From the NCBI GenBank assembly GCA_951406725.2, contig OX597826.1, forward strand, positions 51,274,001-51,338,000: a stretch of DNA of 64,000 nt, given 5' to 3'. The notes beneath the pieces were generated by a model. That model was not told the DNA's origin, made no database searches, and was given only the letters and a program-made list of their open reading frames with translations. Position numbers and translations under genes: made by a program. Of this stretch, positions 1-64,000 are shown piece after piece (position 1 is the stretch's first letter; every line of letters begins with the position of its first letter). Source of the stretch: Octopus vulgaris. Lineage: Eukaryota.

Positions 1-884
1 TCCGTATGTTTATGGATATTAATTCTCCAAACCTAGTTAATTTTGCTTTTGGCATTTTCACAAATCCTGTGAGGATAGAGAAATTTATTCTTGCATTAAA
101 ACCCCGTCAGCAAAATCATAACAACCGGTTTGCTAGCGACGATATTGACATTATTAATGGTATTCATATTAACACTGGATAGTGCGGCGGCAGCGGCGGT
201 GGTGGCTGTACTGATACTATTGGTAATGTTGTTACTATTCATTTTTGTATTTCTCATCTTCAATGTTGTTGTTGCTGTTATTCAGTGTAACAGGGCTATA
301 GTGGTGGTGTCATTGTCATCATTAATTTCATTTTCGTTGCCATTACCGTTGTTGTTGTTGTTTCTCTCGGCGTTGGTGGTAGTGATATTTTGGGTGAAAA
401 TGGAGATTGCTGTACCCTTGGGTATTCTGTCAAAAATTTCGACATCATGTTTTGATTTCTTTTTTTTAAATGGGCAAGTTCCAGTACAAATTAGTAACTT
501 TCGTTTCGAAGAGTGAAACCAAAATAACTGACCAGTTCCTTAGGATCCCGGTCAGTTTAGCAACAATAAATAAGTAAAGTTTCAAAACAGACTTTTAAAA
601 TAATGTTGAAACAATCGAAACTTATGAGTGATTGAAAGGAAGTGTATTGACAATATAAAATCACTAATAACAACATCACCACCAACAGCAGCAATAATGA
701 CAATAATAATTCTTTCTAATTTTGACAGAAGGCAAACAATTTTAAGGATAGGGGGTAAGTCGATTGAATTGATCCTACAACTTTCTTGGTGCTTTATTTT
801 ATTGACCAAGAAAGGATGAAAGAAAAGATTGACCCACTGGAATCTAAACTCATAATCTAAAGTGTGACAAGGTATAGGCAAAAA

Positions 885-1750
885 CTGATAAAGCTCAACC
901 AGAAAGGAAATACAAAATCGGTGGAAAAGGAGACGAAAGTATTAAGCAGATAGCACAAAAAGAATAAAGTATGTACGACTGTGTCGGTAAAAGAGTGATT
1001 TGAGATGTTAGCTGAGTGTGTGGATTCAAAATGACAGGAAAGTGGAGCGAACTTGATTCAGAGGCTGTGGTGGTGAATAACAGTTACAAGATGTTATGGG
1101 ATTTTCTTAAAAAAGTTTCATATTGTTGAAGCAAGGGGGTCAGATATGAATATAGAGGACAAAAATACAAAAAATGAACAGTGTAAGGGTATTGACATTG
1201 TAATGTCGTATGATAGGGAGAGGGGAAGCCGAATAAATTTAGAAAACTGAGAAATATCAGGGCTTAATCTCAGAGATGAAATGACTGTGGACGGCAAAGG
1301 TGGTATTTGTTCCTATGGTAATTGGTGCACTTGGCATAACATCAAAGCTGCTACCTAAGATACTGATGGATACTAGAACTGAAAAATGTTTAATCGATCT
1401 TCAGAAAAGTGCCATTTTGTATTGTGCAATAAAGACGGCGAGCTGGCAGAACGTTCGCACGCCGGGCGAAATGCTTAGCGGTATTTCGTCTGTCTTTACG
1501 TTCTGAGTTCAAATTCCGCTGAGGTCGACTTTGCCTTTCATCCTTTCGGGGTCGATAAATTAAGTAACAGTTACGTACTGGAGTCGATGTAATCGACTGA
1601 ACTCCTCTATCAAAATTTCGGGCTTTGTGTCTAGAGTAGAAAAGATTCTTTATTGTGCAATAATCTCAAGAAAGATTCATGAGATTTGAGAAGATTTCAG
1701 ATTTGTAGTTATCAAACCTCAAAACAACATTCCAGCTAAATAAAGCATCA
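885..1750 (+). mobile_element. Degenerate 3' end of an R4/Dong-like non-LTR retrotransposon (restriction-like endonuclease region), interrupted by a SINE
   Basis: Broken translation gives ...KWSELDSEAVVVNNSYKMLWDF...KYQ.L..EMK*LW..KVVFVPMVIGALG...LQKSAILYCAI, matching the R4/Dong C-terminal pattern (KILWDF, VPVVIGALG, LQK.A.L). Followed by (TGA)n(TAA)n. Confidence 0.75.
1433..1650 (+). mobile_element. tRNA-derived SINE family B (resembles octopus OR-type/CORE-like SINEs) with 13-bp TSD
   Basis: Head GGCGAGCTGGCAGAA...GAGTTCAAATTCC (A and B boxes), body GCCTTTCATCCTTTCGGGGTCGATAAA. TATTGTGCAATAA flanks it at 1420-1432 and 1651-1663. Confidence 0.9.
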
Positions 1751-1767
1751 TGCAATAGCTATCGTAT

Positions 1768-1777
1768 AATGATGATG

Positions 1778-1809
<32 letters not shown>

Positions 1810-1828
1810 GATGATAATAATAATAATG

Positions 1829-1860
<32 letters not shown>
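1768..1860. repeat. (TGA)n(TAA)n microsatellite between two R4/Dong fragments
   Basis: Read directly. Confidence 0.95.
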
Positions 1861-1861
1861 T

Positions 1862-2203
1862 TAAGAAACAATGTGAAGAAGAAAGAATAAACAATTGGGA
1901 AATGAAATCACTGCATGGACAATACCTCAGAGAAATCGAAGAAAAAGACATGACTAGCGCTTGGAGATGGCTAAAAAATGTGATTTTAAAGAATGCACTG
2001 AGGCATTAATGTACAGCGCTCAGGAACAAACTCTGAGAACTAATTATATCAAGTTCCAAATAGATGAGAGGAGTGAATCACCCCTTTGTAGCATGTGTGG
2101 TAGCAAAAAGAAACAATCTCACAGATTGTGAGCGAATGTAGCAAGGTCGCTCAAAAGCACTACAAAAGGAGGCACGATAACGTGGCCAAGTTCGTCCACT
2201 GGA
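1862..2203 (+). mobile_element. R4/Dong-like LINE fragment (post-RT region, zinc knuckle and RHD motif), frameshifted
   Basis: Translates to WEMKSLHGQY...AWRWLK...TEALMYSAQEQTLRTNY...PLCSMCGSK.ETISQIVSECSKVAQKHYKRRHDNVAKFVHW. Starts immediately after (TAA)n. Confidence 0.9.
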
Positions 2204-2764
2204 TTTTGAGATTGGTACTTGGGTGTTGTATGTCTCTCACGAAAAATTAACAACCGAGTATGAAAGCTTATAATGTGCGGAAAGACATCCAGTGAGACCT
2301 CTCTGACAGCAGGTTGCTCTCCGTTCTCACAGAAGCTACTAGAACAAACAAGACCGAACGTTCTAAGAAGTAAAACAATGATAATAGATGATAACAATTG
2401 CTCTGATGAGTTCAAAGTTTTTATGGATGGTAGTTCTTTTCAGAAAAAAGTAAAGAACAAAAACTATCGAAAGATTTGTCCAGCCTCCAGTGGACACACC
2501 GGAGTCTATGAACTATTTTCTACGAAAGGGTATCTACTCGAGCAGTGAATACCACATAAATCTATGTTGATAGCTCTTAATCGTACAACAGACACAATAA
2601 AAGAAAAAAAAAAAGATCACAATGCTGCGCATGGAAACACGTTAAATCTAAAGAGATTAAGTTATGTTTCAAATATAAATAATATAGACATCAACAGAAT
2701 ATGAAAATAAATATAAACAAATATGATGTATAAAGAAAGAATATTTCCCTCCACTACACCCCCC

Positions 2765-3157
2765 TTTTACTTGTTTCAGTCATTTGACTGCGGCCATGCT
2801 GGAGCACCGCCTTTAGTCGAGCAAATCGACCCCGGGACTTATTCTTTGTAAGCCTAGTACTTATTCTGTCGGTCTCTTTTGCCGAACCGCTAAGTTATGG
2901 GGACGTAAACACACCAGCATCGGTTGTCAGGTAATGCTAGGGGGACAAACACAGACACACAAACACATACACACACATACATATACATATATACGACAGG
3001 CTTCTTTCAGTTTCCGTCTACCAAATCCACTCACAAGGCATTGGTCGGCCCGGGGCTATAGCAGAAGACACTTGCCCAAGATGCCACGCAGTGGGACTGA
3101 ACCCGGAACCATGTGGTTGGTAAGCAAGCTACTTACCACATAGCCACTCCTGCGCCT
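2765..3157 (-). mobile_element. tRNA-derived SINE family A, full length, with 52-bp TSD
   Basis: Reverse complement: GGCGCAGGAGTGGCTATGTGGTAAG...GGTTCAGTCCC head, internal TA/TG microsatellite, RTE-like tail. Flanking repeat at 2711-2762 and 3158-3209. Confidence 0.92.
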
Positions 3158-4642
3158 ATATAAACAAATATGATGTATAAAGAAAGCATATTTCCCTCCA
3201 CTACACCCCTGCTATAGTTTCGTACAAAACCAATTAGCTACACTATGTATTGTAAATTATATTACTTCTGTAAGTCATTGCATCCTTTAATTGTTGCAAA
3301 AAGCGAAAGAAATTACGCAAAATTGTTAGACAATATTTTTTATGGATAATTCCTTAAGTCATTTGAAGACATAGTACAAGGTATAGTATATGTGATGCAC
3401 ATGAACATTCTGTTTCAATGAACAGCAGTCTGTTTTCTATGAAGAATACAAAACGAATAAACACAGATACACGCTAACACACGTACACAGAAATAGAGAC
3501 ACGCGAACACTCACACCCAGACACGTACGCATGCATGCACACGTACAACACATGAATTAAATATAAATAGAATCATACTATTCCCATACATATTCCGACA
3601 CGAATTTATAGCAGTATACAAACGTAAGTCTACTGGATTAATACACAACATTGAAGATATCTGCATTTTCTTTTTATCTTCAATAGCATCTCCACTATTG
3701 CGACTGATACTGAAAATGGCGCAGAAAGAATACTAATTTTAATACAGAAGAGTTATTGCTGTTTTTGTTTCATTGAAAGAGCAAGTGTGTCTGCTTATTT
3801 TTAAAGACAATAGCATGGAGAGGTAATTGTAAGTGCTCCTTGTAAGATACTTAAGTGTACTGAAATCAATAAATATTCATTGATAAAATAATAGAAACAG
3901 CAATTTGAAGCGACCAACTAATGTCTACTCTATATTTAAGCATTAAATGATAAAGGACACAGTTTCGTTGAGTTGTATTTAATTCTCTTTGAATAACTGT
4001 GAAGTAGATGTTTGTAGGAGAGTAAAACAGTCGAACGAGTCATGATCAATGTATTACTGGTACTAGTTGACAACACAGAGAAAGAAAAGACAATTAACCA
4101 AGGAGAGAAACCTCTACAGGGTCAATGAACCTGAATAAAGTGGCATCTTATTGATTTTCTAAAATAAGAACACATTACATTTTGTAGTTCCTGACAAAAT
4201 TATGAGATACACAGAGCTAAAGTTTGAACTTATGTCTACTGAAGTATGGTGAATCTGGGGGCTGATAACAACTGCAACAACAACAACAAGAAATATTGAT
4301 TCCTTTGATTAAGTAGATACTACTAATTACGGGTGCGAGTGGGCTTCCACCCTTACAATCGTTACGCACCCACAAACACTAGTTTCAAAGATAACAGATG
4401 CTCCCTGTATTATTGTGTATATAACACAATCTCACCGAGACGTTTCAAGTGTTCGTAACTCTATGGACCATTAATAAATGATTTGGGAAAACTTGTACAA
4501 GGAGACTAAACAAAATATTAGATATGAAGATATTGGAATTTCGGAATCCGAACCTTCAGGCATAAACTGATATTCACTTGAAGTAGATCAATTCTATATT
4601 TGAATATGTGGATCTAAATATCTAGGTATTTATTGCGTATAC

Positions 4643-4695
<53 letters not shown>

Positions 4696-5119
4696 TACAC
4701 ACACACATAACGGTCTTTATTCTTATATATGTGTGCTTGTATAAATGTGTACGCACGTACCACTGCATGTTCACAGACTTGTACAGTGAGCTTAGGAAGA
4801 ATTAAACATAACTTGTATCCGTATATATGTCGGTAAGATTTGCAGATAGTATCGAGCTAGCTGGTCAAATCTATCTCCCGGTTTAACACTACCACCGGCA
4901 ATTTGCATGCCTTTAGAAGAATCTATCTTGTTGCAAGCATCGGCCTAGTTTTCCGGTTTCCAACTGCTACCAGTCTCGGAGGCTCAATAACAGGCCAAAA
5001 ACATTGCTTTTACTTGTGCTTAAAATTTTAAATTCATCATTATACTATGGGCAGTGGTCTTTTAAGAAAGTTTACATATTTTTATAGAGATATTTTTATA
5101 GTTTAACACTCAGAATTGG

Positions 5120-5388
5120 TACATACATGCATACATACATACATACATACATACATACATACATACATACATACATACATACATACATACATACATACAT
5201 ACATACATACATACATGCATGCATGCATACATACATACATACATAATACATGCATACGTACATACATACATTCATACATACATACATACATACATACATA
5301 CATACATACATACATACATACATACATACATACATACATACATACATACATACGTTGTACGTACATACATACATACATACATACATAC
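5120..5388. repeat. (CATA)n microsatellite
   Basis: Read directly; source of the YVCM/HTYI ORFs. Confidence 0.97.
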
Positions 5389-5617
5389 TTTCCAGGAGAT
5401 TATCATATAGATGTACATGAGCATATCTATATATGCAACTATATGTATGACAATACATACATAAAACAAAAAGTACAAATCTGCATCTATACATACATAC
5501 ATACAAACAAAAAGTACCTTGTTGTTGTTGAAATTCCAACGAAAGAGCCTTGGATCTAGGTTAGAAGCCGGCTCTTTCTCTATTGGCAAGTAATCTTGAA
5601 ACAAAACTGAACAATGA
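5389..5617 (+). mobile_element. 3' UTR fragment of the (CATA)n-associated R4/Dong-like LINE
   Basis: Homologous to the reverse complement of 57923-58100 and to 33648-33723. Contains the stem-loop GAAAGAGCC...GGCTCTTTC. (CATA)n on both sides. Confidence 0.75.
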
Positions 5618-6199
5618 CATACATACATAGATCCATAGATACAACCAGATTTTTATATATATTTTATTGAACCATTACCAATTCATGTCTCTTACTTTCT
5701 TGAAACCTAGAAGGAATGAAAGTCAATACAGGTAAGGTTTGGAATTAGGACGGTTACGACACAACTATTCCTTACATTAACCCAAGGTCACAAATTTGTG
5801 GATGTGGGAAGTTTCTTTCGATTGGAGTTCATAAGTTTCCAACGACACCTAATTCCATGCTTGCTTTGTGTCAATAAATGTATAGGTCTGATTCTAATTT
5901 TATTGACAGAAAGGCTATGAAAGTGCGTTGGCCCATTGAAGATGTTATGTAAAAATCTTGAAGAGATAGCACTAATTACTGAAATACATTTAGTTTGGTA
6001 CACTACAGTTTTAGTAGCATCATTGCCAATGGGGCAGTAGTACCACTGCAGAACTCAGAAGCATGAAATCCAAAAAGTAATTGAGCTCATTTGAAGTCAG
6101 AATGTAAGGTGATGTAGTTAAATACGCATCCTATTTTGTCTGGTGCTGCACCATTTCTGGCATACATTTCCATAGATTTTTATAATAACAATAATTATT

Positions 6200-6355
6200 T
6201 CAAATTTTTGCCACACGGGCAGCTTGGGGAGGTGGGACGACTCAATTACATTGATCCCAGTGTTCAACTGGTACTTATTTTATCGACCTTGAAAGGATGA
6301 AAGGCAAAGTCGACCTCGGTGGAATTAGAACACGGAACGTAGCGGCAAGCGAAAT
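6200..6355 (-). mobile_element. SINE family B fragment
   Basis: GAAAGGATGAAAGGCAAAGTCGACCTCGG core. Confidence 0.8.
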
Positions 6356-7513
6356 AACAGTGACATAATATGGTGCTCTATATTTCTTTAATACTGCACT
6401 TGTATAATGTGTTGTATTAAAGTTCTTCAGCACATGTGAACGTAGTAAAAAGAGGAAATATTCCAACATATTTCTCTTTTGATTAAAGTGTACAGATATT
6501 TTATGAAGAAGGTTAGAAGGAGTGTTGTTTAGCTTCAACACAGACTTGATGTAAATACTGTTTATGTTGAACTTATTTTCATCGCTAGGAGACATTCGTG
6601 GTTGAAGATTAATAACTAATTATGCGAACAGAGTTGGTTGCATGACCTAGCGTGACAGTTATCATTAAGATAGTTAACAATTCATAAAACCATGTTCAAT
6701 TTTATAACATCAAATATACATCATGAATTCAATTTGATCTTTCAATAAACTTTCAGGAAAAAAATTTAGCAGGCAAATATATTTTTGTATAAAGAACTAG
6801 AAATTAGAAATAAATATATTTTATGTTCTGAATTGCCTAGCTTTTGTTTTATTGGTAACTTTTCAATTTTGATTTTCTAGAATATTTACTAAATATATTA
6901 ATGTCAGATATTTTATTGATAAAACAATTAACCTGACCTTTAGAAATGAAACGTATTTTAATATTTACATCTAGTATAGTTGTGTAGGTGTTTAGATCTA
7001 TCAGAAGAAGCAAATATTTAAAAGTACTTTGTCTTTAAACGTGCGATTAATAGTCCACAATAATTTGTTTTTCCTTACATCAATACCATAGAAGGAATGT
7101 GTTTACATTCTCATAGAGTTCCTGATCACAGCCAATGGTTTTGTTATATTCAAATCTATTACAGTACATCTGTTATGCACAAAGTATATATTGTAATATA
7201 ATGACGAGCCATCAAAGTATAAATATGTAAATTAAGCTCTCCACCACTGTACTAGCGTAGTTACCTGCTGCTTATATATAGGAGTTGAATACTCTCTGAA
7301 ATTGATCTGGGAAGGAGATTGGTTATGTCTTCTCTGAGAAATGATCAACAAATTATGAAACGGTTCTTCAGAAAACTCTTCGATTATTTTTCCCACCGTT
7401 TGCACAGAACGAATGCATTTACATTATTGTACAGCCTTTAACAGAGTTAATGCGTTTGTTATTCATACATGTATAAATATATGCATACATTACACGCAAG
7501 TACACACACACAT

Positions 7514-7545
<32 letters not shown>

Positions 7546-7979
7546 GTATGTAGCAGACATACGAACATGGCAATCTCCGTAGATTGAAAAAAGAATGAAC
7601 AACCTTAATCGTTTTCTATTCAGTGGTCTCGATATCATTTGACTAATCTCTAAGAAATAAGCAACCGTTGGTTTATATCAGATGAATGAGAAAGAATGAA
7701 GATACACACTCTTGTATTCGCCATTTTATTAAACAGAAACTGGGAGCCTGTCTCGCGACACCACTGTGACCTTCAAATGAGAGCTGTTACTACTCCGTAT
7801 CGGAAGTGTATTTATATTCTTCGCTGTGTGTTTGTGCAATTAGAGCTATGAAACAAACGAGTGATGAAGAGGCTTGAAGGCACCATCTATTCAATAAACA
7901 CGAAACTAATGAGCAAACACCAGCTTTTGACCATACACCCCTACTTCACAAATACTCTGATCACAAATAAATCTTGCTC

Positions 7980-8010
<31 letters not shown>

Positions 8011-8039
8011 CATACATATATATACACATACATGCATAC

Positions 8040-8077
<38 letters not shown>

Positions 8078-8082
<5 letters not shown>

Positions 8083-8700
8083 TGGACAGGACCACCCGCG
8101 TCAACCTCATTAACAGTGCAGTTCTGCCTGCAATGTTATATGGTAGTGAAATATGGGCTACCACAAAGAGAGAAGAGCAAAGACTGGTAACGGCTCAAAG
8201 AGCCATGGAAAGGTCAATGCTTGGTATCTCGTTGAGAGAGCACATAAGTAGCGAGATCATCAGAAAGAAGTCCGGCGTGAGAGATGTCATCGCAGAGTAT
8301 ACACGCAGCAAGTATAGATGGGCTGGACACGTCGCCCGGCTCACCGATAATCGGTGGACACACGCAGTTGTCGAGTGGTACCCGCGCGAGCGGAAAAGAC
8401 CACCCGGAAGACCTCCACGACGGTGGAGTTACGATTTCAGGAGGACGATGGGGATCACGTGGATGAGAAAGGCGCGATCCAGAGAGGATTGGACAGCGTG
8501 CTGTGACCAGCGGTGTCAAATCGCTTGACAACCGGTGTCGGTTTGCTTACGTACCCGTAACTTTTCGGCACTACAAAAGACACCGATAGTGTAAGTATAA
8601 GGCTGACAAAAAGGTCCTATAATCGATTCTTCAAAGCGGTGCCCTTGCATGGCGGCAGTCTAATAACTGAAATAAGTAACTGAAATAACTGAAATAAAAG
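8078..8700 (+). mobile_element. 5'-truncated RTE-clade LINE: ORF C-terminus (8078-8528) plus 3' UTR ending in (TAACTGAAA) repeats
   Basis: Open frame VLPAMLYGSEIW...QRAMERSMLG...KYRWAGHVAR...RWT...WYPR..KRPPGRPPRRW is the typical RTE C-terminus. Inserted next to (TA)n. Confidence 0.92.
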
Positions 8701-8718
8701 CTAAATGCTAAAACTTAC

Positions 8719-8926
<208 letters not shown>

Positions 8927-9149
8927 TTAAAGTCTGTCTTAGTGTTCAAATTTTCCGCTACTTCAATCTTCAGGCGAGAAAATATAAATGTCTTTTGCAG
9001 TTATGGAAAACTCAGTGGATACAAACATTTGTTTGCTTAAGATATTCTTTTGCTAGGTCTGACAGAAAGCAACTGAAGAAAGGTAATAAACTGAAGCTGT
9101 TCTATCAGGAGAACCAGGTAGTTGTGGAAGAAGTCCCGACTGAACTTTT

Positions 9150-10107
9150 GAATAATATTTTTGCGCAAATTATCGATCTAGAGTTAAGCATTGTTGTGTT
9201 GAAGAAGCCCGATGGTCGGGTCGTTTCAGTCGGTTGTCTTTGTTTGAGTGCATTTGTTGAACTCAATACTCTGTATTAACTGTGTTGTTGTTTTCAAGTA
9301 TTTCGTTGTGGATTAGCCCTCCCCAATGTCACCAAACGCATATCATTGTTTTGCATGGATGATCCTCTGGCTTGGCCTGAGGTGTTGCTTGCCAATCTGG
9401 ACTCAGTCATTGTTTCTTCTGTTTCATATTGACGTAAAGGTAACACTTTTCATCGCCGGTGGCGATGCGGAAAGAAATCACTGCTTGATGTCGAACGAGT
9501 AAATTGGCGGCAATATAAGAGCGCTGATATTCTCTCTTTCGTCCAGAGCGTGTGGCACACATACGCCAACCTTTTGCGACTTAACCACTGAGTGAAGGTG
9601 AGGGATGAGAGTATCATCAGAACATCTTTTCTGCCGGGCTAATTCCCTAGCAAACTAGCGCGTATCTTCGTAGACAAGCTCGTCTAATCGATTCTCATTG
9701 AAATGATCAGGTCGGTCAGAACGTGGTGAGGGTGTGACGTCGAATTTCTCCTCTTTGAAGCGCAAAAACCATTTCTGTGCCGTTATTTCAATAACAGCGC
9801 CTTCTTTGTACACATCATAAATGTCTTGAGCGGCTTTGGAAGGAACATTAACTGAAAGCGAAAAGAAGTTAGTATTGAACATGTTTTTTTTTGTAATTGG
9901 CATGCCATGGCCATATGTCTGAAAAGAGATAACATCTATTGAAATTTTTAAAACGACAAACAAAAGGTGGAAAAGAATAATAGAGCTATAACCTGCTAAA
10001 CCCGTCGAAAGAATTAAACAGCGAGAACAAAACACTACGATAGAAAATGTTTCGTTAATTGAAATCACATTGGAAAGAAATGAATGAATTTATCTGACAG
10101 CCCGATA
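9150..10107 (-). mobile_element. Decayed mariner transposon (transposase pseudogene)
   Basis: KAAQDIYDVYKEGAVIEITAQKWFLRFKEEKFDV..SPRSDRP..FNENRLDELV is a mariner N-terminal HTH. Remnant LQHNNA lies near 9190. A TIR-like TATCGGGCTGTCAGATAAATTC is at the 5' end. The 3' boundary is uncertain. Confidence 0.8.
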
Positions 10108-11979
10108 TATGAAATACTCTTAGGCATGTGATTGAGAATATAGCTATATCTGCTATTTGCAAGCAAATTAAGCCCCAATGACCTTTAAACTTAAACTTTA
10201 AAAAGCGGACCCAGCGTGGTCTTCAATTTTTTCTCTTATAATTGTCGTCTCCAAAATCTAAACACCCTTTTTGTCATAGGTAGAAAATCCAATTCAGTTC
10301 TTCACATATACTATTTAACCATTAGCAAGAGAATTTGAACTGAAAACGTGCAGATAAATGGATGTACTCGCAAGACATATCACCCTACCAATTATGTCAT
10401 CCATTGCCGTCTTCGAAAACCATACACTTTGGGGAAAAGTGTAGTTGATCTAAGTAAGTCCAATACTTAATTTGTACTTATTTTATCAACACCTGAATGA
10501 TGAAAGTGTTTCTGTGGGGTTTGAACTCAGAATATATAAAAAAGGTAATTCAATAGCCCAAAGAATTTTTATTCAGAACCAAATTACAAAGATTATTCCT
10601 TGTATGAAGTTTGGTTATTTAATGAAAAAATCTTTAACGTTGATTTGATATTAGAAACTGCAACGCAATATATTAAAAAGAGGCTATTCAATACTTTATA
10701 CTAGATAGGTTAGCCGTCTTAAATAAAGATAATGCTGGTTACACAAATTCGTATAAATGGGAACAAAATGCTCTGTATTGAAGTTTATAGATGGTCACAT
10801 TCCATTTATAGATGCCAGCTAGCAAAGTATAGAACATTCATTTACAAATGAGATTTTCGTGAAGAGTAACCTTTGAGTTCTTTTTCTTTGTATTTAATCA
10901 CCAATATCAAGTCTTAGATACAGTCACTATTGGATAAAATGAATAAAAGGAACTTGTGTTTCTTTAAGAAACTTTTCATCACAGCCAATCAAATACCAAT
11001 CGCCTTGAAATGTTGCCAATGATGTGGTTAGTGCCAGAGAGCAAATGGTGAGCTTTCAACAAGCAATAATAGAAACTGGGTTTCAATTCCCCGTTCTGGT
11101 TGTCTGCACTCTCATATGTAAAATGATAATGAAGAACAATAGACTTATTCTACAAATTACTGTCTCAATCTCTGATTGTGGCGTTAATTATGACAAAGGC
11201 TATTATCTCTTAACTTTGAAAGCCAAATATTATCACCTAACTACTATTACATAAGTACAATATAATGTTAATAAAACAACGATTTTTTCTACTTGTAATT
11301 AGTTCCCCTAATGAACTATTTTAATATTTATTGCTTAATTGAAGAATTGAGGGCGGCGCGCATAACCTGTTTCAGGAGCTGCATGAGTGGTGGGTGGAGC
11401 ATGATGAGATTTCCAGTCCGAATATTTGAAACAAACTGAATTACGTCTAAGGCACCCTCTGGGTTCCTTAGATAGTTTATATCTGGCGATAGATTAAATC
11501 TGCTTTTTAAAAGTGTTTGATTATACGTAAAAAAAGTCATCGATGGTGTATGGTTAGAAATGGTTAGCAGTTCGTATTATGTTGCCGTCACATAAGTTGT
11601 GTCTTACAAGGAGAGTCAAAAAACTTTAAAATCGGTACCATAGTTAGATACAGATAAATACTGTACTCAGTCAAAGTACATTATAATTGATGAGTGTGCT
11701 GTGGACTTGTTTAGATTAAATATTTTCATTGTGTACGTAAGATTCAGAAGTGGGTGTGTGTCAAAGTTGCCTTATTCCAGATGAACTACAGTATGACAAT
11801 GAGTGTTCTAAGAATACATCTCACGAAACACTCCTATACCTATTACGTTGCTAAGGCCTTCGCACAACAATGCTGCTCAACCATTCACTGCATTTCAAGA
11901 TCTGCCTTCCTTCTGTTTCTTCTAACGAAAATATAAGAAGATTAGTTTATTACAAAAAATTCACTCTGTCTAACACCTT

Positions 11980-12454
11980 TGCAGCATAAAAGCGTCTAGC
12001 TCTTATTTCTAGCAATGTAGGTGTCTGTAACACCCTCTGTCATATTTAACGACGGTTATAGTTCTTGTTGATACACATTGGCTTACTGCTGCCAAAATAA
12101 ATTATTTGTATACACAGTGATTCACTAAATCATCCACAGATTTCTATTACGTAGAAATATATGCTGGGGGTGATTGTCGTCTGGAATCAGCCGAGTCGGG
12201 CCGATCTTACTGAAGAGACTACGGCTAAAGCCGAAACTGACCGATCAGTTTGGGAATATCTCGACCGCTGCTTTTCGGGCGTTTACGGTCCCTGTCAGCT
12301 TGTATGTATACAATTATGTTCTTTGACTGCAGCATTAGAGTGTTTAGCTCTTATTTATAGCAATGTAGGTGTTTGTGACACCCTTAGTTGTATTTAATGA
12401 TGGTTTTAGTACTTGTTGGTACACATTTGCTTACTGCTGCTTAAATAAATTATA
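11980..12454 (+). mobile_element. Hammerhead-containing retrozyme/Penelope pLTR-like unit, family 2 (348-nt period)
   Basis: About 127-bp direct repeat (11980-12106 and 12328-12454) bracketing a hammerhead motif; ends at a TA/TG microsatellite. Confidence 0.7.
12205..12255 (+). ncRNA. Type I hammerhead ribozyme motif
   Basis: TCTTA-CTGAAGA-(gactac)GGC taaa GCC-GAAA-CTGA ccga TCAG-TT-TGGGA. Stems I, II and III can form. The triplet is GUU and there is a 6-nt insertion before stem II. Confidence 0.65.
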
Positions 12455-12499
12455 CATATATATGTGTGTGTGTGTGTGTATGAATATATATATATATAA

Positions 12500-12730
12500 A
12501 GGCGGCGAGCTGGCAGAAACGTTAGCGCCCCGGGTGAAATGCTTAGCGGTATTTCGTCTGACGTTATGTTCTGAGTTCAAATTCCGCCGAGGTAGACTTT
12601 GCCTTTCATCCTTTCGGGGTAGATAAATAAAGCACCAGTTTCGCACTGGGGTCGATGTAATCGACTTAATCCATTTGTCTGTCCTTGTTTGTCCCCTCTA
12701 TATTTAGCCCCTTGTGGGTAGTAAAGAAAT
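12500..12730 (+). mobile_element. SINE family B, full length
   Basis: GGCGGCGAGCTGGCAGAAACG...GGGTAGTAAAGAAATA. Confidence 0.92.
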
Positions 12731-12754
12731 ATATATATATATATTTATATATAC

Positions 12755-13134
12755 AGGCGTAGGAGTGGCTGTGTGGTAAGTAGCTTGCTTACGAACTACA
12801 TGGTTCTGGGTTCAGTCCCACTGCGTGGCACCTTGGGCAAGTGTCTTCTACTATAGCCTTAGGCCGACCAAAGCCTTGTGAGTGGATTTGGTAGACGGAA
12901 ACTGAAAGAAGCCCGTTGTATGTGTATATGTTTGTGTGTCTGTGTTTGTCCCCCCAACATCGCTTGACAACCGATGCTGGTGTGCTTACGTCCCCGTAAC
13001 TTAGCGGTTCGGCAAAAGAGACCGATAGAATAAGTACTAAGCTTACAAAGAATAAGTCTTGGGGTCGATTTGCTCGACTAAAGGCGGTGCTCCAGCATGG
13101 CCACAGTCAAATGAAACAAGTAAAAGAGTAAAAG
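12755..13134 (+). mobile_element. SINE family A, full length
   Basis: tRNA head, body and tail CGCTTGACAACCGATGCTGG...AAACAAGTAAAAGAG. Confidence 0.92.
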
Positions 13135-14087
13135 TGTATATATATATATATCATGTGCTGGCGTATCTCAGGCAACATGGATATGGTCTTGCATAGAAAG
13201 ACAACAGAGTAACGTCGTTAGTAGGAGAGGTTCGGAAGGTAAAAGAGAAAGGGAAAATATTGTATTTGAATGAATCAGGGGAAGTTAAGAGACGATAACA
13301 GAAGTTAAAAGTACTTATGAACCTTGCAAGAGTAGATGAAAAAGTAAATATTGAAAAAAAAAAAAAATGAGAAAATCTGAAAGGGTGAGTTTTTAATAGA
13401 CTTCATCAAACATCAAAGAACCCTCGTCATGTGACGGGTAACTAGAAGTATACTATTCCAATATGGCTAATATGAGGAAATTTGGAAAACACAATAATTA
13501 TAATCTTTTATCGATTTTTGGTGCTTCTACAAAGTGATGAAATGAATATTAATTTGCAAAAGAAAATATTACCTTGAAATAAAATTAAATTAATTAAAAC
13601 AAATTTATTTGTATAACTCCTTACTGTCATTTATTCTCTTTCTTCCTTCTCCCACCAAACCCTGTATGTTCACTCATCCCACACCTCTTATAGTAACTCT
13701 TTCTTGTTCTTTCTTTTCCTCTCTCTCTCTCCCACTTTCTCTATACTGTATAAAGCGTGGCTGGAAAAATAACCAGCCAGCCAACATTCATTTATTACTT
13801 CTCTCTCACGTCCTCTTATCTCTTTTACAGGGTGCCTGGCGCTACAAAATTACATTGCGATATGGCTTAAGGAAAAAATACTTCAGGTTTGCACGTCTAT
13901 GATGCAAAGTGTTCTAGCCAATACCAGTCGCCTTCATTTCCTGGTACAGCATGTATGGAGAAGTTTATTATCCACCGTGCGTTTCTCTTCTTTATACAGA
14001 GTTGATTCATATAGCAGCAGAAGATAAAGAAGAAAGAGAAATAAGTAGACATAGGAGGGAAAAACAGTAAAAGGGTAGGGTGGTGTA

Positions 14088-14230
14088 AGGAGGAGGAGGA
14101 GAAGAAGAAGAAGAAGAAGAAGAAGAAGAAGAAGAAGAAAAAGAAAGAGGAGGAGAAGAAGAAGAAGAAGGAGCAGAAGAAGAAGGAGGAGGAGGAGAAG
14201 AAGAAGAAGAAGAGGTAGTAGAAGAAGAAT
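14088..14230. repeat. (GAA/GGA)n microsatellite
   Basis: Read directly. Confidence 0.95.
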
Positions 14231-14446
14231 GAGTAGGTAAGGGTGAGAATGTAAAACCTATTGGACATATAAGTCTAATTTTTACCACTTTTAAAAAGGT
14301 AGCAGATATCAAACAATGAGAGGAGCCCTTTTAGGGTTGCTTGATATGCCGCAAATAGTCTCTAAATTGCCTCCAATTCATGCACAACCTTCTTAGGTAA
14401 GGAATGGGCCGTAGTAAACATTGAAGCAAATTTGGAGGTTAAAGTA

Positions 14447-14865
<419 letters not shown>

Positions 14866-15625
14866 ATAAAATTTAACCGTTTCTGTTAAAGAAATTATTC
14901 CTTCCAAACACATTGCATGTTTGTTCTAATGTCTTTGAAAAGGATTCTTAAGAGATTAGAACGATGGGACAAACGAAGTTTTTGGAAATATCACGGAAAA
15001 GGGTGAACTGCAGAGCAGATCACATTTATGAGTTCAATTGTGTGACGGCAATCAATGAAGAGGTTTCTCACGATATAATAGTCGGCAAGACGAATACAAA
15101 CAACAATGTCGCAGTGAATGGCCGCGGAAAAACTCCATTCGATGTATCGTACAAGTGATAAAAGGAAGAGAAAATTAATAGAGGGAGAGCGAGAGAGAGG
15201 CAGAGAGAGAGAGAGAGGCAGAGAGACAGAGAAGGCGAGAGAAGGAGTGGAGAGAGAGAGAGAGAGAAGGAGAGAGAGAGAGTATGAGGAAAGCAGGTTG
15301 TTACTAATGGAAGAGGAAATACGTTGAAAGCTTAATGCATTTGTATGGAAAACAAGATAGATGGTCGGTTGCAGGGATAATCAGAGAGATGAAAGGAGAC
15401 AATACAAACAGACAGACATGGAGACATAGAGACTCATACATACTCACATACAAATAAACAGATATATTGCAGACAAATATACAGATATAGAGACACATAT
15501 TCTGTTTTACTTAGGTAATGCAATTTGAGTGCATCTAAGCCAGGTATTTATTCACTGAGAGTGCACAACAATTAAACAGTCACAAGGTACAAAGGCATAT
15601 ATACATACATAGACACATACATATG

Positions 15626-15684
<59 letters not shown>

Positions 15685-16774
15685 TTTGTAGTCATTTCAC
15701 TAGTAATAAACACCCGCATTGGTCCTGTTTCACTTCTTATTAAAATCATCTACCGCTTAAGTAAACGATTGCTTAATGTATTGTTCAGTCGATCAATAAG
15801 TCAACTAGGTTTGTCAAAGGCCTTTCGTCAACCCACGTGACCATTCCAATGACTATCTACTACAGGTCTACGTCAAATCTGTCTGCCTTATTATTTAGCA
15901 GAATGACCCTCCCGAGATACATCAAAATTTATTTCAATATATATATATATATATATATATATAGATCAGAGGCAACTCCAGGTCAACAGCTTCACATATA
16001 GTTTTAATATGTCTTTCTCCATTTCTAAGTTAAGGGTAAAAATAGGCAACCCTGCAAAACACAACTGATACTTATACACAGACGCACAGAATAACAGCAA
16101 TCAAATAACAACAGCGGAGTGCACAGCGAACATCAACGCTCTGATTGTCACCTGTACTCTTGACAAGAGGTGCCAGTTAGTCTTTTACACCTACCAGGCT
16201 CGTTCGTATTAGCCCGAATTGTTGGATAATTTTTCGTTTCTTTAAGAATACTGTAGAACGGAAACTTTTCATTGATTGGAATTTAAATCCTAATCTCTAG
16301 TAATTTTTTCAAGAAAACATCGAATTTTACGATTATAAACAACAACTCGGGCTGTAACTTCTGAGCCCGAGTCAGGCGCGTGTGAACAATGTGGAGAGAA
16401 CGTCTGCTAGGAATGATATTTTTTGACACAGAGCACCTCTAAAACAACCGCCAGATCTGAATGAAAATATATGAACTACGACCAGGCTCAATAAAAGGAA
16501 CCCGAGTTATTGACTGCAAATACATACTTGAAGTTAGTGTTAGCAGAAATTAAATAAGCCTGCAAATACACGTTCACTTTACTAAATTTATACTCAGGCT
16601 AAGCCTGAACTGCCCGAGTGCCGGAGTCACCACCGATATGTAAAGACAAAGCATGAAAGATTGCTTATATGTTAATTACACGTAAGGTAATTGTTGGTTA
16701 AATAATATTAATTGCAAAGAAGCGATGGTCACATACATACAAACTTATATACATACATGTATATATGTATATGT

Positions 16775-16826
<52 letters not shown>

Positions 16827-16848
16827 GGCTATATACATATGTGTATAT

Positions 16849-16889
<41 letters not shown>

Positions 16890-17098
16890 TCAACTTTCTG
16901 AGCGAGAAGTAAAAAGTAGTAGTACGGAATCGTAAAATATAATTGCCAACTAAATGTGGTGGTTCCATATAAGACGATGCTACTGTCGTTTTTAGCCTCA
17001 GGAGGAAATCCCCTTCAGCTGGCTAGCCACTCCCTGTCTGTGTCCGATTAGTATTTGCGAGGGGAAATCATCGTTCCTATCTCTAGCTTTATGTGATA

Positions 17099-17145
17099 CA
17101 CACAGAACCGGGTTTCTGAGTAGTAACCCGTCATCAGTCTGTGAT
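17099..17145 (-). ncRNA. Type I hammerhead motif (inverted, more degenerate copy)
   Basis: Reverse complement: ATCACAGA-CTGATGA-C GGGT tact ACTC A-GAAA-CCCGGT-TC-TGTGTG. Confidence 0.6.
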
Positions 17146-17287
17146 AACCACGAGTTACTGATGAAAACTCGCTCAGAGATTTAATATTACTTATTTCTCC
17201 ATTCTTGTGATCAGCGACAGTTTGTCACTGGAAAAAGCACAGTATTTTGCATGTGGAATGAGTTTTCATCACTAGCTTGTGCTTATC

Positions 17288-17330
17288 ACACACTGATGAC
17301 GGGTTACTACTCAGAAACCTGGGTCTGTGT
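17288..17330 (+). ncRNA. Minimal type I hammerhead ribozyme motif
   Basis: ACACA-CTGATGA-C GGGT tact ACTC A-GAAA-CC tg GG-TC-TGTGT. Core intact, GUC triplet. Confidence 0.78.
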
Positions 17331-17917
17331 ATTTCACTTAAGGCTAGAGATGGGAACGATGATTTCCCCTTGCAAATACTAATCGGACACAGACAGTGTG
17401 TCGTTAGCCAGCTGGAGGAGATGTCCTCCTGGGGCGAAAAACAACAGTAGTATCGTCCTCTATGGGACCGCCACATTTAGTTGGTAATTATATTTTACGA
17501 TATATATATATATATATGAATTAAGCAAAAGGTATGTATGGACTACAATATACCACATTAAGGAAATATGGAATTTTGTCATCGTTATATCACTGGGAAT
17601 ATATATCAGCCATTGACTATTCAACTATCCACCCTATCAGTGTATGTGATGTGAGTACACGCACATATGAAGAAAATATGTATTATATTCGTGATTCATA
17701 CTTTCTGTTTGAAAGGCATAAGTAGTTGCCTCCAGTATATTGAAAAATAACTGCCAATCAGCAATCTCAAAAGGATTACAACACCAACGAATATAAACAT
17801 ATAACCAGAAGCCGTGTTGTAACAGTTCTTGTCTGGAGAGCGAAGGGACGCGAATCTCGTGGCGAAGTAAAAAAAAATTGATTACAAGATATATAATAAA
17901 AATTTGTGTATATATAT

Positions 17918-18304
17918 CAGGAGTGGCTGTGTGGTAAGTAGCTTGCTTACCAACCACATGGTTACGGGTTCAGTCCCACTGCGTGACATCTTGGGCAAGT
18001 GTCTTCTGCTATAGCTCCGGGCCGACCAATGCCTTGTGAGTGGATTTGGTAGACGGAAACTGAAAGAAGCCTGTCGTATATATGTATATATATGTATATA
18101 TGTATATATATGTATATATGTGTGTGTGGCATTGATTGACAACCGATGCTGGTGTGTTTACGTCCCCGTCACTTAGCAGTTCGGAAAAAGAGACCGATAG
18201 AATAAGTACTTGGCTTACAAAGTTCCGGGGTCGATTTGCTCGACTAAAGGCGGTACTCCAGCATGACCGCAGTCAAATGACTGAAACAAGTAAAAAAAAG
18301 AGTA
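17918..18304 (+). mobile_element. SINE family A
   Basis: Head, internal TA/TG tract and tail. Confidence 0.9.
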
Positions 18305-18379
18305 TATATATGTGTGTATGTACGAAAGTGTGTGTGTCTGTGCATGTCTGCTTGTGTGTATGTACACACACACACACAT

Positions 18380-18439
<60 letters not shown>

Positions 18440-18574
18440 TTCTGTGGTGTATTTATAGTGAATTTGAACAAATCCGATGTAACTTCAGAATCACTGTCAA
18501 ATAAATTACACGAATCTTTAGACATCACGGAATCCTTAACTCAGTCAATGTTTCTGTTTTTATGCATATAAAGC

Positions 18575-18627
<53 letters not shown>

Positions 18628-19685
18628 ATACACAGAGTGAGAGAGAAAGAGGGGAGAGAGAGAGAGAAAAGGAAAGAAACAGCGAGACGGATACGAGGTC
18701 AATTGACTAAAAACATTTGAAACGTCATTTAGCATTTTGTATATTAAGATACTGATGTATACTTTATATAGACGCACATACACACACACACATATATATA
18801 TATATACAAACACACTCTCTCACACACACATACTCCATATGAAAGTCGTGGGTGTGACTGTGTGGTAAAAAGTTTATTTTCTAACGACGTGGTTACAGGC
18901 TCAATCCCACTGCATGGCACTTTGCGTGAGCGTCTTCTACCGCGGCCAGCCAAAGTCTTGTGTGTGGACATCGTAGATGGAAATTGAAAGAAAACCGTAT
19001 AGTATATATGGGTACATACACGCATACTAAACGACAGAGGGGGAAATGATAGTGAAAAATGAGAGAGAGAGAGAGAAATAGAGAGGGAATCTTATATATA
19101 CGAAGGAAAATTGATGGGTTGCTTGAGAAGCAAGAACAGAGATCTATATGCTAGGGAATAAAACACTTATGTATAAAATGAATGTGTGCATATATATATA
19201 TGTATATAACATACATTTGCAAGAAACGCAAATCAGAGGGTGAAATCAAATAGAGAAAGATAGAATAGATGGCAGGATAAAGTGAAAGTTGACTGTGTCA
19301 GGGGAAGACATGCAGAAAGAAGGAAAGAAAGAATGAGCGAAGGTACGTATGAGGTGAAGGAACTAATGAGGTTTTCAATTCCATTTCTTCAACAAGCCTA
19401 ATTGGATAACAATGTCTTTGATCCTAAAGCCATTGTTTTATACTTTTAATCTTATTTGTATTTTAAACTTCATCGCGTTTATAGTTGGTTTTAAACCGGT
19501 ATAGATTATAGGCTAACCTCAAAAACGTATAAGATACAACTTACGGGCGAAAATAGACGAAATCGCCTTGTCTGGCTAAAACCTATTTTCATATATAATG
19601 ATATTAGTATAGAACGCATTAATTTGCACAGGTTGTTTAATCAGGACTCACACATTTTCAAGAGTAAACGGTTTATTGAATATAC

Positions 19686-20060
19686 TTTTCTACTCTAGAC
19701 ACAAGGCCCGAAATTTTTGGGAAGGGGGCTAGTCAATTAAATCGATTCCAGTATGCAATTGGTACTTAATTTATCGGCTCCGAAAGGATGAAAGGCAAAG
19801 TCGACATCGGCAGAATTTGAACTCAGAACGTAGCGGTAGACGAAATACATATTTCTTTACTACCCACAGAGAGGACAAACAAGGACAAACGGATTAAGCT
19901 GATTATATCGACTCCAGTGCGTAACTGGTACTTATTTAATCGACCCCAAAAGGATGAAAGGCAAAGTCGACCTCGGCGGAATTTGAACTCAGAACATGGA
20001 GACAGACGAAATATCGCTAAGCATTTTGCCCGGCGTGCTAACGTTTCTGCCAGCTGCCAC
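19686..20060 (-). mobile_element. Two adjacent SINE family B copies
   Basis: AAAGGATGAAAGGCAAAGTCGAC occurs at about 19783 and 19950. Confidence 0.88.
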
Positions 20061-20228
20061 CTTCATGCAAAAGTTATTCAGTTGCGAGTAAATATATGTT
20101 TGAAATTGTATATTAGCATTGAATATTAGCATTCTTATTGCGTACGTTCGTGCACAATACATACATACATACATACATACATACATACATACATACATAC
20201 ATACATACAGACATACATGATGCATACA

Positions 20229-20781
20229 TTTTTTTTGGTGGCTGCCCCCTTCGTTATCGAGTATGGCCACTGCACTAAGCTTAATCAATGTTGTTATCGT
20301 GCAAGAAGATTTTTTTTTTAAAGTGAGGAAAGGCTGTGCACTGAGTCAATCTCACTCACTAAGCAACAGCAGCCATAATCCGAAAAGAAGAACAAGTCAA
20401 CATCATCGGTAACCACTGAGCCGAAGGTTTTATGTTGGAGTTATTCTAGTTACCTGAGTTAACTTCTCCTAGAAAGATGCCCTAACAAAGGCTGGGTGTC
20501 CTTCACTCCCAATGGTTTAACCGCGTGATCGGGTATTCAGTCCGATTATTTCTATGTTCCCGCGCATGATAGAGCATTAAGACATTTATTGGATGGCCGT
20601 TGACTCTCAAGGGTTCCTCCGCCCTTTGACGGGTTTTGTTTTTCATCCCGCAGGGTGTCCAATAAACATCCTCCTCACCAAGCAAGCTTGGTGGGGTTGC
20701 CGGTTTAGTCGCCGACGACCCGACCATGCAACAGGTTGTACTTGGTTACATGTTACCAGCAGCACTCGAAAGTGACCTGAC
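20229..20781 (-). mobile_element. Non-autonomous GC-rich retroposon with poly(A), probably an RTE 5'UTR+3'end deletion derivative
   Basis: T-run at 20229-20236 is a minus-strand poly(A). ATGCATACA is duplicated at 20220-20228 and 20782-20790 (within a CATA context). There is no tRNA head. The RTE assignment rests on recalled similarity only. Confidence 0.55.
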
Positions 20782-20844
20782 ATGCATACATACATACATG
20801 CATACATACATACATACATACAGACATACAGATAGACAGACATA

Positions 20845-20920
<76 letters not shown>

Positions 20921-21161
20921 CAGACAGACAGACACTCATACACACACGACTGGATTCTTTCAGTTTAAATCTACAAATCCATTCACTAGGATTGGTCGAC
21001 CCGAGGCTATAGTAGAAAACACTTGCCCATGGTGCCACGCAGTGAGACTGAACCCATAACCAAGCTGTTGGGAAGCAAGCTGCTTAACACGCGGCCACAC
21101 ATGTATGCATATGTATATTTACGTACGTTTATATATTTGTATGTATGTATGTATATATCTA

Positions 21162-21248
<87 letters not shown>

Positions 21249-21471
21249 ATGTATATATATAGCTAGCTGATCCTGTACCGTAAAAAATGACGGCTAATGG
21301 TTGTATTTTATATTTAAATAAGGTATAAAATAAGGCACGTAATAATTACAGATACAAACATTCACATACTTCCTTGTACACGCACACACATACACACATA
21401 TATTCAAACAGAGTTGATACGCAGTTTGATTTTTCTTTTCAACGTTGACCGTTCACTATCCCATTTCCATT

Positions 21472-21522
<51 letters not shown>

Positions 21523-21774
21523 TTCCCATACCTCTCTTTTACATACACACACATATACTCACACAGAGTTGAAACGCTGATTTTTTCACCCCTGCCCTCC
21601 TTATTCATATAGCACCCATTCCTTTCTAGCACCCTTTCTTTGGTATTACATTCTCTCACCATCTCTCAGTCAGAGCTATTACTCTCACTACTTTTCCTTC
21701 CCTGTATTACTAATTCTTCCCCCCCCTTCACTTATACTACTCTTTCTCCTACTCCTGCTCTGTGATTCATATAT

Positions 21775-22389
21775 AAACTTTTTTATTCCTAAATCTCTCA
21801 ACAAGAGATATAAAGAAACAGTACTTTAAAGTAAAGATTATTTGCCAACATAATGTGGAAGTCACGGTTGGTATGAATGTTACCATTGTTTTATCTCCAG
21901 CTGGCTATACGACACATCTGTATCCTTATATTTTCATATAACATAATGTGACATTCCCGGTTGAGCTAAAACAGCAGTAACATTCATCCCAACCGGGACT
22001 GCCACATTATGTTGGCAAATAATCTTTACTTTAAAGTGTTGTTGCTGTATGTCGCTCGTTGAGAGATTTAGCAATTATAAAGTTTCTAATTAGTAGATCA
22101 GTGATCTGCATCACTTTGAAAACTCTATATTTTCGAATGGGAGTTTGGCAGCACTATTTCAGTCGGGCAGTTATTCTGTGCCGGAGAAGGGAAATAGCCC
22201 AGAAACCGCGGTCCACAGATATTTCTTTATGCTGAGTGAGAGATGCTAGGCTCCCTTGTTCGAAAATATAAGGACACATATGAGTGTCGTCTAGGCAGCT
22301 GGAGACGATGTTTCTTGGGGTTGAAACAACAGTAACATCCACCCACACCAGGACTGCCACATCATGTTGGCAAATAATCTTTACTTTAT
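21775..22389 (+). mobile_element. Hammerhead retrozyme-like element, family 1: partial inverted copy (21775-21963) plus a >1-mer with 355-nt period
   Basis: GGACTGCCACAT..TGTTGGCAAATAATCTTTACTTTA at 21996 and 22351, with its reverse complement at about 21825-21865. Confidence 0.8.
22175..22219 (+). ncRNA. Type I hammerhead motif with two core substitutions
   Basis: TCTGTG-CcGgAGA-A GGG aaatag CCC A-GAAA-CCGCGG-TC-CACAGA. Perfect 6-bp stem I and palindrome ACCGCGGT. Probably inactive. Confidence 0.72.
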
Positions 22390-22935
22390 ACACACACACG
22401 TACGTAAGCACGCTCACACACACATATATACAACGTTTACATCACTTGGATACTTAACATATGAATATATGGCCCTCATCTATCTTATTTAGTACGGTTT
22501 TTTTTTACCACCAATTTGAATTCCTCTGAAAAAATATGTAAGCATTAGCCTTTTGCAAGAGACAGCCCTGAATATATCTGATCACATTGCGTTATTTTTA
22601 CATCTATAACTCTTAACATAGTTCGAATCCTGTGGATCCGAAGCACTGTTTACCTAGTGACCAGATTGAAACATGTGTAGGCAATTTTTATGCTTATTTT
22701 ATGTTAATTTATGTTCCTTTAAATTTTATTTGTATTAAAGTATTTGCTCTGTTTCTATTGTGATACAAATAAAACAATATTCACAATATTTTTTCACCGT
22801 TTTCTTATATCAATATAAATGTAAATTAGACTGTTTATCTCTATATATTGGGAGTATTGTTCCAATACATCATTGATAATATCTGCTGATCTCTGGTTTT
22901 TATAATCCCCAAGGAGGACAGTACATCCTCAAATT

Positions 22936-23000
<65 letters not shown>

Positions 23001-23161
23001 GTGAAATAGAAAGATGAATAATCTTGTAGTAGATTAATCAAAAGTTTAACCGATACCTTAGTAGCAAAAATCACAGCAGTAAACAGCACGGTTGGAGGTA
23101 CAACCATATGGTGTTGCAACCGTGCGTTGGTGCGGATAATTGAAATTCACCAATAATGTTT

Positions 23162-23194
<33 letters not shown>

Positions 23195-23201
<7 letters not shown>

Positions 23202-23585
23202 GTAAGTAGCTTGTTTACCAACCACATGGTTCCGGGTTCAGTCCCACTGCGTGGCACCTTGGGCAAGTGTCTTCTACTATAGCCTCGGGCCAACCAAAGC
23301 CTTGTGAGTGGATTTGGTAGACGGAAACTGAAAGAAGTCCGTCGTATATATGTATGTGTGTGCGTGTATGTTTGTGTATCTGTGTTTGTCCTATCCAACA
23401 TCGCTTGACAACCGATGCTGGTGTGTTTATGTCCCCGTCTCTTAGAGGTTCGGCAAAAGAGACCGATAGAATAAGTACTAGGCTTACAAAGAATAAGTCC
23501 CAGGGTCGAGTTGCTCGATTAAAGGCGGTGCTCCAGCATGGTCGCAGTCAAATGACCGAAACAAGTAAAAGAAAGATAAAAGAAA
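23195..23585 (+). mobile_element. SINE family A
   Basis: Matches the copy at 12755. Confidence 0.9.
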
Positions 23586-24213
23586 GATATACTGAGATAG
23601 ATAGATAGATAGATACCGTGTGTGTACAGTTAGATGTATGACTATCACTGTATGAGTTAGAGCTCCACGTAGATTATCATCGTCTAGTCAGCTTCCAGTA
23701 TTGTGGTTATTCTACCATGCTACGTTGTAGTGTTACTAGTAATAACATAAAGAGTGTATTTAGCTGAAGTTTAAGATAAGCACATTTATATATTTTTAGT
23801 TCTTCAGTTCGTTTTACCATTGCAGTTGGTTGGAACTAGGCATTGATATTCCAAATGCATTTGGTTGCCTAACCGCAGTGGATTATTCGGAGAGCACTTT
23901 ATTACAGTCTTCTACAGAGATCTATCTGAAGTCAGACAGGCGCCTACGTAATTTATAAGTATGTAGAGAAGAAAGTAGAAAGGACACAATTGTTGGAGAA
24001 AGAACAAACTGAACAACAGTGTAGTAAACAAGATAAAAATTAAAAATGACTAAATTACACACACACAAGCACACACACATACATATTGTGAATAAGCTAC
24101 CCTAATAATTTATAATTTTCACTTTTACCATCTATAGAATCTGTCTCTGATTCCTACAGTATTATCTATAAACTGACAAGGCGAGTAAGCGTTAACCTTA
24201 GGCAACCGATGAA

Positions 24214-24258
24214 AGTCCCTGATGATTAATCAAATGAGAAATCATCGATGATCTGGCT
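24214..24258 (+). ncRNA. Hammerhead motif, separate family
   Basis: AGTCC-CTGATGA-TTA atcaaa TGA-GAAA-TCATCGATGA-TC-TGGCT. 12-nt palindrome ATCATCGATGAT; stem I has a mismatch next to the core. Confidence 0.55.
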
Positions 24259-24427
24259 CTGTCTAGCTTGCTGTAGGGAGCTTGTCTCCCTTGTCAGTCA
24301 TTAGCTTAGACTTCCCCGTGGCTAAGGGTTGTTCTGACTCCTATTTCTAGAAATGCTGGTACTGCCTAGGACTCTTAGTCACTTTTGTGACGTCTGTACT
24401 TATGCCTTTTGGTTGTAAATATACATA

Positions 24428-24586
24428 CAGGCTTGGCTGTGTTGTAAGAAGCTTGCTTCCCTACAACATGGTTCCGTATTCAGTCCCAGTACGTGGCCCC
24501 TTAGGCAAGTGTCTTTTGCCTTGGGCCGACCAAAGCCTTGTGTGTGGATTTGGATTTAGTAGACGGAAACTGAAAAGAAGCCCGTC

Positions 24587-24629
<43 letters not shown>

Positions 24630-24860
24630 TGTGTGTGTGTCATTGTATCAGTGTTTGTCCCCCATCACCGCTTGACAATCAGTACTGGCATGTTTACGTC
24701 CCTGAAACTTAGCGGTTTGGCAAAAAAGACCTATAGAATAAGTATTAGGTTGTAAAAAAAGTCCTGGGTTCGACCAAAAGAAAAAAAAAAACCTTCAAAG
24801 CGGTGATCCAGTATGGGCGCAGTCAAATGACTGAAACAAGTAAAAGAATAAAAGAATAAG
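24428..24860 (+). mobile_element. SINE family A (older variant)
   Basis: Diverged head, (TA)n and tail. Confidence 0.85.
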
Positions 24861-25456
24861 AAACCGCACTTTTAACCTTCATTTCCAGTCAATAATTAAC
24901 CATACCTTTCTTTTATCAAAAGTAAACATCAAGATAACTCTTTTGGAGTTTATGATTTCTGTGTGAATAAACCTGAAGAATATTACAAATTAACATCTTT
25001 AGATATTGTTTTCATTGTAAACAGTATTAAACATTATTCCTACGTAAACATTAATTCGAGACTGTTAAAAGAAAGAAAAACAACTATGAGGCCACAAACA
25101 GAATTCTAACCACTTATCTCACATCATCCGAGCGATAAGAGTACTGATTCCATCACATCTGAGGTTATATTCTCTTTTCTATTTATCTCTATGTCTCTGT
25201 CTCCAGTTTTAAGTAGAAGTACTGTATCTCTCTACTTTTAATTGTGGCATAACAAAAGTTAAAAGCTGACAGACAATTGCATAGCTAATAGACATAGTTG
25301 AAAGCAGATAAACATTTTTAATATAATTATGTAGTTTGGCATTAGTAATAGCAGACAAAGTGGTGCTATGAGATGGCTGGCGAATGATCAATAAAGGAGG
25401 TGACAACGGGTGGGTGGGGGGTTAAAAGTTCAGTCAAAATTAGAAATTTGAATAGG

Positions 25457-25487
<31 letters not shown>

Positions 25488-25530
25488 CGCACATATATAA
25501 CATATATATACACACATACACATATATGTG

Positions 25531-25642
<112 letters not shown>

Positions 25643-27317
25643 GAGAGACAGAGAGAAATAAAGTGCGAAAGCTATGCTGATTTAATATATTGTTATATGT
25701 AACGTGATATCCTGGCAAACAATAGTTATGTTGTTTGGTGTCCATATTTTGCGTATTTTCGACCTTAAATTTATGTTTATCATTAGGTTTAGTATCGTAT
25801 AATACTAGGTCTATTGAACGGATCTGTCTATGAACGGATGTGTCTGGGCTGAGCTGTGCAACATGTTAAAAATGGGTGCAATCACCAATAGATATTTCAC
25901 CAGCGAAACCGACTGAATCCCCGCGGAACTAGTATCAGACTTTTAGTTGAAACTGAGTCATTATGACCATCTGTATATTTGATAGGAACACAGTGATAAA
26001 CAGTGTGAATTAGTTTAATTAGTTCAGTATTTAAATGTTGATTAGCTCAACATTTAAGTGTCGATTAGATCGACATTTTGCTCGTATTTATTATTTGGGT
26101 TAAACCCAATAAAGTTTGCTGGATTAAAAGTCATTTAAATTAAAATTGTCCTACTGGTGAGCGATATTGTAAGTTACACACATTTTCAAGCGATGTCTGT
26201 TAATTGCAGTGCAAAATAGCATCTGATTGCTTGGCGCGATTCCCATCATTTTGTCAGTAGTTTCTATGGAAGCCTCGTTTAGCTTGACTTTCAATAGAAT
26301 GGAATGAGGTTGTTTTGGTTTGGAAGATGTCATTATTTTCCAAAATGGTACAAACGTCTCGAAGCATAAATTTGGATTCCCGGTCTGAATGGATTGAAGC
26401 TGCAATACCAAATATGAAAAATGTATTTTCAAGTCTGAGTATTTCTGTAGAAGCCGACATTTCTGAATATGCAAACATAATGGAAAACATTGAGCATTCA
26501 TCTTTTACTATAAAGATATATCACTAAGAGTTATAATATGGCAGAATACCAATGAAGTCGATACTGTGACGATACTGTAACGATATTGTGATTGTAGTAA
26601 CGTGATAAATTGTGCATGGTGAAAATTATAGAATCAGTGCTTAAATTCTAATCATGCAATTCACTTGTCTCAAGTCTCTCTTTAAAATCTTACAAAGAGA
26701 ATGGCAAGTCCTTAGATCTGAATTAGTAGCCTTATTTAGTCACGCCAGGATGGTATAAAAGTTTACGTAAATATATGATTGCAGGAGATATTATAATGAA
26801 GTATTTAGTCAATAGCAGCAGCAGGGCTATTGCTGTTTTTGCTCTGATTGTGTAGAATATCATATTTGTATGTCAATAATTCCCCCATAAACGAAGAATC
26901 TTCTTGCTCATTATTTGATATCTAATTTTGTAACTAAACATGATAAAGATTACCTGTTGATTAGTGTTTAATGTGAAATGAACTACAGGTAAAAGATAAC
27001 AAAAGATTTGTCATTTGCTAACACCTTTTATGAGTGGAAGATTCTATTTAGAGGAAGGAATTCTGGAGAAGGAAGTGACGAGTTTATTACACTGTGAAGG
27101 AACGCCGAGGACTGTAGTTCCAGAACCACAAGCTTCAACATGTAGTAGAACTTCAGATAAGACAGGTGAGAGAAAGAGAGAGAGAGGGGGAGAAATGGAA
27201 AGAGATGAAGAGAAAGCGAGAGAAAGGAAGAGAGAGAGGAAGGGAAAGAGGAAGAACGAGAAAGAAGAAAGATGGATAAATAGACAGGTAGATAGATAGA
27301 TATATAGATAGATAGAT

Positions 27318-27364
<47 letters not shown>

Positions 27365-27727
27365 TTAACTGCTAAAGTTTTGGATTGATGAATAGCATCA
27401 TTCTTTGCACTGGAAGGTTAAGATTTAGTAGAAGTTGTATTAATTCTGCGAGAGGATTCATCCATTTGAAGAAACTAAACAACTACAACTTAAAACGGTT
27501 AGACTCGAACAGAAAATTGTCCGGTAAATGCCATTTGGATGGAAATTTTGTTTCCACTATAAAACACTATATTGCTAGGTTCGTACCACATCCTTGAGAT
27601 CCAATTATACTCTAGCTGAAAAATGTAGAATATCTCATAAATAATATAAACGTCCTAAATTCAGCGGCGGCGTTAATGAAGATGTTACGCGTTAATTTAA
27701 TGTGTTAAACTAATCTTTATTAATGTA

Positions 27728-28991
27728 TTGTCGTTAAATATGAAATTTGTAGCAAGAAAAAGTTTGCTATTGTTTTATAAATACAAGGAAAAGTTTTATT
27801 CATCAAAGTATGCACCCATATTGTCAATACACTTTTGCCATTTCAGTGGTAGCTTGTCCAGCCTGGAACTGTAAAAGCCTGGCAATCTAGAGTCAATAAA
27901 ATCTTGGAAGGCCTGTTTTATAATATTATTGAAATTAAACTTTTCTCCTATCAAAAAGTTATCCACATTCTGGAAGATGTGGTAGTCAGTGGGTGCAAGA
28001 TCAGGTGAGTATGGTGGATGATGGAGAACTTCCAACTCCAACTCCTGTAGTTTTGCCAATGCCGTTTTTGCGATGTGTGGTCTGGTGTTGTCTTGCAATA
28101 AAATAGGAGTGGATCTGTTGACTAATCTAGGCTATTTTTGTAAGTTTCTGCATCATTTCGTCCAGTTGGGTGCAGTATACTTCGGCCGTGATTGATGAGC
28201 CAGGTTTAATGAAATCTTAATAGATCACACCTGCGGCAGACCACAAAATACTCACCACCAATTTTGCTTTTTGGACTGTGTTTTTGTGGCTCGTCTTTGT
28301 CCAAGCATTGTGCTGAATGTTTACGGTTGTTGTATTGGATCCATTTCTCATCACATGTTACAATTCGATTCAAAAATTATTCATTTTTGTGACGAGCAAG
28401 TAGCATAATGCAGGCTTCCAAACGTTGCTGTTTCTGATTTTCATTGAGATCATGTGGAACCCACTTATCCAACTTTTCCACTTTACCTATTTGAACTAGG
28501 TGAGTCAATATTGTTTTCTTGCTAACACGAAACAACAACTACAATTCACGGGCACTTTCAGATGGATCTGACTCGACGGTGGCTTTCAGTTCGTCATTGC
28601 TCACCTTTGTTTCTGGCCGGCTGCATTGCTCATTTGTGAGATCAAAGTTACCAGAACGAAAGTTTACAAACCAATTTGATACTGTCTGCTGTGTAATAAC
28701 ATTAGAATGAAATGCTCCAGTAATATTCTGAGCTGCCTGTGGTGCTGTATTTCCAAGAAAGAACTCATATTTCAAAACTGTACGAATTCCCGACTTATCC
28801 ATCTCTAAACAAAAATAGCAAAGAAGATTTATAAATACTTTATAAAGCGCAAAATGAGTTAGAATAAATAAATAAATGTGTCAGCTTTCTAACAAAAAAT
28901 AAAGATTGTCAAAATATAATAATGGCGCAAACTGAGCAGCTGTCAAAGTTTACCATATACCTTACTACAAATTTCATACTTGACGACCTAA
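27728..28991 (-). mobile_element. Near full-length mariner transposon with pseudogenised transposase
   Basis: MDKSGIRTVLKYEF HTH, KWVPHDL, IVTCDEKWI, LQDNTRPH and YSPDLAPTDY motifs, with stops and frameshifts. Imperfect TIRs GTCGT(C/T)AA(G/A)TATGAAATTTGTAG flanked by TA; 1264 bp. Confidence 0.93.
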
Positions 28992-30018
28992 TATATCGAA
29001 TTCTACATAGATAAATGCAAAATCTATACAAATATAGGCGTTAGAACTTGTGAACCGCCAGCGGACCTTTTTCTTTGCAAATTTTTGCTCGTCGCACTAA
29101 AAAGCTTCCCCACCCTTATTGTAGTTGTTTGACATTGCTAGACAGTGAGTAATCAACGAGGTGTTTCAACCTTTATGGGTCAGGTTTCAAGGAAATTACT
29201 CTTTACATTATATCGTTGGTAACAAATAAATATTTGACAGAAGAGACATTTGATATTGTTTAAGGTAATGTTTAGTCTTTTGGGACTATAAGTAAACGTG
29301 ACCAAACATTCGCCATACTCCCTTAGTAGTTTTATCGACGACTACAATGTCGCCAAGATAGGCGTTAAACGCCTTTGATGTCATTATCTGAAATTATGCT
29401 TACCACCATCATTTGGAAAGCACTTACCGTAATATTTACACCAAAAACTAATCTCGTTAATCTGAATAAACATTCCGCCAGCTTGAAAAGCTGTGTATTA
29501 TCTTTTTTTTTTGTAGTTTCAAAGCTGATATATAGATTTTATTGGAGGAAATCGAGCACGCGAGAAACTATAATATTAGAAGGATAGTCAACTAGATTGG
29601 TGTAACAATTTATCCTTTGCGAAGTGTCGATAACAAGTTTTTTGCCGCCGTTTCAAATTACTACAACGTGTTCTTATTGCCTCCACATTTACTGTTCTTG
29701 CTATCATATATATTCTTCCTTCTATCAATCATTCTCGCCACATGTGGGAGCCAATGGTGCCATCGTCAAGGAGACGTTTAGTCTCGTTCTAAATGAGGAT
29801 TTCACAATGTGTAGGGAAGCGATGAGATATAGCAGCTATTACTTTCAAATCAATGTATAATTGTGAAGAAATAGGAGGATGATGACACCAATAGATCCAG
29901 ACAATGAGTTATTTCAAATAAAGATAACGAGACAGTGTGTTTAGATTGAGTTTCCAGGCTAATTCCAAGACACTCGCGAGATCTTGAGTGTGAAGCAATT
30001 TTGCAGTTTATGAAACTA

Positions 30019-30210
30019 ATTCTGTTGTGTCCGGGGGGGAGTCATTTTCTTTTTGTGCCATATAATATAACACACTCACCGGTAAAATTTCCACTTTTTT
30101 CTTATTTTTATTCTCCTAAAATGTTCGTTGCATCTTGCAACTTTTTCACGGTGAGTGTGTTATATTATAAGGCGCAAAAAGAAAATGACTCTCTCCAGAC
30201 ACAACAGAAT
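30019..30210. mobile_element. MITE/foldback element with about 62-bp inverted arms
   Basis: ATTCTGTTGTGTC...ACACACTCACCG pairs with CGGTGAGTGTGT...GACACAACAGAAT. Confidence 0.8.
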
Positions 30211-30779
30211 ATGCTTCAACACACGAACTCATATAAAGAATCTTGCAAACCAAAAACGAAATGAAACTAATTGTTCTACGTAAATCAATCAACGCTTCGA
30301 TATATTGGCTAGCCTCGTGTATATCGAGAGTAGTTTATAAAGTGAATTTCTTTAATGTTCATTTGATGTAGTGAGAGTAATAAAGGCTGATGCTATGAGA
30401 TGTTTTGAGAGCTCACGAGAGTCTATTGTATATCCTAAATGAAGGCAACCCTGAAGCTTCTTTATTATACAAGTTTCGGGTCCATGTGGAAGAATGTATT
30501 CAACAAGTACTACGAAGAAGGCCAGTTTTGTTGACTTTGAAATATGCCATGTGAATTGACCTAGAGATAAAGAGACAACAACAACAACAACAGTTACAAT
30601 TATTTTACCTTAAGTGTTAAGCTACCTAGTCCCAAGAAGCTATTATTGTAGGTTAATGGTGTGGCATGAGAGCCGCTGTTATCGGTTGGTAGAACTACAG
30701 ACAACCTGCTGGCAAACCTGTTGTGGTTTCTACTCTGTAACAAATTTTGTAGCTGCATCCTTCCACAAGATTTTAACAG

Positions 30780-31083
30780 TGGAGGCACATGACCTAGTGG
30801 TTAGAGCAGCGGACTCGCGGTCGAGAGATCGCGGGTTCGAATCTTAGACTGGGCGATGTGTGTGTGTTTATGAGCGAAACACCCAAGGTCCACGCGGCTC
30901 CGGCAGAAGGTAATGGCGAACTTCTGCTGATTCTTTCGCCACAACTTACTCTCACTCTTTCCTCCTGCATCTTGCAGCTCACCTGCGACGGACGAGCGTC
31001 CCGTCCAGGTGGGGAACCTATACGCCAAGGAAACCGGGAAATCGGCCCTTATGAGCCAGGCATGGCTCGAGAAGGAACAAACA
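30780..31083 (+). mobile_element. tRNA-derived SINE family C with V-domain-like segment
   Basis: A box TGACCTAGTGG, B box GGTTCGAATC. CCTGCGACGGACGAGCGTCCCGTCCAGG resembles the V-SINE core. (ACA)n tail. TSD ACAARATTTTAAC at 30765-30777 and 31084-31096. Confidence 0.85.
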
Positions 31084-31559
31084 ACAAAATTTTAACGACG
31101 ATGTTGCCCACCAAAAAGTTGTTTTCATGTAGCCTACGGTTAGCACCGGCTGAGCAGACCTATTATCGACGGTGTTTCATCAATGATCATCTCGTCTGTT
31201 GTTTAGGTATAATATACATAATATACCCAATATATCTTTTAATTTTAAGAGGATAGGTTATAGTTTGCGTGTGATATCACTGATATTTCTAACAGTTCAA
31301 ATACCCAGATAACCAGGTAGAAGTTCTCATTAGACATTTCCATTGACAAACCAATGAAAACACATAAATGTGCTCTCTTGCCTGCGAGAAATAACGGTTA
31401 AATTTATCTCAGTTTACACGTTACTGTCTTTTATAAAAAAGAGAAGGACATAGTGTTGACTAAGATAAAAATTTCTGGAAAATATGGGCTGTTCATGACT
31501 CTAATGCCTGTCATTTTGGGCTTGCTTGATGAAGGTCAACCTAAGGCTAAACAATGTCA

Positions 31560-31587
31560 GCAACAAGAACAACAACAACAACAGCAG

Positions 31588-31675
<88 letters not shown>

Positions 31676-31693
31676 AGCAGCAACAACAACAAC
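31560..31693. repeat. (CAG/CAA)n microsatellite
   Basis: Read directly; no coding context evident. Confidence 0.95.
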
Positions 31694-32199
31694 TTCTTTT
31701 ATAGAATATATAGCAGAAAGTATGTATACGTTTCTACAAAGATATACATACAGCTTTGTACACGCACCCACGAAAGTTCAAATACCTTGTCTACATATAT
31801 TATTCTCCGGAAATTGGACAGTTGGCATGGAGATAAAATAAATAACACTCAAGTAAACAAACAAGATAATATGCACACACCCACACACACTCATATATAC
31901 ACACATATATTTATTTATACAAACATACATGTATTTACATGTGTATATTTATATATGTATACACACACACATACACACACACACGAGCAAAGAACATACA
32001 CGTTATATATGTATAATGAATAACTTGAGAGATATTATCGAATTTTCTTAGATAGTATTAGGCAGTGATGGTGGTGGGGGAAATATTTGTCTCCAGAAAA
32101 TAAAAATGCTCTCACCATCACCACCAACATCAACACTGCTGCCTCCACCCCCAACAACATCAACAACTGCATTCTCTATTTTCTGTCTCGTTGGCTTTT

Positions 32200-32258
<59 letters not shown>

Positions 32259-33535
32259 TATGTATGTACGCACACACGGACATGCTTGTTTACTTAAACA
32301 CACACGTGCACACACGCACACAAACACGCACACATACACACACACACATATCGTTGATGCATCTGCTCAGCAGAAGGGCCTAATAGGTTATGTTAGTCCT
32401 CTTGGAGGCAAATAAAAAAAGAAATACAACGAATACGATAGAGAAAGGAAAAAAAAAACGAAGAAACAAAGGAAGACCAAAAGCAAAAAGAAACAAACAA
32501 ATACTGTTTCGATGAAACTAAATAACGAACTAAACTGGTAAGGATGGTACACTTGATAAGGAGCCAATTATAATGACTTCGCATATAAACATCCGCCATC
32601 TTGAATTGTTGCAGTAAAGCTACGATATTTAGTTACAAATATACAATATAGAACATGAAAATCAGATTGATGGAAAGGAGCAAAAATAGGATAAATAGCT
32701 ATTTTAAATTTGAAATGTCTATTCTTTTGTTTCATTTTATTTACTCCCCCAAGGAATTCTTTTGTTTGCTTGTGAAATCTCTATAAGGCTCTTGAATTTT
32801 CTATTTTGAAAACGAAATTTAGAAACAAAGTGCGCTAAATATAATTTCTTATAAGTTGTTTCGTTATTTTTTTATTTCATTTTAGTTTATGAAGAAATCT
32901 TAAACAAAAACGTTATATTACACTTGAAAAATAAAATAAAACGAAATTTCTTGTAGACAGGTAGAAAAATCTTAGTAGGAGATGTTGAGTGTAATAAATA
33001 TCATGATAATATGAGGTGTTGATGGGTTTGTAGGAAAGCAACATGCTAAGTAGTGGGTTGAGATAAAACATAGATCACCAGATAAAAACGTCTTACAAAT
33101 TAAAAGCAGTCAGGAATTAGAATTTATTCTAGATTCCCAATATTCCGTTAGTCTCCTTCAATATCTAAATGCGAAGTTTCGAGAAGCTAGAATTATTACT
33201 GCATTTATTAAAACCCTCGTTAAATATATAGTATTCCCACTCATTTTTTTAAAGTCGCATACTGTAACTCTTCAAAACGTATTTAGAAAATTTGTGTTGT
33301 TACTGTTGTTTTTACTCTCAGGTCAGCACTGATGCAGCAGACCAATAACTACAAATGTTTCCCACCCTGGACATCCCACTTTTAATTCTTACACAGGCGT
33401 GGCTGTGGTAAGATGTTTGCTTCCTAACCACATGGTTTCAGTCCCATTGTGTGGCATCATGAGCAACTGTTTTCAACTATAACCTCGGGAAGGCCAAAAT
33501 CTACTAAGGTAGACGGAAACAGAAGGAAGCCTGTC

Positions 33536-33582
<47 letters not shown>

Positions 33583-33647
33583 ATATCTGTGTGTGTATTT
33601 GTGGCTACATACATACATACATACATACATACATACATACATACATA

Positions 33648-33723
33648 GAAAATACCCTGTTGATGTTGTCGAAATTCCAACGAAAGAGCCTTGGATCTAG
33701 GTTAGAAACATGCTTTTTTTCTA
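33648..33723 (+). mobile_element. Fragment of the (CATA)n-associated LINE 3' UTR
   Basis: GAAATTCCAACGAAAGAGCCTTGGATCTAGGTTAGAA is identical to 5530-5566 and follows (CATA)n. Confidence 0.75.
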
Positions 33724-34296
33724 ATGGTTTCTGGGTCATTTCTTTTCATCAGCACAGGAAAACCGTTGGCTCGAGATGGCAGCACTAGTTCTTGCTCGAG
33801 ATATATACTTTTAAAGTGACACACAGGCTCTGATCTCGAAAAGAGGAAAACACTGAGTTTTAAATCTCTGAGCGAGATGTAATTAGGAAAATAGTACTAC
33901 AGAGTAAAACTTTCCTGGGGCTAAAAACAGGTAGTAACATCGTCATAAGCAGGGTTGCCGATTTACGTTGGCAAATAGATTTTACTCTGTAGTTGTGTTT
34001 TCCTCTTTACGAGATCAGTGACTGTGTGTTACTTTAGAGGGATATACCTCTGTGCCGATGAAACGAAATAACCCAGAAACCATGGTTCGCAGGTACCGTT
34101 TGAGGCTGAGTGGGGACATTAGCTCTCTTGTTCGGGGTATAAGAACGCAGTTGTGTGTCAGTAGCTAGCTGGAAAAGTTGTTTTCCCGAGGCTAAAAAAA
34201 AATGGTAGTAATAACGTCCTAAGCAGGACTGCCATTTTACTTTGGCAAATAAATTTTACTCTCTAGTACTGTTACTACTTACTTCTCGCTTAGAGT
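33724..34296 (+). mobile_element. Hammerhead retrozyme-like element, family 1: inverted part (33724-33910) plus direct unit with internal deletions (274-nt period)
   Basis: TTGGCAAAT..ATTTTACTC at 33968 and 34242. The inverted part carries a truncated hammerhead (reverse complement CTGTG-CTGATGA...CCCA-GAAA-CCAT, 33724-33757). Confidence 0.75.
34050..34092 (+). ncRNA. Degenerate type I hammerhead motif
   Basis: CTGTG-CcGATGA-AACGAAATAACCCA-GAAA-CCATGG-TT-CGCAG; palindrome ACCATGGT. Confidence 0.6.
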
Positions 34297-34371
34297 GTAT
34301 ACGTGTACACACACACACACACACACACAAACACATAAACACAGATACATATACACACATATATATGCATC

Positions 34372-34466
<95 letters not shown>

Positions 34467-34472
34467 AATAAT

Positions 34473-35580
34473 TAAGGAAGATACTAATGAAGAAATAATT
34501 ACAGACCAAACCAGGTCCAATGAAAACGCAGTAATGATAGAAATAGTCAATGTATCTGACAAGCAAAGTGAAATGTTTTCTGAACCAGACATAAATATCA
34601 TGGAAGATAAAAATCAGACAGATGATGAAAGTCACACTAAAATTGAGCCGACTGAATTAGATTATCTAAAAAAATCAAATTGTGATTGAATGGCTGAAAC
34701 CAGTATGAATGAACGTGACACTTTCCCAAAATTCGCAACTCTAACCGAAGCCTGATAGTAATTGATAAAATCTGCCTTGACCTTAAAAGTATAATTTCAG
34801 CTAATGATGTTGACATTACAGAACTCATTCACCTTTCTTATGCATCGGCTAAACTCTCAGCGATTCTATGTGCTGAAAGGATAGGAAAACGAAAGCATTC
34901 CCAACAAAAAGGCTATCTTGCAAGAGGGAATTGAACACCAAATTCAACTATTTAGATCTGACGTAAAATGTTTAAAAACACTTTAAGTCTGACAAGAATA
35001 TCAAACCAACAAAAACACGAACCTTCAAGAAAAAGTATAATACTTGACATCGATACCACTATAGAAAGTATCAAGTAAGAGGTACACGCTAAAACTGCTC
35101 GCATAGCACGGTATGAAAAGCACACTGAGATCTTCAAGGACAGAAACATGTTTAAAAATAATTCAAATCAGTTTTACAGGAAGATAGGTAATATATCAAT
35201 TACAATAAAGTCTGCCCCATCAAAAGAAGTGCAGGAATTTTGGAGTAAAATTTGGGCAGAAAAAAAACGCACAACTACAAAATCCCTTGGATTGATAGAA
35301 TATCTACTGCTTCAGCCTTCTTAGAAGAAAAAAAGTAGGAGGGTATCAATGTAGAGGAATTAACCAAAAAAATTATAAATCCATAATCCGCTTAGCATCC
35401 ATGTATAAAACATTATCAGCTGTCTTGACCAAATATAGTTATAATTTCTTAACAGAAAAGAAACAAAAAGGATATAAACGTGCGTCCTGTGGTTGCAAAG
35501 ATAATTTTGGAAGATTGTCTCAAACAATGCAAGAAGTTATCAATAACCCGAATAAACTATAAAGAAGGTGAGATCCTATG
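34473..35580 (+). mobile_element. Degenerate R4/Dong-like LINE fragment (pre-RT and start of RT) after (TAA)n
   Basis: RIARYEKHTEIFKDRNMFKNNSNQFYRKIG...PSKEVQEFWSKIW...HN...WI and IILEDCLKQCKKLSITRINYKEG resemble R4/Dong motifs. Confidence 0.75.
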
Positions 35581-35749
35581 TAGCATCAGTTTCGAGTCTG
35601 TGATTGCAAATCCTATCTCCTCAACGGTAGGTTTTGGCATTTCTGATTGCTATAGCAGATCACTCTCAATGCCAGTAAATCAAATGACAGGATTGAATGA
35701 AACGGGTTTTATGTACATAGATACACACATGTGTGTATATACATATATC

Positions 35750-36024
35750 ATGTGATCGACGGGACAATCGGATTGTGTTATATATCGCTGGTCACAATGC
35801 GTCTTGCAGCATTTTGTCTGCCTTGGCGAGCAGTTTATCATTTCCCCCTGACTCTGATCGGAAGACTAATCAGTCATACGGTTACCCATTTACAGTGAGT
35901 GTTCAGGAGTAAAGTGAAATGAAGGGTTTCGCAAAAGAAAACCACGCATCGCTCGGTCCAGGAATCGAACCCACGATCTAGCGATCGGGTGTGCAACAGT
36001 CTAACCATTAGTCCACGCGCCTTC
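35750..36024 (-). mobile_element. tRNA-derived SINE family D
   Basis: Reverse complement GAAGGCGCGTGGACTAATGGTTAG...GGTTCGATTCC. Its tail is similar to 37215-37335. Confidence 0.75.
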
Positions 36025-36026
36025 AA

Positions 36027-36450
<424 letters not shown>

Positions 36451-38439
36451 GTGCATACACATAAGCATGTCTGTCTCTTTTGTTTGAGTGGATGTGTGCA
36501 TGTGTAGGTGTGTCTATATGTATGTGCGCATCTGTGTTCTTATATATTTATATGTTTATGTCATGTGTTGTCTCCATATCTTACTTTCAGTGAATAAAAA
36601 CATGACATTATTTCTATGGAAGAGAGAAAAATACATTTTCGCCTTTGGTTATAATAGCAACCATTAATTAGAGTTTATTCCACTTGCACCAAATGTCTTC
36701 AGTTGTCGTTGTCTGCAAGAAGAAATCTATGCTTGCGTGGACAGCTTACTAAATAGATATTGTGTGAATAAAGATAATAGCTCACCTTCTCATTCACTCT
36801 CTCCCTCTCTCATACACATTCTCTATCTCTTTGACTCTTCCTCTGTTAGTATGCCCCCGTCTCTCTCTGTTTGTTAATGTCTATGTCTGCCATTCTATAG
36901 TTGTTTTTCTTTCATATAAAGCAGGATTATTAAAATTGCGCTATTAATTTACACATGAAGAACTACAGATGTCCAAGTAAATAGAGTAGAGACCTGCAAA
37001 CTCAAAGGTCTGTAGTTCGTGTTCTCATGCAGATGAATCACTATCTGATCAATAAAAAAACATGTATATTTATTTATTGATCCCTTAATGAAACGATTAA
37101 GTCCATCAGGGAAATTTGATCTGCGACAATTAGCAACCGAATCTCCCTCAAATCATGCTCTGTCATTTTAAAATATATGAATGGCACATTGAATAATGTA
37201 GTCATATTTATATGTATCACGTGACTGACCAGACTATCAGACGCTGTTACACATCGCTGGACCCAATACGCTTTGCATCGTGGTAGCCTTCGAACGACGC
37301 CACCACTAGTAGGCCAAAATTTCCCTCCTGATCGAAAGGAGGGGATTGGAGCAACTTCGGTTGTCAAGCGATGGTGGAGGGACAAACACAGACACAAATG
37401 CACACACACATAAACATATATATAGATATATTTATGTGTGTGTATGTGTGTGTGTGTTTGCATGTGTGTGTGTTTGCATGTGTGTGTGTATGTGTGTGTA
37501 CCTCTGTCTCCTTATGTGTGCATATCTGAGTGTGTCTGTGTATGGGTTTTTGTGACTATGTACTGTGTCTATATGTGTGGATGTGTGTCTCGATATGTAT
37601 TCTTGAGTGAAGTGTGTGTGTGAATATGGTCACGTGTTTCAGTCTTCATTTGCGTATGTATGTGTGTGTGTGTATGCTTGTTTGTTCATATTACTTGTGT
37701 ACCTATACGTCTGTATGTCTACTTGTTTACATTCATATCCATTTACCTACAGGGGATAATTTTATAACTACAACATTATTCTAATTCAATTAGCTAGTAG
37801 ATCTAATTTTATAGGTTTTCAGGAATATAGAGTGAAATTTATGGTTATAGGAGGGGATCGCGTCTGAAAACTTATTTAACATATCGGCGTTATATAATTT
37901 GAGGATTATATACGATTCCCTTGCACACAATGTACACCTTTCTGAACCATTAACATATAGGGGACCCCTCGCAATTATGGACCACGCAGTGGGACTGAAC
38001 CCGGAACCATGTGGTTCGTAAGCAAGCTACATACCACACAACTACTCTTATGCCTATGTATAAATATATATGATTCAATTACATTGATTGAATGTCTTCA
38101 TTTATGCGTTTATGCGTTGTATATACACCTCTATAACTATAGTACCTTTTCAATGTTTTATGAAATTAATATAACACTGAATTAAAATATTTATACGGGT
38201 TTTTCCTATATATTTTTGGGTTGACTCTCTCTCTCTCTCTCTTTCTTTCTCTCTCTCTCTCTCTCAATATATATATATATACATACATACATACTCTTTT
38301 ACTCTTTTACTCTTTTACTTGCTTCAGTCATTTGACTGCGGCCATGCTGGAGCACCGCCTTTAGTCGAGCAAATCAACCCCGGGACTTATTCTTTGTAAG
38401 CCCAGTACTTATTCTATCGGTCTCTTTTGCCGAACTGCT

Positions 38440-38502
<63 letters not shown>

Positions 38503-38589
38503 CACGTTTATGTATTATTTGCAAGATTTCTTTATATAAGGAATCTTGCAAATCATACATAAACGTATAAACGTGTATATATATATATA

Positions 38590-38779
38590 AAGGGAAAGTT
38601 TACGAAAATAAACGTCTTCCCTTCTCTGGATCTTTCCTTTTCCTATGTTTCTGACGAAGAGATCTGCTCGAAACGTTAAACCCTCCTTCTTCCCTTCCTT
38701 CCTGAGCGTCCAATAATACTATATTTGTTCCACGTCCTCGCGTTGTTGTGTTTTCTCTTTGTGTTTTAATGTTTGGATT

Positions 38780-38785
<6 letters not shown>
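38590..38785 (+). mobile_element. Penelope pLTR-like/retrozyme fragment between (TA)n tracts
   Basis: Pyrimidine-rich island of about 195 bp containing a minimal hammerhead. Confidence 0.65.
38647..38681 (+). ncRNA. Minimal Penelope-type hammerhead motif
   Basis: GTTT-CTGACGA-A GAG atctg CTC-GAAA-CG-TT-AAAC. Stem III is reduced to the palindrome AACGTT. Confidence 0.72.
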
Positions 38786-38847
<62 letters not shown>

Positions 38848-39099
38848 ATAAATGTGTGTTGGTTAGTGTTTTTTAGTTCGTCACAGTATTCGTAAGGAAC
38901 TGATTAACATTATTGTTCTTGGTACTATGATTAAAACCAGGACTATCATGATGGACAACTTCACCGGTGTATTCTTTATGGTAGTATTTTACTGAAACAC
39001 TTAGGTCTATAGCAATGAATTGTAGTTTGTCCATTAACACCTCGAGTCGTGCGTCCGTTAACACATCGAGTCATTAAAGATGAGTGAACACAGCACTAT

Positions 39100-39690
39100 A
39101 AGACAACACACGGAACATCTAACATAAAGCAACTGAATTACATTATGTATAATCTACATAAAAACATTATATAAAACATTATATAAGACGTCGCTTGCCA
39201 GAGTAAATGTGCTATGTAACATGTACCTTGCAATATAGCAAACATTATGTAACAAGCAACTTACTATATTAAGAATTACTTTAACACAGCATATGACATA
39301 GTAAATAAACTATGAAACACTTGTGTTACTATAACGAAAATAAACTATGTCAGAGCTTAACAACGCACCACACAAAATACCTCACACGCCTCTTGTTATT
39401 TAAGCCAGTAACATTCAGCAACAAATGCATTATGTAACACAGGATATCATATAGTAAATGAACCACAAAACACATAAATTACCATACTGCAAATAAACTA
39501 CGTCAACACCTATATCATCACAGTGTAAAATAAACTACATCAAATAGAATTTAACCGCGGAACACACAAATTACATAACACGTAACTTGCCGCATCACAA
39601 CTAAATTAAGAGACCAGTAAATTTCCATACAGCAAGTAATTTACGTAACACGAAATTTACTACAGATAAAATGAATTACGTAATTTTATA
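39100..39690. repeat. Degenerate minisatellite with unit of about 35 bp (AAWYTAYGTAACAC-like), resuming at 40490-40640
   Basis: The motif recurs at spacings of about 35-37 and 67-70 bp. Confidence 0.55.
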
Positions 39691-39979
39691 GGCTGTTTAG
39701 TTGTTTGATTTATACCTGCAGGCTTTTCAGCAGTCCAACAATTTCCGCAGATTACCGAATAAAAATTGACAATTCAAAACCAGTCGCTTCGTTGTCGTTT
39801 TTCTTTTCACCGACAATTTAAGGTAACAGTACCGAAATTTACTTTGCAAGATGGCGGAAATAAAAACTGATGCTATAGCAAAACTTAAAATATGTTTCAA
39901 ATTAGAACCAGTTTTAATTCATTATGAGAAGATTTATTTTCGTGTTAATCTCAAATAATTTGGATTTAAAACCGAGAGG

Positions 39980-40404
39980 TAGAGAAAAAAGAGAGAAAGA
40001 GAGAGAAAAGGAGAGGGAAACAAAGGGGAGAGGAGAAAGAGAAAGAGAGAAAGAGAGAAAGAAGACAGTGAGTGAAAGAGAGAATACAGAGAGAAAGAAA
40101 AATGGAGAAAAGGAGAGAAAAACAAAGAGAGGAAGAAAGAAAGAGAGAGAGATAGAGAGAGAGAAACAAAGGGAGGAAGAAAGAGGAAGAGAAAGAGAGA
40201 AAAAAGAGAGAAAGGAAAGGAGAGAACGAGAGAGAGAGAGAAAGAGAGAAAATGAGAGAGATAGAGGGAAAGGGAGAAAACGAGAGAGAGAAAGTGGGAG
40301 AGAGAAAAAGTGGGAGAGAGAAAAAGTGAGGGAGAGTAAGAGACAAAGAGAGAGAGAGAAAAAGAGAGAGAGAGAAAGAGAGAGAGAGAAAGAGAGAGAG
40401 AGAA

Positions 40405-40436
<32 letters not shown>

Positions 40437-40440
40437 CAGA
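39980..40440. repeat. GA-rich polypurine tract
   Basis: Read directly. Confidence 0.95.
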
Positions 40441-42004
40441 ATGTTGCAGACACTTTTGATCTATTTGGGTGTTATGCGTTAGAATTATTCACGTGAACAC
40501 ATCCAAAACTTACCACAGAGCGAATTACGTAACACCTAACTTGTCGCATCAAAAATAAATGTAAAAGCATGATAGCTTTTATTTAATAATAAGTACACAA
40601 TACAAATTACACAACACATTTTGCAGCATATGAAATTACATATTTTGTATTAATACTAGACTACCTATGACCTGTTGGTTTACCTGGAAAGTCTGAGTTT
40701 CCCAGCAACAGAGTTTTGTTTCACGGTTTTTTTCTTTTTCAGGTTATTTCGCATGCTTTTAACAGATGTGACATCGAAACCACGCGTAAACGGCTCCTTT
40801 CCTCGGAAAAGGGAAGATTTGGCTGTCCACGTAACAGGTATTTCGGGTCCTTTATCGCAAATAACTGTTACGTGGTAGCCGGGCGTGCTAGAAATAGCAG
40901 CCAAATCTTTGGAGTTGAGATACGTTGAATGCACTCCAAAAAAAAATTTGTAATGGTATTCCCTTGGGGCGATCTTTCGCTTTGACTCTCAGAGCTGTCA
41001 CTTTAACTCTCATAACTCGCTTTGACTCTCAGGACTGTCATCCGAATCCGTAAATTTTTTCTATTGATTTACTTTTGTTTTAAAGTGAAACAGATGAGAA
41101 AGTGAAAGATTATGAACGTGTATATGAAATGGATGTGTATGTGTGAGTGTGAGAAAGAGAGAGAGAGAGAGTGCCACTTACAGATACACGAGAACACACA
41201 CGTGCACTCATTCACTCTCCCTCTCTCCCTCATACACACATGCACACGTACATTCAAAAAAGCTGTACGCATGTGTATTGATGCATGTACGTATATATGA
41301 CAACATATCTCTTCACTCACTCTTTCTCTCTCTTTTTCTTTGTCTCTTTCTTCCTCTCTGTCACTCTTTCCCTCTCTCTCTTTTTCACACACACAGGTCC
41401 ATTTCATACACACGTACATACTTCTTTCACTTTCTCCTCTCTTTCACTTAAAAACAAAAGTAAATAAATAAAAAGATTTTTACAGAAATTGACGATGTAA
41501 AAATAATTAAAAAAACATTAAAATATTGTTTGTTTAAAGAAGGCGAAAATATAAGTACTTACTGTACAAATAACTTACAGTTTTGAAATCACATTCAGTT
41601 AAAAATATTTCTAAATGATTAAAATATTGTATGCGTCAAAAGTCGGCCTTTTTTTTCTTAGCGCGAAGACAGTGTGTGTGTATATATCACAGATAGCGGA
41701 CGTGTGTTTATGTTGATTGACATGTCATGACTTCATTATATGCGTGTGTATTCTCTATGTGTGTATGTGTTGACGTCACGGAAGCCATGTTTTTTTCGTC
41801 AAGAAATTACAAGCAAAGATTGTGCTTACTCGTTTTCATTAATGAACAGAGGTTCAAATGTGAAAAAATTTGTACTGCACTGCCAAAGGAAAGTATGAAA
41901 ATGAGTATGCAAAACGAATTAAGATAAAATATACTATTTCTGAGATATTTCGGGTACAAACAAACATGCCAAGAGTTTTTGTATTATCGAGATTAATACG
42001 TTAA

Positions 42005-42200
42005 TCGTTAGCACGCCGGATGAAATGCTTAGCGGCATTTCGTTCGTCTCCACGTTCTGTGTTCAAATTCCGCCGAGACACTCTTTGCCTTTTATCCTTT
42101 AGAAGACGAAAAGTAAGTACCAGTTGAGTACTGGTGTCGATGTAATCGACTTTTCCCCTCAACTGAAATTGTTGGTCTTGTGCCAAAATTTGAAATCAAT
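42005..42200 (+). mobile_element. SINE family B, diverged
   Basis: CGTTAGCACGCCGG...GTTCAAATTCCGCCGAG. Confidence 0.8.
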
Positions 42201-44580
42201 ATTATGTTAATCTTGCTTAATGTTAAACCTACTTCATTAACCAAATACTTATTGATAGAATGATTTTACGTTGAGAAATGCCTATTATGGTTTCTTGTTA
42301 CATGCAAGTGGACATTTATTTCCGCGGGCAGAGTTGATGATGGAACACGAACAGTGCAGCTTTAGATTAACAGTATTACACTTAGGTGACCCCTACAAAC
42401 TGCGGCTACCTTAGCAATGAACAAATGTAATATAAGAGTTCAATGATTTAAAATATGTAAAACAATTGAAATTAACAAAAACGTAAAGAAGATAGGTATT
42501 AAAAACAGATGAAGACATGCATAACTATGGCAGTGAAGTATTGGGAAGAGATACGTCAAATACGCATAACGAAATAAGTTACGAGCAATACAATGAAATA
42601 GACTGACCTGTAAATAAGAAAATACAAACTGCATAACAGACGACAGGATAACGTAGCAAAAAGAGACGGTGTATATATAAGAAAAATAGTCTTGGCGCTG
42701 ATATTTCTTTTTAATAACACAAGAAATATTTTCATAAAATTTCACGACAGCTTTCCATAATATACTTCCTGTCATTTGCCATAGAATTTTCACAGCATTT
42801 ACTTTATAATCACCCATAAATTGGAATGGTAAAGATTTTGATAAAGATTCAGTAACGCTATATATTGATTTTAAATGAACGATTTCATGACTTTGTTATA
42901 AAAATAATTTCTGAAATTTTCAAATCACTAAAATAAAGCCTATGAAAAGAGCTTAATCAGTTGTAAAATCTATAGGGGATATTTTCCTTTTGATATCAGT
43001 TCATTCTTCACATAAATCAATCGTATGATCGATAAAGAATGATCTCATTAAATATTGATTTCTAGTTTACAGTAGATGGGCTTTTTTTTATTGGAAAGGG
43101 AATAAACAAAGAAAGAAAATAAGAAAATTAATTCCTGGAAATTATTTCTTTTCCCGGACGATGGATGCTGAAAATAAATTCCACTCCATAGAAAACAGGA
43201 GAAATATAGTTTAGAATACCCGACGGTATTATCCAGATTATAAAATTGCAACGTTTTATGTCGTAAGACAATATTTAATCGCATGGCGTGGTAGATGAAG
43301 CTGAATTGATTACGTGACCTGGTTTCGACTTTTGGTTCATGCAAGTCTACATACATTCTTGGAAAATGCATCAAACAATGTCCTCGATTTCTTTCCCCGG
43401 AACCGAATTCCAAACCGTTGCGAACGGGCTGGAGAGTTGCTTGATTACCTGTTTCTGACTCCAGACTGGGTATATGTTCCAATTAACTCTGAAACGGTAC
43501 ATTTCAACAAACAGTAGGTTACCCCGGTAAGAACAACATATTGCTTTAAATAGCACAAAACTTTACAGTTGACTGAACTTGCTACGTTGAGTTTTCCTCC
43601 TCTTCTGAGTATTGTATGGATAGTTGCCTTATTATCTTGTATAACCATCACAGGAAGACAGAGTCTTCAATGTTAGCGTGTGACTAGTGACTAGTTGCCA
43701 AAAGTTTTCATCACCTTGGATCTACTTAAAAATTAGCATTTTACCTGTCATGTTTACTCTACTGCAGAACTACAGGTTTCTGGAATTATAGGCCTGCTCA
43801 CATTTTTTCCACAGGCACCATTGAACTAACATTCAAATTCGCTAATAACGGTATCGATTTCACTAGACAGGGAGAGCCCTCCTGATTATTAAGAGGTAAA
43901 CTTGTGTCCAATCTACGGTCTTTTTCGATCAACACCTGGAGCTTATTTCACAATTCTTCCAATGGAGAAAGTTATGGACGTAATTCCTGAAAATATAGAA
44001 AGTATTTGTACACAGCAACCGAAAAAGCAATGAAAATTCTGAGTGCCACAGAATCGATGTTATATAATATCGATTTTGATTTCACATTTTATCCATTTCT
44101 GGATCTGTTGAAGTTGACTTTGGTCCCAAACACGATGAATAATGTATCAGTTATAAACTGAGACATATTTAATCAACAGCTGCCCATCTCACAAAATCCT
44201 GATGTCAATCTAGAAAAATATTATTGTCAAAAATACAGAAAACTGACAGAAAACGGAAGAGAGCCAGTGCAATTCAGTACAAAGATCTTTCATTGAAGTT
44301 TCTATGTTGAAATCTTGCTGGAATCGCTCCTGAACCAATTTTGCCTCACCCTATGGATTGATAGAATATGTAAGAGTAAAATACTGGGATTTGATTTAAA
44401 AAATTAATAACCGTTACTAAAATGTGAATGGCTTTGTTCCAATGATACGAATCATTCTTATTAATTTTGCCACGTCACTGAATACTAGACCTTTGGATAA
44501 ACTACGCCACTCTGAGAAAAGCGTAAACAAAACTGTCATGATTACCATTTCTTCCTTCTGTAATAAGTATAATATGCAGT

Positions 44581-44740
44581 AGGCGCAGGCATCGGGATGT
44601 AGTTAAGAAACTCGCTTCGTAACCACGTGATTTTGGTTCAGTATCTCTGTGCAGCACCTTGGGCAAGTATCTTTTATTGTCCAGGACTGACCGATGCCTT
44701 GTGAGAAAATTTGTAGACGGAAACTGCGTGGAATCCCATC

Positions 44741-44774
<34 letters not shown>

Positions 44775-44965
44775 GCGCGTGTGTGTATATGTGCGTGCGT
44801 ATGTGTGTGTTTGTTTCCGCGCGCGCGCGCGTAAAGGTATCGATGGAATGAGTATCAGATTAAAAAAAAAGCAAAAGTAATGTGTTCGATATGTCCGACT
44901 GAACCATTTAAAGGTGTCGCTCCAGCATGACCGCAATTGAATTATTAGAAAAAGCAAGCAATAAA
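44581..44965 (+). mobile_element. SINE family A, diverged
   Basis: GGCGCAGG head, GTAGACGGAAACTG and tail remnant. Confidence 0.75.
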
Positions 44966-46647
44966 AGATGCAAGATAATAATGCTATGAAATTAATGGTT
45001 GGTGCAATACATGTTGAAGCTTAAAAATGGTAAGGTGGGGGTGGGGAAGGAAATTGATATGTTGTAAAGTTTATGGCGTTCCAAAAGGAATCTAACACCA
45101 TAAATCTACCGAGAGAAATATCGAACGATATGCCATAATACCATAGTATCACGAAATGCACTCTCTTGCTATATTACAGACGTTATTGTTGTTTGGCTCT
45201 AGGTCAACTTTGATTGCGTAAATAAGTCTTTTTGTATATCTGCAATTACATTACTCAGTGAGTCCTTCATTTCTTTCCCTAAGACGAGAAGTTGTTAACT
45301 GATGGTTATTTGGCTGCTATTTGTAGCCTGTTGAGTGACTACATAGAAGTTTCCCGCTTGGTTCCAGTGAATAAAGTTTGACTAGAAACAAAAGCGATAA
45401 CAGTGCAGAAGCGTTAAATATAATTCTCGAAAATATCTAGCGTTGTTTCTTTATGACCAGAATTAAAAGCCAAGAAAGTTCTATTTAGGTCTCCATAAAA
45501 GCGAATAACTACCAGGAATAAGGTGCTGTCTGGTCCATATGGAACAATATATGGTGAAATATATAGAGAGATTCCTACCAAACTATCTACGCCAGTTGAT
45601 TCCGCCACAAGAAACTAAAAGTTGTAATTAACTTATCAGATATCTAAATTTACAGGTGAAGCCATTCGGTCTTTAATTACTGTATCATTTCGAAGGCTAA
45701 TTTATCGTTAGCTTCTTCCATGAATGTGTATTACTTACGAGATGTTTCTTCAAATTGATGATACCTCTGACCAAGGTGAATAATCTGTTTACGATCAAGA
45801 AGCCGTAATCTGAAAATATAGCTCTCTGTCTTCATACACGCTCACAAGGACAAGAACGCACGCAGACACTTTTTACGCACCCGCGTACACATTCACGCAT
45901 ACAGACAGATAGACACACACACACACACAGACACGGCGTACGAACTTACAAGCAGAGATACACATATACATGAACATATATCTATGTTCTAGATTACATC
46001 TTTATATATATATATATATACATACACGCATATGTCTATGCATGTATAGTTTGTATGAATGCCTGTGCTCTCATGTGCATAGGCATATACACTTATAAGC
46101 ATATATATTTGTATATATATACATAAAGTTTATATGTATATTGAGAAAGTTAAGAGGTTTATATATTACTGTTCAAAATTCTGGCCGACCAAAACAAATT
46201 TCGCTAAAAATAGAATCTGTAAAAAGGTTTAAATTATTGATGACAAGTTGGAAGTTTTGTTTCTCTATTCTGGAATATTCTTGGCATCAAAGTACCAAAT
46301 TCCGATATACAATATCAAATAAACATAAGAACAGAAAGACAGTATCAGCTATCGAGGTACAGAATAAAAAAAACCGAAAGAAAGCATTGTCTTCATCGTA
46401 TCTGAAGTAATTCCTTCTCGAAATAAATCAAGTATGACACCATTGCTAAACATTGTTACATGCCCAAACCTATTGCGTTGCACACACATTTTACACATGT
46501 ACACACACAAACACACGCACTCACACAGAGACGCTCAAACTGACATACAAAGACACACACACGTGCATACGCTCGCGCAGACGCAAGCATGCATGCATAT
46601 ATATATATAAATATATACATACATACATACATACATATATATATATG

Positions 46648-46719
<72 letters not shown>

Positions 46720-46728
46720 TATATATAC

Positions 46729-46811
46729 ACAGTGAAGTACAGTTGAGTACACTATGCAGTGATAACAATAAAATTGAGAAGTCAGCCAGCAGTGAGCGCA
46801 AGAGGTTGATC

Positions 46812-46854
<43 letters not shown>

Positions 46855-46916
46855 CGCGTGTCCGTGCGTACGTGTGTGTTTGTTTGTGTGTGTGTGTGTG
46901 TGTTCTGATTCCATAT

Positions 46917-46957
<41 letters not shown>

Positions 46958-47040
46958 GATCAACCTCTTGCACTCACTGCTGGCTGACTTCTCAATTTTA
47001 TTGTTATCACTGCATTGTGTACTCAACTGTACTTCACTGT
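46729..47040. repeat. 85-bp inverted repeat (83/85 identical) enclosing a (TA)n/(GT)n microsatellite core
   Basis: Arms at 46729-46813 and 46956-47040. Confidence 0.92.
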
Positions 47041-47884
47041 AGTGCTAACTTAATTGGATTATTTATTAAATAGGCCTTTATTAAATTCATGTGCCTATGT
47101 GTGTGCTTTGTGTGTGCGTATGTGTACACACACATGCATATTTGTATATATACTTCATATATGTCTGTGTGTGTTTGTGTATGCATAAATTCTGCATGTA
47201 AAATGAGTGCATTTTCTAAAACGCCCACCCCTTCCTTAGTGGCGATGATAAGCATTGCTTTCCTAATTGACCTCCCATATTTCAGATACCTTCAAATCAT
47301 AGTCTTGGTTTCTGCTGGTCGTGCTTTCAACAAACAAGTTCATCATATAGCATCTGCATAGGGACCCTCTGATCATTTAGCCGAAAAAGGCATAGGTCTA
47401 TCGGGGGGTTAGAAGACACTTGCCTAAGGGGCTTCCCAGTGAGATGGAAACCGAAACCGTATATTTGCAAAGTAAGCTTTTTAACCACCCAGGCCTGGCT
47501 CTGTGGTTGAAAATCTACATCAATGTTATGGCAAGCTGAATTCTAATATATGGTTTATTTAAAGGAAACCATTATTCACACATTTGATTTCGGAACATTT
47601 GAATTCTCTGTTGGGAAAACGATAATTAGTTTATCGTAATTCCCATGTTTGCTACTCAGTATAATGGAACATTTCACGTTTCGAATAAATAAACCACAAC
47701 ATGTACAGTTTTAATATTGTGATTATAATCTCCAAGTTGTTGTTCGGTTCGATGTGATTTCACTGATATTCATTTATCGAAGTAATAAAATCCAAATCGA
47801 AATCAATTGAAGTTTAACGGAGGCTAAGAACACTTTAGGTTTAGTGCTCTTGCACTAATAGCCTAGGAAATCAACGTGGTTTAT

Positions 47885-48185
47885 TATTTTTAACGTTAGA
47901 GTGAACTAATGTCTTTTGATGCGGGGTGGGGCAGAAATACAATTTGCATGTATTTAGATTTTAGTTATTTATTTTATAGAACAATTAGTGAGCAATTAGC
48001 TTTATTGGTTAGAGGTTTTGAACGGAATACTCACCGATTCACTGAATATCTGGTTTAATATTTTTAGCGATAGAGCAAAGGAATGCCATTTTTTGCGGGG
48101 CGGGGAAGACATTAAGCAATATGCTTCTATTTAAATTTAGTTATTTATTTTGTATAACAGTTAGTAAACAATTAGCTTGGTTATC
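47885..48185. repeat. Diverged tandem duplication, about 174-bp period
   Basis: GCGGGG.GGGG...TTTAGTTATTTATTTT...CAATTAGCTT occurs twice. Confidence 0.8.
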
Positions 48186-48544
48186 AACGGACGAATTACT
48201 AATTTACTATTTTGCTGACAGCAAGATTAATAAGGATGACTAAATATAATAATTTTTATGAAACATGTTCTACTTGGTTAAGAAAGGTCAAAATCTTAAA
48301 TTAAAACTCTTGCAACTTTTTTTGATGCGACTCTACTCTGTACTGTTTTCTTCTCCTTCATCCTTCTCTATCTTTTTCTCTCCTCTCTCTTTCACCGTTT
48401 TCTCTCTCTCTCCTTCTTTTCCTTTTTCTCTCTCTCGTTTCTCACACGTGACCATCGTCCGTCTTTCTTTTGGTGCACGGACGTTCAAAGGACTGGACAT
48501 TTTTTTTCTCTCTCTTCTATCTTTTCTCTTTTCAAAGAAAATAT

Positions 48545-49075
48545 TTGAAGGCTCATATTGTCGTTGAATGCTCAAATTGAGGGGTAGACAGACAGCCGAT
48601 AACTGATGAAGGGTGGTTTCTCTGTGTTCACTTGTCCTATTTTCCATTTTTGTCTGTCGTTGTTTACGTATTTAACTCGTTTGTTTACGTACTTCATGTT
48701 GTTAGCACTATTGGTGACGTTCTGTACCTATATATGCTATTATACCCTCGTTCTGGTCTAACGACCCTCCATGTTTGTTTTCGTTCGGTTTCCTTCTATA
48801 TCTCTTCTGTCCTATTTTTGTTCCCAATTTTGACCCTCCATAGATCCAAAATTTTATTTTAGTATTTATGGCAGCAACTGTCTTCGAAGACTAATATTGT
48901 CGTTCAATGCACGAAATGAGGAGTAGATAGACAGCCGAAAACTGATGAAAAGTCGACCTTTTTGTTATTTGTCCTGTTTTCCATTCGTTTCTATCGTTGT
49001 TTGCGTATTTGCCTCATTTGTTTTCGTATTTCATGCTGTTTACTGTTGGTGACGGCCTGTACCAATGAATGCATA
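48545..49075 (+). repeat. Diverged direct repeat, 339-bp period, ending in (TA)n
   Basis: ATATTGTCGTT...GACAGCCGA.AACTGATGAA...TTGGTGACG..CTGTACC at 48555 and 48894. Confidence 0.8.
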
Positions 49076-50086
49076 TATATATATATATCACGTAATAACT
49101 TATGTATGGATGTTAACATTGTGACACTGCACAATATCTTCAGATAGAGGCGATCAAATTTATTCTATTATCTGTTTTTGTATCGTCCATGTAATTTTCA
49201 GTACACTTAACCGTACACTTATCTTAATTGACAATATATGAAGCTACCAAGATATATTCTAACATAAATCTTGATATATCATTCAAATATAGCATCGAAT
49301 GCATTTAACTTATTAGTGAAGCATTTCTAAAAGAAATAAGCACTTCGAATGTTAATACATTTACATTTATTTTCCAATATATACTTATGTTTTATTGTTG
49401 GTAGTTCTGTTTACTCTGGTACGTTTGCTTTTGTTTGCAAAAAATGTGAAAAACCATGCTACCATAATTAGATATATATGATTATAAAACTGCTCTTCTT
49501 TTACCGATGACTGCCAGAAATAACACAACCAATACGTAATGATTTTCCAAAAGAGGTTGAATATTGAATTCAGTTTTGCTATATATACACGGCTATTTCG
49601 TATTAACATTTAAATGTTAACTTCGTTTTAGTTCTTGATATGTTAATATAGAGCCAGTTAAGACATACAAAGTTAAACATCTAAACACACTCCGCACAAC
49701 ATCTTGTTAACATAAACACATGAACAATTGGAGGCATCTTTGATTTCCTGTTCACCATCTAGAACATGGAGCATAAAGACCTTCCAAGAGATCATATAGC
49801 TTCTTACACGTTTGGAATCAATATTATTCAAATTTACAACAACATCCGTACTACAGTTGTCAGTGAAATGCGGATATGTGAATCATACCTGTATTTCTCT
49901 GGTTTAAGCGATTTCGAACATACGAGAAAGACGGTTTGTATTATCCAATTACCTTTTTCATCTGAGTTAGAAGTCAAGCTAATGCATAACAGATAGAGCT
50001 TTGAGAGATTTCCTTATTTCAAGTATCAGGTTGAAAGAGCTACATTTGCAAATTAAAGTGTTTTCATAGTTTACTGATAAGTAAAG

Positions 50087-50147
<61 letters not shown>

Positions 50148-50513
50148 AACAGGGGGTTGAGAAAAATGGAGAGAATTATAGATTGATAGAGAGGGAGAAA
50201 CAGGAGGAGAGCGAGAGAGAGGGAGAGAGAGAGGGAAGAGAAAGAGAGCAGATTACGTCTTAATATCGCCCTATTTGAGTCACACAAGTTAAGATCATAT
50301 ATATATAGTTCTACAATTTTCATGTGTGTATAGATAATTTTCAATTAATCATCTGATAATATTGATTTAATCATAAATATACGATAAAAATAATCATACT
50401 CTTGAATAAACGAATTCTCTGATTCTGTTTTAGTGGTATGTGGTGTTCTTGTTTACGGTTAAAATCTGGTAAATTGTTTTTTGATACCTTGGTCATTAGA
50501 GATGTTTTATGTG

Positions 50514-50585
<72 letters not shown>

Positions 50586-50591
<6 letters not shown>

Positions 50592-50951
50592 ACGATACAA
50601 ATAAAATGATATTTTCCGAACGCCGAGTTTCCGTTATCACAGCAGAAATACTGGGTAAATTACGCTTACAAGGTGGAAAAGTTTGTCAACAACCTGCCAT
50701 AGGACTCGAACCCTTATAGACTCCGACTGAGTGCTTTACCCTTAAGTTAAACTGCCCGCTAACACATTCCACTGTCGAATTAGACGCTAAATACTTTAGC
50801 TTTAAACAGCAACCATGTGTGTATAAATGTAAACAAACATGGCTGCTCGTTGATAATTTTTCCACCTTGTAAGAATAATTTATTCAGTATTTCTGCTGTT
50901 GTAACGGCAAATCTGCGTTAAAAAATATCATCTTCTTTGTATCGTACAATA
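50586..50951. mobile_element. Foldback/MITE-like element with about 113-bp inverted arms and an internal tRNA-like segment
   Basis: TATTGTACGATACAAA... pairs with ...TTTGTATCGTACAATA. Minus-strand B box GGTTCGAGTCC near 50702-50712. Confidence 0.78.
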
Positions 50952-51695
50952 CACATTTCATCGCTTCTTATAAAAAAAAAATCAAATAAAAACCCCCCAA
51001 AAACCTACGGTAGAGATAAACTGCTGAATCGGGTCTGCGACTTGTGCAGTCGCATTCCTTCGATGTTGTATCGAGAAGAAACCCAACATCTTAAGGACCA
51101 AGATCCGTCTTTTACAACTGCTGGTTCTGTTCGTCCTACTCTGCAGCACTGTGAGCTGGGCCATCCTCAGACAAGACCTGAATAAGCTTGAGGTCTTCCA
51201 AATGCGGTATCTTCGTCAGACCTTCGGTGTTTCTCTACACGACTGAATCTCAAACCAAAGCTGTTCTGGCCATGACCACTCTGTCTTTCTATCGATACAG
51301 AATATTCAATCTCATTTTATTCGATATTTCCTTACGTTTAAAGCTAGTAAGTTGTGATTTGAGGGTTACATTGTTAGCTCGTGCTTTTGTCACTGGTCTG
51401 AGTAAACGGAGGTTCAATGATTTGGTATATTACAATTAAAAAAAAAAAAAAAAAATACATGACTGTCTCGCTGATCATCATTGATTGTAAGGAATCTCAG
51501 TTTTAAGATTTGATATATAAATATTTATTTATACATCCAGTATCTTCAGAGATCATCTGTCACCAAAAGTCTGTCCAAATACTTTGCTCTACTGATTAGG
51601 AAATTCCAGGTTTGCTCTGATAAAGCAGAGACCAAATGTTGTTTCAGGGACACCGCACCTACGATTACATTATTCATTATATTCTGCTTTTTAAG

Positions 51696-52057
51696 CGCAA
51701 GCATGTCTGTGTAATTCGAAACTACATGGATTCGAGTTCTTGTTCCACTGCACAGCATATGTTTCAAGTGACTTCTATTATAGCTTAGACCCGACCAATA
51801 GCTTGTGAGTGAATTTGCTAGGCAGAAACTGTGAAGAAGCATGTTATATGCATATGTGTGTGTACACCTTGCTTTTGTATGTCTTTCAACTACTTGACAA
51901 CCGGTGTTGTTAGTTTACGTTGTCGTAAAGTAGGTTTTCCATTAAACAGAAACTTAGATAAGTTAAACATGATCTAGGGTCAATTTATTTTTTCGTTTTC
52001 ATGGCGGTGCTCCAGGATAGTCACAGTCGAGTAAATGAAACAAGTGAAAGAATAAAA
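51696..52057 (+). mobile_element. SINE family A, highly diverged
   Basis: CTTGACAACCGGTGTTG...GGCGGTGCTCCAG...AAACAAGTGAAAG. Confidence 0.7.
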
Positions 52058-52914
52058 GCATGGTAGGGTGTTATTTGAGGGAGGATTGGCTGATGTTTCT
52101 TCTACGCTAATGACGACGGAAACGCTTCTTCTCACGCACCGTTTTTAATTAATGACCCAACGAAAAGTTATATAAGCTCAACCTCTCATAACTAACAACT
52201 TTGAGCCATAACGGTGTTCAAAGAACCGCTTCCTCTCCGATCAAAAGGTCCAGTCGCTCGATGAAAAATATATTCACATAGAGACCAAAACTGTTTTCGC
52301 TATTTAATAGTTTTCGTTTGATTTTAGTTTGCTCTATTCTTGAATTAAATGAATAATTATTAATTTTTGTTTTAAAATTCAAATCAAGTTAGTATTGAAG
52401 CATTTTATGTTTTCCACAAACCGATCACTTATATCTTTCTGAAAAACCAGGTCAGTCTTCATTGGAAATATCAAAGTCAATAGATTCACATCAGCGTCTA
52501 ACAGAAACTATGCTTCTTTTTTTCCCTTCTTTTGATCTAACTAGAATTCTAATTCTTCCTTTCGTCCCTGCAATTCTACTTAATAATTTAAAAAATAAAT
52601 GCCACTTCTTTCATCTTTTGTCTTTCTATAGATCGACGTGCAAGATTTTTTTGCGTCTAATCAAAATGAAATTATCTTGCCAATACAGTAGAGATAACTT
52701 TTAATAAATATTTGAAACTTTCTATTCTAAATTAAGATACAGATGTTAGAACATTAACATAATTGCACTGTAAAAAGTACATTAGCAATTCGAATGCATA
52801 TGCATACACATGCATGAATATATCATCACATACAGGCACACCAATCAGCATAATTTACATAACATTATTTGCATTCTCCATAAATTACATTTACTGCTGT
52901 TATTTTTGTTGCTG

Positions 52915-52982
<68 letters not shown>

Positions 52983-53021
52983 TATTATTATTGCTGTGGT
53001 TGTTGTAATTGCTGCTATTAA

Positions 53022-53240
53022 GACAGCGAGGTAGCAGAATCGTTAGCACGTCGGGCAAAATGCTCAGCGGCATTTCGTCTATATTTACGTTCTGAGTTCA
53101 AATTCCGCAGGGATCGACTCTGCCTTTCATCCTTTCGGGGTCGATAAAATGAGTACCAGTCAAGCACTGGGGTCGATATAATCGACTAGTCCCTCCAACG
53201 CAATATCAGGTCTTGGGCCTGTAGTGGGAAGAATTATTAT
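53022..53240 (+). mobile_element. SINE family B
   Basis: Head and core as in the copy at 1433. Confidence 0.88.
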
Positions 53241-53707
53241 TGAGTTGTCTTATTTTTACCACGTGCTTTTACTGCAATACCGGGCGCAGCTCTGTGTGCC
53301 TTGGGTATGTGCTGTGGTTTGTTTTAAAATTGTTATTTTCATTGAAAATGCTTTACGTACTATATGTGTGGTGCCTTATACTACTATTTTAATATGCTAT
53401 ATATAGTTTTTTAAGTCTTGGTGTTTTGGTTATGTGTTTGTCTATACGTTTTTAATCATACCTAATGCAACTATTATTATAGGGATTGTTTCTGTTTTTA
53501 GGCTTCACATTCGGCTTCACATTTGCAGATCTTTGTATTTTGATAGTTTCTCCATTTCTTTTAAAGAAACATTGTCATCTGTTGGTATTGATACATCGAT
53601 TAGAAGGTATTATTCTTCTTCTTGTTCTTCTTGTTCTTGTTCTTGTTCTTGTTCATGTTCTTGCTGTTGTTTTTGTTATTGTTGTTGTTGTTGTTGTTGT
53701 TCTTCTT

Positions 53708-53738
<31 letters not shown>

Positions 53739-54106
53739 TTATTATTATTATTATTAATATGCTAACTTTTCCTTTTTTAGTACAGACCTGTGGTATGTGT
53801 CACACTTACTTTAAAGGAAGAGATAAAAAGATTGAAGGGAGAGGTACAAAGAAAATGAGAGATACAAAGTGTTAAACAGAGGAGGTATAGTTGAAGCGAG
53901 AGAGAGGAAATGAGAGAGCCAATGAGTGGTGACTGAAATGAAAGTGGCGTTCCTTTGTTTTTAAATGTTTATCAGTATTTCCAGAGTATACTAATGCATA
54001 CAACGAAAGAAAAGTAGATACCTACCTATCTACCTACCTACCTACCTACCTACCTACCTACCTACCTACCTACCTACCTACCTACCTACCTACATACATA
54101 CATACA

Positions 54107-54138
<32 letters not shown>

Positions 54139-54194
54139 AATACACATTGTTAAATTAAAAGCAGGAGAGAGGAGAGACAGATAGGAAGTGATAC

Positions 54195-54229
<35 letters not shown>

Positions 54230-54434
54230 GAGAGACAGCGAGTGTTGACTAAAAGGAAGGTGGCGTTCCTTATTTTGATTTTAAATGTTTATCAGTGTTT
54301 TCAGAATAGACAGATACACATATCGAAAGTAATGTAGATACATAGGCACACAGACACATTATTATAACAAAGAAAAATAACTAGAGCAAATATTGGATGT
54401 CACTTCCACTTTTCATTACCGCACAAGGATAAAA

Positions 54435-54690
54435 TTAACTCGCAAGTGGCTGAGTACTCCACAGACATGCCTGCCATTAACGTAGTTCTCAGGGAGATTC
54501 AGGTTCACACAGAATGTGACAAAGCTGGCCCCTTTGAAATACGGGCACTACGCATCTTTGTCTGCTGAGTGCACTGCAGCAAGGTGAAGTAGAGTGCCTT
54601 GCTCAAGAACACAGCGCACCACCGGAAATCGTACTCATGATCTTACGATCGTGAGCTGATGCCCCTAACCACTGAGTCACGCACCTTCAC
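54435..54690 (-). mobile_element. tRNA-derived SINE with a D-like head and a different body
   Basis: Reverse complement GAAGGTGCGTGACTCAGTGGTTAG...GTTCTTGAGCAAGGCAC. Confidence 0.7.
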
Positions 54691-55247
54691 AATCTTAATC
54701 GTAGAGAAAAGGAGTGAAGCGATAGAGGCAGGAAAAGGAAAGCCTCAGTCATTTAAAAGGACAATTAGACTGAAATACGACCGATCTTTTCTAGATTCTT
54801 TACATTTAAGAATGAAGAAGAGTGAAAGTATTTCAGGTGTTTAGGTTTTCATTTTGGGAATTCTAGAAAGTTCAAGTGTTAGTTCTCTCTTCTTATTTCG
54901 ACCCCAGTACTTATTGGCGTTGTTTGATAATTCCTCATGTCTTTTAGTCGGGAGGAAAGACCATGATTTTTTTCAGGCACGTTTAACGTTTTCTATACAA
55001 ACTACAAAGAAGCCGCCTTCCCCTTTTTCATACAAAAACTAATGCAAATTATGAAAGGGGTATAGTTGTAAAAAGAACTCAGAAAAATGGGTAATACTCC
55101 CTACAAAATGGGTGGGGGATAAAAGTCAGCAACAGGTGGCTATACACGAAATTCAGCCCTATGTCTTATAGAGTGTCTTGTACTATAGCCTCCAGCCGAC
55201 CAATGCCTTGTGAGTGGATTTGGTAGAGAAGGTGAAAGAAGCCCGTC

Positions 55248-55295
<48 letters not shown>

Positions 55296-55298
<3 letters not shown>

Positions 55299-55803
55299 CA
55301 TATCAAAGGGAAATGGAAATGAATTAAAATTTACATTTCCAGTGGTCTAACGTGTAAAAATTTAGTCCAAAAGACTATGTATTAGTCATAAGATACAGTG
55401 TACATTTAAACACATGAGGAATGCACTCATAGGATTCAAAACGCTAGAAAGAACAGCTAGGTTCTATAACCACAAAATTAGGGATAAAATTCGACAGGAA
55501 CGAAATGAAAAATAAAAACATTTTACCATCTAGTTTCCTGGACCAATTGGTTTCTGATTTTAGTTTAGCGAGTAAATGAATAACATATACACTCGCCAGG
55601 TGCAATCGTCTTCAGCAGGAACACGTAGGGTTAAACGTATACACACGAGGCGATCAAACTACGTGGCCCATGTTTACACATTCTAACTTTTTTAACATCT
55701 ACTGCGCAGCCGCAGTCCTTCGCCAGCAATAAAAAAATGCCAACTTTTAAAAACCGAAAATTATCCAAAAACTTACAATATTTAATCATATCAAAGAGGA
55801 ATG
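55296..55803 (-). mobile_element. Hammerhead retrozyme-like unit, family 3 (488-nt period), adjacent to (TA)n
   Basis: Terminal redundancy AATCATATCAAAG.G.AATG at 55296 and 55784, with a central hammerhead. Confidence 0.7.
55535..55621 (-). ncRNA. Type I hammerhead ribozyme with intact core and extended stem II
   Basis: Reverse complement TTCCTG-CTGAAGA-C GATT...TGGCGAGT..ACTCGCTA...AATC A-GAAA-CCAATTGG-TC-CAGGAA. GUC cleavage predicted between 55541 and 55540. Confidence 0.82.
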
Positions 55804-55985
55804 CCAGAATTGATAGCGTTTCTTCACGGTCTTTACGTTTTGAGTTCAAATTCCATCGCGTCCAACTTTGCCTTTCCTCCTTTTGGAGTCGATAAGATAC
55901 AGTAACAATCAAGTTCTGGGTTGGATATAATCAATTAATCCCTTCTTAAATTTCAAGCTTTGTGCCTATATCAGAAAGCGTTATT
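55804..55985 (+). mobile_element. SINE family B, diverged/partial
   Basis: GAGTTCAAATTCC...CTTTGCCTTTC. Confidence 0.7.
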
Positions 55986-57000
55986 ATTATTTGTCTTGAT
56001 TTTACTTTAATTTGCACTAATTGCACCCAAGTCTCAATCAGAGACGTGAAGGGACTCAAGGCACCCCAAGTCTCAAAGTCTGCTCGGACAGGGCAGACTT
56101 AGAGCTAAACAACAACACTATTTGCATCAGTAGCAGCAGCTGCAAAAACAACTTGCCACAAAAATGCATTGAGTCGAAGCATAATATGAAGATAAGGCAA
56201 CGGAAAAATTTCCAGTTGAAAAACTGGAGGTCACGTTGTTAAACATGAAGATGGCGAGCTTGATGTAAGGTCGAATTTTTGAAACCATTATTGTTATATA
56301 TCTAAACATTCCATGACAAATTCCCATCACCCTATACATAAACTTAATTTAATATTTATTAGTAATGGAATAATAAACTAATTTCTCTTCTAATATTGAT
56401 CTTCGATTTTTCCCGATAAGATAACTCAATCATTCCTTTCATTTAAATGCGGATTCTACATAAATTAAAAAATATTAAGGAAAATCTCCATATATCTAAA
56501 TATAACATCTCGTTTGCAGGAATGGCTTTATTAGAAGTCATTAATAAATTGCTTTTTATTTAATATTAGAAATTTATTTGTAGTTTTAAAATCAATTGGT
56601 GTTTCATGAGTTTTTCTCCATGGCTATTAAGTAAATGAAGCATAAAGACAGATATTAATTAAGCATGTATAAAATAGTGGCGATATTTTACTATCACTTA
56701 GCAATTAGTCGGATTGCAGAAGGCTGAATTTAATGCTGATCTAGAAAGTCAAATTCTGAATTTCGAGATATCGAGATATCATATATTCACTTTACTCTAT
56801 AAACGGGTTTTAGGTATTAGCTACTGGCCATACTGAGGCAGCACTATCAAAGATTTTAGTAAATCACATTAATCCCAACACTTGAGCCTGACACTTATTT
56901 GGCCATTCTCTATTCCTCGAAAAGCTAAGTTATAACAGTTAAAGCGGCAGAACATAAATAACAGCACCAGATTCAGATTGGTGTAATCATAAACACAGAC

Positions 57001-57002
<2 letters not shown>

Positions 57003-57083
<81 letters not shown>

Positions 57084-57091
57084 TACACACA

Positions 57092-57153
<62 letters not shown>

Positions 57154-57166
57154 CACGCACACACAC
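57003..57166. repeat. (CA)n microsatellite
   Basis: Read directly. Confidence 0.97.
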
Positions 57167-57922
57167 AAAATACCACATTGTCCTTTCAACTGATAGTTGT
57201 CTCCTTAGAAATTGTGACTTCCATCCTTAGAACTCCAACGTTTGATTTAAGCGACATTTAGCTGTTGTTTCTACCAGGTTGAGCAACCCTACACTGGATC
57301 GTCACCGAATCGTAAAATGGCGCGATTTGCAGGTTAAATCTAGCTAGTAACGATTGTAGGTGAACATGTGTGTGTATAAAGATGTGTTACTGATAGCAAG
57401 GAAAGATTCAACGATAAGTGAGAGCTTGGCTACTAAAGATGAATATGCAAACATATTAAAGTTATCATAACGATCTTAAATGAGCTACAGCTCGTTCACC
57501 CTTAAACTGCATTCATCCGTAGGGTTTCATATTAAACGTTCGGCAAGTTATCGATTGACCATCAGTTTAGTCCATTTTATAAATTACATCAAATGAGACG
57601 TGAAGTATGCAGTAATCAATTAATATAAATATGTTTATATGCACATTAGATAGAGTAGGGCTTGCATTTATGGGTGCAAAGATTGATTTGATTTAGATTT
57701 AAGAATTTTGCATCGTAACCTTGTATTTCTGAGGCCGATTCAAATCCTCGAGGGTCTTGAGAAAGTGTGTTTTTATCGTATATATGTTGAATATAGCCTC
57801 GGATTGAACTTTCTTCAGTGGAATTTCTTAAACGGAAATGTATAAAGACTTATTGTACATGTATGTATGTATGTATGTATGTATGTACGTATGTATGTAT
57901 GTATGTATGCATTCATGTATCT

Positions 57923-58382
57923 CATTATTCAGTTTTATTTCATGATTTCTTGCCAATAGAGAAAGAGTCGGTTTAAATGCAGTTTCAACGTAAACGGTAT
58001 TTTTGTATGTATGTATGTACGCATGTATATGTGCAGATTTGCATGTTTCGTTTTATGTATATATTCTCATATATATACATGTCTAGACATGCTCATATAT
58101 ACTTAAATGAAAAATTTCTCGTATGCCTTACAGATTTTTACAGTTCTAGTGATGGCTTTGATCTGTAGTCTTCGAACCAGCTTTCTCTTTTCTGGTTTTG
58201 AAAAGCCTAATTTCTCAAGATTGGTGTTTAGGCCGTGTGTTACATATAACAGTGCCCCAATGATTACAGGTATAAACACGAACTTGTAATCTGGATAGAG
58301 TAGCTCTAGATTCCTCAATTGTTCAGGATAGGTATATTCTTTTTAGCTGATCTTTATCTCTTTGTTAATATCCACTGGGCAG
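57923..58382 (-). mobile_element. R4/Dong-like RLE LINE 3' end inserted in (CATA)n
   Basis: LRNLELLYPDYKFVFIPVIIGAL...RRLQIKAITRTVKICK plus a 3' UTR shared with 5389-5617; (TATG)n on both sides. Confidence 0.82.
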
Positions 58383-58527
58383 ATGTATGTATGCATGTAT
58401 GTAATATATATATATATATATATCTCTTTTACTCTTTTACTTGTTTCAGCCATCCGGCTGAGGCCATGCTGGGGCACCGCCCTTATATATATATATATAA
58501 ACATATACACACACATACATATATATA

Positions 58528-58571
<44 letters not shown>

Positions 58572-58596
58572 GCATATATACGCACGCACACACGCA

Positions 58597-59420
58597 CTTG
58601 AGGTGCATTCCAGAAGGTTTGAGACATTTTTAGGAGAAGCAGTTATAACTGCTCTAGAGTACGGTAATGTTAGTATATCATTACAATACATCTAATTAGC
58701 TGATCCGACACCTTTATTGAAATTCCAGATTGAAGGAGACAGCAGTAACAGAACTTGGAAAGCACCCTGCTAAACACTACTTGTTACATTTGACTAGTTT
58801 CTAGAATGCAGTCGGGATGCGAAGACAATTTTTGAGCGCACTACGCAATATAGTTTTGTGTCAATCTAGGAAAAGCTGCTACAGACACTTATAAAACGCT
58901 CCAGACGGCTTATGGATTAACTAAGACTAAAGGCCAGGTAAAGCAAAGCAAGTCTACTGGGAAGCTTATAATGATCCCTTCTTTCGACAGTAAGGGCATA
59001 ATCTACGTCCCATATGTTCCCTATGGCTAGAAGGTCAACAGTAAGTACTTTGCGGAGGTTTTGAGGAATTTCAGGAAGAGATTTCGTTGCAAAAGGCCAA
59101 AGCACCAGCATCAGTCCAAATTTCCATCCTAGTAACCAAATATTTGACTGATGTGGGCATCAAATAAATCCTTCACTCTCCTTACAGCCCAGACTTTGCT
59201 TTGTGTGACTTTTGGTTGTTAGCCAAGCTGAAGGCGAAGATGAGGGAGGCTGCGACAAGTGTCCTGGACACCTCGCCTTTGGAGAACTTCCACGGAGCCT
59301 TCACAAAGTAGCTGGAGCGCTACGACAAGTGACCTTAAGAGATTCCAACTTTGAAGTAGATTAGGGTTATGCACTTCTTTAAATGAAAAAAGGCACAAAA
59401 TTTCTGGAATGCATTTTGTA
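58597..59420 (+). mobile_element. Internally deleted mariner (irritans-like) with TIRs
   Basis: TIRs GAGGTGCATTCCAGAA and TTCTGGAATGCATTTT. Remnants YAI*FCVNLGKAATDTYKTLQTAYG and HSPYSPDFALCDFWL. Confidence 0.85.
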
Positions 59421-59669
59421 TATGTATGTATGCACATATGTATGTAAGCATGTATGTATGTATGTATGTATGTATGTATGTATGTATGTATGTATGTATG
59501 TATGTATGTATGTATGTATGTATGTATGTATGTATCTATATACATATATATATATATGTATGTATATCTATCTATATATATATATATATATATATAAATA
59601 TACATGAATACATACATACATAAAAACATGCATATACACACATACGCGCACACGCAAACACACCTGCAT

Positions 59670-59700
<31 letters not shown>

Positions 59701-60474
59701 TATATATATACATACACCATAAGAATTAAAATGAATCATGATCTTAAAATAATGTTGCAGAGTTAGTGACCCGCAAACTTCTTGCTTATTAAATAAATTA
59801 ATCAAATTCACTAGATACACGAGACAGATGAATCGAATATGAGTATCATAATGGCATTAACGTATAAGGTTTTTGAATGTGATTGCTAATGAAGGTTAAT
59901 AAGCTAGAAACGGTTGACCAAAATATACCTTTCACTAAGGTTATATCTTGGTTGGCAGTATCGAGGAACTACAACAGAATAATAATGTCTATTGAATGGT
60001 TTCGTGTACTTCAATATATGTTTAAGCTGGTTAAATACATTTTTCTATTACATTTACCAAAACTCTCCCTTGTGAGCTAATTGCGAGTATTAGCCTTACT
60101 GTTATATATTATTTGGAACTAATGAGATGACAAATCGATTCTTTAGCATAGCCAAGTATATAAAAGGTTTCATTTTGGTCTCATCGAAGAGATATTATTT
60201 TCACAGTGACAATGTGTTATTCTTATCTTACAACACAACGAGGTTAATACCATCAGCCAATCGCCTTTACATTTTGATTGATTTCGCTAGGCTAAAAGCC
60301 AATCTTCGCAACTGAGGGGTTTATTATATTGTGTTAATAAAAAAATCATTATTGGTATAAATATATGAACAAGTGAGCTTTTACCAGTTATTTGATCTAC
60401 TAGATGCAGCTCTCAGATCATTAAATCACGCAATATCATTTCTTTTTAAAAATTAAAGTACATTGAATCTAAAT

Positions 60475-60760
60475 CAGTGCTTTCCAAACTTTTTCGGGTT
60501 GCCACCAACTTGGCTCTCGGGTCGCATTCCTAGCGCACCGAATTCATTATCACAAATACAGACCAGTTTCTGAAGCAAATTCAAAACAACTATTTATTTC
60601 ACAAATAAAACTTAACGTAATTATCTCGTTATTTTGTTGTTTTTAGATCCATCGTCTCCTTATGGTCACACCGGTATCGTCCCACTTTTATTCAACGCTC
60701 CCTCCACCGATCTTTCTACCCCCAAGGAAGAGTAATACCGCACACTTTGGGAAATCATTG
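60475..60760. mobile_element. hAT/Charlie-type MITE
   Basis: TIRs CAGTGCTTTCCAAA and TTTGGGAAATCATTG. 8-bp TSD ATCTAAAT/ATCTAGAT fits the NTCTAGAN preference. Confidence 0.85.
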
Positions 60761-61635
60761 ATCTAGATAAACAAAGTATTTAAGGCTTTGGCTGACTTTT
60801 CCTTCATTATATATCTAGATCTCGTTCTCTTGAGGTTGACTTGGAGCTAAAAGGACATCAACACACGACATTCATTTTATTGTCTATGAGGGAGACAACA
60901 AATAAAGTTAAAATATCATAGAAATCAGGAGAGTAAAGGTTCGAATTTCAGGCTATTAAAGCATCTATCACTGCATTTAAGTATTACCTCAACCATCATT
61001 CATCCATCCGTGCACTTAGATATGAGATTTATCCATTAAATCTCATCATGTACTAAAATGGTTTTCGATTTTTATAATTTGTATTTTCAGCTGAATATTC
61101 GGAATGTTCCATATATTTTATCATTTACGCTTTTAAACTTTGACTCTTTCACATCTATTACAGCGAGTCTATGATTTCTTTTCTATAATCATTATATATC
61201 GTAATGTTACTGAAACAAGCCTTCAAAGTAGCAATTTACTAGTTTTCACATGTAATGTAGTTTTAGTTGCTCTATTCTATTATGTGTTACAGACAATGGT
61301 TTAGAATTAATGTTAACAGTGTGAGCGAGGGACATAACGAAGTGCATGACGGGAACGAACAGAAAAACATTATGGACAGAAATTCAAATTTCAGAAAAAT
61401 GAAAAACTAAGACACGCATCCATACATACGTATACACAGACATCCACTCATGCATGCATATGCATATATATACACACACAAAAACAAACACTATCAAACT
61501 AAAGAACGTAGGAACTGCTTCATGATAGACACGTTCGTTCGTTATGGTAGGAAAAATAGCTAATCTGCATCGAATCGGAGCCTAATGTCATAGAAGAAGA
61601 AACACTTGATGTAAGAAATAGACTACTTTATATAT

Positions 61636-62043
61636 CTCTTTACTCTTTTACTCGTTTCAGTCATGTGGCTGTGGCCATGCAGGAGCATCGCCTTTAGTCG
61701 AGCAAATTGACCCCAGGACTTATTCTTTCTAAGCCTAGTACTTATTCTATCTGTCTCTTTTGCCGAACCGCTAGGTTACGGAGACGTTAACACACTAGAA
61801 TCGGTTGTCAAGCGATGTTGGGGGTGGGTGGGACACAGACACAAACATATACACACACATACATAAATATACATATATACGACGGGTTTCTTTCAGATTC
61901 CGTCTACCAAATCCACTCACAAGGCTTTGGTCGGCCCGAGGCCATAATAGAAGGCACTTGCCCAAGGTGCCACGCAGTGGGACTGAACCCGGAACCATGT
62001 GGTTCGTAAGCAAGCTACTTACCACACAGCCACTCCTACGCCT
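61636..62043 (-). mobile_element. SINE family A, full length
   Basis: Reverse complement of the 12755 copy. Confidence 0.92.
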
Positions 62044-62396
62044 ATATCTATATACTTTTCTGTACATCCGTCTTCCTCTAGATACAATATTTCAGAACCC
62101 AAATTGGTATGGTCTTGGGAGGAAGGATTCTATCTCATCTCTTCTCGAGCAGGTCTGATTAGCTAAAGAACAACAACTAAAAACACAGCCTGTCACACAC
62201 ATACACACGTGTGCTCAAAATATAAACGTTCATTAATACATGCACATATACATATTGGTATGTATAGACGCATGTCTGGGCGCAAGGAAGACACGTACGA
62301 GGTTCGATGTTTGTCCTCTCCCGTAGTTATCTCACAATTAATCAACTCAGTAATTCAATAATTGGTAATTCTTCCAATCTCACTCACTGAAGGAAC

Positions 62397-62815
62397 ATTT
62401 TACTCTTTACTCTCTCTTTTACTGGTTTCAGTCATTTGACTGTGGCCATGCTGGAGCACCGCCTTTAGTCGAGCAAATCGACCACAGGACTTATTCTTTG
62501 TAAGCCCAGTACTTATTCTATCGGTCTCTTTTTGCGAACTGCTAAGTTACAGGGACGTAAATACACCAGCATCGGTTGTCAAGCGGGAAACAAACACAGA
62601 CTTACAAACACACACACACACACACATACATACACATATACACACACATATACATATATATATATATATATATACATATATACGACGAGCTTCTTACAGT
62701 TTCCGTCTACCAAATCCACTCACAAGGCTTTGGTCGGCCCGAGGCTATAGTAGAAAACACTTGCCCAAAGTGCCTACGCAGTGGGACTGAACCCGGAACC
62801 ATGTGGTTCATAAGC
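62397..62815 (-). mobile_element. SINE family A, slightly 5'-truncated
   Basis: Tail, internal microsatellite and body. Confidence 0.9.
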
Positions 62816-64000
62816 ATGTTCAAATTTGCTGATATATTCATTTCGTATTTAAATTAACCATGGCAAAATCTTGTTGCAATCAAATAAGGCTACAGACGTC
62901 CACACGAAGAAGTGCGAAGAATTCAAGGACAATATAGAAAAGTAAACATAATCTTAATAGCTTTCGTTGTAAAATAAATTGAATTTGTAAAGAACATTTT
63001 CCTTGGAACGAAATAATCGCCGTACAAAGGTAATAAATCCCTCAAGTTACATAAAGAGAATGAACGGTCTCATTCACATAGAGTTAAATTATTTCACGAC
63101 GGAATATATTCGCCAATAGACAACGTTCCTTGAAAGTAAAAAGGAGAATGCCGAATGCAAGTATATTCCTAAAATTTAGTGCACTGCATCTATAATACTA
63201 AACGAAGATATTTCAATAAATGTAAGAGACATTCTAAAAACAGCTATAGCACTATACGCGACAACACACACTCCGCATGTAGCTATGGCTATGATACTTT
63301 GTGTATCATGAATGAAAAGGGCAAAGAATATAAACAATTGTTATTTATTCTCAGCGAAATAATGTTTCAGGAGAATATTGATTCTTTTCTAATCCTATGA
63401 CTGCAAGGCAGAGCATATTTAACTTGCATTGATAGGAGACCTACAGTGCTGACATTGACCGTGATTAATGTAGAGAATAAAATATTAACAACAGAATAAT
63501 GCTATTTTACTTTTTAAAATAAACGTCTTTTTATCACAAATGTTTCACAGTGCTGGGGAGGTACTAAAAAAGTATAGAAAGAATTAAAATGTCATCAGGG
63601 ATTTGACAAACAGTGAGAAACGATGTTAGATACACGGAAAAACCAATATGCAGGTAACGAAACATAAAATATAAATTAATGAATAGATTTACTTTCCATA
63701 AGAAAATTTGAAGAATAAAATAGACAAAAAAAAAAGAAAGAACTCATGAATAGAGAAGTGAATGGCCGGAAGAAATATAATTTACAACAAGAAATGCGTA
63801 GTGCAATCGAAATAAAATAGTAGTCCACAAATCATGAGAGGCAACAAAAATTCGTAATTACTTTGCAAGAAAATATTCGTTCTGGAGAAAATTCTGGAAA
63901 TAGAAAAAGAAATTTAACATGTATACTGTGTGTCTTGAAGACACCTGAAAGAGGTACAGCTATTGGTATCCTTGAATCAGCAAAAAAAAAAAAACCAGGA

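Follow-up and report, generated by a model that had tools for sequence, protein, structure and literature searches.

The Octopus vulgaris DNA analyzed here (64,000 nucleotides, positions 51,274,001 to 51,338,000 of contig OX597826.1; hereafter the window) carries a minus-strand hammerhead within a copy of a 488-nt repeat. Very probably, this is an old, dispersed hammerhead repeat that was pasted into (TA)n in trans by a Neptune-type RT/GIY-YIG enzyme, that is, a non-autonomous Penelope-like element (PLE) or retrozyme. The repeat is a new family of a known kind (non-autonomous PLE/non-LTR retrozyme), and on genomic criteria it is assigned to the non-autonomous PLEs of the animal non-LTR retrozyme kind. 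No description of the family was found among the papers that searches of the literature listed.

The hammerhead of the window copy is of type I (core 55615-55541), with the CUGANGA, GAAA, and NUH core elements, three helices, and ends in helix I, and it departs from the plain core in that helix II is flanked at either side by an additional unpaired base. A strict descriptor, consisting of six Watson-Crick pairs in stem I and a palindromic stem III of at least 8 nt, matched once in the window and not at all in 100 mononucleotide shuffles of it. The intact core, GUC triplet, 6-bp stem I, and palindromic stem III reported in the preliminary description were thus confirmed, and the motif was the best formed among the descriptor matches in the window, as the claim of a best-preserved PLE-type hammerhead had implied. 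The 54-nt stem II with its own hairpin was also found as described, but it is not peculiar to this copy: domain II measured 40–56 nt across the family (the 100 listed of 141 exact-core places) and 39–69 nt in descriptor matches within unrelated repeats of the genome. The unpaired bases flanking stem II and a competing TTCCTG at 55500-55495 had not been noted before. The isolated fragment folded as a hammerhead with a z-score of −1.1, so that its predicted folding energy is by itself unremarkable. An Rfam scan of the window at gathering thresholds, hammerhead models included, gave no matches. Further hammerhead-like descriptor matches were located on the plus strand at 12210, 17293, and 38651, the second of which is flanked by the two arms of an inverted repeat of 242 nt (16929-17501). 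The coordinates of the features are listed in Table 1.

Table 1. Features of the hammerhead repeat copy in the window and of a Neptune-type PLE in the same genome.
Feature	Position	Strand	Basis or remark
Repeat insertion, 1.04 units of the 488-nt non-coding monomer, without inverted arm	55297..55803	-	Period and family copies
5′ overrun into the preceding monomer ("terminal redundancy")	55783..55803	-	19/21 identical to 55315-55295
Stem I extension, upstream strand	55625..55628	-	Partner 55533-55530 in the family; 79% of cells paired
Stem I, 5′ strand (TTCCTG)	55621-55616	-	Sequence and family covariation
Core C3-A9 (CTGAAGA)	55615-55609	-	Descriptor match and family alignment
Domain II, 54 nt	55608-55555	-	Fold and covariation
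Unpaired C (9a), between A9 and G10.1	55608	-	Within domain II
Stem IIa	55607-55604 with 55559-55556	-	Opens with G55607-C55556 (G10.1-C11.1)
Distal hairpin of domain II	55598-55591 with 55573-55566	-	Separated from stem IIa by an internal loop
Unpaired A (11a), between C11.1 and G12	55555	-	Within domain II
Core G12-A15.1 (GAAA)	55554-55551	-	Descriptor match and family alignment
Palindrome ACCAATTGGT, stem III	55551-55542	-	3-bp hairpin or 10-bp intermolecular duplex
Predicted cleavage site after GUC (GTC), between 55541 and 55540	55540..55541	-	Position in hammerhead consensus
Stem I, 3′ strand (CAGGAA)	55540-55535	-	Descriptor match
Second TTCCTG, predicted captor of the stem I 3′ strand (downstream hairpin)	55500-55495	-	Folding prediction
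AU-rich region where 3′ ends of other copies gather (proximal)	55374..55406	-	Putative first reverse-transcription start region
Distal 3′ end of the window copy and many others, into (TA)n	55290..55300	-	Putative second start site
(TA)24 microsatellite, target	55249..55296		Doubles as tail of a different high-copy plus-strand repeat
Neptune-type PLE	L091:1245-3590 (C16)	+	Further copies L092, L096, L195-L208

In the 2.8-Gb genome, 1979 candidate matches to the unit were obtained, and the 40 that were scored showed 85–96% identity apart from the unit itself. One 21-mer of the family occurred exactly 674 times and the exact C3-type core 141 times, compared with 0 for the respective controls. The family is dispersed and ORF-less: the longest stop-free frame of the 488-nt unit spans 67 aa, frames opened by an ATG reach 52 aa at most, a search of the unit for coding remnants gave none, and it thus lacks the ORF with RT and GIY-YIG endonuclease that characterizes autonomous PLEs. 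Most copies are short 3′ fragments with a median length of about 240 nt, and subfamilies diverge by up to about 20%. In two copies (L104 and L144), about 400 nt from another repeat interrupt the sequence close to the hammerhead. Family copies were also present in contigs from sequencing runs labelled organisms A, C, and D, which show neither ends nor strand.

The ribozyme was likely under selection, as judged from the alignment, because its stems covary and its core pair shifts among C3-G8, U3·G8, and U3-A8. In a structure set of 94 copies, which was gathered with two motifs at no more than three mismatches per motif and is biased towards intact copies, 87.8% of the structure cells were paired, compared with 24–43% in slid controls. 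Double-sided changes numbered 62 against 19.7 in shuffles (reached in 0 of 500), a control that ignores the relatedness of the copies. Between subfamilies, stems II and IIb showed compensatory changes, as did the 3-8 core pair, which was CG in 67, UG in 17, UA in 6, and unpaired in 4 of the 94 copies and was thus kept in 90. Conservation of the core in homologous copies, on which the preliminary description had made its reading depend, was observed not only at the 141 exact cores; among 65 copies that were not chosen by the exact-core pattern, 50 had an intact core, G12, A6, A14, and U16.1 were invariant, and N7 was variable with all four bases. Outside N7 and the 3-8 pair, the core hardly varies. 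In the same 65 copies, which are related to one another, the association of U3 with A8 gave p = 0.06, the extra A between C11.1 and G12 was present in 63, and an A at position 10.1, with loss of the G10.1-C11.1 pair, was present in 7, mostly of one subfamily.

The geometry of the insertions was examined in the first 100 listed of the 674 21-mer matches, a sample chosen to avoid a bias towards long copies, from which five overlapping loci and one near-duplicate were removed to leave 96 segments at 82 loci. The copies are 5′-truncated, partly head-to-tail, often inverted, and end in (TA)n, with TATATA at the 3′ end of 78 of the 96 segments. Ten segments were longer than one unit, and all ten ran head-to-tail into the same monomer and none into an ORF. 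A single insertion (L089/L093) had two hammerheads, 506 nt apart; no other locus retrieved contained a pair at one-unit spacing, and no long tandem arrays were seen in these loci. The 3′ ends were concentrated in two regions, equivalent to window positions 55406-55374 (proximal) and about 55297 (distal), their exact start positions being blurred because the reference itself is TA-like there. Among 52 divergent inverted pairs, 38 joined a distal and a proximal arm, 2 two distal arms, and 2 two proximal arms, and 10 had an arm that ended elsewhere. Of the 42 pairs that could be classified, 38 thus had arms from different sites, which lie about 90 nt apart (p = 3e-8 compared with a coin toss).

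At the predicted cleavage site, 50 of the 57 segments that reached it read through. Of 56 5′ ends, 5 were located within 2 nt of the site; breaks numbered 7 in 593 nt at risk around it, compared with 19 in 3002 nt downstream and 15 in 1954 nt upstream, and inspection by eye of the 100 listed of 134 matches, whose loci are partly shared, gave about 8 breaks within about 3 nt. This excess of 5′ ends is a slight and non-decisive hint of cleavage-defined ends. A seeming enrichment of breaks within domain II turned out to be an artefact of aligning subfamily indels.

The family thus displays 5′ truncation, partial tandems, an inverted 5′ arm, two alternative 3′ ends, and a microsatellite target, which are hallmarks of PLEs. 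According to the parts of the sources considered here, PLE insertions are mostly 5′-truncated, with a tail at one end and an inverted arm (PMC8557442), and the PLE enzyme cuts and extends both strands, uses two internal start sites, and accepts uncut RNA (PMC11167929). The two-site arm geometry, 5′ truncation, tandem overrun, and (TA)n target point to PLE-type mobilization.

An autonomous PLE is present in the same genome, with an intact 781-aa frame containing RVT_1 and GIY-YIG domains and a Neptune-type CxxxxCxxC linker. Its 3′ ends fall at two positions, separated by about 33 nt, and both run into (TA)n; the two inverted pairs observed among its 14 loci were both of the distal-proximal type. 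No sequence shared with the unit was detected, so that this element attests to the enzyme class rather than to the identity of the partner. It is young, with the 781-aa frame intact in many copies and a long open frame upstream, and its hammerhead is of the U3-A8 type with a palindromic stem III. Of 6136 GIY-YIG candidates in the genome, 150 were scored, and BLAST detected no similarity between the unit and 34 GIY-YIG loci, most of which belong to one family. A search for an autonomous partner by a short-stem-II pattern likewise yielded none, with 7 matches against 1 in the control. By eye, another PLE family carries hammerhead-like motifs with an unpaired base on both sides of stem II downstream of GIY-YIG at L058 and L034, and hammerhead-like motifs were also seen in other repeat families (L038 +45, L039 +455/-208, L093 -4040, L094 -892, L034 -690, and L194), with domains II of 21–69 nt and several in inverted pairs.

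The window insertion ends repeat with a period of 488 nt, in agreement with the monomer length given in the preliminary description. Both mismatches between the repeated ends are private to the head copy, which indicates a true overlap of 14–21 nt. The repetition of the ends therefore stands; the notion that it defines the monomer as an end structure does not, since the overrun varies among the 10 of 96 segments that exceed one unit. The window copy carries 10 private substitutions, one of which is in the stem I extension, namely a G-to-C change at 55625, where other copies have G (28) or A (1). It differs by 3.4% from the column majority of its 30 best hits, and its closest relative is 95.4% identical; from this alignment, it ranks among the better-kept copies, yet it is not fresh. 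A contig from organism D crosses the 5′ junction of the insertion with 14 differences in 397 nt, and the shared junction suggests that the insertion is likely old. No target-site duplication was visible around it. It is flanked by two very high-copy short plus-strand repeats (55810-55945 and 55170-55248), the former of which contains a tRNA B-box-like motif. Elsewhere, the window contains mariner/DDE transposase fragments (Pfam HTH_48, rve, and DDE_3) or a LINE-like frame at 9658-10089, 26257-26520, and 27799-28880 on the minus strand and at 7971-8528 on the plus strand, one of which resembles the end of a LINE reverse transcriptase by eye without a Pfam match, and a near-perfect inverted repeat (120 nt, 98%, arms 72 nt apart) at 46729-47040.

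The preliminary description regarded the window copy as probably still active and expected it to cut any minus-strand host transcript. In an isolated 104-nt fragment, stem I was predicted with p = 0.96–0.99 for five of its six pairs, and stems II and III with about 0.5. In the complete unit, with flanks, or in circularized form, the predicted probability of stem I was about 0. It fell from 0.99 to below 0.01 after about 32 nt more had been transcribed, and the hammerhead fold then cost 7 kcal/mol. Stem I is predicted to be lost in context because 55500-55495 repeats TTCCTG, and a cleavage assay on the previously proposed fragment 55525-55630, which omits this competing strand, would thus overstate activity in context. 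The downstream hairpin that captures stem I was predicted in 74 of 89 copies; a selected anti-ribozyme switch is not claimed, since 110 of 150 shuffles of the downstream 60 nt abolished stem I as well. The palindromic stem III was predicted at −0.9 kcal/mol as a 3-bp hairpin and at −13.0 kcal/mol as a 10-bp intermolecular duplex. In the folding model, the hammerhead fold is marginal in context and the window copy is predicted to cut RNA poorly alone; with a single hammerhead, it is likely inert. For comparison, the parts of the reports considered here describe dimer-dependent, slow cleavage for the architecture with a 3-bp palindromic stem III (PMC4209133), cleavage at about 0.1/min for a mollusc retrozyme hammerhead without typical loop contacts (PMC7229834), and no cleavage for 8 of 9 Xenopus retrozyme dimers (bioRxiv 10.64898/2026.07.22.740005). 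No host gene was identified among 99 of the 185 longer non-repetitive frames of the window, a survey that short exons would escape, and Pfam gave only transposon-type matches on those 99 frames plus one sub-threshold DUF. The claim of continuing activity is unsupported by the single hammerhead, the 3-bp stem III, and the predicted loss of stem I, and that of cleavage of host transcripts is likewise unsupported.

We compared the family with known systems as far as they are characterized in the parts of the cited reports considered here. Like animal non-LTR retrozymes (PMC7229834; bioRxiv 10.64898/2026.07.22.740005), it consists of a non-coding, AT-rich monomer of a few hundred nucleotides with one type I hammerhead, occurs as dispersed monomers and head-to-tail copies together with autonomous PLEs, and fits the non-autonomous PLE origin proposed for them. 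It has no LTR or ORF and no PBS or PPT came to light, the latter two without a specific search. The monomer is 488–506 nt, compared with 170–400 (PMC7229834) and 51–972 (bioRxiv 10.64898/2026.07.22.740005). Retrozymes are defined on tandem repeats and known as RNA, whereas nearly all observed copies of the 488-nt family are under 1.4 units and the family is known here from genomic sequence; its hammerhead is of the PLE variant type with a 40–56-nt domain II, unlike theirs. With EN+ Neptune-type PLEs (PMC8557442, PMC11167929), it shares (TA)n targets, 5′ truncation, partial tandems, and the inverted 5′ arm. In both, the 3′ end takes one of two positions, the tail is confined to one end, and the hammerhead lies upstream of where reverse transcription starts. 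It differs from them in having no ORF and a tail of about 80–110 nt instead of 30–40, and its start sites are AU-rich and target-like, whereas the anole Poseidon start site is reported to be non-homologous to the cut DNA. The PLE minimal hammerheads (PMC4209133) share the extra base between 9 and 10.1, G10.1-C11.1, a palindromic helix III suited to dimers, and the U3-A8 core variant; the 488-nt family differs in having a second extra base (A, 63/65), placed between C11.1 and G12, in its far longer domain II, which includes an internal loop, and in the coexistence of C3-G8, U3·G8, and U3-A8 forms within it. The 5′ extra base is thus a described PLE trait, and no description of the 3′ extra A was found in the part of PMC4209133 considered here.

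In the mechanism that we propose, the template would be a multimeric or circular RNA of the hammerhead strand. The PLE protein would cut both strands of (TA)n and start copying from the two DNA ends at separate AU-rich sites within the template, about 145–165 and 245 nt downstream of the cleavage site, and the cDNAs would stop early and be joined head to head, or a single arm would survive, as in the window copy. The hammerhead may slowly process multimers from master copies, either dimerized or aided by a protein, and most of the templates would be uncut or re-ligated when copied. Against this explanation stand the absence of a similar autonomous PLE among the 34 GIY-YIG loci and of long arrays in the loci retrieved, the U3/A8 association of only p = 0.06, the subfamily that has lost G10.1-C11.1, and the blindness of the shuffle control to relatedness.

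In an alternative that we consider improbable, the copies are 5′-truncated pseudo-LTR fragments of a decayed or unsampled autonomous PLE and the 488-nt circle is a secondary by-product. The prevalence of short 3′ fragments, the 5′ truncation reported for most PLE insertions (PMC8557442, in part), and a partner search that spanned 34 loci only are in its favor, but the unit contains no coding remnant and every over-unit segment (10/10) continues into the end of the same monomer rather than into an ORF. There is also little chance that the window copy works efficiently as a monomeric ribozyme and cuts whatever host transcript includes its minus strand. The intact core, the 6-bp stem I, the predicted hammerhead fold of the isolated 104-nt fragment, and the rate of about 0.1/min of the mollusc retrozyme hammerhead (PMC7229834, in part) would agree with it; the loss of stem I predicted in the unit, with flanks, and in the circle at a cost of 7 kcal/mol, the read-through in 50 of 57 cDNA segments, the lack of a host gene among the 99 of 185 window frames, the weakness of PLE hammerheads alone (PMC4209133, PMC11167929), and the inactivity of 8 of 9 Xenopus retrozyme dimers (bioRxiv 10.64898/2026.07.22.740005), as given in the parts of these sources considered here, speak against it.

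The read-through of most templates would equally suit a hammerhead that is a decayed relic without a role in the spread of the family, as would the unusual extra A before G12 and the in vitro PLE insertion that is independent of hammerhead cleavage (PMC11167929, in part). We regard such a relic as unlikely in view of the compensatory changes in stems II and IIb and the 3-8 pair between subfamilies and the near-invariance of the rest of the core besides N7. A more far-reaching version of the proposed trans-mobilization, which we put forward tentatively and as the less probable outcome, is a living retrozyme: a 488–506-nt circular RNA made by master copies would be copied from both ends of the (TA)n break by a dimeric Neptune RT/endonuclease whose subunits start at different fixed sites, and the hammerhead would represent a previously undescribed form of the core, in which stem II is bordered by one extra base at either side and C3-G8 is in the course of changing to U3-A8 via U·G. 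If so, a single small RNA would serve to test both how the inverted arm and tail of PLEs arise and what PLE hammerheads do in vivo.

The window copy itself is ordinary; the family offers a natural experiment. From its inverted insertions, priming at the two ends of a DNA break appears nearly always to use different fixed sites, which supplies numbers for the known PLE tail at one end. The family ties an invertebrate retrozyme-like repeat to PLE-type mobilization, for which the arguments have until now come mostly from sequence similarity in vertebrates, and its core variants could readily be used to test the tolerance of PLE hammerheads to individual changes.
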